This document shows positions 1 through 64,000 of a DNA stretch of 64,000 nt, piece by piece. Each line of letters begins with the position of its first letter. Within the stretch, counting starts at the first letter, position 1. The stretch comes from SAR86 cluster bacterium AG-313-D11 (GTDB lineage Bacteria; Pseudomonadota; Gammaproteobacteria; Magnimaribacterales; D2472), in NCBI GenBank assembly GCA_003284215.1, contig QBVW01000006.1, positions 38,520 to 102,519 on the forward strand, in the 5' to 3' direction. The translations under genes were made by a program, and so were the position numbers. Under the pieces are notes generated by a model. The model was not told where the DNA came from. It made no database searches and was given only the letters and a program-made list of their open reading frames with translations.

Positions 1-815
1 ATCGCTCCATCATGCAACGGCACATCTACCCTAGATCCCTCTTCATAAGAAGTTTTAATTTCTTGCCCAATTGGAACAAAATCAAGACTGGAGACAGATT
101 CATTATGCTCTCTGATATGGTCATAGCTTTTAGTCGAGCCAGCATGATTATTAAATGTTACACATGGTGAAATTATATCTATTAATGAAAATCCTTTAAA
201 TTTCATTGCTGCTTTTAATAGAGGGATTAATTGATCTTTATCTCCTGAGAAACTTCTTCCTACAAACCCTGCCCCTAGTTGAATTGCCATGGTAGGCAGA
301 TCAATTGGAGCTAATAAATTTTCTTCGCCATATTTGCTCTTTGAGCCTTGATCATTGGTTGCAGAAAACTGACCTTTAGTAAGGCCATAGGTTCCATTAT
401 TTTCAACGATGTAAGTTATATTAAGCTGTCTTCTTGCTGCATGCATGAACTGTCCTATGCCTATTCCTGCTGTATCACCATCCCCTGATACACCTAAATA
501 AAGTAAATCTTGATTTCCAAGATTGGCTCCAGTTGCAACTGAGGGCATCCTGCCATGAACAGAATTAAAGCCATGAGCTTGGTTGAGGAAATAAGATGGC
601 GATTTTGATGAGCATCCAATTCCTGATAGCTTTGCAATTTGATCAGATGAAAGACTTAAATCGTAACAAGCCTCTATTACAGCAGCACTAATAGAATCAT
701 GGCCACATCCAGCACATAAAGTTGAGATAGTTCCTTCATAATCTCTTCTTGTCAATCCAAGCTTATTTTTTTCAAGATTTGGATGATGATTGACTGGCTT
801 CACAATGTAGGTCAT
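1..815 (-). CDS. korB: 2-oxoacid:ferredoxin oxidoreductase, beta (TPP-binding) subunit; C-terminus cut by the window edge
   Basis: My translation from the ATG at complement(813-815) gives MTYIVKPVNHHPNLEKNKLGLTRRDYEGTISTLCAGCGHDSISAAV..., followed by the GVSGDGDTAGIG TPP motif. The start overlaps the korA stop (ATGA at 812-815). The ORF is absent from the track because it is open at the window edge. Confidence 0.8.
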   Translation of the reverse strand, partial: MTYIVKPVNHHPNLEKNKLGLTRRDYEGTISTLCAGCGHDSISAAVIEACYDLSLSSDQIAKLSGIGCSSKSPSYFLNQAHGFNSVHGRMPSVATGANLGNQDLLYLGVSGDGDTAGIGIGQFMHAARRQLNITYIVENNGTYGLTKGQFSATNDQGSKSKYGEENLLAPIDLPTMAIQLGAGFVGRSFSGDKDQLIPLLKAAMKFKGFSLIDIISPCVTFNNHAGSTKSYDHIREHNESVSSLDFVPIGQEIKTSYEEGSRVDVPLHDGA

Positions 816-2644
816 TTTATTTCCTCGGATGCTTGAGAGATATTTTTATCTGACAGAATTTCTATAATTGACTCGGAAATAAAATTAGCTGTTATAGGAG
901 ACCCGTCAAAACATAAAATTGAAATAAATTTTTCTGGATTGATATTTCCCTCTGAAATAATAAGAGTTCTCATTTGTGCATCTCTATTTTGCTCTACAAG
1001 AAAAACTGATTCGTGTTGATGTATGAATTCCCATACTTCGGCGCTAAAAGGAAAAGACCTTATCCTCATCGCATCAATTGGAAACCCTGATATGGAGAGC
1101 TGATCAAGAGATTCTTGCATTGCTGCTTCTGTACTTCCAAAATAAATTAGCCCTATAGAACTTGCGTTAGTATCCTGTTTAAAGACAGGCTTTGGTAGGA
1201 ATTTATGAGCGCCTTTAAATTTCTTTAATATTCTCTTGAGGTTTCTTGCATTTACTTCACCGTCTTCAACATATCTTGCATATTCATCATGCGAGCTTCC
1301 CCTTGCAAAGTAGGCACCTTTTTCAGGATGTGTTCCAGGCAAGGTTCTAAATGGAATCCCATCCCCATCAACGTCAAGATATCTGCCCCATGATTCCATA
1401 TTCTCAAGATCATCCTTAGATAAAACCTTTCCTCGATCAAACTCTTTAGCGTCATCCCACTCAAATTCTGGACATGTCCAATCATTCATCCCAATGTCTA
1501 GATCTGATAAAACAAAAACAGGTGTCTGCAAGCGATCAGATATATCGAATGACTCAGCTGCAAATTCAAAACACTCTTTTGGATCAGAAGGAATCAGCAT
1601 TACATGTTTTGTATCGCCGTGAGAGGCATAGGCGCATGATAGGATATCTGATTGTTGGGTTCTTGTTGGCATACCAGTAGATGGACCACCCCTTTGTATA
1701 TTAAAAATGACTATTGGTATTTCTGCAAAATAAGCTAAACCCACAAACTCTGTCATGAGTGAGATTCCAGGACCGCTTGTTGCTGTAAAAGCTCTAGCAC
1801 CATTCCAATTTGCACCTATCGCCATCCCAATAGATGCAAGCTCATCCTCAGCTTGCACATATGCAAATTTGTTTTTACCTGTTTCTTTATCAATTCTAAA
1901 CTGATCACAATACTTTTTATAAGATTCGGCAAGAGATGTTGATGGAGTAATAGGGTACCAAGCGCACACAGTTGCTCCCCCATATACGCATCCCAATCCT
2001 CCAGCATTATTTCCATTAGTGAGAATCATTCCATCTGTCAGATTTTTTTGAATAACTTTTATATCACATGAACCAGCTAGGTTTGTTTTTGCATAATTAA
2101 AACCCATTTCTAGTGCTTGAACATTGGGAGAAATAAGTTTTTCTTTACCTTTAAACTGTTCTTCGATGAGTTCAATAAAAATATCTTTATTCATGCTCAT
2201 TAGGTAAGAAAGAGCACCAACATAAACAAGGTTTTTAAATAAAAGCCTTGTTTTAGGATTTTGAAATTCATTAACGCATAACGAAGTTAAAGGTACTTCA
2301 ATAACATTAATGTCATCTCTATTGAACTCTCTTTTCCACGATGAATCATACAAAAGATAGCCTCCTGGATTAATTTCAGCAACATCTTGAGCGTATGATT
2401 GAGGATTCATAGCGACCATGAAATCAATACCAGCTTTTCGTCCCAAATAACCTCTTTCGCTGGCTCTGATTTCAAACCATGTTGGAAGACCTTGAATATT
2501 TGATGGAAAAATATTTTTTGGACTGACTGGCACCCCTGATCTAAAAATGCCTTTTGCAAACATTTGATTTGCACTCGCTGAACCAGAGCCATTAACATTA
2601 GCAAACTTAATGACGAACTCATTAGTCGAAGAAAGTTTTTTCAT
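812..2644 (-). CDS. korA: 2-oxoglutarate/2-oxoacid:ferredoxin oxidoreductase, alpha subunit (fused gamma+alpha type)
   Basis: The 610-aa ORF has an N-terminus (FANVNGSGSASANQMF) typical of the OFOR gamma/alpha fusion, plus a pyrimidine-binding domain (GYPITPST-like WYPITPSTS). It is translationally coupled on both sides. Confidence 0.85.
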   Translation of the reverse strand: MKKLSSTNEFVIKFANVNGSGSASANQMFAKGIFRSGVPVSPKNIFPSNIQGLPTWFEIRASERGYLGRKAGIDFMVAMNPQSYAQDVAEINPGGYLLYDSSWKREFNRDDINVIEVPLTSLCVNEFQNPKTRLLFKNLVYVGALSYLMSMNKDIFIELIEEQFKGKEKLISPNVQALEMGFNYAKTNLAGSCDIKVIQKNLTDGMILTNGNNAGGLGCVYGGATVCAWYPITPSTSLAESYKKYCDQFRIDKETGKNKFAYVQAEDELASIGMAIGANWNGARAFTATSGPGISLMTEFVGLAYFAEIPIVIFNIQRGGPSTGMPTRTQQSDILSCAYASHGDTKHVMLIPSDPKECFEFAAESFDISDRLQTPVFVLSDLDIGMNDWTCPEFEWDDAKEFDRGKVLSKDDLENMESWGRYLDVDGDGIPFRTLPGTHPEKGAYFARGSSHDEYARYVEDGEVNARNLKRILKKFKGAHKFLPKPVFKQDTNASSIGLIYFGSTEAAMQESLDQLSISGFPIDAMRIRSFPFSAEVWEFIHQHESVFLVEQNRDAQMRTLIISEGNINPEKFISILCFDGSPITANFISESIIEILSDKNISQASEEIK

Positions 2645-4644
2645 GAGTAGACCTTTGCCTCTTCATATAAAAATGTTTGCATATCCCAAGCGCCTGTAGG
2701 ACATCTTTCTGCACACAAACCACAATGCAAGCATACATCTTCATCTTTAATCATTGTTCTTTTGGTTGGTAATATTTGAGATATCAGCAAATCTTGTTCT
2801 ATATTTAAAGCAGGAATTCTTGTATTTTGCCTAACCTCATCTTCTGGGCCATTAAACATGAAATTAATACAATCCGTTGGGCAAATATCTACACAAGCAT
2901 CACATTCGATACAAAGGCTTTCAGAAAAAATAGTTTGAACATCACAATTCAAGCATCTTTGCGCTTCTTCCATGGCAAGACTCTCATCAAAACCTGTTTC
3001 AACTTCAATTTTTAAGCTCTTAAGTGCAACTCCTTGATCTGCTTTGGGTACCAAAAATCTCTTAGCTTGAGAAATATCATTATCATAAGACCATTCATGC
3101 AGCCCCATTTTTTGACTTATTAGATTTGTCCCGGGATCTGGCCTCTCATTGATATCCTCATTCTGACAAAACTTATGAATTGAAATTGCCGCTTGATGGC
3201 CATGAGCTGCAGCCCAAATAATATTCTCAGGACCCCAAGCTGCATCTCCGCCAAAAAAGATTTTCGGATGAGTTGATTGAAAAGTTGTAGGATTTACAAC
3301 TGGCATATCCCATTCTCCAAATTCTAGGCCAATATCTCGCTCTATCCACTCAAAGGAATTGTCTTGGCCAATAGCTACCAGCACATCATCACATTCAAGA
3401 ATTACTGGTTCATCGCTTGTTGGAACCAGAGATCGATTGCCATTATCATCAAAAACAGCTTCAACTTTTTGAAATTCCATTCCAGTTAGTTTTCCACCCT
3501 TATGTATAAATTTTTTAGGAACGTGGTTCTCTAGTATTGGAATATTTTCTTCCATGGCATCTTCAATTTCCCATTCAGATGCCTTCATCTGTGAGAAGGG
3601 ACTTCTGACAGCTACTTTCACATCTTCAGCACCTAATCTTAAGGAAGATCTGCAGCAATCCATCGCAGTGTTTCCACCCCCCAAAACAATGACTTTTTTT
3701 CCAATAGAGTCAATATGTTCAAAGGCAATGCTTGTTAAAAAATCTATACCTATATGAATGTTTGCATCAGCATCTTTGCGACCTTCAATATTTAAATCTT
3801 TTCCTTTTGGTGCCCCAGTTCCAATAAAGACAGCATCAAAATCTTTATTTAAAAATTTTTTAAGACTGGTAATTTCATAATTGAATTTAGTGTTTAATCC
3901 CATATCAAGAATCTGATCAACTTCAGCATCCAAGACTTCCTCTGGAAGTCTAAATGATGGAATATTAGTTCTCATTAAACCTCCAGCCTGAGGATCTTTT
4001 TCAAAAAGTGTACACTCATACCCCATTACAATGAGATCTCTTGCAACAGTTAATGATGCTGGCCCACCACCGATGAGAGCAATTTTTTTACCATTCATTT
4101 TTTTAGGTGCTTTAGGTAATAGATTTGAAACATCATCTTTAAAATCAGCTGCAACTCTTTTTAGTCTGCATATAGCAACAGGTTTTTCATGGGTTCTTGT
4201 TCTTCTGCAGGCTGGTTCACAAGGTCTATCGCAAGTCCTGCCTAGGATTCCAGGAAATACATTTGATTCCCAATTAATCATATAGGCTTCGGTATATTCG
4301 TTTTTAGATATTTTTCTAATGTATTCTGGAACGGGAGTATGAGCAGGGCATGCATACTGACAATCAACGACTTTATGATAATACTGAGGATTAGAAGTAT
4401 CAGTTACTGGCATAAAAGTTTTAACAGCATTTTTTCCATTGGACTGTTTTAGATTTTTCTTAGCTGCAAATATTTGGGATTTAAAATCCTCTACAACGGC
4501 CTCTCTAAGTTTTTGAGCCTCAGATAACTCATGGGTTTGTAAAGAAATTCTGAGATCAAAACCTAATTCCTTTCGAAGATCTTTAGGAACGGCAACCTTT
4601 ACCCAATAAGTATTGTGTCTTTTAAATAAGTATTTTGTATCCAT
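2641..4644 (-). CDS. GltD/SudA-like NAD(P)H-dependent FAD oxidoreductase fused to a C-terminal 2x[4Fe-4S] ferredoxin domain, with an atypical N-terminal extension
   Basis: The 667-aa ORF contains a Cys cluster (CPAHTPV...CDRPCEPACRR), two Rossmann motifs (IALIGGGPASL, VIVLGGGNTAMD) and C-terminal CIECDACVDICP and CLHCGLCAERCP motifs. An ATGA junction overlaps korA. Confidence 0.75.
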   Translation of the reverse strand: MDTKYLFKRHNTYWVKVAVPKDLRKELGFDLRISLQTHELSEAQKLREAVVEDFKSQIFAAKKNLKQSNGKNAVKTFMPVTDTSNPQYYHKVVDCQYACPAHTPVPEYIRKISKNEYTEAYMINWESNVFPGILGRTCDRPCEPACRRTRTHEKPVAICRLKRVAADFKDDVSNLLPKAPKKMNGKKIALIGGGPASLTVARDLIVMGYECTLFEKDPQAGGLMRTNIPSFRLPEEVLDAEVDQILDMGLNTKFNYEITSLKKFLNKDFDAVFIGTGAPKGKDLNIEGRKDADANIHIGIDFLTSIAFEHIDSIGKKVIVLGGGNTAMDCCRSSLRLGAEDVKVAVRSPFSQMKASEWEIEDAMEENIPILENHVPKKFIHKGGKLTGMEFQKVEAVFDDNGNRSLVPTSDEPVILECDDVLVAIGQDNSFEWIERDIGLEFGEWDMPVVNPTTFQSTHPKIFFGGDAAWGPENIIWAAAHGHQAAISIHKFCQNEDINERPDPGTNLISQKMGLHEWSYDNDISQAKRFLVPKADQGVALKSLKIEVETGFDESLAMEEAQRCLNCDVQTIFSESLCIECDACVDICPTDCINFMFNGPEDEVRQNTRIPALNIEQDLLISQILPTKRTMIKDEDVCLHCGLCAERCPTGAWDMQTFLYEEAKVYS

Positions 4645-4806
4645 ATAATTTGGCTCCCCTCCAAATTAGCTATAAGGTACAGGAAATATCCTTGTCTTAT
4701 AGGAATAACTATTTTTACAATAAACATATAATGATCAATATGCAACCAAATATTCGCTTGGTTTCTTCCCCCCTAAATCAAAAATTTTCTATAATATATG
4801 TAATAC

Positions 4807-5145
4807 ATGAGCTTCCTTTCAGAAATAATATTGATCAATCCGCTTCATAAGAAGGTCTTAATTATTTGCATGTTAATAGTTTTAGCGGGATGTCAAAGCA
4901 AAGAGCTAAGCCCCTTTGAAAAAGCAAAAAATCCATATGCACAGCTTGGAGTGGAGGGTTATATGGGAGCAGCAATGACATCATGCTTGGGCATGGCTCC
5001 TCCTGGCCCGCCAATTATAAGAAGGAAGGATGGTAATTCAGTGGTCAGTAGTGATCGTTCACCAGAACAAGATAGCTATTTTCATTGTATTGATAGAGAA
5101 GTATTAAATGTCGAGCAAAAGCAAGCTGATAGCGATCTAGATTAG
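4807..5145 (+). CDS. small hypothetical lipoprotein
   Basis: The 112-aa ORF has a lipobox (LVLAGC). I recognise no family. Confidence 0.4.
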   Translation: MSFLSEIILINPLHKKVLIICMLIVLAGCQSKELSPFEKAKNPYAQLGVEGYMGAAMTSCLGMAPPGPPIIRRKDGNSVVSSDRSPEQDSYFHCIDREVLNVEQKQADSDLD

Positions 5146-5161
5146 CAAGTTACGGAATAGT

Positions 5162-6313
5162 CTATTTTAAAGCTTTTTTAATCACGTCTAGTAAATCATC
5201 TGTATTCTCAAGGCCTGCAGATATTCTAATAAGATTCTTCGAAATACCTATTTCTTTTTTTTGATCAGCAGTAAGTTCTCCATGAGTCATGGAGTAGGGA
5301 TGGCTAATTAAGCTTTCAAATCCTCCAAGAGATGCAGCAAGGGGAAGAATCTTAACGGCTTTAATAAATTTCTTTACCTTTGAAAAATCTTTATTAAGTT
5401 CAAAGCTCAGCATTCCACCAAACCCACTTTGTTGTTTCTTTGCTATTGCATGTGACGGATGATCAGGAAGGCCAGGATAATAGATATTTCCAACGAGGGG
5501 ATGATTTGATAAAAGCTCAACAATGGCAACTGCATTTTTTTCATGCTCTTTCATTCTAATATTCAAAGTTCTAAGGCCTCTAAGGGTTAAATAACTGTCA
5601 AATGGAGAGCCAGTAATGCCAAGAGTATTCGCCCAAAATTTTAACTTTGACAGAATCTCATGATTGTTTGTGATGACTGCTCCGCCAATAACATCAGAAT
5701 GACCATTGATGTATTTGGTTGTTGAATGCATGACTATATCTGCACCAAGTTTCAGAGGATTCTGAAGAGATGGAGATAAAAAAGTATTATCTACAGCGAC
5801 CAAGGAATTACATATTTTTGCTTGTTCTGAAATCCGTTGAATATCTACTGCCTGTAATAATGGGTTAGATGGAGTTTCTATCCAAATTAGATCAGGATTA
5901 ATTTCACTAATGATTTCTTTACAAAAAGACTTTTGGCTTTGATTTATAAAATAAACCTCTAGAACTCCTTTGTGAGCAAGAGATGAAAAAAGCCTAAATG
6001 TTCCTCCATAACAATCATGGGGAACAATAACCCTGCTCTTATTTTCTAAAATATTAGCCACCAAAGTAATGGCTGCCATTCCTGAGCTTAATATTTCGCC
6101 ACCTAGACCGCTTTCAAGTTCTGCTAAGGCATTGATCAAATGATCTCTAGTTGGATTACTTTGTCTGGTATATTCATATTCCTGCGCTTCACCGACTTCG
6201 CCATATTTAAAGTTTGATGTGAGATACAAGGGAGGAATGATAGCTCCATGCTGTTTGTCACTTCCAACACCCGCCTTAGCCGCAATTGTTTCTTTTTTAA
6301 ATTTTTTACTCAT
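5162..6313 (-). CDS. Cys/Met-metabolism PLP enzyme (cystathionine gamma-synthase / beta-lyase family)
   Basis: The 383 aa carry the PLP-lysine motif STTKYINGHSD, and family-typical length and N-terminus. I cannot separate MetB, MetC and MetZ specificity by eye. Confidence 0.8.
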   Translation of the reverse strand: MSKKFKKETIAAKAGVGSDKQHGAIIPPLYLTSNFKYGEVGEAQEYEYTRQSNPTRDHLINALAELESGLGGEILSSGMAAITLVANILENKSRVIVPHDCYGGTFRLFSSLAHKGVLEVYFINQSQKSFCKEIISEINPDLIWIETPSNPLLQAVDIQRISEQAKICNSLVAVDNTFLSPSLQNPLKLGADIVMHSTTKYINGHSDVIGGAVITNNHEILSKLKFWANTLGITGSPFDSYLTLRGLRTLNIRMKEHEKNAVAIVELLSNHPLVGNIYYPGLPDHPSHAIAKKQQSGFGGMLSFELNKDFSKVKKFIKAVKILPLAASLGGFESLISHPYSMTHGELTADQKKEIGISKNLIRISAGLENTDDLLDVIKKALK

Positions 6314-6371
6314 GCATTTATTGAAGCATTATTCATCAAACCTTAAAAGTGATTTATGTTAAGGTTTTTAA

Positions 6372-6959
6372 ATGCCCCTAGTTAAACCAATAGATATTTC
6401 TGATAAAGAAGTAAATGATCTTGTTAATTTTTTTAATGAAACATTGGGTTTTTGCCCCAATTCAGTTCTTACAATGCAAAGAAGGCCGAGTATTGCTAAA
6501 GCATTTATCGAACTCAACATGGCTGTTATGGAAAACCACGGTCAGCTCACATCAGAATTTAAACGATTAATTGCTTTTGTTAGCAGTAATACTGCTGGAT
6601 GTAGGTATTGCCAGGCTCATACTATTAGAGCTGCTGAGCGTTATGGTTCAACGCTGCAAAGGCTTGAAAACGTTTGGAATTTTGACACCCAAGATTGTTT
6701 CAATGATGCTGAAAAAGCAGCTCTAAGGTTTGCTCAAGAGGCCAGTATGGTTCCAGTAAATATAGCTGAGAATACTGAACAACAATTGCATTTTCACTGG
6801 TCCGATAATGATATAGTTGAAATTATGGGTGTCATAGCTTTGTTCGGCTATTTAAACCGATGGAATGATGTCATGGCTACAACATTGGAAGATGATGCAA
6901 ATACTTCAGGCGAAGACTTGCTTAAAGGCATATCCTGGGTTCCAGGCAAACATGCCTAG
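6372..6959 (+). CDS. AhpD-like / carboxymuconolactone decarboxylase-family peroxidase-related protein
   Basis: The 195 aa carry the CxxC-H motif (CRYCQAHT) characteristic of the AhpD/CMD fold. Confidence 0.65.
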   Translation: MPLVKPIDISDKEVNDLVNFFNETLGFCPNSVLTMQRRPSIAKAFIELNMAVMENHGQLTSEFKRLIAFVSSNTAGCRYCQAHTIRAAERYGSTLQRLENVWNFDTQDCFNDAEKAALRFAQEASMVPVNIAENTEQQLHFHWSDNDIVEIMGVIALFGYLNRWNDVMATTLEDDANTSGEDLLKGISWVPGKHA

Positions 6960-8278
6960 GAACCTTTGCCTTTTTTCCACCGAGTCCTCGCTTTAGACCC
7001 TTTCTTTCTATTTTGACTTGGTTTGTTTTTTGATCCAGTATCAGTTTTTTTAAAATCACTTTTACCTTTCTTTGCAGCTTGTCTTTTTTTAAATCCAGAT
7101 TTGTTGCTTCTAAAGTTTTTTGGTCGTGAGCTGCTTTCTGCATTCTCGGTTGGCTTAAATCCTTCTTCAGTTTTTTGAGGAATTTTGCTATTTGTTAATT
7201 CTTCAATCCCTCTGAGAAATTTGTGCTCATCGATGCTTAAAAAAGATATTGCTGTTCCTTCTTTTCCCGCTCTACCGGTTCTTCCAATTCTGTGTATATA
7301 GTCATTTGGATAAGTAGGCATATCAAAATTGACCACATAGGGAAGATTACTGATATCAATTCCCCTCGCTGCCACATCAGTTGCAACTAAAACTCTGACA
7401 TCTTTTTCTTTAAACTCTCTAAGCGCACGCGTTCTTGCTCCTTGAGTTTTATCGCCATGAATAGTGGCTGTTTGTATATCTGCAGCATTTAGTTGTTTAG
7501 CAATTTTTTCAGAACCATGCTTTGTTCTTGAAAAAACAAGTGCTTGCTGCCATTGCTCAGAATGAATTAGATGACTTAATAACTTAGCCTTCTGATTTTT
7601 ATCCACTCTGTATACGAGTTGTTTAATAGCACTGACAGTGCTATTAGGTGAGTCTGCTGCAATTTCTATGAGATCTGTACCTAACGATTGAGCAAGTTTT
7701 TTGATTTCTGGTGAAAATGTAGCTGAAAAGAGAAGGTTCTGTCTATCTGGTGGAGTTAAGGCAATAATTTTTTTAATATCATGAATAAATCCCATATCAA
7801 GCATGTGATCAGCCTCATCTAGAACCAAGATTTGTACCTGATTTAACTTAACTGATTTTTGATTATGTAAATCTAGCAATCTTCCAGGAGTTGCAACTAA
7901 AATATCTAACCCTTTTTTGAGTTTAGATTTTTGTGGAAAAATCTTAGCGCCACCAAATATTGCAGCTGAAGTAATTGAAGTAAACTTCCCATATGTATAT
8001 ACATTTTCTCTCACTTGAGCAGCTAACTCTCTGGTTGGAGTTAAAACTAATGCATGGACATGTTTTCTGTAAGGCTTTGCTTGATTTTGTAGTAGCTCAA
8101 TCATTGGTAAAACAAAACTGCCGGTTTTACCGGTACCAGTCTGGGCAGCAGCCATTATATTTTTACCCGACAAGACAATAGGTATTGCTTGTTTTTGAAT
8201 TTCTGAGGGTTCAGAATGTTTTAGATCTTCGAGAGATCGCAAAATAGGATCGGATAATCCGAGTTCTTTGAATGACAT
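6956..8278 (-). CDS. rhlE: ATP-dependent DEAD-box RNA helicase
   Basis: It has a Q-motif, Walker A (AQTGTGKT), DEAD, SAT and HRIGRTGRAG motifs, and a Lys/Arg-rich C-terminal tail. Confidence 0.85.
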   Translation of the reverse strand: MSFKELGLSDPILRSLEDLKHSEPSEIQKQAIPIVLSGKNIMAAAQTGTGKTGSFVLPMIELLQNQAKPYRKHVHALVLTPTRELAAQVRENVYTYGKFTSITSAAIFGGAKIFPQKSKLKKGLDILVATPGRLLDLHNQKSVKLNQVQILVLDEADHMLDMGFIHDIKKIIALTPPDRQNLLFSATFSPEIKKLAQSLGTDLIEIAADSPNSTVSAIKQLVYRVDKNQKAKLLSHLIHSEQWQQALVFSRTKHGSEKIAKQLNAADIQTATIHGDKTQGARTRALREFKEKDVRVLVATDVAARGIDISNLPYVVNFDMPTYPNDYIHRIGRTGRAGKEGTAISFLSIDEHKFLRGIEELTNSKIPQKTEEGFKPTENAESSSRPKNFRSNKSGFKKRQAAKKGKSDFKKTDTGSKNKPSQNRKKGSKARTRWKKGKGS

Positions 8279-8440
8279 TTTTATTTCTTTAAGTCTGTCT
8301 GATATCTATCAGATGACTGCAGGGTATAGACTTACTGAGCCAGGGTCAATGCGGCTTTAAATTTATATTTAACATTAGTTATTAAGCGGGGTATTTCTTT
8401 TTTTATATTCTCGTATAATCCCCCTCAATTGTTACTCATC

Positions 8441-10225
8441 ATGAATAAAGAAAAGCTCAGAAATATCGCAATCATTGCCCACGTTGATCACGGCAAAACA
8501 ACCTTGGTTGATAAGTTGTTGCAGCAATCAGGGACTTTAGATCGAAAAAGCATGACAACTGAGAGGATAATGGATTCCAATGACCAAGAAAGAGAGCGGG
8601 GGATCACAATTCTTGCAAAGAATACTGCTATAAACTGGAAAGATCATAGAATTAACATTGTTGATACACCTGGCCATGCTGATTTTGGTGGGGAGGTTGA
8701 AAGAGTCCTTTCTATGGTTGATTCAGTCTTATTGTTAGTTGATGCTGTGGATGGGCCCATGCCCCAAACTAGATTTGTTACACAAAAAGCTTTTGAAAAA
8801 GGCTTGCACCCAATTTTGGTAATCAATAAGGTGGACAGACCAGAAGCAAGACCTCACTGGGTTCTCGATCAAGTGTTTGAATTATTTGATAACCTTGGTG
8901 CAACTGATGAGCAGTTAGATTTTACTGTTATTTATTCTTCAGCTATAAATGGATTGGCAGGGCATGAGCCTGATGAATTAGCTGATGATATGACCCCATT
9001 GCTAGATATGATAGTCGATAAAGTTGCAGCGCCAGCAGTCGATCAACACTCACCCTTTAGAATGCAAATCTCAGCATTGGATAGCAATAGTTATGTTGGG
9101 GTAATTGGAATAGGAAGAATCACTGGCGGAAGCGTTAAGCCAAATGATCGCGTAACTGTGGTAAATAAAGATGGGGTTGAACGAAAAGGTAAAATCCTTC
9201 AAGTTCTTGGCCATCATGGACTTGAGCGTGTTGAAACAGATGAAGCAAAAGCTGGTGATATCGTTTGTATTACTGGAATAGAGGCATTGAATATTTCCGA
9301 TACATTATGTGACCCTGAGAACGTGAATCCACTTCCGCCTCTATCAGTTGATGAGCCGACTGTCAGCATGGTTTTTCAGGTAAATGACTCACCATTTTGT
9401 GGTAAAGAGGGTAAATATGTCACCTCAAGAAATATCAAAGATCGACTAGAGCAAGAGTTAATTCACAATGTTGCCTTGAGAGTAGAGGAAGGCGAAAGCC
9501 CAGATCAATTTAAGGTTTCCGGTAGAGGTGAATTACACCTTTCAGTTTTAATTGAGACCATGCGAAGAGAAAATTATGAATTAGCTGTTTCCAAACCTCA
9601 GGTAATACAAAAAGAGATTGGAGAGGAGATCCATGAGCCATATGAGGTTGTTGTGATTGATATTCAAGAGGAACATCAAGGTGCAATTATGGAAGAAATG
9701 GGTAATAGAAAAGCAGATTTACAGTCTTTGGTCATTACAGAAAATGGTCGAATGAGACTTGAATTTATGGCTCCATCTAGAGGTCTCATAGGATTCAGAT
9801 CACAATTTCTTACTTTAACAAGTGGTAGTGGAATTTTAACCAGTGTTTTTGATCACTATGGCCTTGCTAAGAAGGGAGAAATTGCTTCTCGTCAAAATGG
9901 AGTAATGGTCTCAATGATTACAGGCAAAACTTTAGCTTACGCATTGTTTAATCTGCAAAATAGAGGCCGCATGTTTGTCGGTCATGGACTTGAAATTTAT
10001 AAGGGTCAAATTGTAGGACTGCATTCCAGAGATAATGATCTGCCAGTCAACCCAACAAAGGCTAAACAACTTACAAATATTAGAGCTGCTGGAACAGATG
10101 AAAATCTTATTTTAACGCCACATATTCAACATACGTTAGAACAAGCTCTTGAGTTTATTGAGGATGATGAATTGGTTGAGGTAACTCCAGAAAGCATAAG
10201 ATTAAGAAAAAAAATAATTAGATAA
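8441..10225 (+). CDS. typA: translational GTPase TypA/BipA
   Basis: It has the G-domain motifs [17 protein letters not shown] and NKVD, and BipA-type length. I prefer the ATG at 8441 over the TTG at 8429 used by the ORF track. Confidence 0.93.
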
Positions 10226-10314
10226 AATAGGTTAAATATTAAAAGTTGTCTCTTTTGATCAATAACGCTTAATATTAGATATCCATAATTTATTTTATAA
10301 AAAGGATACAGTAA

Positions 10315-11223
10315 TTGCTTAATTTTACATTCGCATTTCTTGTTTTGGCTTCTTTGTATATAGGTAACGCAGCTTTATCAATATTTATGGGGATCCTTTT
10401 TGCATATTTTCTTAAACCTCCATCAACATACATCACTCATCGAATGGGTACGATCCCTTTACAGATTGGTATTGTGCTTTTGGGTGCAACTATAGGTCTC
10501 CCTTATGCGTTAAATGTAAGCTCTGAATATTTACCTTGGATTTCAATGTTTGTGATTGTCTCCTTTTTTTCAGGTCTTCTTCTCGGTAAAATTCTTGGAG
10601 TGCATCATCGAATTGCCTTCTTGCTGTCCTCGGGCGCAGCTATTTGTGGTGGTACTGCTATGGCAGCAATGGCACCAATTATAAAAGCAAAACCTCAGGA
10701 ACTACTGGTAGCAATGACTATTGTCTTTTTACTAAACGCCCTCGCAATTATTTTATTTCCTATGATTGGAAGTTATCTTGAAATGAATAATTTTGAGTTT
10801 GGTGCATGGTCAGCTTTAGCTATTCATGATACAGGCTCAGTCATTGGCTCAGCTCTAATTTTCAGCAATGAATCCGCTCAAGTTGCAGCTACATTAAAAT
10901 TAGGCAGAACAATATGGCTTATCCCATTAATACTTATTGCCAATTGGATTTTTAATAAGCAGGCTCAAGTAACCAAATTTCCACGCTTTATAATATTTTT
11001 TATTCTTGCCATTATTACTAACACCTTATTTAATTTTAATGAGCAAACAATAAATATTCTGCAATTAACTAGTCAAGGATTTTTACTACTAGGCCTGTTT
11101 TGCATTGGAAGCCAATTTGACTCTATCGAGCTTAAATCTTTGAGCTGGAAACCCTTTCTACTTGCAATAATGTTATGGTCTGCTGTCATCCCATCTGCAT
11201 ATTTTTTAGTTAAGTATTTTTAA
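10315..11223 (+). CDS. YeiH/UPF0324-family integral membrane protein (putative sulfate exporter family)
   Basis: The 302 aa are polytopic, and the SSGAAICGGTAMAA motif is typical of this family. The start is TTG. Confidence 0.55.
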   Translation: MLNFTFAFLVLASLYIGNAALSIFMGILFAYFLKPPSTYITHRMGTIPLQIGIVLLGATIGLPYALNVSSEYLPWISMFVIVSFFSGLLLGKILGVHHRIAFLLSSGAAICGGTAMAAMAPIIKAKPQELLVAMTIVFLLNALAIILFPMIGSYLEMNNFEFGAWSALAIHDTGSVIGSALIFSNESAQVAATLKLGRTIWLIPLILIANWIFNKQAQVTKFPRFIIFFILAIITNTLFNFNEQTINILQLTSQGFLLLGLFCIGSQFDSIELKSLSWKPFLLAIMLWSAVIPSAYFLVKYF

Positions 11224-11273
11224 TTTTATTTAAGTTAAGATAATCTTAACGGGCCCATTCAAGCGAGGGAATA

Positions 11274-12119
11274 ATGAAAAATTTTGAAAATAAAGTTGCT
11301 GTTATAACTGGAGCTGGCAGCGGTATTGGTCGAGGAATAGCCGAAGTGGCTGCTAGTCATAAAATGCGACTGGTATTGGCGGATGTTGATGAAACTGGAT
11401 TGAATAAAACTCTTGAGCAAGTTAAAAGTAAAGGTGTAGAAGCCATTGCAAGAGTGACTGATGTAAGCAATCTCAATGAAGTTGAGAATCTTGCAAGCCA
11501 AACATTTGAAACTTTCCAAAATTGCCATCTGTTATTTAATAATGCTGGAGTGCTTGGTCCTGCTCCAATAAGCCAAGTAACACGTGATATGTATGACTGG
11601 CTTATTAATATTAATTTAGGTGGTTGTTTTAATGGAGTGCATGCTTTTTTACCAAAAATGCAAGCTACCAAAGAGGAAGGCCATATCATTGCAACTTGCT
11701 CTACTTCAGGCTTTATAGCTTATCCAATGTTAGGGCTTTATTCAGCTTCAAAATTTGGTATCAGAGGTCTCATGACCTCTTTAAGAGCTGAATTAAGTGG
11801 ATCAAATATTGATGCAAGTATTGTTTGCCCAGGGGAGGTAACAACCAACATTGTAAATAGCACATTCACAAACACTCCAAATAAAAATGTGGAGCAGAGA
11901 TCGGAAGATTCGGGGACAGATCCCAAGGCTATGCTTGAGGTTGCTGCTGAGGATGCGCAAAATACTTTTCCCATATCTCCACTTGAAGCTGCGCAAGCTA
12001 TTTTTGCTGGAATTGAAAATAAAGATTTCTATATATTTACTCATAAGGGTTACAAGCGTCAATTAGAAGAGATTTCAAATGAATATCTCCAAGCTTTCGA
12101 ACAATCAATGTTCCAGTAG
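11274..12119 (+). CDS. short-chain dehydrogenase/reductase (SDR)
   Basis: It has TGAGSGIG cofactor-binding, NNAG, and YSASK catalytic motifs. Confidence 0.8.
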   Translation: MKNFENKVAVITGAGSGIGRGIAEVAASHKMRLVLADVDETGLNKTLEQVKSKGVEAIARVTDVSNLNEVENLASQTFETFQNCHLLFNNAGVLGPAPISQVTRDMYDWLININLGGCFNGVHAFLPKMQATKEEGHIIATCSTSGFIAYPMLGLYSASKFGIRGLMTSLRAELSGSNIDASIVCPGEVTTNIVNSTFTNTPNKNVEQRSEDSGTDPKAMLEVAAEDAQNTFPISPLEAAQAIFAGIENKDFYIFTHKGYKRQLEEISNEYLQAFEQSMFQ

Positions 12120-12128
12120 GAGGTACTT

Positions 12129-13334
12129 ATGCTTAATAAAATCTTGATTGGAATCTTTATAGCTATTTTTTTTGCTGCGGTGATATATATACCTAAAGCA
12201 ATCAGAGTTTATAACGTTGTTCACTTGTTTGACGAAGATAAGATCGTCAACAATTTTACAAACATGAACAAGATTTTTCCTAGCACACCAATAAAGTCAT
12301 CTAGTAAATCGCATATCTTTCCAACAAAGGCTTTTGAACTTCCTTCATCATATTTAATGGATGGCGAAGAACGAGATCTTATTGACGCTTTAGACTATTT
12401 TAAAACCGATGGGTTAATCATTTTGCATGATGGAGCCTTGCTTTATGAAAACTATTGGCAGGGTAATTCAAAAGACCAAAAGCATATTTCTTGGTCCGTT
12501 GCTAAGTCATTTCTTTCAGCATTAATTGGAATTGCTTATCATGATGGCCTCATTGAGGATCTAAATGATCCTATTACTAAGTACCTTAAGGATTTTAATG
12601 ACACGGGGTATGCAGATATACCCATAAAAGATATTCTACAAATGTCGTCAGGAATTATTTTTAATGAAGATTACGCAGACTATAACTCAGATATAAACAA
12701 ATTCGCCCGCGCTCTTGCTCAAGGAACTTCCATGAGAGATTTTGCTAAAAATTTAAAAAATGGCAAACAACCAGGCACATTTAATCATTATGTGAGTATT
12801 GATACTCAAATGTTAGCAATGTTGCTAGAGGAGGTTACTGGCGAGCCTGTTGCAAAGAATCTTGAAGCTAAAATCTGGACCAAAATAGGGATGGAGCATG
12901 ATGCCTACTATATGGTGGATGATACAGGAGCGGCATGGGCTCTTGGTGGATTAAATGCAACTTTGCGTGACTATGCTAAATTTGGTCAACTGTACCTTAA
13001 TAATGGTAAATGGAATAATCAACAGATTGTTCCAGAAGATTGGGTTCATGCATCCCATAAGCCAGATGGGCCTCATCTTCAGCCTGGTGAAAATGAATTG
13101 TCCTCAAGTTCTTGGGGCTATGGCTATCAATGGTGGGTTCCTGGCTTTCCTTCTTCTGACTATTTAGCTGCAGGAATATATAATCAGTACATATACATAG
13201 ACCCAATGACTAACGTTGTGATTGCCAAAACTTCGTCAAATTATAAATTTAATCAAGAACGACAATACTCCAAAGATGCTCATGTAGCTATGTTTCGAGC
13301 AATTGCCAAGAGGGCTGCTGAAACATTTGAATGA
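12129..13334 (+). CDS. membrane-anchored serine hydrolase, beta-lactamase/transpeptidase-like family
   Basis: It has an N-terminal TM helix and an SxxK motif (SVAKS). A strong SD (AGGAGG) lies 9 nt after the SDR stop. Confidence 0.7.
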   Translation: MLNKILIGIFIAIFFAAVIYIPKAIRVYNVVHLFDEDKIVNNFTNMNKIFPSTPIKSSSKSHIFPTKAFELPSSYLMDGEERDLIDALDYFKTDGLIILHDGALLYENYWQGNSKDQKHISWSVAKSFLSALIGIAYHDGLIEDLNDPITKYLKDFNDTGYADIPIKDILQMSSGIIFNEDYADYNSDINKFARALAQGTSMRDFAKNLKNGKQPGTFNHYVSIDTQMLAMLLEEVTGEPVAKNLEAKIWTKIGMEHDAYYMVDDTGAAWALGGLNATLRDYAKFGQLYLNNGKWNNQQIVPEDWVHASHKPDGPHLQPGENELSSSSWGYGYQWWVPGFPSSDYLAAGIYNQYIYIDPMTNVVIAKTSSNYKFNQERQYSKDAHVAMFRAIAKRAAETFE

Positions 13335-14128
13335 TGAGCAAAAACCTTTTCTTTTCTTTATTGATCATTTTTTCATTTGATCTAAATGCTTGGTGGGAGA
13401 AAGCACATAAAATGGTGTGTGATGAAGCATATAAATTATTAACAGTTTCAGCAAAAGAATATATAGATCCACTAATTGAGGAGCATGAATCATTTGGTAT
13501 TGCATGCCTCTGGGCTGATTGGATTAAAAATGATGATAGGAAAGATACAAGAATCTGGCACTACATAAATTTACCTGACTCAGAGCAAAATATTTACAAG
13601 ACCAAATGTCCAGAAAATGGATGTCTTATTGCTGCTTTCCATAAGCAAGTTAATATTTTTAATGATAACTCCCTAACTATTCGTGAAAGAGCCGAAGCTC
13701 TTTGGTTTATAGGGCATTTTGTTGGAGACGTTCATCAACCTATGCATGTAGGTTACCCAGAGGACAGAGGAGGGAATGATCATAAGTTAGAATTTGAAGA
13801 TGGGACTCTAACTAATATGCATAGTGTTTGGGATGGACAAATTATCGAGCATATGGACTCTTTGCTTGGCAAAGAGTATCTTTTAATAGGTGTTACTAAA
13901 AAAATAGATAAATTTTTGGATAATCATCATTCTGCCGAAATTGAGGCTTGGGCACAAGAAAGCCGAGACATTGCTATGCAAAAATCAGTTGGTTATCGAA
14001 ATAATGAGTTAAAAGTTGTTTCAACTAAATATATGGAAAGTCATTTTGAGATGGTACAAGAGAGAATTGCTTTAGGCGCAATTAGACTCAGTCAAACTTT
14101 AAATAGAATATCTATGGGGAGCAATTGA
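13331..14128 (+). CDS. secreted S1/P1-type zinc nuclease
   Basis: It has a signal peptide, and the predicted mature N-terminus begins with Trp (AWWEKAH). WHYINLP and HFVGDVHQPMH metal-ligand motifs are present. The start overlaps the upstream stop. Confidence 0.75.
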   Translation: MMSKNLFFSLLIIFSFDLNAWWEKAHKMVCDEAYKLLTVSAKEYIDPLIEEHESFGIACLWADWIKNDDRKDTRIWHYINLPDSEQNIYKTKCPENGCLIAAFHKQVNIFNDNSLTIRERAEALWFIGHFVGDVHQPMHVGYPEDRGGNDHKLEFEDGTLTNMHSVWDGQIIEHMDSLLGKEYLLIGVTKKIDKFLDNHHSAEIEAWAQESRDIAMQKSVGYRNNELKVVSTKYMESHFEMVQERIALGAIRLSQTLNRISMGSN

Positions 14129-14131
14129 TCA

Positions 14132-15061
14132 TTGGACTTTCATCGTTTTTTAAAATACTTAACTCCATCAAAAAAAACAAAACTAGTCTTATCACTTGAT
14201 GGAGGCGGGGTTAGAGCGATTGCAGCAGTTATCTTTCTTAAGCAACTTGAGATTGCTTCAGGAAAGAAAATTTTTGATATTTTTGATTTTTTTATTGGCA
14301 CTAGCGCTGGTGGAATAAATGTTTTGAATATTGCTGGGCTTGAAGCCAATTGTTTTGCATTAGAAGATTTTTGGTCAAAAGAAAACCTAGCTAAAACTAT
14401 GTCTAAATCATTTTGGGACAATGCTTCTTTTTTGCAAACAAAACCAAAATATGACGGTAAGGGCAAGAGAGAATTATTATTGGAATATTTTCAAGATCTA
14501 TCCCTTGGAGAGGCGAAAAAGCCTGTTGCAGTTTTAGGCTATGATGTTGAAAACAGAAAACCCCGTTTATTAAGCTCTTATGACTCCCCTGGAATCAAGA
14601 TGTTAAGTGCAGCAAGTGCAACCAGCGCTGCACCTATTTATTACTCCACTCAAGAAATTGATGATGGAACATGGTTGATTGATGGAGGAATTGTTGCTAA
14701 TAACCCTTCCTTGCTCGGATATGCAGAGGCTAAGAAAATTTTTCCAGGATGCGATGTGAAAGTTCTGAGCATTGGAACTGGTATCAATAGAAGAAAAATT
14801 AATGGACAGAACTCTGCGAAGTGGGGAGCTTTGAATTGGTTTAGGCATGATATTTTAGGCATTATGCTTGAATCAAGCATGTTTGACGAAATAGCAAGTG
14901 ATTTAATGGGTAAAAGTTATTTAAGAGTTAATTCATCTACAGGCTTAGTGAACCGAAGAATGGATGACACTTCAGATGTAAACCTGGAGCGTATTCATTT
15001 AATGGGTATGGAGTGGTGGTCTGAGTTTGGGCAAGAGACAACTGAGTTTTTAAATGTTTAA
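14132..15061 (+). CDS. patatin-like phospholipase
   Basis: It has the GGGVRA oxyanion motif, the GTSAGG nucleophile elbow and the DGG catalytic Asp motif. The only possible start is a TTG 3 nt after the nuclease stop. Confidence 0.8.
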   Translation: MDFHRFLKYLTPSKKTKLVLSLDGGGVRAIAAVIFLKQLEIASGKKIFDIFDFFIGTSAGGINVLNIAGLEANCFALEDFWSKENLAKTMSKSFWDNASFLQTKPKYDGKGKRELLLEYFQDLSLGEAKKPVAVLGYDVENRKPRLLSSYDSPGIKMLSAASATSAAPIYYSTQEIDDGTWLIDGGIVANNPSLLGYAEAKKIFPGCDVKVLSIGTGINRRKINGQNSAKWGALNWFRHDILGIMLESSMFDEIASDLMGKSYLRVNSSTGLVNRRMDDTSDVNLERIHLMGMEWWSEFGQETTEFLNV

Positions 15062-15127
15062 TATATTAAGTTTTCTCTAGAAAAATACTGTACACTTCCA
15101 TTTTTATTTTCATTAAGAAGGAATTTT

Positions 15128-15367
15128 ATGAATATCTATGTTGGAAACCTCCCTTGGAGTATCGACGATGCAAGTCTTGAGCAAATTTTTGCTGAGCACG
15201 GCACGATTACCTCAGCTAAAGTCATCACTGACCGTCAAACTAACCGCTCTCGAGGATTCGGTTTTGTTGAAATGTCTGATGGTGGTGAAAATGCCATTCA
15301 AGCACTCAATGATGCAGAGGTTGATGGTAGAAAATTAGTTGTCAACGAGTCTCGTCCTAGAGATTAA
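15128..15367 (+). CDS. single-RRM RNA-binding protein
   Basis: The 79 aa carry RNP2 (IYVGNL) and RNP1 (RGFGFVEM). Confidence 0.9.
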   Translation: MNIYVGNLPWSIDDASLEQIFAEHGTITSAKVITDRQTNRSRGFGFVEMSDGGENAIQALNDAEVDGRKLVVNESRPRD

Positions 15368-15369
15368 TA

Positions 15370-15645
15370 ATGAATTACCTGGGTCTGATTGGATTATTTG
15401 GTCTTATCGGTTTAACAGGTCTTCTTAATAAAGTTCATCCTAGTCAAGCTGGTGGCCCAATAAGATTATTGGGTCTTCTAGGCTTCCTGGGTTTGGCTGG
15501 ATTTTGGGTACCCTCGCTTGGAGCTTGCGGTGCTTTTGGTGCTCTGGGTGTTTGGAAACATCAAAATTCAAAAATAGCTCGATTAGCCTATGTAGGTTGG
15601 TTAGGGGTTGTTGGGTTAATACAAACTATTGGTGTTTATCTTTAG
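15370..15645 (+). CDS. small glycine-zipper membrane protein (WGxxGxxG-like repeats)
   Basis: The 91 aa contain three blocks of GL(I/L)GxxGLxG (YLGLIGLFGLIGLTGL, LLGLLGFLGLAGF, WLGVVGL). The ATG lies 2 nt after the RRM stop (TAATAATG). Confidence 0.5.
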   Translation: MNYLGLIGLFGLIGLTGLLNKVHPSQAGGPIRLLGLLGFLGLAGFWVPSLGACGAFGALGVWKHQNSKIARLAYVGWLGVVGLIQTIGVYL

Positions 15646-16018
15646 TAGCTAAAACTAACAATCCAGCTGCAATCGCTAAGTTTTTAACAAAATTTTGTAT
15701 TTCGTGTGCTTGAGATGGATCTCCAGCAAGCGACCAAAAGTTATGAATATATAAATTGATTAAGATTGTCAAAACAAATAGAAGCAAAGATGTCATTCTT
15801 AGCTGCCTTCCAAATATCAAAAAGACACCACCAGTAATTTGAACCAATATCGTTACTGGAAGTAAGATAGAGCTCAGTGGCACACCCTTTTCCTGCATAA
15901 GCGCAAGAGTAGAAGTGAAGTCGAAAACTTTACCCAATCCTGGAAAAATAAAATATAAACCCAACAAAGTTCTGCCAATAACAAAAAATAAATTATCAAA
16001 TTTTTTAAACCATTCCAT
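15626..16018 (-). CDS. DoxX-family membrane protein
   Basis: The 130 aa form four TM segments with a DoxX-like N-terminus (LLGLYFIFPGLGKV). Confidence 0.65.
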   Translation of the reverse strand: MEWFKKFDNLFFVIGRTLLGLYFIFPGLGKVFDFTSTLALMQEKGVPLSSILLPVTILVQITGGVFLIFGRQLRMTSLLLFVLTILINLYIHNFWSLAGDPSQAHEIQNFVKNLAIAAGLLVLATKDKHQ

Positions 16019-16077
16019 TTTTTCTTCTATTATTAATTTTGATACTAGATTAACATTATTAACTTAGGAGAAAATAT

Positions 16078-16884
16078 ATGAAAGGAATTTATCAACGTCT
16101 AGGGTTTCTAATTTTTGCAATAACTCTCTCTGCTTCTATTGAGAGTGCTCATCATGAGGATTCATTGCTTGAGGCAATAAATGATTCAAACAGGAATGAA
16201 GCCTATGCGGCAAGAGATTCTTTTAGACATCCATACAAAACCCTTTCATTTTTTGAAATTTCTCCTTCAATGCATGTTCTAGAACTGTCTGCTGGAGGCG
16301 GATGGTATACAGAGATTCTTGCACCATATCTAAAGAAAAGTGGTCGACTGTCTGTTACCCATCATAATCCAATGGCCGGAGGATACTATAAGCGCTCCAG
16401 AAACTCATTTGATACAAAGGTTGAGTCAAACCCCTTGTTTGATGGAGTTCAGGTATTAACTGCAGATGTTCCTCCTTCTGAACCTTACATTGAACCAAAT
16501 TCTCAAGACTTAGTTCTAACTTTTAGAAATCTACATAACTGGTTAAGCAGGGATGCAATGAAGTCCGTTATGCAAGAAGCATTCAATGCATTAAAGGATG
16601 GAGGTCGCTTTGGTGTTGTCGAGCATAGGGCGCCAGAGGGCTCAAGTATGGAATTTATGAAAACAAGTGGATATGTTTCTCAATCACTTGCAATTAAGGT
16701 AGCTCAAGAAGTTGGATTTCAATTAGTTGCTACTTCTGAAATTAACGCTAATCCAAATGATACAGCTGATCATCCCAAGGGGGTATGGACACTGCCTCCA
16801 TCTTATCGATTGCAGGATCAAAATAGATCTAAGTATGAAGCGATAGGAGAGTCAGACAGGATGACTCTGCTTTTCAAAAAATAG
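16078..16884 (+). CDS. secreted class I SAM-dependent methyltransferase-like protein
   Basis: It has a signal peptide and motif I (VLELSAGGGWYT). Confidence 0.55.
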   Translation: MKGIYQRLGFLIFAITLSASIESAHHEDSLLEAINDSNRNEAYAARDSFRHPYKTLSFFEISPSMHVLELSAGGGWYTEILAPYLKKSGRLSVTHHNPMAGGYYKRSRNSFDTKVESNPLFDGVQVLTADVPPSEPYIEPNSQDLVLTFRNLHNWLSRDAMKSVMQEAFNALKDGGRFGVVEHRAPEGSSMEFMKTSGYVSQSLAIKVAQEVGFQLVATSEINANPNDTADHPKGVWTLPPSYRLQDQNRSKYEAIGESDRMTLLFKK

Positions 16885-16931
16885 ATATTTTTTACACATA
16901 AATTGATAGGATTTATCCTTGTGTTCTTAGC

Positions 16932-16959
16932 TTGACAACCTTGTCAATTTAACGATAAT
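16932..16959 (+). promoter_or_regulatory. candidate sigma70 promoter with an overlapping 16-bp palindromic operator
   Basis: TTGACA (16932-37), a 16-nt spacer and GATAAT (16954-59). The -35 element is embedded in the palindrome TTGACAAC/CTTGTCAA (16932-47). The motifs TTGACAAC and TTTAACGATAAT recur at 50963-51000. Confidence 0.4.
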
Positions 16960-16994
16960 TCTTAGTACTGTCTATTTAATTATTGGGGAAAATA

Positions 16995-19900
16995 ATGAAA
17001 CTTATCAAACTATCCTTATTGATATTGCCTTTAACGGTAATAGCAGATATTCCAATCATACCAGTCGAAACTGACGCGGTTGAATCAACCGAAACTGTTA
17101 TTGAGAAGCAAGTTGAACAACGCTCATTGTCAGTTGGCTCGCTTGAAACGTCAGGCTCATATACTTCTGATGAAGACGGACTTGAAGAAGTAGTTGTTAC
17201 AGGAATCAGAAGAAGTCTTGAGGATGCGATTAGCATTAAAAGAAATAACGTTGGTATTGTTGATGCAATAACCGCTGAAGATTTTGGTAAATTTCCAGAT
17301 GGTAACCTTGCTGAATCATTAGCCAGAGTTGTGGGTGTGGGAATTGACAGAAGCAATGTTGAAGGCGCAAGAGTTGCTGTTCGAGGATTTGGACCAGAAT
17401 TAAATTTGGTAACATTGAATGGAAGACAAATGCCTACAGTTCCCGGTCAATATGAAGGCGGTAGATCGTTTAATTTTGGTGATATTTCCTCCCACGGAGT
17501 TGCTGCTGTAGAGGTATATAAATCTGTTAATAGCACTTTACCCTCTGGCGGAATTGGTGCAGCAGTTAACATGGTTACAACCAAGCCTCTAAACATTAAC
17601 GGTAATTTAACTTCTTTTAGCATTAACACCCTGGATGATTCTTCAAGCAAAGATTCATCAAGACCACTTGAAGCTGCATTTGTGCATAGCTCTAACAGAG
17701 GAAATTGGGGATATTCGCTCTCAGGATCTATTCAAGAAAGAAATAATGTTGAGGAAGGTACCAGAGAGTCAAATTGGTTGACTGTTGAAGAAATAGCCAC
17801 TACTGAGGGATATTTTAGAGTAGATAAAAGTGCAGCCGGTATTAAAAATAATAATGCGAGAGCTGACGGAATGACTTTCTATCAAGAGCCCTCAGCATAC
17901 ATTATCAAAGATAACGATAGAGAAAGAGTGAATGCTCAAGCAACAGCTCAATACGAATTTGAGTCTGCTGTTCTAACTTTAGATTACACCTACTCAAAAG
18001 TTGATTTTAGCTCTAATGGACAAATGTTTGGATCATGGCTTGGCGGCTGGGGTACTACAGCTGGTACTATCAATGGAAATGGCGTTTACACAGATGTTAC
18101 AGTTGGGGATCGTGGTTATGATCATCAGTTGATTTGGGGCAATACTGAAAGTGAAAATAATTCATTAGGTTTTAATCTTGCAATTCAAGTTTCAGATGCT
18201 TTGAGTTTTGAAGTGGATTTTCATAATTCATCTGCTGAAAAGCTAGGTACAGAACTACCAAATGAAATGGGATTTGTTACGCCTGCTGATGCAACTATTA
18301 CTCATGTTAATGGTGGCACAACTGGTATCAATACCTTTAGTTACTCAAAAGATTTTACTGTCAATGACTTCAGTCATTCAGGACTTTTTTATAGAGATGC
18401 AAGTAAAGAAAATGAGATGGAGCAATTGCAACTCAAAGGCGAGTGGTTAAATCTTGATGGCGGGTTTTTAGGCGGGTTTTTAAAAGGTGTTAAATTCGGA
18501 ATTACCACTACAGAATCTGAATTTAGCGATGTACGCTCAGAGTTGAACACTCCACTAGCTCCAGTCGTACCAGCTGCATCTTATTTATTTACTAGAACTT
18601 CATTAAATGGATTCATGGATGGATTTACAAGAAATGGAGGATCTGATTACTATTTTGCAATTGATCCAGAGGAAGCTAAAAATGCGTGGCAGGTAAATGT
18701 TGGTGCTTTTAATTCTGGTCCAGTTGATACCAATGATAGGGTTGAAGAATCTCTTAATTCTTTATATGTGCAAGCAGATATGGAATTTACTGTTAATGAG
18801 AAGCCCTTACTTGTTGTTGCAGGCTTAAGATATGAAGATTCTGATATTGTTTCCACAGGGTTAGAATCAACTCCAACCAACATCAGGTGGGACATGATCG
18901 AGGGCCTTACATACTTAACAGGAGGGGCAGTAGATGCTCCTAAAACTGGAAGCAATGATATGTTGTTGCCTCAAGTTGCAATGTCATATGCACTTGAAGA
19001 AGATAAAATTATAAGATTCTCTGCAAGCAGATCTATGGCAAGACCAAGCCTTCAGGATATGAGATCTTCTTTATCTTTTGGTAATAAAGATTTCTTTACC
19101 CCAACTGCTTCAGGTGGAAATCCTGGATTAGAGCCGCTTAAGTCAACTAACTTTGATTTAGCATATGAGTGGTATTACGCAGAAGGAAGCTACTTTTCAG
19201 TAAATTATTTCTTTAAAGAGATTGAGGACTTCATCAGTAGCGAAATTACAACAGGAAATCTTTATGGTTTAACTAATCCTGCTTATTCTGAAATTGGTCA
19301 ATATGCACAAAACTGTGTAAATGCATGGGATGCAGCTGGAAGACCTGATCCTGGATTTCCAGGTGAATGGGGATCCATGGACTGCGTTTCTCAGCAAGCG
19401 TTGTGGTCACAAAGTTGGATGACTCCTCAACAACACATGGGCTGGGTTGCTTTAGCCATGTCTCGTGGAATTGATGTTTCAGGTGGATTTCCATACGGAG
19501 CTTGTGATTATGATGGATGGTGGCGCTGTGAACCAGGATATATCGATGGAACTTCAAGTGATCCAGCGGCTAACTTTCAAATCACAAGACCAGCTAACCT
19601 AGAAACGGGTGATGTCGATGGTTTTGAGATTGTTCTGCAACACTTATTTGGTGAAACTGGCTTTGGTGCTCAGTTCAATGCAACTATTGTAAATGGTGGT
19701 GATGTTGATGTTGATAGATCTAAAATTGGCAAACAATTTATATTGCCTGGTCTTGGTGACTCAGGAAATGCTTCAGTTTTTTATGAAGATGAAAAAATTA
19801 CAGCTCGAATTGCATTAAATAGAAGAGGTGAAACCATTGTTGGTTTTGGAAATTATGATCAACCATTATATGTTATGGAAAGAGATCAAATTGATGCTTC

Positions 19901-20057
19901 GCTATCATATCGCATCAATGAAAATGCAACAGTTTTTGTTGATGGTCAAAATCTTAATGATGAAAACACAAGATTATATGCGAGATATCCTGAAATGCTC
20001 TTTTTAGCTCAGGACCATGGACCAATTTATAGGCTTGGCTTTAGATATAAGTATTAA
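16995..20057 (+). CDS. TonB-dependent outer-membrane receptor
   Basis: It has a signal peptide and a plug domain (VVVTGIRRSLEDAISIKRN, VEVYKS). The C-terminal barrel ends in F/Y (GFRYKY). I prefer the ATG at 16995, which follows GGGGAA, over the TTG at 16983. Confidence 0.9.
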   Translation: MKLIKLSLLILPLTVIADIPIIPVETDAVESTETVIEKQVEQRSLSVGSLETSGSYTSDEDGLEEVVVTGIRRSLEDAISIKRNNVGIVDAITAEDFGKFPDGNLAESLARVVGVGIDRSNVEGARVAVRGFGPELNLVTLNGRQMPTVPGQYEGGRSFNFGDISSHGVAAVEVYKSVNSTLPSGGIGAAVNMVTTKPLNINGNLTSFSINTLDDSSSKDSSRPLEAAFVHSSNRGNWGYSLSGSIQERNNVEEGTRESNWLTVEEIATTEGYFRVDKSAAGIKNNNARADGMTFYQEPSAYIIKDNDRERVNAQATAQYEFESAVLTLDYTYSKVDFSSNGQMFGSWLGGWGTTAGTINGNGVYTDVTVGDRGYDHQLIWGNTESENNSLGFNLAIQVSDALSFEVDFHNSSAEKLGTELPNEMGFVTPADATITHVNGGTTGINTFSYSKDFTVNDFSHSGLFYRDASKENEMEQLQLKGEWLNLDGGFLGGFLKGVKFGITTTESEFSDVRSELNTPLAPVVPAASYLFTRTSLNGFMDGFTRNGGSDYYFAIDPEEAKNAWQVNVGAFNSGPVDTNDRVEESLNSLYVQADMEFTVNEKPLLVVAGLRYEDSDIVSTGLESTPTNIRWDMIEGLTYLTGGAVDAPKTGSNDMLLPQVAMSYALEEDKIIRFSASRSMARPSLQDMRSSLSFGNKDFFTPTASGGNPGLEPLKSTNFDLAYEWYYAEGSYFSVNYFFKEIEDFISSEITTGNLYGLTNPAYSEIGQYAQNCVNAWDAAGRPDPGFPGEWGSMDCVSQQALWSQSWMTPQQHMGWVALAMSRGIDVSGGFPYGACDYDGWWRCEPGYIDGTSSDPAANFQITRPANLETGDVDGFEIVLQHLFGETGFGAQFNATIVNGGDVDVDRSKIGKQFILPGLGDSGNASVFYEDEKITARIALNRRGETIVGFGNYDQPLYVMERDQIDASLSYRINENATVFVDGQNLNDENTRLYARYPEMLFLAQDHGPIYRLGFRYKY

Positions 20058-20077
20058 TCTTCATTTGGTAGAACATG

Positions 20078-20108
20078 AAAAGAGGGCTTAAGCCCTCTTT
20101 TTTTTGAT
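20078..20108 (+). terminator. rho-independent terminator
   Basis: The hairpin is AGAGGGC-TTAA-GCCCTCT, followed by T8. Confidence 0.75.
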
Positions 20109-20119
20109 AGAATTGATCA

Positions 20120-21112
20120 ATGAAATTCATTCAGTTTATTGTTTTATCTTTTTTTATTTTTGGCTGCTCTCAGTCAGCCAATGTCGAGCCAACTTATCTA
20201 ACTGAAAAGGTTAAATACCCCTCTAAAAACATACTTGGATTTGAAAATTTATTTGGTGGTGGTTTAATTGCTCAGAAAGATATCGAAATATTCGGAGTCT
20301 TACATTTCCCTGATAACTACAATTCACTAAAAAAATATCCTGCTGTTGTTGCCTCTCATGGGTCATCAAACTGGCGAGCACATCATTTGAAGTATTTAGA
20401 GAAAATGCGTCAGGCTGGCTTTATTGTTTTTGCAATGCATCCTTTTGATTCAAGAAATGTTGATAGCACTGTCGGAAATCAGATAAATGTTACAAGCGAA
20501 ACTGTAATTTATGACATGGCTATGAGTTTGAATTTGTTATGGGATGACCCCAGAATTGATAACGCAAAGATTTATGCAGCAGGTTGGAGTCTTGGCGGCA
20601 CTGCAACCCTATTTAATGGCTGGGTACCACTGCAAAATTCGATTAACAAAAGCGGAGCATCTTTTGCTGGATATTTAATGTGGTATCCAGGATGTCTAGC
20701 ATTGCCTGATCTCAATCAATGGGACAAGGATTTAATGCAAATTTATATCGGCGAAGAAGATAACTGGACACCGCCTCAACCATGCAAGGATTTAGTTTCA
20801 GATATTAACAAGCAGGGCGGTAATGCAAATATAGAACTTTATCCTAACTCCTTTCATTCGTTTGACGGCCCTCAGCCTCTTAGACTAATACCTGAAGCTT
20901 ATAGTTGGGCTGAGTGTAAATTAAAGCTCAACGCAGATACTAAAAAAGTCTATGACCCTCAAAATAGATCATTAGATTTTTCTGATCCAAAGCTTAGAAG
21001 AACTGCTTATGAAAGCTGTGCAGTGAAAGGCGAGGTTATGGCTGGAGCGAGTCCTGAATATAAGAACGCTGCTTATGAGCATCTTACTGAGCTGCTATCT
21101 AAATTGGATTAG
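20120..21112 (+). CDS. alpha/beta hydrolase lipoprotein (dienelactone-hydrolase-like)
   Basis: It has a lipobox (IFGCS) and a GxSxG elbow (GWSLGG). Confidence 0.6.
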   Translation: MKFIQFIVLSFFIFGCSQSANVEPTYLTEKVKYPSKNILGFENLFGGGLIAQKDIEIFGVLHFPDNYNSLKKYPAVVASHGSSNWRAHHLKYLEKMRQAGFIVFAMHPFDSRNVDSTVGNQINVTSETVIYDMAMSLNLLWDDPRIDNAKIYAAGWSLGGTATLFNGWVPLQNSINKSGASFAGYLMWYPGCLALPDLNQWDKDLMQIYIGEEDNWTPPQPCKDLVSDINKQGGNANIELYPNSFHSFDGPQPLRLIPEAYSWAECKLKLNADTKKVYDPQNRSLDFSDPKLRRTAYESCAVKGEVMAGASPEYKNAAYEHLTELLSKLD

Positions 21113-21462
21113 CTAGAAAATTCTTTCCAGCCTCTATAACCACCCTCAAGATTTTGCACATCTTTAAACCCTAGATCAATTAATGTCTTACCAGCAAGTG
21201 AGGCTCTGCTTCCTCCACCACAATAAACAATAATCGGTGTATCTGCCCTTAAGTCTTGATTTTCAGAAGCAGGTGAGAGCTTCAATTCAATTAACCCTCG
21301 TGGAATATTCACAGCACCAGCTATGCTGCCCGTTTCGTTAATTTCAGTCATCTCTCGGACATCTATTACAAGGTAATCACCAGATTTTTGTGTAAAATCT
21401 TTACAAGAAATTTTTGGAACAATACTGTGCGCTTTGGCTATCAATTCTTTTAATGACATCAA
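21109..21462 (-). CDS. single-domain rhodanese (sulfurtransferase)
   Basis: The 117 aa carry the active-site loop CGGGSRAS and a rhodanese-typical C-terminus (GGYRGW). Confidence 0.85.
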   Translation of the reverse strand: MMSLKELIAKAHSIVPKISCKDFTQKSGDYLVIDVREMTEINETGSIAGAVNIPRGLIELKLSPASENQDLRADTPIIVYCGGGSRASLAGKTLIDLGFKDVQNLEGGYRGWKEFSS

Positions 21463-21551
21463 TATATTATCTTTTTAAAGAGTTATTTGTTCAACATATA
21501 TAAGCTAATTTTTAATTATTCAAACTAACTTTTATTCTTATGTCTATTGCA

Positions 21552-21606
21552 ATGTGAACGGTGTAAACATATGATATCAACTGTTAATGTTTACAGTGTA
21601 AACATT
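21552..21606. promoter_or_regulatory. operator-like cluster of TGTAAAC half-sites, including a 21-bp perfect palindrome
   Basis: ATGTGAAC (21552-59), GTGTAAACAT (21561-70) and GTGTAAACAT (21596-605). AATGTTTACA-G-TGTAAACATT (21586-21606) is a perfect inverted repeat. Confidence 0.4.
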
Positions 21607-21653
21607 ATAAATATTACGTATATTAAAAAAACATAACATAAAGGAGACTTATA

Positions 21654-21929
21654 ATGAAAAAAATATGCATAACTGCTCTTGCCTTATTGATCATTCCCTC
21701 TGTCAGCTTTGCAGAAATTGCAATTCAAGATGGATACAGTATTGAAGGTAAAATATTTGCTGTGAAAACTTCAAAAAAATATGCTTCTGTTGATAGTTGC
21801 GCAAAAATTGCAATGTCTAAAAGTCGTGTTGCGGGCTTTACCTTTAAATCAAGCTCTAAAAAATGTTTCCTTTATAAAAATGTTAGAGCTTTAAAAGAGG
21901 ATTCAGGCTCTGTTTCTGGAACAAAGTAA
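21654..21929 (+). CDS. small secreted protein, possibly PAN/Apple-like
   Basis: It has a signal peptide, a strong SD (AAGGAG), and the pattern C...GFTF....KCFLYKN. The assignment is weak. Confidence 0.4.
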   Translation: MKKICITALALLIIPSVSFAEIAIQDGYSIEGKIFAVKTSKKYASVDSCAKIAMSKSRVAGFTFKSSSKKCFLYKNVRALKEDSGSVSGTK

Positions 21930-21948
21930 AATATATTTTTAAAACTTG

Positions 21949-21974
21949 AAAGGGAGCAATCCTCCCTTTTTTCT
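21949..21974 (+). terminator. rho-independent terminator
   Basis: The hairpin is AAGGGAG-CAATC-CTCCCTT, followed by a T-run. Confidence 0.7.
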
Positions 21975-22020
21975 AAATAATCTTGGATTTATAGATTTTT
22001 TCTTGCATACTCTCATTTCT

Positions 22021-22170
22021 ATGAATAATGCAGTTGGATCTATAAGATCATCTAATCAATTAATAGCGCTTTGCTTTCAATGCTGTGCGGTTGCATCTGT
22101 TTCATACATCACTCCATTTAGCAGAAGACGAAGATCTATCTAAAAACCCCCAGTAATGGTGTGGTTTTTT
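22021..22170 (+). promoter_or_regulatory. candidate Arg-codon leader ORF plus terminator-like hairpin (attenuator) preceding the arg operon
   Basis: The 40-codon ORF (22021-22143) ends ...FS-RRRR-SI-stop, with AGA AGA CGA AGA at 22123-34. A hairpin at 22142-22170 (AAAAACCCCCA-GUAA-UGGUGUGGUUUUUU) ends 8 nt before the argF' ATG. Confidence 0.35.
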
Positions 22171-22177
22171 ATCTAAG

Positions 22178-23170
22178 ATGAAGAATTTTATTACAACTCA
22201 AAATTGGTCAAGAGCAGAGCTACAGGACATTATTGATTTTGCTATTGAGCTTAAAAATAATCCCTACCAACCGCTTTTACAGAATAAATCAATTGCCATG
22301 TTATTTTTTAATCCCTCTCTTAGAACTAAAACTAGTTTTGAGGTTGGAATTAGAGAGCTCTCTGGAACGGCTGTAATCCTTCAACCTGGAAAAGATGCTT
22401 GGCCTATTGAATTTGAAGAAAAGATTGTAATGGATGGAGGCTCAGAAGAGCACGTAAAAGAGGTTGCGCAAGTCTTATCATCATATTGTGATTGCATAGC
22501 GATCAGAGCATTTCCTGAGTTTAATGATTGGGATCATGATAGGACAGATTCAGTCATTAACAGCTTTGCACAATATTCTTCTGTGCCGGTGGTAAATATG
22601 GAGACCATTGAGCATCCATGCCAAGAACTTGCTCATCTTTTAACTTTGCAAGAACATTTAGGTGATCTGCAAGGTAAAGATTATTTACTAACCTGGACTT
22701 ATCATCCTAAGCCATTAAATACAGCAGTTGCTAATTCCAGTCTCTTGATCGCTAGTAAGTTTGGTATGAATGTTAAATTGTTATGTCCATCTGAAGAATA
22801 TCATCTGGATAAAAGATATTTAAAAGCTGCCAAAGATAATTGTGAATCTGAGGGAGCCTCATTCGAAGTGTCCTATGATATTAATAGCGCATATTCAAAT
22901 GTAGATATTGTCTATGCAAAAAGCTGGGGGTGTCTCAGTCATTATGGAAAAATCGATGATCAGATAGCCATCAATAATCAATACAAGCACTTTATAGTTG
23001 ATGAATCAAAGATGAGTCTTACAAACAATGCTGTTTTTAGTCACTGCCTTCCCTTAAGAAGAAATGTAAAAGCAACTGATGGGGTTATGGATGCTGATTA
23101 TTGTATTGCGGTAAAAGAAGCGGCGAATAGAAAGCATGTTCAAAAATCCATGCTTAGTAAAATTTTATAG
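22178..23170 (+). CDS. argF': N-acetyl- (or N-succinyl-) ornithine carbamoyltransferase, ArgF' type
   Basis: It has the carbamoyl-phosphate motif (SLRTKTSFE), and HPCQ and HCLP motifs. Length and N-terminus match the AOTCase/SOTCase clade rather than classical OTCase. Confidence 0.8.
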   Translation: MKNFITTQNWSRAELQDIIDFAIELKNNPYQPLLQNKSIAMLFFNPSLRTKTSFEVGIRELSGTAVILQPGKDAWPIEFEEKIVMDGGSEEHVKEVAQVLSSYCDCIAIRAFPEFNDWDHDRTDSVINSFAQYSSVPVVNMETIEHPCQELAHLLTLQEHLGDLQGKDYLLTWTYHPKPLNTAVANSSLLIASKFGMNVKLLCPSEEYHLDKRYLKAAKDNCESEGASFEVSYDINSAYSNVDIVYAKSWGCLSHYGKIDDQIAINNQYKHFIVDESKMSLTNNAVFSHCLPLRRNVKATDGVMDADYCIAVKEAANRKHVQKSMLSKIL

Positions 23171-23179
23171 GTATTAATT

Positions 23180-24376
23180 ATGAATAAAAAAGTAGTATTA
23201 GCATTTTCAGGGGGCCTAGATACAAGCTTTTGTATTCCATATCTTCTTGATCAAGGGTATGAAGTCCATACTTTATTTGTAAACACTGGCGGCATTTCAT
23301 CCAAAGAAGAACATGCAATTACCCAAAGAGCCAATGAATTAGGTGCAAAAAAACACATCAACATCAATGTTGAAAAAAGCTTATGGACTGAGATTCTTAT
23401 TCCATTAATTCAATCCGGAGCTCTTTATCAAAATAAATATCCTGCACTTTGTTCTGATAGGTATTTGATAGTCAAAGAATCAATTAAATTATGTCAAAAA
23501 TTAAAGACTAAAAATATTGCTCACGGATGCACTGGCATGGGTAACGATCAAATTAGATTTGATTTATCTATAAGGGCTCATGGGAATTACAACATTATTA
23601 CTCCAATACGAGAGATTCAAAATATAACTAAAAATGTAAGAGGCTACGAAGAGGATTATTTGCAAGCAAAAGGCTTCAAGGTTTCATCATTACATAAAAA
23701 ATATAGTATTAATGAAAACCTCATGGGAGCAACAATCTCTGGAAGCGAAATTGATGAATGGGAGGAACCATCCAGCGAAAGTTTTGTGCTGTGTAAATTA
23801 CCTCATCAATATCCCAAAAAGCCGAAAACTCTTAATATAAAATTTCTTAGAGGAAAAGTTATTTCTGTTAATCATAAAAAAATGCAAGGCGCTGATTTTC
23901 TTAGAACTTTAAATCTTCTTGGAGGCTCTTTTGGCATCGGACGCTCAGTTTTTTCAAGCGATACAATTATTGGGCTTAAAGGTAGATTTGTTTTTGAAGC
24001 ACCAGGTATTGAAATCTTGATGTCAGCTCACAGAGCTTTGGAAGAAGCCGTCTTGACTGATAAACAAAATTTTGTGAAGACTCAAGTGGGCCAGGAATGG
24101 GTCAATCTTGTATATAGGGGATTTTATTTTGAGCCTTTAAGAGAAAATCTAGAGGCATTTTTGCTTGATTCTCAAAAAACTGTTTCTGGAGAAGTTACCT
24201 TGAAGCTTACACCTGGTCGAGTTGATGCGGTTGCTGTTAAATCAAAAAATATTCTTAAGAGCCCAGAGGGCTCTTATGCTCAGTCTGCAACTTGGTCAGA
24301 AGCAGAATCAAAAGGATTCATTAAGCTAATAGGTCAAAGCACATCAACTTGGTCTTCCATCCATAAGAAAAAATGA
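23180..24376 (+). CDS. argG: argininosuccinate synthase
   Basis: It has the AFSGGLDTS ATP-pyrophosphatase motif and GCTGMGNDQIRF. Confidence 0.9.
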   Translation: MNKKVVLAFSGGLDTSFCIPYLLDQGYEVHTLFVNTGGISSKEEHAITQRANELGAKKHININVEKSLWTEILIPLIQSGALYQNKYPALCSDRYLIVKESIKLCQKLKTKNIAHGCTGMGNDQIRFDLSIRAHGNYNIITPIREIQNITKNVRGYEEDYLQAKGFKVSSLHKKYSINENLMGATISGSEIDEWEEPSSESFVLCKLPHQYPKKPKTLNIKFLRGKVISVNHKKMQGADFLRTLNLLGGSFGIGRSVFSSDTIIGLKGRFVFEAPGIEILMSAHRALEEAVLTDKQNFVKTQVGQEWVNLVYRGFYFEPLRENLEAFLLDSQKTVSGEVTLKLTPGRVDAVAVKSKNILKSPEGSYAQSATWSEAESKGFIKLIGQSTSTWSSIHKKK

Positions 24377-25440
24377 ATACAGATTTAGAGCTCATCTTAA
24401 AACATCTCAGGGCTCTAGTTGCATGCGACACCTCGAATCCTCCTCGAAACATAGAACAATCAGGACTCATTGATTATTTAAGCTCATTAGATTTTATTGA
24501 TCCTCAGATAACAGATCTGGGAGAGGGGTCTTTTAACATCCTTCTTGCCAAGGGCGCACCAAAATATCTGGTCAATGTTCATATAGATACAGTTCCACCT
24601 GGAGATGCGTGGCAATCTGACCCTCATAATTTAATTATTGAAAATGGAAAAGCAATTGGACTTGGTGCTTGTGACATCAAAGGAGCTGCAGCGTGTTTAT
24701 TAACATTGCTAGAACAAGGACTCAGTGATTATGCAATTCTATTTTCTACAGATGAAGAAGCCGGCCAAAGTACTTGTGTTAAAGAGTACATAAAAACAAA
24801 ACCAGTTTTCGAGGGTATTATTGTTGCAGAGCCTACCCAAAATATGGCCGTAACCTGTCATAGAGGCATTCTTACTGGCACCCAGGAGTTTTTTGGTCTT
24901 GCTGGGCATAGTTCAGAAAAAAGAGCTTTGAGTGATAATGCGATTCATAAATTAACACGTTGGTCAGATGCAGCTTTGAAAGTTGCTGAATCATACAATG
25001 AAAAATCATTTCAGGATCTGCAAGGTATTGCTTTTAATTTAGGGTTAGTTGAGGGAGGGATTAAGCCCAATATTATTGCTGATCATGCCCAAGTTAAATT
25101 TGGGATGAGACCTTTACCAGGTCAATCCTTTGATGAGCTATTGAAACAATTTAACACTGAATCAGTTGAAAATAATTCTAAGTTTACCTCTGGATTTGTT
25201 GCGCCCGCATTGCCAGCGTCAGGAAATATTCATGATTTAGAATTATTTGTTGATGAACTGGGCTTAAATTTATCTGCACCGGTAAATTTTTGGACAGAGG
25301 CATCATTATTTAGTGAAGCGGGGTACCGAGCTATAGTTTATGGCCCAGGTGATATAGCTAATGCTCATCAACCCAATGAGTCAGTAGCTCTTAATGAGCT
25401 AAATCAAGCATTAGTTGATTTTAAACAAATAATTCAATGA
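24373..25440 (+). CDS. argE: M20-family deacetylase (acetylornithine/acetylcitrulline deacetylase)
   Basis: It has M20 motifs (HIDTVP, GACDIKG, DEEAG). An ATGA junction overlaps argG. Confidence 0.75.
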   Translation: MNTDLELILKHLRALVACDTSNPPRNIEQSGLIDYLSSLDFIDPQITDLGEGSFNILLAKGAPKYLVNVHIDTVPPGDAWQSDPHNLIIENGKAIGLGACDIKGAAACLLTLLEQGLSDYAILFSTDEEAGQSTCVKEYIKTKPVFEGIIVAEPTQNMAVTCHRGILTGTQEFFGLAGHSSEKRALSDNAIHKLTRWSDAALKVAESYNEKSFQDLQGIAFNLGLVEGGIKPNIIADHAQVKFGMRPLPGQSFDELLKQFNTESVENNSKFTSGFVAPALPASGNIHDLELFVDELGLNLSAPVNFWTEASLFSEAGYRAIVYGPGDIANAHQPNESVALNELNQALVDFKQIIQ

Positions 25441-26747
25441 CTAAGTCGCCCAATCAATTTATAAAAAAAACTATTTTAAAACTTCTTGGTGCAATCGGTT
25501 CTGAGAAAGAAATAAATAAGTACATTGAAAAATTCTCTTCCCCTGAACAACGTTTTGCAGTTATTAAAGTTGGAGGGTCTCTAATTGAAAATGATCTTGA
25601 AAATCTTATTTCATCTTTGGTATTTTTAAATCAAGTCGGCCTTAAGCCTGTAATAATGCATGGAGCTGGCCCCATGCTTTCCGCAGCTCTAGAAGATAAG
25701 AACATTGATTTTTCATTCATCAATGGTCAAAGAGTAACTTCCCAAGAGGTAAGAGATGTTGCTCATGAAGTCTTTAAGGAAACCAATGAAAAGATTGTAG
25801 AGGCTTTAGAAGCTCAAGGAGCATATGCAAAAGGCCTAGTCTCTAATATATTTCAATGCATCATAGATGATCCTGATTTGGGTTACGTTGGATCAATTCA
25901 AGCCGTTAATATTAATCTGGTTAATGAAGTACTGGAATCTGATTCCATCCCAGTGATTGCGCCTGTGGGCTTTCAAAACAGTGACATGTTAAATATTAAT
26001 GCTGATATTGCCACTGTTGAATTAGTTAAAGCTATCAATCCTTATAAAGCTATTTTCTTATCAGAGACTGGTGGAATTTTTAATAAAACTGGTCAATTGA
26101 TTACTAATATCAATTTGGCCCTTGAGTATGAGGAGCTCATGCAAGAAGAATGGCTTCATTCCGGGATGAAGTTAAAACTGCAGCAAATTAAATCTTTATT
26201 AGACCATCTTCCAAAGACAGCCTCTGTCTCTATCACAGAACCAATTAATCTACCAAAAGAGCTATTTACAGATTCTGGATCAGGCACCCTGATAAAACAT
26301 GGCTATAGTGTTTCTCAGTACAGCCTTCCAGACAAGAAGATTCAAGAGCATTTCAAAAAAATTATTGAGGCATCATTTGGTGGCAGTTTAGTACATAGTT
26401 TTTTTGATGATCCGAGTAGTTTAAATATTTTTATGACTTCATGTAATAGGGCTACGATAGCTATTTCGAATGAGTTTAGTATTCCATATATGGATAAGTT
26501 TGGAGTTATTCCTGAAGCAAAAGGTGAAGGCTTAGGAGCGGGTATCTGGCATGAAATGCGTAAAGTTTATCCACAGGTTTTTTGGCGTTCACGCCCAAAT
26601 AACCCTATTAATAATTTTTACACATCAATTTGTGAGGGATGCCAAAAACAAGATGAGTGGCATATTTTCTGGATTGGTATATCTGATTATAGCGTTCTAA
26701 AAGATTGTATTGAGTATGCTTTTAACAAACCAAAAAGCGTGATTTAA
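25437..26747 (+). CDS. argA/B: bifunctional N-acetylglutamate kinase/synthase (AAK domain plus C-terminal GNAT domain)
   Basis: The 436 aa comprise an N-terminal amino-acid-kinase domain (VIKVGGS, MHGAGP) and a ~150-aa C-terminal acetyltransferase-like domain. This is the architecture described for Xanthomonas and Maricaulis. Confidence 0.7.
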   Translation: MTKSPNQFIKKTILKLLGAIGSEKEINKYIEKFSSPEQRFAVIKVGGSLIENDLENLISSLVFLNQVGLKPVIMHGAGPMLSAALEDKNIDFSFINGQRVTSQEVRDVAHEVFKETNEKIVEALEAQGAYAKGLVSNIFQCIIDDPDLGYVGSIQAVNINLVNEVLESDSIPVIAPVGFQNSDMLNINADIATVELVKAINPYKAIFLSETGGIFNKTGQLITNINLALEYEELMQEEWLHSGMKLKLQQIKSLLDHLPKTASVSITEPINLPKELFTDSGSGTLIKHGYSVSQYSLPDKKIQEHFKKIIEASFGGSLVHSFFDDPSSLNIFMTSCNRATIAISNEFSIPYMDKFGVIPEAKGEGLGAGIWHEMRKVYPQVFWRSRPNNPINNFYTSICEGCQKQDEWHIFWIGISDYSVLKDCIEYAFNKPKSVI

Positions 26748-27677
26748 ATGGATACTAAAACAATAGGTTTATTAGGCGGACGAGGGTATGTAGGCCAAGA
26801 AATTATTAAGTTACTAGTTAACCATAAGTATTTAAATATTACTTCAATTTTTTCTTCTTCTAAAGCAGGCCAGTCAGTTCCTCTTAATGTTGGCAATGAA
26901 TTGCTATATCAAGATTTAAGTTTAGATAAAATTGTTTTGTTTGATGAGGATGCTTTTATATTGGCCTTGCCTAATAATGAATCCCAGAATTATGTTGATC
27001 TGATTCATCGACATAATCCCCAAGCCATTATTGTTGATCTGAGTGCAGACCATCGTTTTGACCAGGCATGGGAATATAGAGTGCCTGAGCTGTCTGAAAC
27101 AGTTCAATCAACTAAAATCAGTAACCCTGGATGTTACGCTTCTGCAATGCAATTCATGCTAGAACCCTTAAAAAATATTTTAGCAGGTCCAGTTCATTTA
27201 TATGGTATCTCTGGATATAGCGGTGCTGGGGCCACTCCAAATAGCAGAAATGATCAGGAGGCTCTTCAAGATAGTATTCTCCCGTATTCACTTGTGTCGC
27301 ATCTGCATGAAAAAGAAGTAAAGGCTCATAGTTATCCAGAAATATTATTTACACCCCATGTTGGTAATTTCTTTAGAGGAATTATGATGACAGGAAATTT
27401 TATTCTTTTAGAGTCAATGTCAGCTGATGAAATTTATAATTTGTTTGTTAAACATTATCAATCAGAGCAATTAATTTGCATTCAGCCAGAGCTTCCTAAC
27501 CTGCAAGATGTTCAAAACACCTCCAATGTAATAATGGGTGGCTTTGCGGTTGATCAAGAAATTAATAGGCTGACATTTTGCTGTGCGCTTGATAATCTTC
27601 TTAAAGGTGCGGCAACTCAAACGGTTCAAAACTTAAACTCTGCCTTCGGATGGGACGATAACTTAGGAATTATTTGA
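26748..27677 (+). CDS. argC: N-acetyl-gamma-glutamyl-phosphate reductase (short type)
   Basis: It has a GGRGYVGQE NAD-binding motif and the active-site motif NPGCY. Confidence 0.85.
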   Translation: MDTKTIGLLGGRGYVGQEIIKLLVNHKYLNITSIFSSSKAGQSVPLNVGNELLYQDLSLDKIVLFDEDAFILALPNNESQNYVDLIHRHNPQAIIVDLSADHRFDQAWEYRVPELSETVQSTKISNPGCYASAMQFMLEPLKNILAGPVHLYGISGYSGAGATPNSRNDQEALQDSILPYSLVSHLHEKEVKAHSYPEILFTPHVGNFFRGIMMTGNFILLESMSADEIYNLFVKHYQSEQLICIQPELPNLQDVQNTSNVIMGGFAVDQEINRLTFCCALDNLLKGAATQTVQNLNSAFGWDDNLGII

Positions 27678-27679
27678 TT

Positions 27680-28969
27680 ATGAAAATTTGGAATCAAAGC
27701 TCAAAAGATAAAAACTCTGCAATTGATTATTTTTTATCCAGTGAAGATATTGTCTTAGATCAGGAATTATTTTTATATGATATTGAAGCATCCATTGCTC
27801 ATGTTCTTGAATTGCAAGACATTAACATTTTTACTAAATCTGAAGCTAAGAAAGTTATTGCCTCACTGCAAAAGCTTGCAAAGCTATTTCAAGCAAAGAA
27901 ATTTAAGTTAACGTCAAGATATGAAGATTGCCATTCGGCAATTGAGGATTATTTAACAAAAGAACTTGGTTCTTTGGGTCAGAAAATTCACACTGGTCGA
28001 AGTCGCAATGATCAGGTCATGGTCGCCATGCGACTTTATGCAAGAGCGAAATTAGATCTTATTCAGTCAATGAACCTAAAGATAGCAAAATCATTTTTTG
28101 ATAAAGCCGAAAAACATTCATCTGACTCTATGCCGGGATACACTCACTTACAAAGAGCCATGCCTTCAACTTGGGGTTTGTGGTTTGGAGCTTTTGCAGA
28201 ATCCTTTCTTGATAACGCTGAATTACTATCTACCACCCAAGAATGGATGAATATAAATCCACTGGGCTCGGCGGCAGGATATGGAGTCAATCTTCCCATT
28301 AAGCGTGATATTTCAACAAAAGAACTTAGCTTTAAAAGAAAACAATTAAACACTCTTTACGTGCAAAATAGCAGAGGAAAGTTTGAGTTAGAGTTGATTG
28401 GTTCATTGAAACAGCCAATGTTGGATGTGAGAAAATTTTCATGGGATATGAGTATTTTCCTGGCCCAGGAATTTAGTTTGTTAAGTATTGGATCTAAGTA
28501 TTCAACTGGATCATCTATTATGCCTAACAAGTCCAATCCTGATGTCATAGAGTTAATGAGAGCCAATTATGCTGTGATGGCAGGGCATTATTCTGAATTA
28601 GAAAACTTAATATCTTTGCCAAGTGGTTATCATCGTGATCTACAACTTACAAAGCGCTCTCTTATTCATTCTATTCATTGCGTAACAAAAACTTTAGGCT
28701 TAATACCTGATTTGATTAAATCGATCAAAGTAAATACTCAAAGGTCAAAAGAATTTATTGATCAGAATATGTTGATGACTGACCAGGCTTATGAGTTAGT
28801 TCAATCAGGTTTGCCTTTTAGAGAAGCCTATACCAAAGTTAAATCTCAAGGAGAAACAAGTTTAGTTTCCAACACTCTTTCTAGAAAAAATTCTTCATCT
28901 GGTTCAGCCTATAACTTGGATTTAAAAATTCTTAAAGCAAGGCTCAAAAAGCACATCAAATCCACATAG
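27680..28969 (+). CDS. argH: argininosuccinate lyase
   Basis: It has the fumarate-lyase signature GSSIMPNKSNPD and HTGRSRNDQ. I prefer the ATG at 27680; the track's TTG at 27674 is also possible. Confidence 0.9.
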   Translation: MKIWNQSSKDKNSAIDYFLSSEDIVLDQELFLYDIEASIAHVLELQDINIFTKSEAKKVIASLQKLAKLFQAKKFKLTSRYEDCHSAIEDYLTKELGSLGQKIHTGRSRNDQVMVAMRLYARAKLDLIQSMNLKIAKSFFDKAEKHSSDSMPGYTHLQRAMPSTWGLWFGAFAESFLDNAELLSTTQEWMNINPLGSAAGYGVNLPIKRDISTKELSFKRKQLNTLYVQNSRGKFELELIGSLKQPMLDVRKFSWDMSIFLAQEFSLLSIGSKYSTGSSIMPNKSNPDVIELMRANYAVMAGHYSELENLISLPSGYHRDLQLTKRSLIHSIHCVTKTLGLIPDLIKSIKVNTQRSKEFIDQNMLMTDQAYELVQSGLPFREAYTKVKSQGETSLVSNTLSRKNSSSGSAYNLDLKILKARLKKHIKST

Positions 28970-29015
28970 TACACGTTTTGCTTTTCTTTTTTCTTTATGA
29001 GAGTATTAAAGAAGA

Positions 29016-29144
29016 ATGAATAAAGCTATCAGAATTCAAAAATCTGAAGCAGCTAGAGATAGACGCCATCGAAGACGTGATTTAGCAGAAAAAAAGCTAC
29101 AAAGTGAATATGCTCGTCTTCGAAAGCTAAGAAGAAAAAAATAG
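29016..29144 (+). CDS. candidate 42-aa highly basic small protein
   Basis: This is my own translation: MNKAIRIQKSEAARDRRHRRRDLAEKKLQSEYARLRKLRRKK, with 11 Arg and 7 Lys. It falls below the ORF-track length cut-off and has only a weak purine-rich SD. Confidence 0.3.
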   Translation: MNKAIRIQKSEAARDRRHRRRDLAEKKLQSEYARLRKLRRKK

Positions 29145-29246
29145 TCTTTTAGCCGCTCTTTAAATTTTTAACAATTCAGTTGCATGGGCTTCTTTTATCC
29201 TAAGCCACTGCTTGCATCCTTCTCATCAACAGTTTCTAATACTCAA

Positions 29247-29642
29247 ATGAATAAAACACACTCCTATTTAAAAAAGTGGCACGAAGGCTTAGTCTCCAAT
29301 GATCCCAAATTGTTAGATGAAATTCTTGATGAATCTTGTATCTTTACTTCTCCAATAGTTTTTAAGCCTATTGAGGGAAAAGAGATGTCGAAGCTTTATT
29401 TAATGGGTGCTGGCCAAACTTTTGATATGGATAGATTTAAGTATGTTCGTGAGCTTGTCGATGGCCTAGATAGCGTACTAGAATTTGAGACTTATATCGG
29501 AGATATTTCCGTCAATGGAGTTGATATTATTCGCTGGAATGATGAAGGAAAAATTGTTGACTTCAAAGTAATGATCAGGCCTCTGCAAGCAATCGGAGCA
29601 TTGCAAGAAAAAATGTCACAAGCCTTAAAAGCTCTTAAATAA
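29247..29642 (+). CDS. NTF2/SnoaL-like small protein
   Basis: From Met22 of the 152-aa ORF the protein is about 131 aa, with a SnoaL-like size and pattern. The alternative start at 29184 cannot be excluded. Confidence 0.45.
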   Translation: MNKTHSYLKKWHEGLVSNDPKLLDEILDESCIFTSPIVFKPIEGKEMSKLYLMGAGQTFDMDRFKYVRELVDGLDSVLEFETYIGDISVNGVDIIRWNDEGKIVDFKVMIRPLQAIGALQEKMSQALKALK

Positions 29643-29648
29643 TATCTC

Positions 29649-29679
29649 AAAAAAAAGGAGCTCATTAGAGCTCCTTTTA
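29649..29679. terminator. bidirectional rho-independent terminator between convergent genes
   Basis: A8-GGAGCTC-ATTA-GAGCTCC-T4. The A-run and T-run flank a perfect 7-bp GC-rich stem. Confidence 0.75.
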
Positions 29680-29718
29680 TTACTATCCTATTTGATCAAA
29701 CTTAAGGGGGACATGACC

Positions 29719-32163
29719 TTAGAAAGAGTAACTGACTGTGACTCCATAAGTTTTAGGTGCATTAGGGTATCCTTCAAAAGATGATGCAAAGGGATCTCCA
29801 ACTGATGAGAAAGCTGTATGAAGATATTTGTCATCATTAATGTTATTGCCATAAAAGATAATATCTAAATTACCCCTTGTAATTCCTGCACTAAAGTTGA
29901 GAGTATCTTTTGTCTTTTCGCATGTTCCTGCAGCACACATAGCTGCATTTTCAGCAGGGTCTATTCTGATAAATGTTGGACCTGAGTAAAGATGATTTAA
30001 TCTGATGTAACCATCTGTATTACCTCTGTTCCAGTTCCAAGTAATGGAGCTAGTCAATGAATCATCATGAACATTTTCAGGCTTCGTTCCGCTCACATCA
30101 CCTGCTGCTGAGCCAACAAATGAGTCATAGTTTGAATCCATGACCAACCCTCCGAAAGTTATATCTATGCTTGGTACTGGAGAAAACATTAGATCAAACT
30201 CAAATCCTTCAGAAGACTGTTGCCCAGCATTAGCTAGAATAAATCCTGAGCTGACGAATGTATTTGACTGAAAGTCTTTTATCTCTTGCTTGAATGCAGT
30301 TACATTTAAATACCCAGTAGGGAGTCTCATTTTTACACCCAGCTCTAGAACTTCTGCTTCTTCTGGTGATGCATACCTTTGACCTAGAGCTGTATTTTCA
30401 GCTATTGGAGTTCCCGCAGCAGCCAATGCAGCAATTTCAACTGCATCAGGTGTTGAGTCTACAGAAAGATTCCATGCAGTAGATTTAAACCCTGTAGAAA
30501 TGCCTCCATATATTGAAGTGTTTTCATTCAATGCGTATGTGAGTTTTGCAGTGTAATCAACATTGTCATCGGAGGATTTACCACTTTGCCCAGCATTTGG
30601 GAAGGCTTGCATTTCAGGTAAAAATTGAAGAGCTTGAAATCCTAGCAATGGATTGAATGTGGGATTTGTTGCCAGGACAGCTGCAGTAGCAGGATCAACT
30701 CCAGCTTGGATTAATCCTACGGTTCCAATTCCAACAAAACCAAGGTTTGAAAAGATATCGGTATTAACATTTAAACCGGTAACTTCTTTTTCATCTTCGA
30801 TGTAACTTGCTCCAAGAACAGCGCTTAACTTGTCAGTGATATTAATATCAACCTGACCAAAAAAAGTTGTTGTTTCTGTGTCTTGGGTAAAATAACCCGA
30901 GCTTTCTTGGCCTGTAGCAAATAAAAGTGATCCTGGTACACCAATCAGATTCCCGACATCATTTAAGGTAAAAGTACCACCAGTTAATCCATCTACTAAA
31001 ATATCAGCATAAGTCCTCCACGCAGGGCCAAAAACAACACCTGAGTCATTTTTAAGATCTTCTTTGTAATAATAAGCTCCGATCAACCAGTTAATTTTTT
31101 CGTTACCCTGTGAAGCAAGTCTAAATTCTTGAGATTTTGCTGATAAGTTTACATTTGTAGTGTTTGGATTAAGTATCCTTGAGCTATCAAAGTCTATATC
31201 TTGACTTTCAAGGCTGTCTGAATCTCTTGAAGAGGTAATACTTGTAAATGTCATGTTATCCATTTCTTTAACTAAATTGATTGAAATTCCAGAGTTTTCA
31301 CCTTTGGCAAATGAATCAAAGTTAAAATATACAGAATCATCATATGGACTATTTGGAGCAGCCTGACCGCCAAGAGCGTATACAACTGCCTTTGCTGGGC
31401 CGGCAGATACGTTGCTTACCTGACAACAGAATTCATCATATTCATCATAGTCGGCTGTTACTCTAATCTGAGTATCATCACTGACCTCAATCAATAAATC
31501 AGCTCTAAGTGAGTATCTGTCTCTATTATTAGTATCATTGCCTGTGAACTTATTTTTCGCATGACCATCAGCCTGATGACTATCAGCGCTAATACTATAT
31601 GCAACAGTGTCGCTTAATGGCCCGGTGTAATAGGCTCTTACTTTTCTAGAATTATAGTTACCTAGAGATGATGAGATTTTTCCAAAATTTTCAAACGATG
31701 GCTTTTTAGTAACAATATTTATTACTCCTGCTGTAGCATTTTTACCAAAGAGTGTACTTTGAGGACCACGAAGAACCTCAACTCTCTCTACCATTGGCAA
31801 GTCACTAATTCGACTTTGCATTTTTGATCTATAAACGCCATCAACAAATAAGGCCACAGATGGTTCGACACCATTATTGTTGGAACCATTACCAAAACCT
31901 CTTATAAAGAAAGCGGCATTTTTAGAAGATTGGTATTGCCTAGTATCTAAAGAAGGGACCACTTGCATTAAATCAAATGCATCTACTACGTTTGCTTTAT
32001 CTATTTCATCAGCACTAATAACTGATACCGCAACTGGCACTTCTTGAAGTGTTTTTTCTGTTTTAGTAGCAGTTGTAATTATTTCTTCAATATCGCTTGA
32101 CTGGCCAAATGCATCCAACGAAAAAATAAAGATAAAAGATAATATTAACCTGTGTTTATTCAT
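29719..32163 (-). CDS. TonB-dependent outer-membrane receptor
   Basis: It has a signal peptide and plug motifs (ITTATKTEKTLQEVPVAVSV, VEVLRGPQSTLFGKNATAGVINI), and a terminal aromatic residue (SYSF). Confidence 0.9.
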   Translation of the reverse strand: MNKHRLILSFIFIFSLDAFGQSSDIEEIITTATKTEKTLQEVPVAVSVISADEIDKANVVDAFDLMQVVPSLDTRQYQSSKNAAFFIRGFGNGSNNNGVEPSVALFVDGVYRSKMQSRISDLPMVERVEVLRGPQSTLFGKNATAGVINIVTKKPSFENFGKISSSLGNYNSRKVRAYYTGPLSDTVAYSISADSHQADGHAKNKFTGNDTNNRDRYSLRADLLIEVSDDTQIRVTADYDEYDEFCCQVSNVSAGPAKAVVYALGGQAAPNSPYDDSVYFNFDSFAKGENSGISINLVKEMDNMTFTSITSSRDSDSLESQDIDFDSSRILNPNTTNVNLSAKSQEFRLASQGNEKINWLIGAYYYKEDLKNDSGVVFGPAWRTYADILVDGLTGGTFTLNDVGNLIGVPGSLLFATGQESSGYFTQDTETTTFFGQVDINITDKLSAVLGASYIEDEKEVTGLNVNTDIFSNLGFVGIGTVGLIQAGVDPATAAVLATNPTFNPLLGFQALQFLPEMQAFPNAGQSGKSSDDNVDYTAKLTYALNENTSIYGGISTGFKSTAWNLSVDSTPDAVEIAALAAAGTPIAENTALGQRYASPEEAEVLELGVKMRLPTGYLNVTAFKQEIKDFQSNTFVSSGFILANAGQQSSEGFEFDLMFSPVPSIDITFGGLVMDSNYDSFVGSAAGDVSGTKPENVHDDSLTSSITWNWNRGNTDGYIRLNHLYSGPTFIRIDPAENAAMCAAGTCEKTKDTLNFSAGITRGNLDIIFYGNNINDDKYLHTAFSSVGDPFASSFEGYPNAPKTYGVTVSYSF

Positions 32164-32406
32164 GAAATTCCTCTGTGTATAAATTATGAAAACATGACTT
32201 TAAACTAATTTTCAGAAAATAAAAGGTACATAATTTTTATTTATAATACTTAGATTTAATATATTAATTTTTTATATTTGTAAAAAATAATTTAAAAATT
32301 CTCCCTTAAATATTAAGGATTTGTTCTGAATTTATTTTAGCTATTTTCTTGGTAATTAATTAATTGAAACTTATGATCAAAGTTAAGCATTTTACGAGAA
32401 AACATA

Positions 32407-33549
32407 ATGAGCATTCAGCAACCTCTCAATGGTATTAAAATTTTAGAGTTATCAAGTATTGTTACAGCTTCACTAGCAACGATGATTCTATGCGATCAGG
32501 GAGCTGAGGTTATAAAAGTAGAGCCGACTGGATCAGGAGATTCTATGCGATATCTAGGCACACAAAAGGGTGGCTTTTCTGCAATTTTTGCAAATTGTAA
32601 TCGAGGCAAACAATCACTGAACCTAGATCTTAAGGATGATGCAGAGCTTAAAATTCTACTTGAGTTAGCCAAAGAAGCAGATGTATTCATCAGCAATTAT
32701 CGTCCAGGAGTCAATGAGAGACTGGGTCTTGGTTTAGATGCCTTAAGAGCAGTCAATCCAGATATCATCTACGTATCTATTTCCGGATTCGGAGAGACAG
32801 GGCCTTTATCAAAGGCTCCTGCCTATGATCATGTGATCCAAGGAATGTCTGGTGCAACAAGCATCCAGTCGAATGGAGAAGAGCCAGCTTATATGAAAAC
32901 ATTGATCTGTGACAAAATTACTGGCTATACAGCCTGCCAAGCATTGACTGCTGCCTTATTTAAAAGAGAGAGAACTGGAGAAACAAGCTATATCACCCTA
33001 TCAATGCTTGATTCAGCGATCTTTTTTTTATGGCCTGATGGCATGATGAATGAAACATTGCTTGATAAAGACGTACAAACAGCCCCACCATTATCATCTA
33101 CTTACACTAGTTTGATCCCCGCAAAGGATGGGTATTTTACAATTGCTGCTATGACTGATGCTCAGTGGTATGGAATTTTTAATGCCATTGGAAAGCCTGA
33201 ATTTAAAACAGATTCCCGATTTACAAATGCTTCTGCAAGAAGTCAGAACATGACTGAGCTCCTACAAGAATCACTTTTTAGATTTAATAATTACACCATT
33301 GAAGAAGCAATCAATGCATTGAGAGAAAATGATGTACCTTGTTCTCCATATGTACCGCGTGATGAGGTTATCAATCAGCCACAAGTAGTTGCAAGCAATA
33401 CAATTTTTCAAATGGACAGCCCTCATCAAGGCAAAATGAACGCTGTTTCACATCCAGCAATATTCGATGGTAATAGAATGAAAGTTACCAAAACAGCCCC
33501 AGCTTTAGGAGAACATAGAGATAAAATCATTAAAAAATTAAGCAACTAA
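32407..33549 (+). CDS. family III CoA-transferase (CaiB/BaiF-like)
   Basis: The N-terminus (LNGIKILELSSIVTASLATMILCDQGAEVIKVEP) and the NYRPG motif are typical of the family. Confidence 0.85.
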   Translation: MSIQQPLNGIKILELSSIVTASLATMILCDQGAEVIKVEPTGSGDSMRYLGTQKGGFSAIFANCNRGKQSLNLDLKDDAELKILLELAKEADVFISNYRPGVNERLGLGLDALRAVNPDIIYVSISGFGETGPLSKAPAYDHVIQGMSGATSIQSNGEEPAYMKTLICDKITGYTACQALTAALFKRERTGETSYITLSMLDSAIFFLWPDGMMNETLLDKDVQTAPPLSSTYTSLIPAKDGYFTIAAMTDAQWYGIFNAIGKPEFKTDSRFTNASARSQNMTELLQESLFRFNNYTIEEAINALRENDVPCSPYVPRDEVINQPQVVASNTIFQMDSPHQGKMNAVSHPAIFDGNRMKVTKTAPALGEHRDKIIKKLSN

Positions 33550-33556
33550 TAATCTC

Positions 33557-33585
33557 TTGAATGCTACATCTCTTGGATGTATATT
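33557..33585 (+). promoter_or_regulatory. candidate sigma70 promoter for tRNA-Gly
   Basis: TTGAAT (33557-62), a 17-nt spacer and TATATT (33580-85), located 14 nt upstream of the mature tRNA 5' end. Confidence 0.5.
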
Positions 33586-33598
33586 AACCAACTCAAAA

Positions 33599-33674
33599 GC
33601 GGGAATAGCTCAGTTGGTAGAGCGCAACCTTGCCAAGGTTGAGGTCGCCAGTTCGAACCTGGTTTCCCGCTCCA
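33599..33674 (+). tRNA. tRNA-Gly (anticodon GCC), CCA encoded
   Basis: I folded the cloverleaf by hand. The acceptor stem is GCGGGAA/TTCCCGC, the D-arm GCTC-AGTTGGTA-GAGC, the anticodon arm CAACC-TTGCCAA-GGTTG, and the T-arm GCCAG-TTCGAAC-CTGGT. It closely resembles E. coli tRNA-Gly(GCC). Confidence 0.95.
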
Positions 33675-33720
33675 CTTTTCTTGGGTTGAAAATTACAAAC
33701 TCATAACTATTAAAGGATAA

Positions 33721-35136
33721 ATGATTGACCTTATTATCCTCAATAGAAATCTTAGATTGCGTGATAATCCTGCACTATACAATGGCTCATCAAGATCAAA
33801 TTATTTGGTCATATATCTCTATGATGATGCTTATTGGCATGCAAATGGCAAGTCTACAAGACAGTTAAAGTTTTCAAATGATTGCCTGGCTGAGCTAGAC
33901 CAAGGATTAAAAAAATTTGATTCTCAAGTTAATATTTTTGAAGGTTCCTTTGATGATCTAAAGGTTTGGATTAATAATAATTTTGATGATTTTGTTATTC
34001 ATATAAATCACTGCACAGATATAGGTTATTTTAGAGATGGGTTTTTAAAATTTAAAGATTCTTTTCCTGGAAAAATAAATATATATGATGATTTTGGTCT
34101 TCAGTTAAATAATTTTGATAGAGATTCATGGTCAAGGAATTGGAACAAAATCATGAATGCAAGGATGTTTGGTAATCCTAAAAAATCACAATACAAAGAT
34201 GATGTAAAGCTATCAAATTTCTCAAATTTCATTAGCAAATTTAATGACTCATTTGCTCATTTGGGTAGCATTCAAAAAGGAGGAACATCTCAGGCTCAAA
34301 TGTTGCTTGAGAGTTTTTTATCTGAACGTTGTAAAGATTATAGAGTTAAAATGTCTAGTCCCGCTCAATCAGAGAAAAGCTGCTCTAGGCTTTCACCTCA
34401 TTTCACATTTGGAAGTATTTCGATAAGAGAGGTTTACCAAGCATTAAATCAATTTATCTCAAAGTCAGACAATAAAAGCGATCTTTATTCTTTCAAGAAA
34501 AGGCTTTATTGGCATTGTCATTTTATTCAAAAATTACACACAGAACCTGAACTTGAATTCTTCTCAATGCATAGAATGTGTGATCAGCTGAGATCAGATC
34601 ATGATGATGAGTTGATTGATAAATGGATCAATGGTGTGACAGGCTTTCCTTTTCTAGATGCATGTATGAAATATCTCCAAAAATACGGATGGATAAACTT
34701 TAGAATGAGGGCAATGATGATGTCATTTGCCTCATACAATTTGTGGCAACCCTGGCAAAAAACTTCTCCCTTATTAGCTCAACTCTTTACTGACTATGAG
34801 CCCGGCATTCATATAAGCCAAGTTCAAATGCAAAGTGGCGTAACTGGTATTAATTTACCAAGAATTTATTCAGTTACGAAACAAAGTGAAGATCAAGATC
34901 CAGATGCAATTTGGATAAAGAATATATTACCGCAATTACGAGACGTAGATCCAAAGCTTATTCATGCCTCAGAGTTAAATGATTTGTACACACCTCAAAT
35001 TGTTGACCTAAAATCCTCAGCAAGGGACGCACGGGAGAAGGTATGGAGCATTAGGAAAAGTATAGAATTCAAAAAAGAGGCTGCCGTAGTTTATAACAAG
35101 CACGGCAGCAGAAGAAAAAGGAGCTTCAGGAGATAA
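33721..35136 (+). CDS. cryptochrome/photolyase-family flavoprotein
   Basis: It has the N-terminal photolyase motif (NRNLRLRDNPAL) and FAD-domain motifs (SRLSPHFTFGSIS, GWINFRMRAMMMSF). The subclass is not assignable by eye. Confidence 0.8.
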   Translation: MIDLIILNRNLRLRDNPALYNGSSRSNYLVIYLYDDAYWHANGKSTRQLKFSNDCLAELDQGLKKFDSQVNIFEGSFDDLKVWINNNFDDFVIHINHCTDIGYFRDGFLKFKDSFPGKINIYDDFGLQLNNFDRDSWSRNWNKIMNARMFGNPKKSQYKDDVKLSNFSNFISKFNDSFAHLGSIQKGGTSQAQMLLESFLSERCKDYRVKMSSPAQSEKSCSRLSPHFTFGSISIREVYQALNQFISKSDNKSDLYSFKKRLYWHCHFIQKLHTEPELEFFSMHRMCDQLRSDHDDELIDKWINGVTGFPFLDACMKYLQKYGWINFRMRAMMMSFASYNLWQPWQKTSPLLAQLFTDYEPGIHISQVQMQSGVTGINLPRIYSVTKQSEDQDPDAIWIKNILPQLRDVDPKLIHASELNDLYTPQIVDLKSSARDAREKVWSIRKSIEFKKEAAVVYNKHGSRRKRSFRR

Positions 35137-35138
35137 TC

Positions 35139-35666
35139 TTACTCTGGCAAAACTAGTCTTGAGGCTACTATGATCTCTTTAATTTTATTGTTTTCAATTC
35201 GAACATCAAATGATTCCCTTGAAACTATCTCTTTGCCGTCAATGGTATCGGTTACTTCGTATGAAGAGGTCACCCAATGATGAATGGAGCCATCTGCTTG
35301 GGGCACATCATTTGCCATAGCATAGACAAATTCCCAAATAGGATTAGACGTTTCAAACCAATTTTTTAGAAACGCAGCGTGCTCTGCGGAGCCATTAACA
35401 ATTACGCCATTTGCAGCTTTGCCAACCAAGTCATCGGCATTGGTTTCATCAATTGCTACGAGATCTCTTTGATTATGAGCTTCTACATAATCTACCCAAA
35501 TCTTTATGTTAGAAGTGTCTCCTGCAACAATATCTAATTTTTTACCGTCATCCATAATCTCATATCCAATGACAGTTCCTTGTTTCATATGACCGGATTC
35601 GTGATGACCTGCATATGCCACTTGAGCGAGCAAAAATAAGCTAATAATTGAAAGCAATCTATACAT
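35139..35666 (-). CDS. secreted hypothetical protein (possibly NTF2-like fold)
   Basis: It has a signal peptide (LLAQVAYA). I recognise no motif with confidence. Confidence 0.4.
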   Translation of the reverse strand: MYRLLSIISLFLLAQVAYAGHHESGHMKQGTVIGYEIMDDGKKLDIVAGDTSNIKIWVDYVEAHNQRDLVAIDETNADDLVGKAANGVIVNGSAEHAAFLKNWFETSNPIWEFVYAMANDVPQADGSIHHWVTSSYEVTDTIDGKEIVSRESFDVRIENNKIKEIIVASRLVLPE

Positions 35667-35804
35667 AAAATCTCCTAGAATATTTATTAATGTTTAAAAA
35701 TAGATAACTAAACTTTAACATAGTTACAAATGCTAAAATAAATATGTAGATACAGAACTCATAAATTTATTAAATATACTTGTTAGACCAAAAAGACTAA
35801 TTCA

Positions 35805-36401
35805 ATGAAACAATTACTTATAGCAATAATTTTTTTGATGTTTTCTCTTTCAGCTTCAGCTGAATCATCTAAAGTTATATGCGAGCTCAATGGTGAGTAT
35901 TCGATTACTTTTAAAGACCTTAAAAAAACCTATCTCTCTGAAGGGATAGAGTTTTTTAAAAATCTTGCAAGACAAACTCAGCAATCATTATTTTTGTTAG
36001 ATAGAGCGAAAACTAGTTTTGCTGAGAGCGACTGGGCAAAAGATGATGTCTATATAGTGCAGTATTGGGACATTGATGCGACTAACGAGACACTGCAATC
36101 ATTAAAGTACTCTATTGAGCCGTCACCTATTTGGATCTATCCTGATGCCTCATCAAGAATTGAGCTTTCTGAAGAGGGATCTTCGGTGATACATTTTTTA
36201 GAGAACGAGGCTCAACATCCATTTTTCGATGATTTGTTGGTAGATTTTTATCAAGTCAAAAACTCTATTAACTGGTTTACTGGAAAAGGAAAATTAAAGG
36301 TTGATATCTGGTTGAAGCACAAAGACGGAGCTCGTGGCAAGAGCCCTAAAGTGGCGATCAATGCTAGGGGAGAATGCAAGCCCCAAAAGAAAAAATTCTA
36401 A
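35805..36401 (+). CDS. secreted hypothetical protein
   Basis: It has a signal peptide (SLSASA). I recognise no family. Confidence 0.4.
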   Translation: MKQLLIAIIFLMFSLSASAESSKVICELNGEYSITFKDLKKTYLSEGIEFFKNLARQTQQSLFLLDRAKTSFAESDWAKDDVYIVQYWDIDATNETLQSLKYSIEPSPIWIYPDASSRIELSEEGSSVIHFLENEAQHPFFDDLLVDFYQVKNSINWFTGKGKLKVDIWLKHKDGARGKSPKVAINARGECKPQKKKF

Positions 36402-36426
36402 ACAATATCTTTATTAAGATTGAGGT

Positions 36427-38097
36427 TTAATATTGAGTGTTAAATATCTCTTTTCCGCGAGAAAAAGTTGCAACAACTTTAAGGTCTAAAATATCTTTAG
36501 TATCAATGCTGAGAGGATCTTCAGAAAGCACAACTAGATCAGCCTGTTTACCAATCTCAAGACTTCCTTTGATGTCATCCTCAAAATGCTGATACGCTGC
36601 ATTGATTGTCATTGCTGCAAGAGCATCATAGGTAGAAATTTTTTGCTCCTCACCTAAGACTTTCCCAGATCTTGTCTCTCTATTTGTGCTCGACCAAAGC
36701 AGTCTAATCATATCCGGAGGAACAACTGGCGCATCATTATGGACAGTAAAAGGCATTTTTCTGTTGAGAGTAGATTTTGTAGGACTGATGCGCATAGCAC
36801 GATCTTCTCCGAAGACAGAGTCTCTGTGCCAATCTCCCCAATAGAAGGTATGAGTGGAAAAATAAGACGGAATAATCTTAAGCTCCTTCATTTGGTCTAG
36901 TTGATCTTCCCTTACGGTTTGGGCATGGATCATAATGGTCCGATGATCATGCAAAATTTTGGCATCTTTAACAGCTTTTATCAGCATGTCAGCTGCAGCA
37001 TCACCATTGGCATGAGCCATGATGGGAATTTCTAGTTCAGCATATTGTTTTACCCATTTTGAAACTTCTGGTTGAGGAATTAAAGGATAGCCTTTGTATG
37101 ATTCTGATTCGCTGTGAGGAGGTTTGTAATAGGGCTCAGTTAAATAAGCAGTTTTTCCTTGCGGAGAGCCATCTAAAATTAGTTTGATGCCACCAATTTT
37201 TAATCTACCTTCATAGTTGCCAAAATTAATTGAATCAAGATTTTTATCTAAACCATTTTGACCGATGGGGTAGCTTATAATATCTAAATCAATAGCTCCT
37301 TGGGCATCAGCTGCCTTCATTAAATTTATCGTTTCTAGGCTCGAGGCTCCATCTTGAGCGGTGGTGATACCATTCATCGCATATATTTCCATAGCTTTTT
37401 TCACGCTTCCAATTGGATCTTTGTAGGCACTCATTGCTAATTGCTGAAGAGGATATGCAGCAGTTTCCTCAAACACTCCATTGGGTTCTGAGGAATTTTC
37501 GTACCTTCGAATTTTGCCACCAGGTGGATCAAGGGTCTCTGCGTCAATATTTGCTAATGACAAACCCAAGGAATTAGCTGCGCCAAGATGAGCTGATACA
37601 TGAATAAGATATATTGGATGCTCTGTGCTGACTGCATCCAGGTCATCTTTTGTGGGATGTCTCTGCTCTACTAAAAGCGAGTCATCATAACCAAGGCCCA
37701 TTAACCATTCGCCAGGCTGCAGGTTAGAGCTTTCAATAAATTTTTTGAGCTCTATCTGCAGATCCTTGATGGTAGTTATTTTTCCAACTGGAGGAGAGGC
37801 AATATTGGCAACCTGTGTGGCAAATGCCAAGTAAGAAGCATGACCATGCGCATCAATAAACCCTGGCAATACCGCCTGATTACCATAATTAATATGCTTT
37901 CCTTGAATATGTTTTGCATCCTTATGCAATCCAATCCAAATAATTCTTTCATTTTTGATAGCTACTGACAGGGGCTGAGCCTTCTTATGGCCTGTCATTA
38001 AAATTACATTGTTTGAACTTATGATTAAGTCTGCTTCTTTTGTATTTTTATCATACGAGCATGAACTGATAAGCAAAATGAAAAATAAATATCGCAT
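36427..38097 (-). CDS. amidohydrolase-family metallohydrolase lipoprotein (YtcJ / amidohydrolase_3-like)
   Basis: It has a lipobox (LISSCS), the metal-binding motif PGFIDAHGH, and a later HANGD. Confidence 0.8.
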   Translation of the reverse strand: MRYLFFILLISSCSYDKNTKEADLIISSNNVILMTGHKKAQPLSVAIKNERIIWIGLHKDAKHIQGKHINYGNQAVLPGFIDAHGHASYLAFATQVANIASPPVGKITTIKDLQIELKKFIESSNLQPGEWLMGLGYDDSLLVEQRHPTKDDLDAVSTEHPIYLIHVSAHLGAANSLGLSLANIDAETLDPPGGKIRRYENSSEPNGVFEETAAYPLQQLAMSAYKDPIGSVKKAMEIYAMNGITTAQDGASSLETINLMKAADAQGAIDLDIISYPIGQNGLDKNLDSINFGNYEGRLKIGGIKLILDGSPQGKTAYLTEPYYKPPHSESESYKGYPLIPQPEVSKWVKQYAELEIPIMAHANGDAAADMLIKAVKDAKILHDHRTIMIHAQTVREDQLDQMKELKIIPSYFSTHTFYWGDWHRDSVFGEDRAMRISPTKSTLNRKMPFTVHNDAPVVPPDMIRLLWSSTNRETRSGKVLGEEQKISTYDALAAMTINAAYQHFEDDIKGSLEIGKQADLVVLSEDPLSIDTKDILDLKVVATFSRGKEIFNTQY

Positions 38098-38321
38098 TTT
38101 TAATAAGGTAATAAATCTTCTAGTTATTGTATTACTAAATATAGAATTTTATCTTGTTATTAAGATCTGAAATATTAGTGTTTAACAAAATTCTAAAAAA
38201 TAAGGTTTTTTCATTGCATTCATAAGATTTATTATGTTTACTGATATATATACAAAATATTTATAATAATTTTTGAAATATTTTTTACTTTAATACTTAC
38301 TTTTTTAGGGGGAGTTAAGTT

Positions 38322-41222
38322 ATGAAAATTACCATGTTTTCTCATTGTTTAAAATTTACTGCAATAGCTTGCGGTTTATTTTGTTTTATAAATCCAATCA
38401 GCGCTCAAGATGAGCCAGTCAACTCTATTGAAGAAGTAATTGTTACATCTCAGAGAGTAGAAGAGAGCCTTCAGGACGTTCCAATTGCTGTTACAGCATT
38501 AACAGCTGAAATGCTTGAAGACCAACAAATTCAATCTGGCTCTGATTTGCAACTTGTCACTCCAAGTTTGAACTTTCAGGGTGGAGATTCTGGCGGCGGT
38601 ACATTTAATATTCGCGGCATTACAAACCTAGCTGTATCTCAAACTTCTGAATCTGGGGTTGAAATACATGTTAATGACTTACCAGTTGGCTCTACAACCA
38701 TGCAAGACGGTGAGTTTTTAGATATGGAGCGTATTGAGGTGCTTCGGGGTCCTCAAGGCACACTCTATGGCAAAAATTCTGTTGGCGGAGCTATTAATTT
38801 AATTACGGGAAGACCGAAATTTGATGAAATGACTCAAATGGTGTCAGTCGATCTTGGTGAGTACAACTTAGAGAAATTGAGATACACATTAAATTTTCCC
38901 TTAAGCGATACCATGGCTGCAAGGTTTGCTCTCATGTCTGTTGAGCGCGATGGTGATATTAAAAACATTTATTCAAAGGCTCCTACTTCTCACATTAATA
39001 ATAGAGATTCATCCGCTTATCGATTCTCCTTTGCTTGGCAGTTAAGTGATAACACAGACATTTTATTTGTCCATGATCATTACGAAGAGGACTCTAATCG
39101 TCACTATGTTAATAATAGATATTGTAAGCGTGATCCATCGGTTGCAGTTGGTTGTACTCCAGGTGGCCCTCAAGTACATGAGTTAACCCATCCCATGGCG
39201 ACTTATGTAGAAAATTTAGCAATTTTAAGCGGAATATTAGACTACACTCCAGTTACAGATATGTCTGGTGCACCTAAAGGCTTTTGGCAGTCAAACAATA
39301 GAGGTAATCCTCGATATATTATTGATCAAGACATCACTCAGCTGATTGTTAATCATTCAATTAATGATAGCTGGGATATGACTATTTCTCACTCGAGAAA
39401 AGATCGGCTGTACGATCGAACTGGAGTGTATGAATCAGAAGAATACGATCGACTTAGATTTAAGGATAATCCTTTTTTCCCTGGTGGAAATGTACCTATG
39501 ACCGGTTATGGTCCAAATTGTAATCTTGATGATGGTACTTTGGGATCATACGGTGGCTGTCTTGTCGACACTATGAATTATCCTGATGGTTATGATCGCC
39601 AATATAATCCGGATGGTGAAAATGAAGTTACTGAAATAAGATTGCAATCAAGTTTAGATGGAAACTGGAATTACTTACTAGGAGCAATTCATTCTGAGGC
39701 ATCTGGCTTAAGCGTATACGATATTGCTGCCAATGGATTAGATGCATTAGCATTATTTCCACCTACCGTCTTAACAGGGTTCCCTCAAGGTGCTGTGCAG
39801 CTATATGCACCTTTATACAGAACCTCTAGCATTGCCGCTACAAGAAGTTCAGCTGTTTTTGGCGAGATTTATTATCAAGCTAATGATAGATTGAAATACA
39901 CCTTGGGCTTAAGAAGAACTGAAGACTACAAAGAACAATATGGCCGTTCACCATTTTTAAGCGTAGTTGGATTTGGTAGTCAAGGCAATGGATTTACTGC
40001 ACTTCCTTTACCAGGTAATGAAATTCCTGCATTTGGTCAATCATGGTATGCCTCGGGAGCAGTTGGTGATCCTGAAACAGAATATGCAAATAATACAGGC
40101 CGTTTTGTAGTTGATTATGTCTTAAATGACAACACACTTGTTTACGGATCAATCTCTAAAGGATTTAAAGGTGGTGGATTTAACCCAGCGCTAGATCCTG
40201 CAAAATATCCAGACACCCCTCAGGTATTTCCCTCTACAGAATTAACTGCGTTTGAAGTTGGTTTTAAAGCTGATTTTCCAGCACAGGGTATGAGATGGAA
40301 TGCAGCAGCCTATTTATATGATGCTGAAGATTATCAAGTCACTAAAATCCAGAATAAAACACGGGTCAATGAAGGAATCGATGTTGATATGATGGGCCTA
40401 GAAAGTGAATTTATTTGGGTTCCGATTAATGCTCCTCAATGGCAAATTAACATGGGTATCGCATGGGAGAATTCAGAAATTGCTAGCGGTGAAATGATTA
40501 TGAATCCAGCAAATGCTGACCTTTGCCTGACAACAGGTTGTGGCAATTGGCATCTTATGAAAAACGCTGCTGATGGTGAGGTTTTTGTTGTAAGAAAAGA
40601 CGTAGCAACTACAATTTGGAATATGTGGCAGGGTGGTTTATGGGGCGCCGCTCAAGCACTTATTGTGCCTGCTGAGTTTCATGGTGATAGGGTCACGGGC
40701 CAACCAACACCTGTAAGTTTCTTGCCTAATGTAGCACCTGGTCATTTACCATCGTTGACAGCATCTAGAGATCTTTATTCCTCAGTTATGGTAAATACTG
40801 CTTGCGCGATACTTGGATGTAATCCAGCTGATGCAATTAAAGATGGATTGCTCTCAGATATTGGTGGCAATTCATTAACTCACCCTGAGCTTTCAATGAA
40901 TCTAGGCATCCAATACACCATGGTTACTGAAAATTATTTTGTTAATTTTAGGTTAGATGCCTACAAGCAAGATGAGCGCTATACCACCTTGTTCGACCTT
41001 GAATGGGATAAAGTTCCCTCGTGGACGGAGTACAATGCTCTTATTTCTATAACACCTTCAGTTGATGATCCAAAATGGCGTGTTGATATTTATGGCCAAA
41101 ACATAACTGATGAAAAAAATATTATGCACATTGGCGAGGCTACAGCACCCCTCGGATTCAATAAAAATATATGGGCAAGGGAGCAGGCAACCTATGGAGT
41201 TAGGTGGACTTATAACTTTTAG
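38322..41222 (+). CDS. TonB-dependent outer-membrane receptor
   Basis: It has a signal peptide and plug motifs (EEVIVTSQRVEESLQDVPIAVTA, IEVLRGPQGTLYGKNSVGGAINL), and a terminal aromatic residue (WTYNF). Confidence 0.9.
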   Translation: MKITMFSHCLKFTAIACGLFCFINPISAQDEPVNSIEEVIVTSQRVEESLQDVPIAVTALTAEMLEDQQIQSGSDLQLVTPSLNFQGGDSGGGTFNIRGITNLAVSQTSESGVEIHVNDLPVGSTTMQDGEFLDMERIEVLRGPQGTLYGKNSVGGAINLITGRPKFDEMTQMVSVDLGEYNLEKLRYTLNFPLSDTMAARFALMSVERDGDIKNIYSKAPTSHINNRDSSAYRFSFAWQLSDNTDILFVHDHYEEDSNRHYVNNRYCKRDPSVAVGCTPGGPQVHELTHPMATYVENLAILSGILDYTPVTDMSGAPKGFWQSNNRGNPRYIIDQDITQLIVNHSINDSWDMTISHSRKDRLYDRTGVYESEEYDRLRFKDNPFFPGGNVPMTGYGPNCNLDDGTLGSYGGCLVDTMNYPDGYDRQYNPDGENEVTEIRLQSSLDGNWNYLLGAIHSEASGLSVYDIAANGLDALALFPPTVLTGFPQGAVQLYAPLYRTSSIAATRSSAVFGEIYYQANDRLKYTLGLRRTEDYKEQYGRSPFLSVVGFGSQGNGFTALPLPGNEIPAFGQSWYASGAVGDPETEYANNTGRFVVDYVLNDNTLVYGSISKGFKGGGFNPALDPAKYPDTPQVFPSTELTAFEVGFKADFPAQGMRWNAAAYLYDAEDYQVTKIQNKTRVNEGIDVDMMGLESEFIWVPINAPQWQINMGIAWENSEIASGEMIMNPANADLCLTTGCGNWHLMKNAADGEVFVVRKDVATTIWNMWQGGLWGAAQALIVPAEFHGDRVTGQPTPVSFLPNVAPGHLPSLTASRDLYSSVMVNTACAILGCNPADAIKDGLLSDIGGNSLTHPELSMNLGIQYTMVTENYFVNFRLDAYKQDERYTTLFDLEWDKVPSWTEYNALISITPSVDDPKWRVDIYGQNITDEKNIMHIGEATAPLGFNKNIWAREQATYGVRWTYNF

Positions 41223-41235
41223 TAAAAAAAAGATT

Positions 41236-41267
41236 AAAAAGGCTCTACTGATAGGGCCTTTTTTTTG
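41236..41267 (+). terminator. probable rho-independent terminator
   Basis: AAAAAGGCTC-(8-nt loop)-GGGCC followed by T8. The stem includes one G-U pair. Confidence 0.55.
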
Positions 41268-41360
41268 GGTATATAGTTATCATGCCTTGACAAACAAATG
41301 AGAATCATTCTCAATAAGAGTTACACAAATATTTATACAAAATTTAAATTTGGAGAAAAA

Positions 41361-42068
41361 ATGAAAAAGCTTTTTTTATTACCAATGGCTATCTTTATGA
41401 TGTCATTTCAATTTTTGCAAGCTGACGGTTACATTGCATCCTATTCAATCAAGGTGTCTGATGTGTCTGCTTTTGCAAAATCATTTGATGGTTTAATGAG
41501 TTCTGATTTTGGAAAGAAGTTTCCCGGAACAGTTACTTTAGGTCACTTTGCATTTAATGGCTATGATGATGCAACTCATGCTGTTGTTATTAGCTATGAT
41601 TCAGAAACCGATATGGCTAACGGCACTCAGATGTTTTACACGCCTGTATTCGGTGCATTTTTAGATGATGTTCAGAGTATTTCAGAGCCTGTAGAACAAT
41701 CTCTAAATAGAAAGCTTATAAGCGGAGGTAATGATAAACAAACAGATAATGCCGTATATACAACCTATTATATGTCTGTTAAAAATCCCAAGAAATATGC
41801 TGGCGCATGGAAAAAGCTTATTGATGCTCAAGTAGCTGATAATAATATTTCTGGTTCCTATGGTTTAAGAGCCCATACTCATGGAGATAATAATTACTAT
41901 TCTCACTACGCATATACTGGCTCTACTAACATAGAAGCAGCTGTAGAGGAGCAGAAAAATCTTATGCAAAGCGAATCTTTTAAAATATTCACAAAGAATG
42001 CTAAACGTGAGGTTAAGAAAACAACAATGATGGTTGTTATGGCTACTTACAACTATCCAAATTCATAG
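41361..42068 (+). CDS. secreted protein of unknown function with two tandem ~100-aa alpha+beta-barrel-like repeats
   Basis: It has a signal peptide (FQFLQA) and an SD (GGAG) before the ATG at 41361. The internal repeat is YSIKVSDVSAFAKSF... versus YYMSVKNPKKYAGAW.... Confidence 0.5.
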   Translation: MKKLFLLPMAIFMMSFQFLQADGYIASYSIKVSDVSAFAKSFDGLMSSDFGKKFPGTVTLGHFAFNGYDDATHAVVISYDSETDMANGTQMFYTPVFGAFLDDVQSISEPVEQSLNRKLISGGNDKQTDNAVYTTYYMSVKNPKKYAGAWKKLIDAQVADNNISGSYGLRAHTHGDNNYYSHYAYTGSTNIEAAVEEQKNLMQSESFKIFTKNAKREVKKTTMMVVMATYNYPNS

Positions 42069-42079
42069 GAGTGAAAATT

Positions 42080-42817
42080 ATGAGAAATTTATTTTTGATT
42101 AGCTTATTAGTTTCAAGTTTTTTTGTTCAATCTCAAGAAGTGCCTGATCCTATCAGGGCTGAGTACTTGATGTGCAATCTAAACGATGGAAAAACCTTTG
42201 ATGATTTTATGAAATGGTCTAAGTCATGGAATAAGGTCATGGATGCCACTGATGAGTCTGGTTACGATGCAGCAATTATGGTCCCTAGATACCGCTCACC
42301 ACTTACTGATTTTGATATGTTTTGGGTTGGACATACTGACACAGCAACAAATATGGGTAGAGCTTTAGATAACTGGTTTGGTGATGGGTTTAAAAAAGTA
42401 AGAGATTCCATACCAGTAACCTGTGTCCAGGCATTTAATGCAGTTCAATGGGTTTTAGAGTCTAATTTTAGCCCAGAGGATTTATCAGAGGCCTATCCAG
42501 TATCTTATCGTTACTGTAATTTGAAAGAAGGCAAGACTCTAACAGACGCCTATGTCAATCTAAGCAATCAAATGAAAATTTCTCATAAGGCAGGCATTAA
42601 AAATAGCGCTCGTTTAATAAGACCTAGTAATGGAGCTCCTGCGCAACTTGCTGATTACGATTTCGTATTATCCTATGGCTCACCTGAGTGGGAAGAATGG
42701 GGTAAAGCAATTGATCATTATTGGTCAGATGTAAATAATACAGATGAGAATAAAGCTGTTAGGGAGACCTATTCTTGTGAGAATTCAAGAATGTATTCCG
42801 GCACCGTAATTAGATAA
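42080..42817 (+). CDS. secreted protein of unknown function with a clear internal tandem duplication
   Basis: It has a signal peptide and an AGGAG SD 8 nt before the ATG at 42080. The repeats are YLMCNLNDGKTFDDF...DFDMFWVGH...MGRALDNWF versus YRYCNLKEGKTLTDA...DYDFVLSYG...WGKAIDHYW. Confidence 0.5.
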   Translation: MRNLFLISLLVSSFFVQSQEVPDPIRAEYLMCNLNDGKTFDDFMKWSKSWNKVMDATDESGYDAAIMVPRYRSPLTDFDMFWVGHTDTATNMGRALDNWFGDGFKKVRDSIPVTCVQAFNAVQWVLESNFSPEDLSEAYPVSYRYCNLKEGKTLTDAYVNLSNQMKISHKAGIKNSARLIRPSNGAPAQLADYDFVLSYGSPEWEEWGKAIDHYWSDVNNTDENKAVRETYSCENSRMYSGTVIR

Positions 42818-42836
42818 AAAATATATTTAATATATG

Positions 42837-42865
42837 AAAAAAGGGGTCTTGAGACCCCTTTTTTA
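42837..42865 (+). terminator. rho-independent terminator
   Basis: AAAAAGGGGTC-TTGA-GACCCC followed by T6. Confidence 0.8.
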
Positions 42866-43043
42866 TTGTATGACACTATTTATGTCATACTTTACAATAA
42901 ACATTTTATCTTTAGCTCAATATCATGATTACTAATATTATTTGATTAAACGAAATTATTAATTGAATTGCTAATTTTATACTAGGCCACTATTTTTATT
43001 TGCTAGACTATAGCTTTATTTTAATTTCATAAGCGAAAAAAAA

Positions 43044-45212
43044 GTGGCAGACAAATATATTACAAAGGGTTCATTATCAGTTTCAACAGACCTAGAATTA
43101 TTTCTAAAATCTGAGGTACTACCAGGGTTAGATTTATCTGAAGAACATTTTTGGATCAGTTTAGAGCAAATTATTGCTGAATTTCATCCAAGAAATAAAG
43201 AGTTGCTGGAGATCAGAGAATCTATGCAGGAACAAATTGATGCATGGCATATAGCTCACCCCGGTTTAGAAAAAAACTTAGATGTATATAAAGATTTTTT
43301 GAAGGATATTGGTTATCTGTTAGAAGAGAGCGAAGACTTTAGTATTTCAACACAGAATGTTGATCCAGAAATTTCATCAATTGCAGGACCTCAATTAGTT
43401 GTTCCAATTTCGAATGCAAGGTTTGCCTTGAATGCTGCTAACGCAAGATGGGGAAGTCTTTATGATGCCTTATACGGTACAGACATGATTTCTGAGGAAG
43501 ATGGAGCCTCAAGAGCTGGTGCATATAATCCTCTTCGAGGAGATAAAGTTATTGAATTTGCAAAGAAATTTTTAGATGAAAATTTTCCCCTTGAGAGTTC
43601 GAGTTATGTAGAGGCTAATTCTTTTAACATTAATAATGGCCTTTTGGAAATTGGCCTTATGAGTGGAGAGATCACGACTCTTGTCAACAGTGAGCAATTT
43701 CAAGGTTACCAAGGGACATCAGATCAGCCTTCGGGAGTATTGCTAAAAAACAACAGCCTTCATGCTGAAATTCAAATTGATCCTAATCATTCAGTAGGTG
43801 CAACAGACCCTGCGGGCATAAAAGATGTCCTGCTAGAATCTGCAATCACAACGATTCAAGATTGTGAGGATTCAGTCGCAGCAGTCGATGGAGAGGACAA
43901 GGTTTCAGTATACAGAAATTGGTTAGGTCTCATGAAAGGCGATCTAAAAGAAACCTTTATGAAAGGAGGTGTAGAAATGACACGCTCTCTCAATGCTGAC
44001 AGAAACTATACTGCATCAGATGGTTCGAATCTTACGCTTTCAGGAAGGAGCTTGATGCTGGTTAGAAATGTTGGACACTTAATGACCAGCCCTGCAATCC
44101 TTGATCAGAACGGTCAAGAAATCCCTGAAGGTATTTTGGACGCGATGTTTACAATCTGCATCGCAATGCATGACTTAAATGGTGATAGCGACATTAAAAA
44201 TTCTCAAGCAGGAAGTATTTATATTGTGAAGCCAAAGATGCATGGCCCTGATGAAGTTCAATTTACATGTGATTTATTTTCAGCGGTAGAAAAATCCCTA
44301 AATCTGAGTCAGCTGACTGCGAAAGTTGGGATTATGGATGAAGAAAGAAGAACCACGGTTAATCTGAAAGAATGTATTCGAATTGCGAAAGATAGAGTCA
44401 TTTTTATTAATACAGGATTTTTAGATAGAACTGGAGATGAAATTCATACGAGCATGGAAGCTGGCCCAATGATTCCCAAAGCAGAAATGAAACAGCAGCC
44501 GTGGATTCTTGCTTACGAGGACTGGAATGTTGACTCAGGTCTTGAGACTGGGTTCAAGGGAAATGCGCAGATAGGCAAAGGTATGTGGGCAATGCCAGAC
44601 GAAATGCTGAATATGTATAAAACTAAAACTATGCATCCAGAATCTGGGGCAAACTGTGCATGGGTTCCTTCGCCTACAGGCGCAACTCTTCACGCGATGC
44701 ACTATCATCAAATTTTAGTATCTGATCGCCAGCAAATATTGCTTGAACGCACCAAAGCAAGTCTTAATGATATTTTAACAATCCCAGTAATGTCAGAGCC
44801 AGGCTCTTTATCTCCGGAAGATATACAAATGGAATTGGACAATAATGCCCAAGGCATTTTAGGTTACGTGGTTCGATGGGTAGACCAAGGAGTTGGATGT
44901 TCCAAAGTGCCTGATATAAATAATATAGGACTGATGGAGGATAGAGCTACGTGTAGAATATCCAGTCAACACATAGCGAATTGGTTGCATCACTCTATTT
45001 GCTCCGCAGATCAAGTGCTAGAAACCATGAAGCGAATGGCTATGGTAGTTGATCAGCAAAACTCTGGCGATCCTTCGTATCAACCTATGGCACCATCCTA
45101 CGAGGGTGTTGCATTTAAAGCAGCTTGCAATCTAGCATTAGAAGGAAGGGTTCAGCCCAGCGGATATACTGAGCCGATCTTGCATGAAATGAGATTAAAA
45201 TTTAAAGCTTAA
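43044..45212 (+). CDS. glcB: malate synthase G
   Basis: The 722 aa have an N-terminus colinear with E. coli GlcB (...EVLPG...FW...). The start is GTG. Confidence 0.9.
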
Positions 45213-45499
45213 TGAAAGCTTATTGGATCACAAGATGTCATGTTCATAATTCAGATGAGTACGATGAATACATCAAGTTAGCTGGACCAGCGATTAATAA
45301 TTATGGAGGCACTTTCCTTGTGCGGGGCGGTAAGCAGATTGAGTTAGAGGGCGGACCATACGAAAGAACTGTATTGGTTGAGTTTAACTCAATGAATGAG
45401 GCAAAGCTTTGTTATGAATCTAGCGAATATCAAGACGCCTTAAAGTATTCCTCAAATTCTTCTTACCGACACGTCGTTTTAGTGGAGGGAATTAATTAA
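45212..45499 (+). CDS. DUF1330-family small protein
   Basis: The 95 aa begin MKAYWI...YGG.FLVRGG, which is typical of DUF1330. TAATG junctions overlap both neighbours. Confidence 0.65.
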   Translation: MKAYWITRCHVHNSDEYDEYIKLAGPAINNYGGTFLVRGGKQIELEGGPYERTVLVEFNSMNEAKLCYESSEYQDALKYSSNSSYRHVVLVEGIN

Positions 45500-47538
45500 T
45501 GAGAGATGTCTTTATTTTAAGAACTTTATTAAGTTTTGCCATAATTTTTACACTCAATCTATCTTCAAAAGAGCAATCTGATGCAGATAGTTTTTTTGGA
45601 AGAGAAGCACCTGTTTATCCTGCCCCAGATCATCTAATTGGCTGGATAGACTCAAGACAAATTTTTACATTGAATGGAGAATGGAGTTACATAGTTGATC
45701 CTATGAATAATGGCTTGCCTGAGTCGTCATTCTTTGGAGGATTTCCTAAAAATAAAATTCAAAAAACTGGGATGGAGTTGATTGAGTATAATTTCGAAAC
45801 TGCTTCAAAAATTAATATTCCAGGAGCTTGGAATGCTGAGGATGAAAAACTATTTTTTTACAGAGGTCCAGTCTGGCTCTTCAAAAAATTTAATTATGTG
45901 CCAAAAAAACAGTTATTAACTCATCTCTACATTGAAGGAAGCAACTTTACTACAAAGATATTTATAAATGGATTAATTGTTGGAGAGTTTGAAGGTGGCT
46001 ATGTCCCATTTAATTTTGAAATCTCCAAATATTTAAAAGATGGAGAAAATATTTTGTTGGTACAAACCGACAATACTCTTAATCAGTCCTCTGTGCCAAC
46101 GCAAAAAACTGATTGGTGGCCTTGGGGAGGGATTGTTGGTGATGTATATATTGTCGAGACTCCAAAGAACTTTATTCAAAATGCATATCTGCAGCTAAAT
46201 CCTAAAAATTTATCTAACGCTTTTTTTAATCTAGAGATGAGCAAGGAGTTATCAGGACAAAGGATAGTGCTAGAAATTCCTGAGCTTCAGTTTAAAAAAG
46301 AATTTCTTACCAATGCTGATGGATTTGTCAGAGAAAATATAGAAATTTCGCCACAGCTTTGGTCACCAACTGACCCAAAACTATATGACATAATCATTTC
46401 TTCTAATCAAGAAAGTATCTCTGATGAGATAGGATTTCGTTCCATCAAAGTAGATGGGCCAAATATATATCTAAATAATATTGAGATTAAGTTTAAGGGA
46501 ATTGCTATGCATTCTGAGCCTATTGGAATACCAGGCCCGGCTTTTTCAAAAGATCATTTTGAAAACCTTCTTTTAACGGCCAAAGACCTTAATATTAATT
46601 TTGTCAGAGCGGCGCATTATCCATATACTCGCCATTTAGCTAGGGCTGCAGATAAACTGGGCCTAATGCTGTGGGAAGAAGTTCCTGTTTATTGGAATAT
46701 TGATTGGGATAATTCTGAGACATTAAATATTGCAACCAACCAAATTAAAAGATTGGTGCAAAGAGATCAAAATAGGGCATCTGTGGTGGTTTGGTCTGTG
46801 GCAAATGAAACCCCATTATCTTCTTCAAGAATGAGATTTTTGAATACACTTCTGTCTGAGATAGAGGCTATTGACTCAACGCGATTAACTACAGCAGCTC
46901 TTTTGTCTGGAAGTGAAGAACAGTTTAAAGCATTGGTTTTAGTTTTAGCATTACAGGGAATTAAATCTTCATGGGTGAGCCCAAAAGAAAAAATTATCTT
47001 TCAATCCATCTTAGCTCAAGCAAATATACCAATTGATAGCAACTTAAATTTTTCCATTTCAATTGACGATCCACTTGGCAAAAGCGTAGATCTAATTTCA
47101 TACAATGAATACTTCGGTTGGTATTACGTAACTTTTTTTACAGAACAAATGATGATTTCTGAAGGCACGCTCAGGAAATTGATGTTTGAGGTTATGCCTA
47201 ACATAAAAATCAGCTCTGTTTTTAATAAGCCCATTCATATATCTGAATTTGGTGCTGGGGCAAAATATGGAAATCATTCAAATAAAATTTGGTCCGAAGA
47301 GTATCAAGCACAACTCTACAAACATCAATTAGAAATGTTGTCTAAGAATCCCCAAATTAAAGGAATTAGTCCATGGGTCTTTAAAGACTTTAGGGCCATG
47401 TTAAGACCATTACCAGGAATTCAAGATTTTTATAATAGAAAAGGTTTGATAGATGAGTCTGGAAATAAAAAATTAGCTTTTGAAGTCTTAGCAGATTTTT
47501 ATGAAAATAAATGGAATATTGAATCTCCATCAAATTAA
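45499..47538 (+). CDS. glycoside hydrolase family 2 (beta-glucuronidase/beta-galactosidase-like), with an N-terminal hydrophobic signal or anchor
   Basis: It has a GH2 sugar-binding domain, an acid/base motif (VVVWSVANE) and a nucleophile motif (ISEFG). Confidence 0.75.
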   Translation: MRDVFILRTLLSFAIIFTLNLSSKEQSDADSFFGREAPVYPAPDHLIGWIDSRQIFTLNGEWSYIVDPMNNGLPESSFFGGFPKNKIQKTGMELIEYNFETASKINIPGAWNAEDEKLFFYRGPVWLFKKFNYVPKKQLLTHLYIEGSNFTTKIFINGLIVGEFEGGYVPFNFEISKYLKDGENILLVQTDNTLNQSSVPTQKTDWWPWGGIVGDVYIVETPKNFIQNAYLQLNPKNLSNAFFNLEMSKELSGQRIVLEIPELQFKKEFLTNADGFVRENIEISPQLWSPTDPKLYDIIISSNQESISDEIGFRSIKVDGPNIYLNNIEIKFKGIAMHSEPIGIPGPAFSKDHFENLLLTAKDLNINFVRAAHYPYTRHLARAADKLGLMLWEEVPVYWNIDWDNSETLNIATNQIKRLVQRDQNRASVVVWSVANETPLSSSRMRFLNTLLSEIEAIDSTRLTTAALLSGSEEQFKALVLVLALQGIKSSWVSPKEKIIFQSILAQANIPIDSNLNFSISIDDPLGKSVDLISYNEYFGWYYVTFFTEQMMISEGTLRKLMFEVMPNIKISSVFNKPIHISEFGAGAKYGNHSNKIWSEEYQAQLYKHQLEMLSKNPQIKGISPWVFKDFRAMLRPLPGIQDFYNRKGLIDESGNKKLAFEVLADFYENKWNIESPSN

Positions 47539-47561
47539 TTATATTTTTTTAATAAAAAGTG

Positions 47562-47589
47562 TTGACTCTATTTACTAAAGGCGTATATT
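47562..47589 (+). promoter_or_regulatory. near-consensus sigma70 promoter
   Basis: TTGACT (47562-67), a 16-nt spacer and TATATT (47584-89). Confidence 0.6.
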
Positions 47590-47595
47590 TAATAG

Positions 47596-47814
47596 ACCAA
47601 CTCGGACCGACTTACAAACAACTGCAGACGGGAGTAAGAGAGAAAGAGAAGGAAGAGACGAAGGGCGAAAGCGATACTAAGAGTCGACGATAAAAAAGAG
47701 CTTAGTAACCCACCAAGGAGGAAAGAGAAAGCCTCCAAGGAGCTAAAGAGATTCTCACTTTAGACCCCTTCCAATCTCGAACTGAAAAGACAGAGCTTAG
47801 CTCTGTTTTTTTTT
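47596..47814 (+). ncRNA. candidate novel purine-rich small RNA, or a long regulatory leader of pyk
   Basis: It is bounded by the promoter above and the terminator below. There is no ATG, GTG or TTG in the body. It is visibly more G-rich than the flanks. It contains the hairpin CC-AA-GGAGG-(10 nt)-CCUCC-AA-GG and a duplicated AGAGCUUAG 9-mer. Confidence 0.5.
47790..47814 (+). terminator. rho-independent terminator
   Basis: ACAGAGC-TTA-GCTCTGT followed by a run of nine T. Confidence 0.8.
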
Positions 47815-47889
47815 GTTTGTAATAAAGTTAAGCCCTGAATCTTCTCACAAGAACTTCACTTTGACCTTTAACAGAGTATCATCTCGATC

Positions 47890-49302
47890 ATGAAGATCAC
47901 AAAAACAAAAATTATTGCAACTATTGGCCCAAGTACCAATAAATACAAATCATTGCAAGACCTTCATGCAGCAGGTATGAATGTAGCAAGAATTAATATG
48001 TCACATGCATCACAAGCTGATGCAGCAACGGTCATAAAGTTAATAAATAAACTTAATAAAAATCAAGCTGAATTATATGGTCCAGTTGGAACTTTGTTAG
48101 ATACTCAAGGACCAGAGATCAGAACAGGCATTAACCAATCTGATATTGACTTAAAAACGGGCGATATTGTGAATCTTACAATTAGAGATGATATTGATGT
48201 TGAGACTTCATCGATCAAGATTAATTACAAGGGCCTTATAAAGAGTGTAGCCAAAGGATCTAAAATAAGTATTGATAATGGGCTGCTCAACTTTAAGGTA
48301 TTAGCTAAAGATAATGAAAATCTTAAATGCAAGGTTATAGATGGAGGAACTCTAGGAAGTAAACGTCATGTAAACCTGCCAGGCGTTAGGGTTGATTTAC
48401 CGTCAATTACAAAAAAAGACAGAAAAGATATAAATTTTGGCATTGAACATAATGTTACTTTCATTGCTTTATCCTTTGTAAGGTCTGCTCAAGATGTATT
48501 GAATTTAAGATCCATATTAAAAAGAAAAAAGTCATCAATAAAAATCATTGCAAAAATTGAAAATCAAGAAGGCTTAGATAATATACATGAAATTACAAAA
48601 GCTGCAGACATAGTAATGGTTGCGAGAGGTGATTTGGGCATAGAAACTGATCTTGCCGATTTACCTAACATACAAAGAAGAATTATGTACGCAACTGCAA
48701 AATGGGGCAGAAGATCTATTGTTGCTACTCATTTGCTGGAGTCCATGATACATAATCCGACACCTACAAGAGCTGAAGTTACCGATGTTGCAAATGCAAT
48801 ATATGAAGGAGCTGATGCAGTAATGCTTTCTGGTGAAACAAGCATAGGTAAATATCCTATTCAGTGCATCAAAATGCTCAAGAAAATTGCATCTAAAACT
48901 GAACATTTCCGAACCCTTGGTTACGAAAAATTTCTTCAAGATAATTCTGATTGGCAAAATATTGCAAAAGGAGCTCGTGATCTTGCGGAAAGAATTAATG
49001 CAGACGGAATCATTGTTATTACTAGGTCGGGGCAAACAGCAAACGTTGTTTCAAATACAAAGCCGTTTCGTATGCCTGTTTATGCTTTCACAAATAGTAG
49101 GAATACTTTTCTTCATTTAAGTTTGATAGGAGGTATGAAGCCATATTATATAAAATCAATTACCAATCAATCACTCACAATTGAAAAGATGAAAACAATT
49201 TTATTAGCTAGTCAGAAATCTAAAAAGTCTCTTAAATTTGTTTTAATAGCAGGTATTTACTCTGCTTCACATACTGACTCAATTCAAATAATAGCAACCT
49301 AA
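47890..49302 (+). CDS. pyk: pyruvate kinase
   Basis: The N-terminus is KTKIIATIGPS. NMSHA and MVARGDLG motifs are present, and the length is 470 aa. Confidence 0.92.
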   Translation: MKITKTKIIATIGPSTNKYKSLQDLHAAGMNVARINMSHASQADAATVIKLINKLNKNQAELYGPVGTLLDTQGPEIRTGINQSDIDLKTGDIVNLTIRDDIDVETSSIKINYKGLIKSVAKGSKISIDNGLLNFKVLAKDNENLKCKVIDGGTLGSKRHVNLPGVRVDLPSITKKDRKDINFGIEHNVTFIALSFVRSAQDVLNLRSILKRKKSSIKIIAKIENQEGLDNIHEITKAADIVMVARGDLGIETDLADLPNIQRRIMYATAKWGRRSIVATHLLESMIHNPTPTRAEVTDVANAIYEGADAVMLSGETSIGKYPIQCIKMLKKIASKTEHFRTLGYEKFLQDNSDWQNIAKGARDLAERINADGIIVITRSGQTANVVSNTKPFRMPVYAFTNSRNTFLHLSLIGGMKPYYIKSITNQSLTIEKMKTILLASQKSKKSLKFVLIAGIYSASHTDSIQIIAT

Positions 49303-49303
49303 A

Positions 49304-49930
49304 ATGTTTAATCAGCTTCTTGAAAATACAATCTTATTATTTGTTGCCGTTGATCCAATTGCTCTTGTTCCAATTTTTGCGAGTCTTACCCAAGGTGTAA
49401 ATAAAGACGATATTAAGAAAATATATATTCAAGCAACCCTGGTTTCTTTTTTTGTATTATCTTTATTTTATCTATTTGGAACTGCGTTACTGGATATCAT
49501 GGGTATCTCAATGAGTTCATTTAAAATTATTGGTGGCTTATTTTTAGTTGCAATCGCATTTCAAATGGTCTTAGAGCAAAGGCAGACTAGAAGACAGAAT
49601 ACAGCTGAAGTTGCTCTTGATGATGAATCTATTCAATCACTAGCAATTTTTCCTCTAGCTATTCCCTTGATTGCAGGGCCTGGTGCCATGACTACAGCTC
49701 TTCTTATTGCCGAAACGAACACAAATAGTCCAACCGAGATACTTATTAATTTTATTCCAATTTTGATAATTATCATTTTAGTTGCTTTCGCAATGTGGCT
49801 ATCTGCAAGCCTATCAAAAAAAGTTGGACCTACAATTATTATTGTTGTTCAGAAGATATTTGGAATATTGCTTGGAGCCCTTGCAATAGAGTTTGTAGTT
49901 GCAGGAATAAGTGAATCTTTTAATTTATAA
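49304..49930 (+). CDS. MarC/UPF0056-family integral membrane protein
   Basis: The 208 aa form six TM segments and carry the family motif (VAVDPIALVPIF). Confidence 0.75.
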   Translation: MFNQLLENTILLFVAVDPIALVPIFASLTQGVNKDDIKKIYIQATLVSFFVLSLFYLFGTALLDIMGISMSSFKIIGGLFLVAIAFQMVLEQRQTRRQNTAEVALDDESIQSLAIFPLAIPLIAGPGAMTTALLIAETNTNSPTEILINFIPILIIIILVAFAMWLSASLSKKVGPTIIIVVQKIFGILLGALAIEFVVAGISESFNL

Positions 49931-50933
49931 GATTTTTTAGAGATTCACGCACAATTAACTCTGATTTAAATTCTTTGGGCTGGCTTTGTTCATTCAATCC
50001 ATCAAATTTAGCCATCAATATTTTTGCTGCGTGATTTGCCATTTTCTCAACTGGCTGTTTAACGGTTGTTAACGCTGGCCATATCTGATGAGCAATCGGC
50101 GAATCATCGAATCCAGCAAGAGAGATATCATCTGGAATTTTTAATCCATGCATTTGAGCAGATTTCATGATTCCCGCTGCCATTGAGTCATTGCTTGCAA
50201 AAATAGCTGTTGGGATTTTAATAGAATTAAAGATCTCCACCCCAGCATCAAATCCAGACTTGAAACTAAAATTACCTTGTTTGATCCAGCTATTATTTTT
50301 CTTCAAACCGTAATTTTGCATTGCGTCAGTATAGCCATTAAATCTGAGCTCAGAAGCTGAATGCTTTGGATGGCCTTTTATAAAACCTATGTTCTTATGA
50401 CCATGTTTAATAATTTCTGAGGTTAATGTATATGCTGCCTCATAATCATTAGAAGATACGTATAGGGATTCAGCTTTTAATATGCTCGGTGCTATGATTG
50501 CGTGCTCAATTTTATGTTTATCTAAATACTCAAGAAAGTCATCCATATCACTTAGAGGAGGGGTTAAAATCAAACCATCAATTTTTAAATCTTCAACAAA
50601 TTCAAAGATAGTTTTTTTTAAATCAGATGATTTATAGTCACACTCTTGAATGACTAGGTTGTATCCAGTTAATTTACATGCATTAAATATTCCGCTTTGA
50701 ACGTCAGCTAAGTATGCTTTATTCGGATTGTCATAAAGTAACGCAATAATAAAGGACCTTTTTGATCTTAGGCTTTGGGCACTTTTATTAGGCCTAAACC
50801 CAAGTTTATTAATAGATGATAAGACTCTTTTTTTTGTTTTCTCCGCAACATTGGCTTCATTATTAATAACCCTAGAAACGGTTTTTATAGAAACATTTGC
50901 ATCTTTTGAAACGTCTTTTATTGTTGCAGCCAT
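49920..50933 (-). CDS. LacI-family transcriptional regulator
   Basis: It has an N-terminal HTH (TIKDVSKDANVSIKTVSRVIN) and a periplasmic-binding-protein-like effector domain. Confidence 0.9.
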   Translation of the reverse strand: MAATIKDVSKDANVSIKTVSRVINNEANVAEKTKKRVLSSINKLGFRPNKSAQSLRSKRSFIIALLYDNPNKAYLADVQSGIFNACKLTGYNLVIQECDYKSSDLKKTIFEFVEDLKIDGLILTPPLSDMDDFLEYLDKHKIEHAIIAPSILKAESLYVSSNDYEAAYTLTSEIIKHGHKNIGFIKGHPKHSASELRFNGYTDAMQNYGLKKNNSWIKQGNFSFKSGFDAGVEIFNSIKIPTAIFASNDSMAAGIMKSAQMHGLKIPDDISLAGFDDSPIAHQIWPALTTVKQPVEKMANHAAKILMAKFDGLNEQSQPKEFKSELIVRESLKNLIN

Positions 50934-50950
50934 GTGTTTTTTAAATGTTA

Positions 50951-51000
50951 TTGCCTAAATAGTTGATTTTAACGATAATGTATTTTGACAACGATATCAA
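50951..51000 (+). promoter_or_regulatory. candidate promoter plus LacI-type operator for the symporter-glk-GH3 genes
   Basis: TTGCCT (50951-56), a 17-nt spacer and GATAAT (50974-79). The CG-centred pseudo-palindrome TTGACAACGATATCAA (50985-51000) sits at the predicted +1. Confidence 0.4.
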
Positions 51001-51015
51001 TGAGGTAATGGATTA

Positions 51016-52581
51016 ATGTTATTTAGTAATTTAGACATTTTTATTGTCGCTTTTTACTGTATTGGAATAATCATTCTAGCTCAATATGTTTCTCGATCTC
51101 AACAGGGTGTAGAAAAAACGGCTGAAGATTATTTTTTAGCAGGCAGATCATTACCATGGTGGGCTATTGGAGCGTCTTTAATAGCTGCAAATATATCAGC
51201 AGAACAGATTATTGGAATGTCTGGGCAAGGATTTGTTGTAGGTATGGCCATAGCAACATACGAACTTACGGCAGCCATTGCCTTGATTGTGATGGCGAAG
51301 TATTTCTTACCACTTTTTTTAGAAAAACAAATCTACACTATGCCTCAGTTTCTTGAGCAAAGATTCGATAGAAGAGTTAGCCTTGTCTTATCTTTTTTTT
51401 GGTTATCGGTATACATCTTTATAAATTTGACAAGCGTATTATGGCTAGGCTCTCTTGCTATTAGCTCATTAACTGGATTGGATTTATTTTATGGATTGAT
51501 TCTTTTGGCGCTTCTGTCACTTGCATATTCATTATGGGGTGGGCTTAAAGCGGTTGCTATGACTGACATCATTCAGGTCGTTTTGTTAATCTTTGGAGGT
51601 TTATCCGTTTCGTATATTGCATTGAATCAAATCTCTGAGGGCATGGGAGTTGTTAATGGCTTAACTCAGGTATATCAATTACTTCCTGAAAAGTTTGACA
51701 TGATTCTTTCCTCTGACCACCCCGCATATAAAGATCTGCCAGGTGTTTGGGTTTTGATTGGTGGTCTGTGGATAGCGCACTTTGCGTACTGGGGATTTAA
51801 TCAATATATAACCCAAAGAGCCTTGGGTGCTAAATCTCTATCTGAGGCTCAAAAAGGTGTTATGTTTGCAGCATATTTAAAGCTTTTAATGCCTTTTGTG
51901 GTTGTGCTTCCTGGAATATGTGCAGCAGTTATTTATCCAACTTTAGAGAAATCTGACCAAGCTTACCCAATGATGATGTCCCTCTTACCTAATGGTATCC
52001 TGGGCTTAACTTTTGCTGCATTGATCGCAGCAATAGTTTCTTCCTTAGCCTCGATGACAAACAGTATAAGTACTATTTTTACAATGGATATCTACCGCAG
52101 TTTTGTTAAATTTCCTCCAACAGAAAAAAAATTAGTTAATGTGGGAAGAAACATGTCGTGGATTGCTTTGCTTGTTGCTGTTCTATGCGCTCAACCACTG
52201 CTTGGAAGTATGGAATCTGCATTTCAATACATTCAAAATTTTACAGGATTTTTTACTCCAGGAATTTTAGTAATTTTTTTAGTTGCTTTATTTTGGAAAA
52301 AGGCCACTACCTTAAGCGTTCTTGTTGCGGCAATAACGTCTCTAATTTTGTCTTTATCTATCTTTCTTTTTTTTCCAGAATATCCATTCATTCATAGAAT
52401 GGGTGTAGTATTTTTAATTTCAGGTTTCACTTGTTATCTTACATCTTTATTGCAAGGATATACTGATCAAGAGAAAGCAATCGATATCTCTGGTATTAAT
52501 TTTAAAACCGAAAGCTCATTTAATTTTAGTACAGCAGTCATTTGCATTATTTTAATAATTACTTATTTATTGCTATGGTAA
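51016..52581 (+). CDS. sodium:solute symporter family (SGLT-like sugar transporter)
   Basis: The 521 aa are polytopic. SSF motifs are present (YFLAGRSLPWWAIGASLIAANISAEQ, GFNQYITQRAL). Confidence 0.85.
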   Translation: MLFSNLDIFIVAFYCIGIIILAQYVSRSQQGVEKTAEDYFLAGRSLPWWAIGASLIAANISAEQIIGMSGQGFVVGMAIATYELTAAIALIVMAKYFLPLFLEKQIYTMPQFLEQRFDRRVSLVLSFFWLSVYIFINLTSVLWLGSLAISSLTGLDLFYGLILLALLSLAYSLWGGLKAVAMTDIIQVVLLIFGGLSVSYIALNQISEGMGVVNGLTQVYQLLPEKFDMILSSDHPAYKDLPGVWVLIGGLWIAHFAYWGFNQYITQRALGAKSLSEAQKGVMFAAYLKLLMPFVVVLPGICAAVIYPTLEKSDQAYPMMMSLLPNGILGLTFAALIAAIVSSLASMTNSISTIFTMDIYRSFVKFPPTEKKLVNVGRNMSWIALLVAVLCAQPLLGSMESAFQYIQNFTGFFTPGILVIFLVALFWKKATTLSVLVAAITSLILSLSIFLFFPEYPFIHRMGVVFLISGFTCYLTSLLQGYTDQEKAIDISGINFKTESSFNFSTAVICIILIITYLLLW

Positions 52582-53525
52582 TTAATCCCGAAGTTATTTT
52601 TTCAAATAGCAGAGTCTTGCTAATTGATATTGGCGGCACAAATATCAGAACAGCTTCAGCAGATATAGGCTCGTCATTACTCATCAATGCAAATAAGCAG
52701 CATCTAGATTGTTTAGATTCATTTGACGATTTGTTACGTGGCTTTTTGGATCAAGATGCATTAATTAAACATCTAGTTTTCTCTGTTGCAGGCCCTAAAC
52801 TTCATCACTCCATATCAATGACCAATAGAGAATTCAAAATAGATGAAGCTGAGATCTTAAAAAAATTTAAAGTTGACTCTTGCCATATTCTTAATGACTG
52901 GGAGTCAATTGGTCATGGTTTATCACTTTTTACGAATACAGATATGAGCTTTATAAATAAGGGGAACTCTTTTAATGATACAGCTTTAATACTAGGTCCA
53001 GGCACTGGATTAGGAGCAGCTCTAGTAATTAATAATAATATCGTGCTCCCAACAGAGATTGGGAATAGTTCATTTGCTATACCAGAACTACTTACAGAGC
53101 TTGGTCTGCATAATGCAGATGAATTTAATATTATTGAAGACTTAATTTCTGGTAGCGGTCTAGCTAAAATTTACTCGCATTTTGAAAGCGTATACAAATC
53201 ACCAGAGGAAATTGTAACAAGCGTTTATTCTGATAACTCTTCACAAAAGAGCGTTGATATCTTCTTGACATCACTTGCACGAATCCTCTCAGAACTTGCA
53301 TTAGCATACATGCCAGGAAAAGGAATTTATCTTGCGGGAGGATTAATTCGCTCTTTGCAGGAATTTCTTGATGTAGATCTATTTTTAGAGAATTTTCTTG
53401 TTAACAGGAAATCAATGCATTCAGATGTTCTCCAGCAAATACCAATTGCATTTATCAATCAAGAAATGACTTGCTTGCACGGCAGTTTAAATTTTATTAA
53501 TAAAATTAGTGCAGAGCTTAAATAA
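52575..53525 (+). CDS. glk: glucokinase
   Basis: It has the ATP-binding motif LLIDIGGTNIR and the Glk-type LGPGTGLG. The ATG at 52575 overlaps the symporter stop by 7 nt, and I prefer it to the upstream ATG at 52542. Confidence 0.8.
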   Translation: MVINPEVIFSNSRVLLIDIGGTNIRTASADIGSSLLINANKQHLDCLDSFDDLLRGFLDQDALIKHLVFSVAGPKLHHSISMTNREFKIDEAEILKKFKVDSCHILNDWESIGHGLSLFTNTDMSFINKGNSFNDTALILGPGTGLGAALVINNNIVLPTEIGNSSFAIPELLTELGLHNADEFNIIEDLISGSGLAKIYSHFESVYKSPEEIVTSVYSDNSSQKSVDIFLTSLARILSELALAYMPGKGIYLAGGLIRSLQEFLDVDLFLENFLVNRKSMHSDVLQQIPIAFINQEMTCLHGSLNFINKISAELK

Positions 53526-53568
53526 TATTGAGGATTTCACTTTATAAAATATATAACAATTAAAAAAT

Positions 53569-56001
53569 ATGAAAAATTTATTTTTAATCATTTTATTATT
53601 TCAGGTATCTAGTATCTTTGGGCAGGCAGATTGGTCAAGATCTAACTCTTGCGAATATAAAAACTTTAATAACTCAGATCTTATTGAGCAGCTTATAAAT
53701 GGGATGTCTGTTGAGGAGAAAGTTGGCCAGGTGATACAAGGAGATCTAGACTTTATTTCACCAGAAGATGTAAAGCAATTTAAAATTGGATCAATCTTAA
53801 ATGGAGGAAATACTGCTCCAAATGGAGATAAATATAGTTCAGCTGACGATTGGAAAAAACTAAGTAAAGAATTTTATGATGCTTCGCCTATTTACAAAGG
53901 TATTAAGGTTCCAGTTTTATGGGGCACTGATGCAGTTCATGGTCATAATAATGTTATAGGCGCAACATTATTTCCTCACAATATTGGTCTTGGTGCAACT
54001 GGAAATATTGAGCTAATCAGAAGAATTGGCGAAGTAATAGCGCTTGAGGTTTTGTCAACAGGAGTAGCATGGACATTTGCACCAACAATTGCAGTACCTC
54101 AAGATGATCGATGGGGTAGAACATATGAAGGATTTTCCGAGGACCCAATTTTAGTTTCACAGCTAGGTAAAGCATTTATTCTTGGGCTTCAAGGTGAAGG
54201 AGATTATTTATTAGACAATAATCATGTAATAGCAACTGCAAAGCATTTTTTGGGTGATGGTGGAACCTTTGAAGGAATTGATCAGGGTGATACAAGAGTC
54301 TCAGAGCTAAACTTACTTAAGATACACGGATATCCATATTTTGATGCTCTGGATGCATGCGCTCAAACTGTTATGGCTAGTTTTAATTCATGGAATGGTA
54401 AGAAACTTCACGGTAACAAAGAATTGCTCACAGACATATTGAAGCAAGATATGCAGTTTGATGGTTTTATTGTTGGTGATTGGAATGGTCATGGTCAAGT
54501 GGAAGGTTGCTCAAATGTAAAATGTGCTAAGTCATTTAATGCTGGCGTTGATATGTTTATGGCCCCTGAAAATTGGAAAGATTTGCTTCAGCACACAATT
54601 AGACAAGTAAAATCAGGTGATATTTCTGAAAGTAGACTTAATGAGGCTGTAAGAAATATCTTAACTGTTAAATCAAGGCTTGGTTTATTTAATGGAAGGA
54701 TGCCTCACAAATTTAAAGAAAATTATCTAGGTCATCCAAAGCACATTGAGTTGGCCCGTCAGGCAGTAAGAGAATCATTGGTGCTATTGAAAAATAATAA
54801 CCAATTGCTCCCATTGAACCCCAAACAGCACATAGGCATTATTGGTGATGCAGCAAATAAAATTTCTTCACAAACAGGTGGTTGGACTATTACATGGCAA
54901 GGAAGAGAAAATTCTAATAGTGATTTTATAAATGTAAATTCAATTTATGAGGCTTTGGAGCAAGCAATAAATTTTTCAGGTGGGACAATAGAGTATTCTA
55001 ATAATGGAAAATTTAATAAAGATCCTGATGTGGTTATAGGTATCTTTGGAGAGGAGCCATATGCAGAGATGCTTGGTGATTTAAAAGATGTTTCCTTTGC
55101 AGCTACTGATCCAAAATTTCTTCCATTACTTGAGGTTCTTAGCTCGCAAAACATTCCCACTCTAAGCATATTTCTTTCTGGTAGACCTTTGGTAGTTAAT
55201 AGGTATTTAAATGCTTCGGATGCCTTTATAGCTGCATGGCTTCCTGGCTCAGCGGTTGAAGGCATTGCAGATGTAATTTTTACAAAAGAAAATAAAGTGC
55301 ATTATGACTTTACTGGCAAACTATCTTATTCATGGCCAAAAAATAAAGATCAATCAGTATTAAACTTTCAAGACAGTCCATATGAGCCCTTATTCCCATT
55401 TGGGTATGGCCTTTCTTATAAATCAGATTTTCAATTGGAGACAATTCAAATTAATAACAACTTGTCTAAGCTCGAATTAGTAAATATTTTTTTGGGAACA
55501 GCCTCGATTCCAGGAAAAGAATTTGTCGTGACTAAATCTGTCCCAGAATTTGTCTTACAAGATGATTTTATTAGCAAAAATAATAAAATTAAAATTAGTC
55601 GGTTTGATTATCAAAGACAAGATGATGCAAAGAATATATTATTTATAGATGATCAGTCTTTGAAGGCTTTTGGTGTTTCTGCAGACTCTTCTGTAAATCT
55701 TTCAAGCATGAATTCTCCTTTTTACGAAATTATTATCAGGGTCAACAGTCTGGACAATCCAGATCTTTACTTCAGCGTAGGATGTGGAAATGATTGCAAT
55801 GGATCATTCAAACTCCCAACAGAGTTAATGACTGACTGGACAACAATAAATATTCCAGTTTCATGTTTAGAAAATGATGGTCTTGATAAAAAAAATATAC
55901 AGGTAAGAGGATTATTTGTAAGTGAACAAGGAATCAATTTTGATCTAAGCTCCATCATTATTAAAGATGGTAAAGCAACGGGGAAGGTTATAAGTTGTTG
56001 A
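53569..56001 (+). CDS. glycoside hydrolase family 3 beta-glucosidase / exo-beta-glucanase with an extra C-terminal domain
   Basis: It has a signal peptide and GH3 motifs (KHFLGDGGT, the GFIVGDW nucleophile region). About 190 extra aa follow the core, as in ExoP-type enzymes. Confidence 0.85.
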   Translation: MKNLFLIILLFQVSSIFGQADWSRSNSCEYKNFNNSDLIEQLINGMSVEEKVGQVIQGDLDFISPEDVKQFKIGSILNGGNTAPNGDKYSSADDWKKLSKEFYDASPIYKGIKVPVLWGTDAVHGHNNVIGATLFPHNIGLGATGNIELIRRIGEVIALEVLSTGVAWTFAPTIAVPQDDRWGRTYEGFSEDPILVSQLGKAFILGLQGEGDYLLDNNHVIATAKHFLGDGGTFEGIDQGDTRVSELNLLKIHGYPYFDALDACAQTVMASFNSWNGKKLHGNKELLTDILKQDMQFDGFIVGDWNGHGQVEGCSNVKCAKSFNAGVDMFMAPENWKDLLQHTIRQVKSGDISESRLNEAVRNILTVKSRLGLFNGRMPHKFKENYLGHPKHIELARQAVRESLVLLKNNNQLLPLNPKQHIGIIGDAANKISSQTGGWTITWQGRENSNSDFINVNSIYEALEQAINFSGGTIEYSNNGKFNKDPDVVIGIFGEEPYAEMLGDLKDVSFAATDPKFLPLLEVLSSQNIPTLSIFLSGRPLVVNRYLNASDAFIAAWLPGSAVEGIADVIFTKENKVHYDFTGKLSYSWPKNKDQSVLNFQDSPYEPLFPFGYGLSYKSDFQLETIQINNNLSKLELVNIFLGTASIPGKEFVVTKSVPEFVLQDDFISKNNKIKISRFDYQRQDDAKNILFIDDQSLKAFGVSADSSVNLSSMNSPFYEIIIRVNSLDNPDLYFSVGCGNDCNGSFKLPTELMTDWTTINIPVSCLENDGLDKKNIQVRGLFVSEQGINFDLSSIIIKDGKATGKVISC

Positions 56002-56008
56002 ATAGCTA

Positions 56009-58195
56009 TTAGCTATTTGGATTATAGAAATATTGAAATTTTGCATATATCTGAGAGGTCTCGAGTCTGATATTGTTGCTGAAAGGATTTGGCTCTTCAT
56101 AGAATTGAGTACCACCTGCATAAAATATCGTGTAAGGATTAGGCTTCCATTGAAATAAAGCCTCAAGAAAGTAGTCATCGCTAAAATCATTTTTTTCAAT
56201 AATGATTCTTGTAGATAACGCACCATCAATCTGATAATCCAATTCAAATCTATTAATTTCACCTGCATAGAATTCTTCATCAGTAACTTTATTCTTTAAC
56301 TCTGAGTATCTGTGCCCAAGTGCAATCTTAAACTTATCCGAGAATCTAAAGACATTATAGAGATTATATTCTGTTGAATCTCCGATTTCTGGATTATCAA
56401 TTCTATAAGCTATAGATTCACCTTTTTCTATCTTAAAACTAGTAAAGAAGCTTTCCGAAGGATGATATTGACCCCTTATCTCAATATCTCTTTGCTCGCC
56501 GTATTGAATACCATTAAATCTCTCGCTAGGCTTATGTTGCCACTCAATCGTTCCAGTAAAATTAAAATTTGTCTCAAGATCAATCTGAAACTCGTAAAAT
56601 TCTAGAATTTTTTTGTCCTTAGAATTTAATCTATTCCTGTTATTTAAATTAAAATTTATTTTCCTAATGGTTCCTTGAGATCTATAGGTCCTGCCGTACC
56701 AATAGTTTCGATTCTTATAACCATTCCTGCCAACAAACCCGACATGAGCTCTGTATGTTGGTGCAACATCTGAAAATCTTATGCCTGCGTTGGCTTTATC
56801 AACAGCCCACCTCAAACGAAAATTTTTCGCTGTTCCTGAAAATGACTCTCCATCCATTGCATACGTTCTACCTGCAAAAGTATCATCAGTTTCAATGAAA
56901 TTCACATTGCCCTCTTGAGTATCACTTCTTGCATAATTAAGATCCAAAATATAATCATCCAAGAGGTTAATAAGGCTATCAAACTCTAACACTGAGCCAG
57001 ATCCACCAACTTGGTAATCTCTATGTGTTGCAATTAATCCGATGTGTGATTTATTGCCTAAATTTCTTTTAAATCTTCCTATTGATACCTTGCTTTTACC
57101 TGCATTGCCTTTATAAGATTTATATTGCCCAGCTGCTAAGTAGGGAGAATCAGTATCTGTAGCTTGCAATAAATAAACTGTATTATCTTTACCCTGATTG
57201 ATGTATTTGACTGCACCCAAAGGGTTTGTAATTGATCGCGTATAAACAGTTTGTGTATCTGATTTAAGCAATTCAGACCCCTCAAGAAAAAAAGTTCTTT
57301 TTTCAGGATAGGACATGGCAAAAGTTTGATTAGCGGTAATCATAGGAACATCAGATTCAACTTGAGAAAAGTCTGGGTTGATTGTGTACTCAATAGATGA
57401 AGATTTTGAGAGATCATATAAGCCAGTTATGCCGATTTCATAATCAGGATTCTGCAATTTAAAATCTTTTACAGGCCTATCACCATTTTGATTTAAAAAT
57501 ATATAAGGATATAAATAATTTCTATAAATCTTTTCTGGAGAACCTAAAATAATTTCTTCATCTGCTTGGCATGCATAGCAAGTTTCTGCAGGAAGATTTT
57601 TAAATGAAGCAAAAACAGTTTGAATTCCAGCTTCATATGACTTTCTTATAAAGCCTATTTTCCATTTTTGTATTTCAGTATCTGGCAGCTGAAGCTCTGC
57701 AAAGGGAATAATAAATTCAGCAGAATAACCATCATTTTGAAATGCAGTTGCAGATTGAAAAAGAATATCCCATGAATCATCAGGGCCAGCACTGCTGATA
57801 TGTTTTTCATCTAACTGAACCCCCAATGCATTGACCCCGACTAGTACACCATATCTGCCATCCCTAAATGGGTCAGCCATCAGAGCAACATAGTCTTCAT
57901 TCCAAGTTTGATCTCTATTTTTTAATGTTGCCCTTATTTTCTTTGGATCACCATATGCCTTAATACCTATATAGAGATATTGTTTATCAAACTTTAGATA
58001 AGCTTTAGTTTTTAATGCTGCAGGTGTATTTCTAGATGGCATCACCTCATACTCTAAATCAAATTCAGTTGCCTTATTCCACTCATCTGGAGATATAAGA
58101 CCATCAAGATCAATACTCTCACTCAATACATGAAGTGAAAAAAAGCAGATAAAAATAGAAATTAATTTATTTAACAATGTAGCTTTATAAAACAT
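56009..58195 (-). CDS. secreted CBM9/DOMON-like plus beta-barrel protein (DUF5916-like)
   Basis: It has a signal peptide, an N-terminal motif (DGLISPDEWNKA...YLKFDKQYLYIGIKA) and a long C-terminal region rich in beta-strands and aromatic residues. The family assignment is from memory. Confidence 0.5.
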   Translation of the reverse strand: MFYKATLLNKLISIFICFFSLHVLSESIDLDGLISPDEWNKATEFDLEYEVMPSRNTPAALKTKAYLKFDKQYLYIGIKAYGDPKKIRATLKNRDQTWNEDYVALMADPFRDGRYGVLVGVNALGVQLDEKHISSAGPDDSWDILFQSATAFQNDGYSAEFIIPFAELQLPDTEIQKWKIGFIRKSYEAGIQTVFASFKNLPAETCYACQADEEIILGSPEKIYRNYLYPYIFLNQNGDRPVKDFKLQNPDYEIGITGLYDLSKSSSIEYTINPDFSQVESDVPMITANQTFAMSYPEKRTFFLEGSELLKSDTQTVYTRSITNPLGAVKYINQGKDNTVYLLQATDTDSPYLAAGQYKSYKGNAGKSKVSIGRFKRNLGNKSHIGLIATHRDYQVGGSGSVLEFDSLINLLDDYILDLNYARSDTQEGNVNFIETDDTFAGRTYAMDGESFSGTAKNFRLRWAVDKANAGIRFSDVAPTYRAHVGFVGRNGYKNRNYWYGRTYRSQGTIRKINFNLNNRNRLNSKDKKILEFYEFQIDLETNFNFTGTIEWQHKPSERFNGIQYGEQRDIEIRGQYHPSESFFTSFKIEKGESIAYRIDNPEIGDSTEYNLYNVFRFSDKFKIALGHRYSELKNKVTDEEFYAGEINRFELDYQIDGALSTRIIIEKNDFSDDYFLEALFQWKPNPYTIFYAGGTQFYEEPNPFSNNIRLETSQIYAKFQYFYNPNS

Positions 58196-58309
58196 AATTT
58201 TTTAGACAGCTTATTTTAGGTTAAATGGGTTGTTAGAAGATAGAAATTTAAAAAATATTTTAATTTTTTCGTGGGAAATACCTCTGATTTGGGTATAATC
58301 ATTCCCATC

Positions 58310-58513
58310 ATGGCAGATAGCAAAAAAAAACAGACAAAGGTTTATCTAATTCCCGAAAGTGAATCAAGGGATAGTCACACCTATCACTACCTAGCAGTAA
58401 AAACTAAGAAATTAGTAATAGAGAATCAAAAGCTAAGATTAAAAAAGTTTAATCCTGCCAAACAAATCCATGAGTGGTTTGTTGAAGCAAAATTACCTCC
58501 TCATAGCAAATAG
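58310..58513 (+). CDS. divergent ribosomal protein L33-like protein
   Basis: SHTYHYLAVKTKK...KLRLKKFNPAKQIHEWFVEAK aligns with E. coli L33 GHFYTTTKNK...[21 protein letters not shown]. I prefer the ATG at 58310 to the GTG at 58271. Confidence 0.55.
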   Translation: MADSKKKQTKVYLIPESESRDSHTYHYLAVKTKKLVIENQKLRLKKFNPAKQIHEWFVEAKLPPHSK

Positions 58514-58530
58514 TTTTTATATCACAAGAT

Positions 58531-59637
58531 TTATTCTTGTTCCTTTCTTATAAGCGTTGATGAAATATCATCCCTGAATATTTCCTCGCCAAATCCTGAA
58601 AATCTTTTTGCAATATGCTCCGGTATGGTGACTGAGTCAAGGCTAATAAATTTATTCATAATCTTACGACCAAATACTAAGAAGTTTATATTATGACTAT
58701 TAAATAAATCTAACTGATTAAGCATATCCTGACGATTTAGATAAAACTTCTCATCAAGAATTCTTTTAAGTGTGTCAGTTCCAATAATAAATACTGAGTT
58801 TGGAAATAGGGCTGCTTTGTCAGTAAATTTTCCTGCTTTAGTTAGAACCCATTCGTGCTCATTATTAAACTGACTAAGTGTTTTTTCAATTTCATGATAA
58901 GAAAGAGGCGGCTTATCTGCATTTTGAATACATATTTCATAAGCTAGACCAAGGCCAGTTTTCTTTTCAGCCAATTCACTCATAGAGTTATGCCCTGAAT
59001 GGAATGGGTTAAATGATCCTGGAAAAATTAGCTCAGGCACACGATTTGATGAGGATACAAAGTCAATTTTATTGTCGACTAATTTAACCCAGTTTTTATC
59101 AGCTTTAACGGTTTTAATTTTAAGAGAAGAGCTCTCAGAAATCCTGTGATCTTGCACTTTGCATGATTGTGCAATGGCATCAATTATATGGTCAGTAACA
59201 ACTTTTTCTTCCTCTTCTCGTGTTAACTCTCCCTTTACAAATGAATAAGAAAAGCTAGAGGAATATTTATAAGTTTGTATAGAAATAAAAAATTTGTGCT
59301 CTCCTTTTTTAGAATAATTTGTTGCTAATGACGCAGTGACCGCGACACCTAAAAGATTTTTTGGCTTTGTATTTGGATCAATTTTTTTTGCTGCACTGTA
59401 AGCCTTTGCTGCCATGCTTAGAGTTGTGCCTAGACTACAGTAATGATCAGGTTGTTTAAGAAGATAATAATCTAAAGACTCCTTTGCATAGGGAACATAT
59501 GCCTCTAACACTGATTTACTTGCTCCAGGAACTTTTAATATTTCTGATATCGCATTAGTGCCTCCACCGCTTGATACTAAAACAAATCTAAAAGGTGAGG
59601 AGTGTATCTTTTGAATGATTTCTAAATACTGAGACAT
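58531..59637 (-). CDS. fusion of a CinA-C/PncC-like domain and a NadD-like nucleotidyltransferase domain
   Basis: The N-terminal SSGGGTNAISEILKVPGASKSVLEAYVPYAKES resembles the PncC core TAESCTGG...AGSS..F.RGFVTYSNEAK. The C-terminus carries GSFNPFHSGH (the HxGH motif) and ISSTLIR. Confidence 0.55.
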   Translation of the reverse strand: MSQYLEIIQKIHSSPFRFVLVSSGGGTNAISEILKVPGASKSVLEAYVPYAKESLDYYLLKQPDHYCSLGTTLSMAAKAYSAAKKIDPNTKPKNLLGVAVTASLATNYSKKGEHKFFISIQTYKYSSSFSYSFVKGELTREEEEKVVTDHIIDAIAQSCKVQDHRISESSSLKIKTVKADKNWVKLVDNKIDFVSSSNRVPELIFPGSFNPFHSGHNSMSELAEKKTGLGLAYEICIQNADKPPLSYHEIEKTLSQFNNEHEWVLTKAGKFTDKAALFPNSVFIIGTDTLKRILDEKFYLNRQDMLNQLDLFNSHNINFLVFGRKIMNKFISLDSVTIPEHIAKRFSGFGEEIFRDDISSTLIRKEQE

Positions 59638-59689
59638 TTTAAATTTTCGCTATAAATCCGAATGTTTTTGAGTGCATAATTAAATTAAC

Positions 59690-61564
59690 ATGAATATTAA
59701 CAAGCAAACACTAGAAAGTGCATTAGATTCAGCCAGTTTTCCTGTTGTTGCAGTATTGTTAGTTCATTTTACAGGAGATATTTCAATATTAGATAAATTA
59801 CCAAAACCTAATCAAGTAATGCTAGGTGAAACGCAGGGATTTCTATCCAAGGAAGACAAACAAATAATTAAAAATTTAGCCCTCAAAGAAATATGTAGAT
59901 TTTTTTCTACCCATGAGGCTAATGATATTTACGTTCCGTCTAATGAAGAGCTTAATCAGATGATGAATTTTATAGTGGGAGAGAGCGTGTCTTCAGATTA
60001 CATTCCCATGATGTTAAGCGATTTAAATATTGCATCTCATGACTCAAAGTCAGATCTAGGAATTACAAAAACAACTTTGGAGGTATTGATTGTTGGGGCT
60101 GGTATGTCTGGAATCCTTGCCGCAATTAAACTAGCTGAAAGAGGGATAAAGTTTAAAATATATGAAAAGAATATTGATCTTGGCGGGACTTGGTATGAAA
60201 ACAAATACCCAGGCTCAAGAGTTGATATCGCAAATCATTTTTATTCATATTCATTTGAAGAAAATCATCAATGGTCAGAACATTTCTCTCAACAGCCAGA
60301 GCTATTAGATTATTTTAAAAGATGTTTTGATAAATATGATATTCGTAAGAACACATACTTTGAAACCAAGGTTACTGATATGAAGTTTGATGATTTAACT
60401 CAAACATGGGAAGTAGTGTCACTTAACGATGGAAGAAGTAATACGGAAATGATAAATATTGTTATTTCTTGTGTTGGCCAACTCAATCAAGCAAAAATTC
60501 CTCATATCAAAGGCTTAGATAAGTTTCAGGGTAATATGTTTCATTCTTCAAAATGGCCTGATTCTGATGTAATTGATGGAAAAAAGGTTGCTGTAGTTGG
60601 AAGTGGTGCAAGCGCATTTCAGATAGTTCCAAGCATTGCAAAATACTGTGAAGAGTTAACAATTTTTCAAAGATCACCTCCTTGGATGTTTCCAAATCTT
60701 AAATACCATGAAAAAGTAGATGAAGAAAAAAAATGGTTATTAGAAAACTTACCTTTTTACTCACGATGGTATAGATTTTTACTTTTTTATCCGGGGTCAG
60801 ATCAACTACTTGATTCTCTATTTATTGATTCTTCATGGAAAGATAGAGAAGATTCTATTAATCAAAAAAATGATGAAATGAGAGAGTTATTTACAAATGC
60901 TATGTTAGCGCAAATTTCTGATCAATCGCTTATTGATAAGGTAATTCCAAAATATCCTCCATTTGGAAAGAGAATGCTACAAGATAATGGCGCATGGCTG
61001 GAAGCACTGCATCTACCTAATGTTACTTTGCTTACAGAGGGAGTTGAGTGCATGAGTGCAAAAGGCATTGTTAGCTCTGAGAAGGAACATGAGTTTGATA
61101 CTGTGATCTTTGCTACAGGCTTTAAAGCTCAAGATTTTTTTGATCCCATTGATATTGACGGAGGTTCAGGCAGCTTCAAAAGTATTTACAAAGATTCTCC
61201 TCGGTCCTATTTAGGAATAACTTTCTCATCTATGCCAAATTTTTTTGCTATGTATGGTCCGGGCACTAATTTAGCTCATGCTGGAAGCATAATATTCAAC
61301 TCAGAATGCCAAATTAATTATATTTGTTCAGCAATTGAATTCATGATGGACAATGACTGCAAAGTTATCAAGGTAAAGCCTGATATTGAAAAACAATACC
61401 AAGATAGATTTGATGAGCAGCACAGTCAAATGGTGTGGCAGCATCCAAAAGTATCGAGCTGGTATCAAAATTCAACAGGTAAGGTTGTGACTACTTCTCC
61501 ATGGAGACTGGTAGAATATTGGAATTGGACAAATAACTTTAATCCAGATGAATATGACTTTTAA
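59690..61564 (+). CDS. Baeyer-Villiger (type I flavin) monooxygenase with a ~130-aa N-terminal extension
   Basis: It has two Rossmann motifs (GAGMSG, GSGASA) and the BVMO fingerprint FQGNMFHSSKWP. Confidence 0.8.
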   Translation: MNINKQTLESALDSASFPVVAVLLVHFTGDISILDKLPKPNQVMLGETQGFLSKEDKQIIKNLALKEICRFFSTHEANDIYVPSNEELNQMMNFIVGESVSSDYIPMMLSDLNIASHDSKSDLGITKTTLEVLIVGAGMSGILAAIKLAERGIKFKIYEKNIDLGGTWYENKYPGSRVDIANHFYSYSFEENHQWSEHFSQQPELLDYFKRCFDKYDIRKNTYFETKVTDMKFDDLTQTWEVVSLNDGRSNTEMINIVISCVGQLNQAKIPHIKGLDKFQGNMFHSSKWPDSDVIDGKKVAVVGSGASAFQIVPSIAKYCEELTIFQRSPPWMFPNLKYHEKVDEEKKWLLENLPFYSRWYRFLLFYPGSDQLLDSLFIDSSWKDREDSINQKNDEMRELFTNAMLAQISDQSLIDKVIPKYPPFGKRMLQDNGAWLEALHLPNVTLLTEGVECMSAKGIVSSEKEHEFDTVIFATGFKAQDFFDPIDIDGGSGSFKSIYKDSPRSYLGITFSSMPNFFAMYGPGTNLAHAGSIIFNSECQINYICSAIEFMMDNDCKVIKVKPDIEKQYQDRFDEQHSQMVWQHPKVSSWYQNSTGKVVTTSPWRLVEYWNWTNNFNPDEYDF

Positions 61565-63176
61565 ATTATTTATTATTAGCTTGGTCACTATTTGTACTAT
61601 GGCTAATGCAGAAGAAAAAAGACCGAATGTAATTATATTTTTAGTGGATGATTTAGGTTGGGCTGATATTTCATTAAGAGGGGCCCCCATTGATACTCCG
61701 GCAATTGATTCTTTATTTTCTGAAGGCTTAACGTTAGATAGATTTTACACAACACCTATATGCAGTCCAACTAGAGCAGCTTTGATGACAGGGCGTGATC
61801 CATTAAGGCTTGGAATTTCATATTCTGTCGTGATGCCATGGATGAACAATGGAGTTCATCCAGATGAACATTTCATGCCTGAATCCTTTAAGGCGGCCGG
61901 CTATCAAACTGCTATGGTAGGAAAATGGCACCTCGGGCATTCACAAGAAATATTTCATCCCAATGCTAGAGGTTTTGATGATTTTTATGGTCATATGCAT
62001 ACAGAAGTAGGGTACTTTCCTCCATTTGCAAATCAAGGCGGTATAGACTTTCAACGCAATGGTGAAACTATTTCAGATGAAGGTTATGAAACATTTCTGT
62101 TAGCTGATGAGGCTTCCAGGTGGATTAAAGCAAGAGATAAAGATAAACCTTTTTTTCTTTACATGCCATTTATTGCTCCTCATACTCCTTTAGAAGCCCC
62201 AGACGATCTTGTTGAAAAATATAAGAACTTAGAGGATACAAGAAAGCTTACAAGAAGTGCTGCAATTGATCGAACTAGAACATTGGGCGGCTTTCTTCCG
62301 AGTGCAAGACCTATTTACGCAGCTGTTGTGGACGGATTAGATCAAGCAATAGGTAAAGTTTTAGAGACTTTAGCATATGAAGGTATTGAAGAAGATACCA
62401 TAATATTATTTAGTAGTGATAATGGTGGAGCTGCATATGCTGGAGGCGGAGCTGATAACTTCCCACTCCGGGGAGGCAAAGGAGATACATATGAGGGAGG
62501 AATCAGAGTTATAGCTGCTGTAAAGTGGAAAGGCAAGCTGGAAGCAGGAAAAAACTTTGAATCAATAATGACTGTGATGGATGTTTTTCCCACTCTTGCA
62601 AGTGCTTCAGGAATTCCTATGTTAAATACAAAGGAAATTTGGGGAAGAGATATGTGGCCGGCTATAAAAGATGGAAAAAAAGTTAAGCTCGATAAAGAAG
62701 TTTATTTTGCATCTGAGACTCCCAATTATGGCGAATTTCATACAACAGTTTTTAATGATAAATGGAAATTGGTTCAAGTTATAACAAGTTCATTATTAGA
62801 CATTAATGTAGAAAATAAATTATTTGATATCAGTGCTGATCCAAATGAATATAATAATCTTGCGGAAGAATATCCAAAATTAGTTGAAATAATGGCTAAT
62901 AACATTAGAGAGTGGCGAGCACTTCATCCCATATCAGGCGTAAGAGCTCAATTAGTTCCGCCTCCCGGATGGAGAGCTCCAAAAGATTGGACAAGTTACA
63001 CTATTCCCATCGAAGATTTGCAAGAAGATGCATCTCTTGGTTTTGGCGCTCATGCTCATCAGGTATTAGATTATTTAATAAAAGATCATGGAAGAATTAT
63101 TTATGATTGCCAGCCTGGAGATTGGGAGCGTGGAAAATGTAAGGCTCCAGAATTACCAAAAACCCATCAACACTAA
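61548..63176 (+). CDS. Cys-type (formylglycine) arylsulfatase, secreted
   Basis: It has a signal peptide and the sulfatase signature CSPTRAALMTGR, plus the GKWHLG motif. It overlaps the BVMO gene by 17 nt. Confidence 0.9.
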   Translation: MNMTFKLFIISLVTICTMANAEEKRPNVIIFLVDDLGWADISLRGAPIDTPAIDSLFSEGLTLDRFYTTPICSPTRAALMTGRDPLRLGISYSVVMPWMNNGVHPDEHFMPESFKAAGYQTAMVGKWHLGHSQEIFHPNARGFDDFYGHMHTEVGYFPPFANQGGIDFQRNGETISDEGYETFLLADEASRWIKARDKDKPFFLYMPFIAPHTPLEAPDDLVEKYKNLEDTRKLTRSAAIDRTRTLGGFLPSARPIYAAVVDGLDQAIGKVLETLAYEGIEEDTIILFSSDNGGAAYAGGGADNFPLRGGKGDTYEGGIRVIAAVKWKGKLEAGKNFESIMTVMDVFPTLASASGIPMLNTKEIWGRDMWPAIKDGKKVKLDKEVYFASETPNYGEFHTTVFNDKWKLVQVITSSLLDINVENKLFDISADPNEYNNLAEEYPKLVEIMANNIREWRALHPISGVRAQLVPPPGWRAPKDWTSYTIPIEDLQEDASLGFGAHAHQVLDYLIKDHGRIIYDCQPGDWERGKCKAPELPKTHQH

Positions 63177-64000
63177 TGAAGCAACTTATTCTAATTTCCT
63201 TCATTTTCTTATGTTTTGATCTTCTTGCCCGACAAATAGAAGAAACAACCTTTTCTTATTGGGATAAGCCTGATGCACAAATTTATTACTCAAAACCTGA
63301 TTCAATAGATGCAAATACGAAAATTATTTTTATTATGCATGGAGCCTCAAGAACAGCAGAGCAATACTTAAATGATTGGCTGCCTTTAGCTAACAATAGA
63401 AATGTTGTGCTTATAGCACCAAAATTTTCAAAAGAATTCTATCCAGAGTATGTATATTTAATGATGGCCACTGAACGAGGCAGGATGCTCAAAGACGAAT
63501 CACTTTATCTAACTGATTCTCTGGGAACCCTGTTTGATTATTTTAAGGCTAAGTTAAAACTATCAACGACAACTTATAGACTTTATGGTCATTCTGGCGG
63601 ATCTCAATTTGTGCATAGATATCTCTTGCTGAGCGATGAAAGAAGGGTTGAAAAAGCGGCAATGGCAAATGCAGGACTTTATACTTTTGTAGATGATCAA
63701 ATTCCCTACCCATTTGGTATTAAAAATATGAACGTTCCTGATGAGAGACTAGCATGGTTTCTTAGACTTAAAGGAGGAGTGTTTTTAGGTGCTGCTGATA
63801 CTGATCCACGGCATCACTTATTACTCTCTTCGCGAAAAGCAAGAAAACAGGGGAAGCATAGATTTGAACGAGGAAATAATTTTTTTAATGATCTAATTAA
63901 ATTAGGAGTGGAAAATAATCTTCCGTTTCGATGGAGATTTCAGACTGTTCCAAGCATTGCTCATGATAATGCTGGCATGAGTTTAGCTGCATCTGAGTTT
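63176..64000 (+). CDS. secreted alpha/beta hydrolase (esterase/depolymerase-like); 3' end beyond the window
   Basis: My translation is MKQLILISFIFLCFDLLA...YGHSGGSQFVHRY, which contains a GxSxG motif. The ATG overlaps the sulfatase TAA (TAATG). The frame stays open to the window edge, so the ORF is not in the track. Confidence 0.6.
   Translation, partial: MKQLILISFIFLCFDLLARQIEETTFSYWDKPDAQIYYSKPDSIDANTKIIFIMHGASRTAEQYLNDWLPLANNRNVVLIAPKFSKEFYPEYVYLMMATERGRMLKDESLYLTDSLGTLFDYFKAKLKLSTTTYRLYGHSGGSQFVHRYLLLSDERRVEKAAMANAGLYTFVDDQIPYPFGIKNMNVPDERLAWFLRLKGGVFLGAADTDPRHHLLLSSRKARKQGKHRFERGNNFFNDLIKLGVENNLPFRWRFQTVPSIAHDNAGMSLAASEF

Follow-up and report, generated by a model that had tools for sequence, protein, structure and literature searches.

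A panD remnant, probably kept for its translation, in front of the arginine operon of SAR86 bacteria

The window, that is, the whole 64,000-nt stretch of DNA that was analyzed, contained an arginine biosynthesis operon preceded by a short open reading frame (the mini-ORF), and its ArgF' protein placed the sequence within the SAR86 clade. The features found at the start of this operon were the following:

21948-21973, + strand: intrinsic terminator of an upstream 91-codon ORF (stem 21948-70 plus a T run)
21983-22011, + strand: putative promoter, with -35 box TTGGAT (21983-88), a 17-nt spacer and -10 box CATACT (22006-11)
22021-22143, + strand: mini-ORF, with ATG at 22021, 40 codons and TAA at 22141-43; product MNNAVGSIRSSNQLIALCFQCCAVASVSYITPFSRRRRSI
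22123-22134, + strand: Arg codon run AGA AGA CGA AGA (codons 34-37), followed by Ser, Ile and the stop
22142-22170, + strand: hairpin and U run, with the 5' arm at 22142-52, a GUAA loop at 22153-56, the 3' arm at 22157-69 with two bulged U, and U6 at 22165-70
22178-23170, + strand: argF', encoding N-acetylornithine carbamoyltransferase (NCBIfam NF003384, 511.7 bits), the first operon gene

The genes downstream of the mini-ORF were arranged in the order argF'-argG-argE-argB-argC-argH. An earlier note on this DNA had described the ORF with its four consecutive Arg codons, the hairpin with a GUAA loop and a U6 tract, and a terminator on the 5' side. All of these were present: the U6 tract ended 8 nt before argF', and folding of the upstream terminator gave -11.3 kcal/mol (z -3.7). 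The same upstream gene and terminator preceded the locus in relatives, and this terminator isolates the arg transcription unit. The sequence RRRR occurred once among the 840 stop-free six-frame segments of at least 30 aa in the window, namely at the mini-ORF, and Arg accounted for 3.4% of the window codons. Thus, the Arg run of the mini-ORF exceeds chance expectation. The middle of the window's peptide was hydrophobic (LIALCFQCCAVASVSYITPF) and was followed by RRRR; no Pfam match was found for the peptide. A search of the window gave no argR gene and no panD gene elsewhere; as regards argR, 64 kb says little about the whole genome.

The start codon of the mini-ORF was located 9 nt after the -10 box, and the mRNA would therefore be nearly leaderless. 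The block TTGGWTTT-N8-TTTCTTGCATACT was identical before intact panD genes of relatives, which occupied the same position, and before all the shortened alleles described below. Together with the match to the consensus, this conservation suggests that 21983-22011 functions as a promoter; a simple promoter scan did not include this segment among its listed sites. The absence of a Shine-Dalgarno (SD) sequence in front of the ATG had been raised as a caveat against translation of the mini-ORF. This objection did not hold, because SD-like motifs were present in 15 of the 42 long ORFs of the window but in none of the arg genes, and the intact panD genes had the same start context. In particular, the start of argF', 34 nt 3' of the mini-ORF stop, also lacked an SD.

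The hairpin had a folding energy of -9.1 kcal/mol (z -2.9; 1 of 200 shuffled sequences was as good), and -6.9 kcal/mol when its first two A-U pairs were left out, a value that 15 of 200 shuffles equaled. It can be regarded as a probable, weak terminator-like element. A simple terminator scan of the window reported nothing at this hairpin. The TAA at 22141-43 overlapped the first paired base (22142), and this geometry was the same in all alleles. Covariation in the hairpin was assessed by counting pairs in a fixed register, while bulges shift the register between alleles.

About 170 related SAR86 loci served as the basis for comparison. Within this framework, the 260 nt located 5' of argF' were compared in 65 species-level genomes, and three architectures were distinguished. 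Group A was the window's own subclade, with the promoter block, a 9-nt gap, the ATG, the ORF, the hairpin and argF'. Group B comprised 35 other SAR86 species with a 14-codon leader, and group C consisted of GC-rich gammaproteobacteria whose leaders contained RRRR or RRRRR. With the promoter block alone as the query, and hence without bias as to the ORF, a metagenome scan provided about 95 further group A loci.

The leader peptide of group B had the form M-x4-T-Q-x-R-R-V-x-A-[IL], its codons AGA CGG were invariant, and its ATG followed a TATACT box by 6-9 nt. The UAG stop codon was located inside segment 2 of the leader (UAGCUGGGUCU). Segment 2 was complementary to segment 3 (AGACCCAGCU), with 86.5% of the alignment cells paired versus 13-49% in slid controls, and the 1:2 helix together with the terminator reached 90.5%. 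One of these leaders (L028) had a folding energy of -34.5 kcal/mol with a z of -5.2. Once the 3' arm of the terminator was withheld from folding, the antiterminator formed in groups B and C. R1, a covariance model that covers leader, segment 2 and terminator of the group B element, matched group C terminators at E 0.07-0.7. Judging from these sequence comparisons, sister SAR86 clades and other gammaproteobacteria have what is very probably a classical attenuator of four segments in which Arg codons are the regulatory ones. It was present in at least 43 species-level genomes from SAR86, other gammaproteobacteria and possibly planctomycetes. No matching Rfam family was found, and no description of an arginine leader-peptide attenuator of arg operons was found in the open-access literature. 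Thus, this attenuator is apparently undescribed. Arginine biosynthesis in proteobacteria is usually said to be under ArgR control; if the attenuator is truly undescribed, arginine joins the amino acids under leader-peptide attenuation.

The earlier note had proposed a possible arginine leader-peptide attenuator in the window itself. Two features of a classical attenuator were indeed present: a short translated ORF in front of a biosynthetic operon and a cluster of cognate codons. However, no antiterminator was found. RNAalifold on the 34 leaders of the clade with four Arg codons gave no consensus structure, duplexes of the ORF body with either arm of the hairpin were no more stable than those of shuffles (mean z +0.3), and the fold of 22083-22172 had a z of +0.30. 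The alternative suggested previously, in which 22083-92 would pair with the hairpin's 5' arm, was as weak as in shuffles (-4.0 versus -4.2 kcal/mol), was absent from the MFE fold and was not conserved. R1 had no match at 22021-22170 at E values up to 10. Rfam, searched at the gathering threshold on the window and permissively on 21900-22260 and six related loci, contained no relevant family; the sole hit was Phe_leader at 20.8 bits against a threshold of 55, which is the chance level.

The placement of the Arg codons was also different from that expected. With the hungry codon in the A site, they ended 7-16 nt before the base of the stem and 12-21 nt before its G-C core. A ribosome at the stop codon would sit on the stem, whereas a ribosome stalled at the Arg codons would remain 7-21 nt upstream. 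The suggestion that an Arg-stalled ribosome would cover the 5' arm was thus not supported by the coordinates: it is the ribosome completing the ORF that would occupy this place. In E. coli, the terminating ribosome represses a terminator almost completely if the latter lies a few nt behind the stop codon; efficiency recovers gradually with distance and is full only beyond about 30 nt (Li et al. 2016, PMC4824070). Since the ribosome at the stop would mask the hairpin best, direct occlusion would yield the most readthrough when Arg is plentiful. Based on the coordinates and the E. coli data, this sign appears wrong for a biosynthetic operon. Two defining features of the classical model, the antiterminator and the codon placement, were therefore missing, and the sequence evidence indicates that the window element is not a classical leader-peptide attenuator. 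The original proposal was supported in part, by the conservation results given below and by the sister lineages, in which the same operon is apparently attenuated through Arg codons.

A different origin for the mini-ORF was suggested by its relatives. In several group A genomes (L001, L003 and L010-13) and at 17 metagenome loci, an intact 129-residue PanD protein (aspartate 1-decarboxylase) was encoded behind the same promoter and ATG. These proteins ended in SSIPTQR[LI]RS[LV], and the same hairpin came next. The least diverged of the shortened alleles was that of L017 (MKRALLHSKHHQNTVAKVELDYETFCALETVLDIPAQKLRSL), which was 60% identical to PanD residues 1-30 (E 2e-11) and also aligned to residues 121-129. 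Thus, the mini-ORF is a panD stump that resulted from an in-frame internal deletion of about 87 codons. The stump corresponds to about PanD residues 1-33 joined to the last 9 or so, with residues from about 34 to 120 gone. The deletion left the promoter and the start codon with about 33 N-terminal codons on one side and, on the other, the last 9 or so codons with the stop and the GNRA hairpin between the cistrons. The window stump itself was too diverged for recognition at the protein level; it was connected to panD through its promoter and position and through a chain of intermediate alleles. The full-length PanD domain (PF02261) was absent from the stump, and the Gly24-Ser25 self-cleavage site was mutated even in L017 (DYETFC). 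The earlier view of the mini-ORF as a dedicated leader was accordingly replaced by that of a panD remnant, on the strength of the L017 alignment and the intact panD genes at the same place.

Marine PanD proteins whose genes did not adjoin arg genes ended in similar tails (IP-x-Q-[KR]-L-[RH]-S-[VI], IPEQKL[RH]S[VI] and IPEQ[KR]L), suggesting that the basic C-terminal tail is native to PanD. A capture of the RxRS tail from the ancestral leader (TQERRVSAL) was ruled out on this ground. In other SAR86 bacteria, panD was located within panB-panC-panD and was not followed by such a hairpin; the possibility that the hairpin was the native terminator of panD was ruled out accordingly.

The stump alleles showed a pattern of sequence evolution that was informative about their retention. 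Length classes of 37, 38, 39, 40, 41, 42 and 61 codons all ended at the homologous TAA, and the ATG was kept in every allele. About 81 stump loci were open and 1 (L101) was broken by a premature stop, while frames 2 and 3 contained 3.8 and 3.2 stops per allele. Substitutions were counted on minimum spanning trees within length classes. Among the 613 stump substitutions there were no stop gains, although about 0.05 of random substitutions would create a stop (P~8e-14). At the same time, the nonsynonymous fraction was 74% in the stump body (random expectation 70-74%) versus 26% in intact panD. Length differences inside the ORF were 3 or 9 nt, and 1-nt indels occurred in the spacer. These counts indicate that the peptide body evolves neutrally while the reading frame up to its stop is under strong selection. 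Since the body was unconstrained and no stops were gained, selection acts on translation up to the stop rather than on the peptide.

Not all genomes of the subclade had the stump. In L006, L007, L014 and L016, stump and hairpin were both deleted without a replacement, and genomes thus showed either an open stump or the joint loss of both elements. The stump allele was old, being found in basal and derived lineages, and the argF' and argG trees had panD and stump alleles interleaved. The two forms look like old alleles swapped by recombination.

The hairpin was found at the same position in relatives, mostly with a GNRA loop (GUAA, GCAA, GAAA, GCGA or GUGA), and its stem sequences differed between alleles (e.g., UUCCAUCA/UGAUGGAA). 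Its energy was between -5 and -10 kcal/mol in panD alleles, between -6.4 and -10.3 kcal/mol in the clade with four Arg codons and between -2 and -3.7 kcal/mol in the 42-codon class with the tail KLRSL. The U6 tract was present in the window and L103 only. The commonest alleles with four Arg codons had UUUCAUAAAUU at this place and others UUUUAUAAAUU, while panD and KLRSL alleles had no U tract.

Comparison with related genomes, which the earlier note had proposed as a check, thus gave a mixed outcome. The ORF was kept open and the position of the hairpin was conserved, but the U tract was not. The Arg run was conserved within its own clade, with synonymous CGT/CGA/CGC variation of the third codon, and was not universal among stumps. 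The tails formed a series from Q-R-[LI]-R-S-L in PanD and K-L-R-S-L in the 42-codon class through K-R-R-L-R-S-I in L015 to [KRQNS][KR]RRRS[IV] in the clade of 37-40 codons, where the L008 group had RRSRSI. According to this series, the Arg run arose stepwise and within its own clade by expansion of the tail that is native to PanD, Q-[KR]-[LI]-[RH]-S-[LVI], from which two of the Arg codons were inherited. The Ser codon also varied (TCT/TCA/TCC/TCG), while the AGA codons were nearly invariant. The synonymous variation at the CGN and Ser codons implies constraint at the coding level. The four Arg codons had received 16 of 308 substitution events, versus 10.6% expected (P 6e-4), and most of these were CGN wobble changes, indicating that the Arg codons are under purifying selection.

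The reading that we consider moderately probable, and that is drawn from the sequence comparisons above, is that the panD stump is kept because it is translated. Ribosomes on it would mask the abutting hairpin and/or couple its translation to that of argF', as in rph-pyrE. The proposed sequence of events starts with a panD gene with a near-leaderless promoter located directly before argF', so that this promoter would drive the arg operon. In many lineages, that of the window included, an in-frame deletion would then have left a translated stump. A ribosome at the stump stop would cover the 5' arm of the hairpin and suppress its terminator activity, and/or ribosomes would be passed on to the SD-less argF' start. 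This reading accounts for the avoidance of stops, the in-frame indels, the neutral peptide and the pattern of either an open stump or full deletion.

There were also observations that argue against parts of it. The frame of the 42-codon KLRSL class was kept open equally well although its hairpin was weak, so masking would not be the only reason for the retention of the ORF; a larger part may be played by translational coupling or by protection against polarity or decay. No significant structure that could sequester the argF' start was found; the two candidates, AGAUC:GGUCU (5 bp) and a weak stem UUCAU/AUGAA, were put down to chance. Masking and coupling also leave the conserved Arg run without a role and, taken literally, predict less arg expression in Arg starvation. 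The presence of an Arg run before an arginine operon looks non-random.

A second explanation addresses the Arg run directly, and we give it about half the weight that would make it an even proposition. It assumes that the stump was exapted as an arginine sensor, where ribosomes starved for Arg-tRNA pause at the Arg run and raise arg expression by an unconventional mechanism. On this tentative scenario, the ancestral attenuator was lost, and the dead panD later gained the Arg run and a strengthened U-tract hairpin that report Arg-tRNA supply without an antiterminator. If true, leader-peptide control would here have arisen de novo out of a pseudogene. Because there was no antiterminator, the mechanism must be unconventional, and three candidates can be considered: a ribosome parked about 7-15 nt from the stem could block the hairpin sterically, a stall could shield the transcript, in the manner of ermC or speF, against decay that depends on the 5' end, or a +1 frameshift at the hungry codon could take ribosomes into the hairpin.

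In favor of sensing, the run encodes the end product of the pathway itself and was unique in the window. Its tail was conserved against a neutral body, with near-invariant AGA and synonymous CGN variation, and sister clades seem to control the same operon through Arg codons. Stumps with 3-5 Arg codons had stronger hairpins and more U, and alleles with 1 Arg codon had weak hairpins, but only 2-3 independent clades underlie this correlation. In 34 of 34 alleles, the +1 frame starting at the run was open into or through the hairpin; however, a frame open for about 10 codons has a chance expectation of roughly 50%. A precedent is the Salmonella orf34-speF system, where pausing at Arg codons acts through mRNA structure and stability (PMC6386406). 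Against it, no alternative pairing was detected by either RNAalifold or duplex energies, and the U tract was not conserved among alleles with four Arg codons. In addition, the stall 7-21 nt upstream of the stem would have the opposite sign under direct occlusion, and two of the Arg codons were inherited from the tail of PanD.

A third possibility, which we consider very improbable, is that the 3' block acts at the DNA level, as an operator of ArgR or another repressor or as a second argF' promoter, with translation being irrelevant. The block AGAAGACGNAGATCTATCTAA together with the hairpin was the best conserved stretch of the leader, and L006 and L007, which lacked the stump, had a TATAAT box at the former stop region. 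However, no sigma-70-like site, and hence no internal promoter within the stump, was predicted at 22021-22170, no ARG-box palindrome (TGAAT-N4-ATTCA) was visible, and the window contained no argR, a stretch of 64 kb being uninformative for the whole genome. The third-position variation at the Ser and CGN codons fitted coding rather than base-level constraint, the GNRA loops and bulged stems pointed to RNA, and stop avoidance over the whole ORF would be left unexplained. The sequence TATGAATAATGCAGTT, where the ORF begins, was also considered as an ARG box and rejected, since a single half-site matched and the palindrome was not conserved.

The view of the stump as a neutral, decaying pseudogene with an accidental open frame, Arg run and hairpin is strongly disfavored by the sequence data. 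The neutral peptide body, its lack of a Pfam match and the four genomes that had lost the whole region without replacement would fit such a relic. Nevertheless, 613 substitutions without a single stop gain, indels in the ORF that were in-frame only, an ATG that was always kept, 1 broken allele among about 82 and an old stump allele interleaved with panD alleles all argue against it. Hardly more credible is a functional 40-residue micropeptide, e.g., a small membrane protein with a basic C-terminus: the hydrophobic middle followed by RRRR in the window version would suit it, but the body was hypervariable with nonsynonymous change at the neutral expectation, other alleles were not hydrophobic, and the length varied from 37 to 61 residues.

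The tempting annotation of the window element as a classical attenuator is thus corrected. The SAR86 alleles (the attenuator, intact panD, stumps with 1-5 Arg codons and the full deletion) provide a natural series for the loss, and possible regain, of control. In a wider sense, sequence data at the population scale document here how a pseudogene fragment can be kept purely for translation in cis, a plausible first step toward leader peptides and uORFs.

Among the known systems, the classical leader-peptide attenuators of the his, trp, leu, thr, ilv and phe operons, represented in Rfam by His_leader, Trp_leader and others, share with the window element a short translated ORF, a run of cognate codons and a hairpin with U residues before the first gene. 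Unlike them, the window element had neither an antiterminator nor an anti-antiterminator, and its ORF was 40 codons long and derived from panD. Moreover, segments 1 and 2 would have no space, since the Arg codons were 2 codons from the stop and right in front of the hairpin. The sister-clade attenuator (alignment A1, model R1) is located at the same position before argF', belongs to the same operon and also has Arg codons in a near-leaderless short ORF. However, its leaders of 14 codons or with RRRR or RRRRR have the stop within segment 2, and it possesses a 10-bp antiterminator (AGCUGGGUCU:AGACCCAGCU) and a strong terminator (GACCCAGC..GCUGGGU-U8), none of which was present in the window.

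The rph-pyrE and pyrBI attenuators of E. coli are translation-coupled, and their signal is the UTP-dependent speed of RNA polymerase. In both, an upstream ORF ends a few nt from a terminator-like hairpin before the regulated gene, and the finishing ribosome masks this hairpin, as is proposed for the stump. In E. coli, premature stops in the upstream ORF are deleterious to downstream expression, the rph-1 frameshift being an example, and stop avoidance in the stump would be the counterpart of this effect. The differences are that the nucleotide-sensing logic is not applicable to an arg operon and that the stump is a gene remnant with a weak hairpin, accompanied by a U tract in the window's allele only.

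In Salmonella, translation of the orf34 (speFL) uORF is needed for expression of the downstream speF, since it counters Rho and unfolds an inhibitory structure (PMC6386406). Consecutive Arg codons in this uORF tune the outcome by arginine supply without a classical terminator/antiterminator pair (PMC6386406). The likeness to the stump consists in the Arg codons of the upstream ORF and the lack of such a pair. However, orf34-speF serves polyamine synthesis, has a long structured leader, involves RNase G and shares no sequence similarity with the stump, where no comparable alternative structure was found.

In fungi, the arginine attenuator peptide encoded by the arg-2/CPA1 uORF is a conserved peptide that senses free arginine in the ribosome tunnel. 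Similar to the stump, this uORF precedes an arginine-pathway gene, and events at its stop matter. In contrast, the peptide body of the stump is neutral, and a ribosome held at its stop would open the hairpin downstream rather than close it. Taken together, the element in front of the SAR86 arginine operon can be considered a probable form of translation-coupled leader control with an unusual origin from a pseudogene.

In sister lineages, a leader-peptide attenuator of the classical four-segment type, whose regulatory codons were those for Arg, was located approximately 30-190 nt upstream of the first gene of the arg operon (argF'). We identified this element in SAR86 loci (L020-L049, L056, L062, L064, L066, and L067), in other gammaproteobacteria (L051-L054, L057-L059, and L068), and possibly in one planctomycete MAG (L061). 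Examples of the encoded leader peptides were MNNYLTQERRVSAL, MLNAHITVSISRRRRTGANAAAG, and one ending in IRRRRRLLMAGRDNV, each followed by a stop codon, which was located inside segment 2. The antiterminator comprised 10 bp, and the terminator was strong (GACCCAGC/GCUGGGU-U8). No matching Rfam family and no paper describing this attenuator were found. Several loci of group B, the other SAR86 that carry the Arg leader, had a tRNA directly upstream of the leader promoter.

In the SAR86 subclade of the window (group A), argF' was instead preceded either by an intact panD gene or by the stump, an internally deleted panD with a hairpin abutting its stop codon. In other SAR86 (L171-L174, group B), the gene order was panB-panC-panD, with panD in the last position and followed by a DEAD-box helicase gene. 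This order indicated that the panD-argF' junction of group A was a rearrangement by which the ancestral Arg attenuator was replaced. On the argF' and argG trees, the panD alleles (L001, L003, and L010-L013) and the stumps of the window, L002, L004, L055, and others were interleaved; for example, L001 (panD) was sister to L055 (stump). Such interleaving implied that panD and stump probably represent an old polymorphism, with recombination immediately 5' of argF' having reassorted the two forms.

For panD, the stump, and the group B Arg leaders alike, only 6-9 nt separated the ATG from a preceding -10-like box (CATACT, TATACT, or TATAAT), as in the following cases:

22006-22023, window, -10-like box and ATG
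approximately 2865-2890, locus L028, -10-like box and ATG
1484-1503, locus L172, -10-like box and ATG

With this spacing, the mRNAs of all three would be leaderless or nearly so.

A second, longer class of stumps, of 61 codons, ended in ILRFRSV and a stop codon (L075, L085, L091, L134, and L148). Among the stumps, only that of L101 was interrupted by a premature stop (8 codons), and L154 carried a panD with a frameshift. The promoter, the stump, and the hairpin were all missing from L006, L007, L014, and L016, where the 60 nt upstream of argF' contained the terminator of the upstream gene and then a TATAAT box aligning with the former stop-codon region (TTTAATAAT). Several relatives (L006, L014, and L016) also kept, upstream of the arg locus, an ORF of the window that had no Pfam or NCBIfam match:

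21654-21929, plus strand, 91-codon ORF with its own strong terminator

We also followed the alternative frames from the Arg run of the window stump (22122-22181). The -1 frame was open through the whole hairpin and ended at a TGA overlapping the argF' ATG (22179-22181); the +1 frame stopped at a UAA in the hairpin loop (22154-22156). In other alleles, the stop of the +1 frame lay in the loop, lay 4 nt upstream of the ATG, or was the TGA that overlaps the ATG; the register was not conserved.

Two further RNA features were located elsewhere in the window:

33599-33671, plus strand, tRNA gene (Rfam tRNA model, 69.5 bits)
47601-47790, plus strand, IMES-1 RNA motif (RF02034; 198 bits, full length)

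The latter separated a GH2 glycosidase gene (45499-47538) from the pyruvate kinase gene (47890-49302). Thus, IMES-1, an RNA of marine metagenomes, was located in a SAR86 genome.

Follow-up and report, generated by a model that had tools for sequence, protein, structure and literature searches.

The purine-rich unit lying 5' of the pyruvate kinase gene (pyk) in the window, that is, the whole 64,000-nt stretch of DNA analyzed here, is a rediscovery of the catalogued IMES-1 RNA and is neither a new RNA nor a leader of pyk. Positions 47562-47814 of the plus strand very probably comprise a complete, stand-alone, trans-acting IMES-1 gene hosted by SAR86, with pyk outside its readthrough control. A preliminary description of this DNA had regarded the unit as an orphan and novel RNA, a view overturned by scanning the region against Rfam, which returned IMES-1 (RF02034) at 47601-47790 on the plus strand with 198.1 bits (gathering score 81, E = 5.7e-45), and a repeat scan of the sub-region confirmed this. 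The match ran from end to end, covering positions 1-191 of the 191 in the model with one deletion and no truncation, and the architecture of the family was complete in the window copy, including the P1 domain and the closed junction with its three hairpins. The same model gave 192-201 bits on SAR86A, SAR86E and other loci, and the core of the window copy was identical to copies of SAR86 single-cell genomes. In comparison with the family, the window copy exhibits the same five helices, with loops and junctions almost identical to the consensus and no structural difference; its clade departs from the consensus by lacking one nucleotide 5' of the junction-closing stem and by having a Shine-Dalgarno (SD)-like GGAGG/CCUCC P4. 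The Rfam model, which ends at 47790, covers neither the conserved promoter nor the invariant terminator hairpin; the gene includes both:

47540-47559, plus strand: A/T-tract region TATATTTTTTTAATAAAAAG located 5' of the -35 element, UP-element-like, with a T-run between A-runs
47562-47589, plus strand: sigma-70-type promoter of IMES-1, with -35 TTGACT (47562-67), a 16-nt spacer and -10 TATATT (47584-89), 10 of 12 matches
47596, plus strand: predicted transcription start, an A 7 nt 3' of the -10 element, placed by promoter geometry and uncertain by 1-2 nt
47601-47790, plus strand: full-length IMES-1 RNA core (RF02034), from the covariance-model match of 198.1 bits
47784-47814, plus strand: intrinsic terminator, ACAGAGC (47790-96) and GCUCUGU (47800-06) around a UUA loop, with a T-run at 47806-14

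The IMES-1 motif, an abundant small noncoding RNA that first came to light in marine metagenomes and metatranscriptomes, was reportedly described by Weinberg, Perreault, Meyer and Breaker in 2009, and Shi, Tyson and DeLong are said to have found the same RNA independently in that year as an abundant putative sRNA group. Its level in metatranscriptomes, as reportedly given by Weinberg and colleagues in 2009, was comparable to or above that of 5S rRNA.

The limits of the unit agreed with those proposed in the preliminary description. The promoter TTGACT-16-TATATT was present as described, and its pattern, gTGTTGAC(A/T)-N16-TA(T/A)A(T/A)T, was kept in all 55 genomic copies with flanks. The T-run flanked by A-runs occupied the same position in 55 of 55 genomic copies with full flanks, and these A/T tracts may act as an UP element. 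Among the testable full-length metagenome copies, 68 of 73 conserved the promoter, the five exceptions being four short or high-GC chimera-like contigs and one further locus (L068) that lacked only the promoter and kept the terminator. The terminator, previously read as ACAGAGC-TTA-GCTCTGT followed by nine T, was found at 47790-47806 with the nine T at 47806-47814 including the T that closes the stem, and the stem is lengthened by A-U pairs from 47784. Its CAGAG/CUCUG stem and U8-9 tract were invariant across the 54 distinct genomic copies, and the terminator was present in 71 of 74 testable full-length metagenome copies, with all exceptions in chimera-like contigs. From these signals, the transcript is predicted to span about 219 nt, from about 47596 to about 47814, and the Rfam model starts at 47601, 5 nt downstream of the predicted start. 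Promoter, body and terminator travel together as a module while the flanks differ between lineages. The earlier proposal of a discrete noncoding unit of about 220 nt with its own promoter and terminator stands, as an sRNA gene conserved in relatives.

Outside the window, species-representative genomes yielded 63 further IMES-1 copies on 57 stretches, almost every one titled SAR86, and metagenomes yielded 130 copies in 120 contigs. Among the carriers is a lineage of 42-47% GC (L002, L107, L109, L118). The conservation in relatives on which the earlier proposal depended was thus found, the whole unit being kept at more than 190 other loci. IMES-1 occurs once or twice per genome, at times in tandem. 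Homologues in SAR86 single-cell and metagenome-assembled genomes, in marine metagenome contigs and in IMG/VR environmental contigs place the DNA in the sea; with window nucleotides about 82% identical to four of the SAR86 stretches (L042, L037, L031 and L039), the host is an unrepresented species on a SAR86E-like branch of the SAR86 cluster (Gammaproteobacteria). Viral carriage was considered for three matching IMG/VR contigs, one of which is a picorna-like RNA virus, and was rejected; these matches were read as assembly or cDNA chimeras because the IMES-1 pieces come from three different variants and each breaks off at its own internal position. Short contigs join IMES-1 fragments to RNase-P-like and LSU-rRNA-like sequence as well as to an RNA-virus genome, a pattern that, as indirect evidence, would be expected from an abundant RNA in RNA-derived assemblies. 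Several of these fragments cover about positions 12-142, and their breakpoints were rejected as a guide to the natural RNA ends because they are internal and varied.

The secondary structure was examined over the 54 distinct genomic copies, in which 89.3% of cells were paired, as opposed to 26-46% in slid controls. Changes on both sides were observed for 21 pairs, and the covariation score reached 0.317 versus 0.130 in shuffles, with none of 500 shuffles attaining the observed value. The covariation analysis over relatives proposed earlier therefore supports the Rfam fold, with five covarying helices, and the minimum free energy fold gave most helices again (z = -2.37). The predicted fold consists of a P1 hairpin domain followed by a three-hairpin junction (P3, P4 and P5) closed by a stem:

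47601-47648, plus strand: P1 domain, with P1a (47601-04/47645-48), P1b (47611-15/47634-38) and the conserved loop CAACUGCAGACGG (47619-31)
47659-47772, plus strand: junction-closing stem, CGAAGG (47659-64) with CCUUCC (47767-72), enclosing P3, P4 and P5
47673-47709, plus strand: P3 hairpin, 47673-81 with 47701-09, and a 19-nt loop with conserved AGUCGA and GAUAAAAAA
47717-47736, plus strand: P4 hairpin, GGAGG (47717-21) with CCUCC (47732-36), and the nearly invariant loop AAAGAGAAAG
47737-47742, plus strand: single-stranded junction AAGGAG between P4 and P5, in 52 of 54 distinct copies
47743-47763, plus strand: P5 hairpin, CUAAAG (47743-48) with CUUUAG (47758-63), and a loop with invariant UCUCA

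In the P1 domain, all four pairs of P1a changed on both sides (CG/UA, UA/GC/AU), and pair 19/45 of P1b was AU in 38 copies and UA in 13. The junction-closing stem has three invariant inner pairs and two covarying ones, with 77% of cells paired. Five of the nine P3 pairs changed on both sides (96.9% of cells paired), as did four of the five in P4 (100%) and two of the six in P5 (98.1%). RNAalifold, run on the raw MAFFT alignment, independently predicted most of P3 and also recovered P4, part of P5 and the terminator; its alternative pairings, among them a long-range helix into the U-tract, involve invariant positions only and were set aside as uninformative. The GGAGG/CCUCC hairpin singled out in the preliminary description is real and corresponds to helix P4 of the Rfam model. 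Its resemblance to an SD and anti-SD pair is clade-specific, since the stem reads GAGUU/AACUC, GGAUU/AAUCC or GAAUA/UAUUC in other clades. The closing helix suggested previously, CGACUUA with UAAGAGUCG, was discarded because it is incompatible with two covarying helices: its UUA lies in P1b and its UAAG in P3. A related candidate, in which CCGA (47607-10) pairs with UCG(A/G) of the P3 loop as a pseudoknot or "closing helix", has three almost invariant pairs and a fourth that is standard in 8 of 54 copies (CG in five, UA in three), and GUGCA breaks the pairing in two copies; it was set aside, the variation being too small to decide.

The compositional features reported earlier were reproduced as well, several of them as properties of the clade, and the features of the unit lie far outside chance expectation. 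Purines make up 66% of 47601-47790 against a window mean of 51% (sd 4.7%), a level reached in only 6 of 6381 sliding windows, and the stretch nearly devoid of U and C comprises 44 nt at 47630 with one T and three C. The 219-nt body (47596-47814) is free of ATG, GTG and TTG, and not one of 5000 mononucleotide shuffles was free of these three codons; this absence is clade-specific, with GTG and ATG occurring in other clades. The 8-mer CCAAGGAG was located twice, at 47713 and 47735, and the 9-mer AGAGCTTAG at 47697 and 47792; both repeats are clade-specific, and the longest string common to the first site and the terminator arm is 3-8 nt across clades. Open reading frames of 44 aa (plus strand) and 49 aa (minus strand) overlap the region, the former beginning within the promoter, and a small protein was rejected in favor of an RNA gene because of the compensatory stem changes and the indels of 1-3 nt.

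The genomic neighborhoods exhibited a recurrent functional theme. Neighbors of IMES-1 encode pyruvate kinase, pyruvate dehydrogenase (PDH) E1/E2, oxaloacetate decarboxylase alpha/beta, KDPG aldolase, glucokinase, an SSF symporter and malate synthase, and at a second recurrent locus IMES-1 is convergent with oxaloacetate decarboxylase. Almost all recurrent neighbors serve the PEP/pyruvate/oxaloacetate node or sugar uptake, and by this guilt by association the regulatory target is probably central carbon flux, as proposed by Dupont et al. (2012). Part of the association may stem from a single ancestral gene island and its later rearrangement. In about half of the copies, a metabolic gene on the same strand (pyk, PDH E1, SSF or glucokinase) begins 40-140 nt 3' of the terminator. 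A convergent downstream gene accompanied 21 of the 58 copies from genomes and 22 of the 43 from metagenomes (43 of the 101 classified), and tandem copies each carry their own promoter and terminator. Additionally, the spacer leading to pyk contains a site of its own:

47855-47892, plus strand: pyk promoter-like site, outside IMES-1, with TTCACT (47855-60), 16 nt and TATCAT (47877-82); the pyk ATG is at 47890

The earlier statement that no promoter lies between the terminator and pyk was wrong, given that this promoter-like TTCACT-16-TATCAT abuts the ATG and that 18 of the 23 distinct spacers between IMES-1 and pyk have a -35/16/-10 layout ending 6-10 nt 5' of that codon. As judged from sequence, pyk would start from this predicted promoter. 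The missing SD of pyk, also pointed out previously, says nothing in this respect because SD-like motifs precede only 14 of the 42 window genes. Taken together, the varying flanks, the convergent downstream genes, the tandem copies and the promoter-like site of pyk lead us to infer a stand-alone sRNA gene, transcribed on its own, terminating efficiently and acting in trans.

As to how such an RNA might act, we tentatively favor a mode in which the folded IMES-1 RNA would bind or sequester a protein partner stoichiometrically. This mode is the likeliest because reports put the abundance of the RNA extremely high and because sequence is better kept in loops and junctions than in stems: identity is 87.6% among unpaired core columns, of which 63 of 122 do not vary, and 76.9% among paired columns, of which 20 of 70 do not vary. 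6S RNA (SsrS), which binds RNA polymerase, is likewise very abundant, highly structured, trans-acting and about 200 nt long. The two differ in architecture, 6S being one long interrupted helix with a central bubble and IMES-1 a hairpin domain plus a three-way junction, and no 6S Rfam match was obtained in the region at E<=1.

Second to protein binding or sequestration, and fairly doubtful, stands seed-based pairing, in which an invariant single-stranded seed would pair with mRNAs of the pyruvate node or of sugar uptake and thereby tune carbon flux, as in the RNA-based regulation that Dupont et al. (2012) proposed. This mechanism would suit an sRNA gene that stands alone and ends in a Rho-independent terminator with a U-tail, and it would suit the recurrent adjacency to pyk, aceE, oadBA, eda, glk and SSF genes and the several invariant unpaired runs of 6-13 nt; the purine-rich segment at about 47640-47660 is also readable as consecutive A-R-N triplets, an Hfq-binding type of motif. 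However, conservation extends over the whole 190 nt, with 63 invariant unpaired positions, and is not confined to one short seed, and seed-type sRNAs seldom show so intricate a multi-helix fold or the rRNA-like abundance reported for IMES-1. The conserved single strands are moreover rich in purines, as ribosome-binding sites are, so that pairing between the two would not be expected. About 1.2 Mb of SAR86-derived DNA gave no match to Hfq, CsrA or ProQ, which carries no weight in so small and biased a sample around IMES-1 loci.

A sponge for CsrA/RsmA, sequestering the carbon-storage regulator via GGA motifs as CsrB or RsmX/Y/Z do, is scarcely probable. The preliminary description had raised this role as conceivable and "not compelling" on the basis of six GGA motifs, a count that we reproduced in the window copy, and it has in its favor two GGA sites that are conserved and exposed, namely ACGG(G/A)A in the P1b loop and the junction CAAGGAGC in 52 of 54 copies. 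Abundance and a carbon-metabolism context would also suit a Csr-type circuit, and IMES-1 resembles CsrB and RsmX/Y/Z in that all are abundant, stand-alone, terminator-ended sRNAs with exposed GGA and a tie to carbon metabolism. Known CsrA sponges have between 5 and 22 GGA motifs, most of them placed in hairpin loops. Across the 54 copies, however, only 2-3 GGA motifs are conserved, the two in P4 being part of the stem and covarying away elsewhere, and IMES-1 forms a defined multi-helix junction instead of a string of GGA hairpins. No Csr/Rsm Rfam match was detected at E<=1 over 47400-48000. A tblastn search with E. coli CsrA against 1.18 Mb of SAR86-derived DNA from the surroundings of IMES-1 loci produced zero matches, an outcome that is uninformative at this coverage.

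Least probable of all is the earlier reading of the unit as a cis-acting leader, or riboswitch-like conditional terminator, governing pyk or another downstream gene by readthrough: its multi-stem junction with highly conserved nucleotides does resemble an aptamer, riboswitch and attenuator leaders are likewise structured, conserved RNAs ending in a hairpin and U-tract and sometimes lying 5' of a metabolic gene, and readthrough may contribute somewhat in the copies with a same-strand gene shortly past the terminator, but the downstream genes vary in family and orientation, the first copy of a tandem doublet precedes only another IMES-1 promoter, IMES-1 has its own strong promoter and pyk its own conserved -35/-10, and the strong terminator is invariant in stem and U-tract, with no conserved competing helix found across copies. 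The antiterminator-like alternative derived from the 9-mer failed as well: the AGAGCUUAG repeat is clade-specific and down to 3-6 nt in most clades, column 109 varies between G, T and C uncompensated against the invariant CUCUG, and the competitor segment is locked into the covarying P3.

In our literature search on IMES-1, the only work found to tie an RNA to SAR86 was that of Dupont et al. (2012; PMC3358033), who reported an abundant metatranscriptomic ncRNA in a SAR86 region for glycolysis and glucose uptake and proposed "rapidly responsive RNA-based regulation". Organism group and kind of locus coincide with those of IMES-1, and the SAR86A scaffold JH611156 (L009), on which IMES-1 scored 199.7 bits between IDO/DUF1330 and pyk/PDH E1, fits the description. 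The RNA of Dupont et al. is thus very likely IMES-1, a name that these authors left unused; of the single locus in their account, the present analysis extends the list by the oxaloacetate decarboxylase-convergent locus and the tandem doublets. Our results refine that account and leave the picture unchanged.

IMES-1 is carried by an uncultured, globally abundant bacterium, and the space of useful experiments is narrowed by its nature as a self-contained promoter-RNA-terminator module, present in one or two copies per genome in near-constant adjacency to the pyruvate node. One further reading, which we regard as unlikely, would make it a dedicated stoichiometric regulator of the PEP/pyruvate/oxaloacetate node, whose exposed and invariant purine motifs would bind and titrate a protein or the anti-Shine-Dalgarno end of the ribosome. 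The candidate titrating motifs would be the single-stranded AAGGAG at 47737-42, the AAGAGAAAG loop and the P1 loop CAACUGCAGACGG, and the RNA would be made at ribosome-like levels; in a genome with few SDs and a leaderless pyk mRNA, such titration would shift the choice of translated mRNAs. If this reading were true, IMES-1 would represent a new class of global RNA regulator in a highly abundant heterotroph of the surface ocean.

Everything that the preliminary description had reported is present in the 351 bp separating GH2 from the pyruvate kinase gene (pyk); the features that delimit the unit in the window are as follows:

45499-47538, GH2 gene, 5' of the unit
47562-47589 (+), promoter match TTGACT-16-TATATT
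47784-47814 (+), terminator, hairpin plus T-run
47890-49302, pyk, 3' of the unit

The promoter and terminator were verified in the window sequence, as was the 219-nt body (47596-47814), from which ATG, GTG and TTG are all missing (none of 5,000 shuffles lacked all three) and whose core is 66% purine, a level reached in just 6 of the 6,381 sliding windows of the 64-kb window. Six GGA motifs were likewise found in the body, along with the repeats CCAAGGAG (47713 and 47735) and AGAGCTTAG (47697 and 47792); the observation was confirmed as real and far beyond chance.

An Rfam scan of the whole window at the gathering threshold returned two matches, one of which identified the unit as IMES-1 (RF02034), a marine small RNA, at 47601-47790 (+), with 198.1 bits (gathering score 81, E 5.7e-45) over model positions 1-191 of 191. 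The loops and junctions are near-identical to the IMES-1 consensus, the sole gap being a one-nucleotide deletion. The only other match was a tRNA gene at 33599-33671 (+; 69.5 bits). Such a match to a known RNA family, which the preliminary description had itself named as a refuting result, removes the proposed novelty of the unit; the sRNA half of that interpretation was right. The name IMES-1 stands for "identified in marine environmental sequences". The RNA was reportedly described by Weinberg et al. in 2009 as among the most abundant RNAs of then-unknown encoding bacteria, and Shi et al. are said to have sighted it independently in ocean metatranscriptomes in 2009. Our literature search returned no paper pairing the name IMES-1 with SAR86 and no functional study. 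The window element is a textbook member of the family in a known host and a known genomic neighborhood; its identity was already known and it is no new RNA.

A pattern of 21 specified bases from the conserved IMES-1 core, scanned against one genome per GTDB species, retrieved 57 genomic stretches, almost all titled SAR86 cluster and including SAR86A, SAR86E, the single-cell genomes SCGC AAA076-P13 and AAA168-P09, and one closed 1.30-Mb MAG; nhmmer located 63 IMES-1 copies on these stretches. On the SAR86A scaffold, IMES-1 (199.7 bits) is flanked by IDO/DUF1330 and pyk/PDH E1. This fits the description by Dupont et al. (2012) of an abundant noncoding RNA at the glycolysis/glucose-uptake locus of SAR86. 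The window fits SAR86 both in GC content (36%) and in its genes (TonB-dependent receptor, malate synthase G, DUF1330, GH2, pyk, MarC, LacI-family regulator and SSF symporter), and since its closest nucleotide matches, all from the SAR86E-like group, are only ~82% identical, its species is absent among the species representatives. Metagenome contigs contributed at least 120 loci with at least 130 copies, at least 81 of them full-length. Four loci (L002, at 470-661 of a stretch from SAG AG-343-G22, titled Pseudohongiella sp.; L107; L109; L118; L-numbers denote genome, metagenome or viral stretches carrying IMES-1 matches) form a coherent lineage of 42-47% GC, against 31-36% at the other loci, with flanks 75-94% identical to one another; in this lineage an IMPDH/GMP-reductase-like gene is preceded by a full-length IMES-1 (192 bits) complete with promoter and terminator. 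IMES-1 hosts may thus extend beyond low-GC SAR86; the lineage could be related to SAR86 despite its higher GC, or could represent another family.

All 55 fully flanked genomic copies share one layout: A/T tracts, gTGTTGAC(A/T), a 16-nt spacer, TA(T/A)A(T/A)T, the RNA body, CAGAG-loop-CUCUG and U8-9. Among the matches listed, 68 of 73 testable full-length metagenome copies have the promoter motif and 71 of 74 have the terminator; the copies that lack one or the other lie on short or high-GC contigs with IMES-1 fused to unrelated sequence, or in L068 (Ga0210310_1003169). L068 carries a full-length copy at ~140-330 on the minus strand and agrees with the AAA076-P13 locus at 99% identity across the RNA and the flank 3' of it; before RNA position 2, unrelated sequence takes over and the promoter is missing. 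Either a rearrangement or chimeric joining at the RNA 5' end could explain this.

With the Rfam structure mapped onto an alignment of 54 distinct genomic units, standard pairs occupied 89.3% of pair cells, versus 26-46% when partners were slid by 1-3 columns, and both-sided changes were found at 21 pairs. The covariation score of 0.317 (0.130 in shuffles) was reached by none of 500 shuffles; covariation was strong in P1a, P3, P4 and P5, partial in the junction-closing stem and absent from the terminator stem. The single-sequence MFE fold (-54.5 kcal/mol, z = -2.37) recovered most helices. Viewed against this structure, the GGAGG/CCUCC hairpin noticed earlier (47717-21/47732-36) is real and corresponds to helix P4, but its resemblance to a Shine-Dalgarno/anti-Shine-Dalgarno pair is fortuitous and clade-specific, since other clades carry GAGUU/AACUC, GGAUU/AAUCC or GAAUA/UAUUC. 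The suggested closing helix CGACUUA/UAAGAGUCG found no support, its UUA pairing in P1b (AU in 38 copies, UA in 13) and its UAAG forming the covarying 5' arm of P3; a possible CGA:UCG contact between invariant bases, beyond the reach of covariation, is all that remains. The proposed antiterminator does not hold up: most clades retain only 3-6 nt of the shared 9-mer, the invariant CUCUG arm shows no compensation for a variable position (G/T/C), and the 5' competitor segment is engaged in P3. Start-codon absence, true of the window copy, is clade-specific and not family-wide.

Core columns are more conserved where unpaired (87.6% identity, 63 of 122 invariant) than where paired (76.9%, 20 of 70), and long invariant unpaired runs include CAACUGCAGACGG, GAAAGC, AGUCGA, GAUAAAAAA, CCACCAA, AAGAGAAAG, AAGGAG and UCUCA. 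Conservation spread over the loops and junctions of the whole molecule, together with a reportedly ribosome-like abundance, leads us to favor, tentatively, a folded RNA that may bind a partner stoichiometrically over an sRNA acting by seed pairing, which we consider rather unlikely. A Csr-type sponge, conceivable from the GGA motifs of the window copy, is very improbable, as just two to three of these motifs are conserved across IMES-1 copies and no Csr/Rsm model matched even at E<=1. Hfq, CsrA and ProQ gave no match in the SAR86-derived DNA around IMES-1 loci, a small and biased sample that is uninformative on this point.

Nearest downstream genes of IMES-1 copies (metagenome copies among the matches listed)
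pyk, same strand: 19 genome copies, 8 metagenome copies
oxaloacetate decarboxylase beta, convergent: 11 genome copies, 18 metagenome copies
PDH E1, same strand: 6 genome copies, 1 metagenome copy
SSF symporter, same strand: 5 genome copies, 2 metagenome copies
remaining: KDPG aldolase (convergent), glucokinase, patatin, others

A convergent downstream neighbor was recorded for 21 of 58 genome copies and, among the matches listed, for 22 of 43 metagenome copies; at least four genomes and at least six metagenome contigs contain tandem doublets ~300 nt apart, in which each copy has its own promoter and terminator. The preliminary description had seen no convincing separate promoter between the terminator and pyk, which is contradicted by the promoter-like elements TTCACT (47855-60) and TATCAT (47877-82), 16 nt apart and preceding the ATG at 47890. 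A -35/16-nt/-10 layout ending 6-10 nt 5' of the pyk ATG was found in 18 of 23 distinct IMES-1-to-pyk spacers (also L006, L009, L011, L017, L020, L023, L025, L031, L037, L039, L042, L052 and metagenome loci), implying that pyk mRNA has little or no leader, a trait maintained among SAR86 clades. In several clades this layout makes up the whole 40-nt spacer between the IMES-1 terminator and pyk. It thus seems that pyk has a promoter of its own and does not need readthrough. The missing pyk Shine-Dalgarno motif is uninformative, as SD-like 4-5-mers lie within 20 nt upstream of only 14 of 42 predicted starts (window ORFs of at least 150 aa; longest-ORF starts, some possibly miscalled), suggesting that this genome depends only weakly on Shine-Dalgarno initiation. 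Despite the frequent same-strand position of pyk, a cis-acting leader or conditional terminator for the downstream gene is thus scarcely credible, given the convergent neighbors, the autonomous tandem copies and pyk's own promoter-like site; the unit is a stand-alone sRNA gene.

A second IMES-1 gene is present in many SAR86 genomes. Pairs arranged in tandem (L011, L019, L048 and L052 in genomes; L062, L077, L092, L138, L161 and L168 in metagenomes) consistently comprise two different sequence types, and pairs farther apart or on opposite strands are sequence-identical, including those of the closed 1.3-Mb MAG OX044367; further multi-copy cases are L031, L037 and the contig pairs L004/L028, L013/L024 and L038/L046. 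The duplicates may have arisen because the promoter-RNA-terminator module as a whole was recently duplicated or underwent gene conversion. In the SAR86 single-cell genome stretch L049, the context is unrelated to pyk: the IMES-1 copy (781-973) is followed, ~90 nt past its terminator, by a tRNA gene in the same orientation (620-692, minus). A 368-aa ORF 3' of the copy at 4165 in L031 fuses a glucokinase domain to an N-terminal LacI-type helix-turn-helix (Pfam Glucokinase + LacI); this unusual enzyme-regulator fusion recurs as cluster c12 in L018, L021 and L033 and lies directly 3' of IMES-1 in some SAR86E-like genomes.

Truncated IMES-1 was also found joined to unrelated sequence: to a picorna-like RNA-virus genome in L059 (1-141 of IMGVR_UViG_3300016740_000053; the viral partner with helicase and RdRP polyprotein, Rhv and dicistrovirus-VP4 capsid), to RNase-P-like sequence in L072, to LSU-rRNA-like sequence in L137, and in L058, L060 and ~15 other short metagenome contigs among the matches listed. 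As IMES-1 variants and internal breakpoints differ from chimera to chimera, these contigs are best read as probable assembly or cDNA chimeras from RNA-derived libraries and not as viral capture. On that reading they would be indirect signs of high IMES-1 RNA abundance, and they could contaminate viral contig catalogues.

IMES-1 is shown to be an autonomous module encoding a conserved fold, with a predicted strong promoter and probably efficient termination, and it would act in trans. Its neighborhood consists almost exclusively of pyruvate kinase, pyruvate dehydrogenase, oxaloacetate decarboxylase, KDPG aldolase, glucokinase, sugar symporter and malate synthase genes. RNA-based control of carbon assimilation has been inferred for SAR86 (Dupont et al. 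2012; PMC3358033), and the gene neighborhood observed here supports, through guilt by association, the tie to central carbon flux that those authors suggested.
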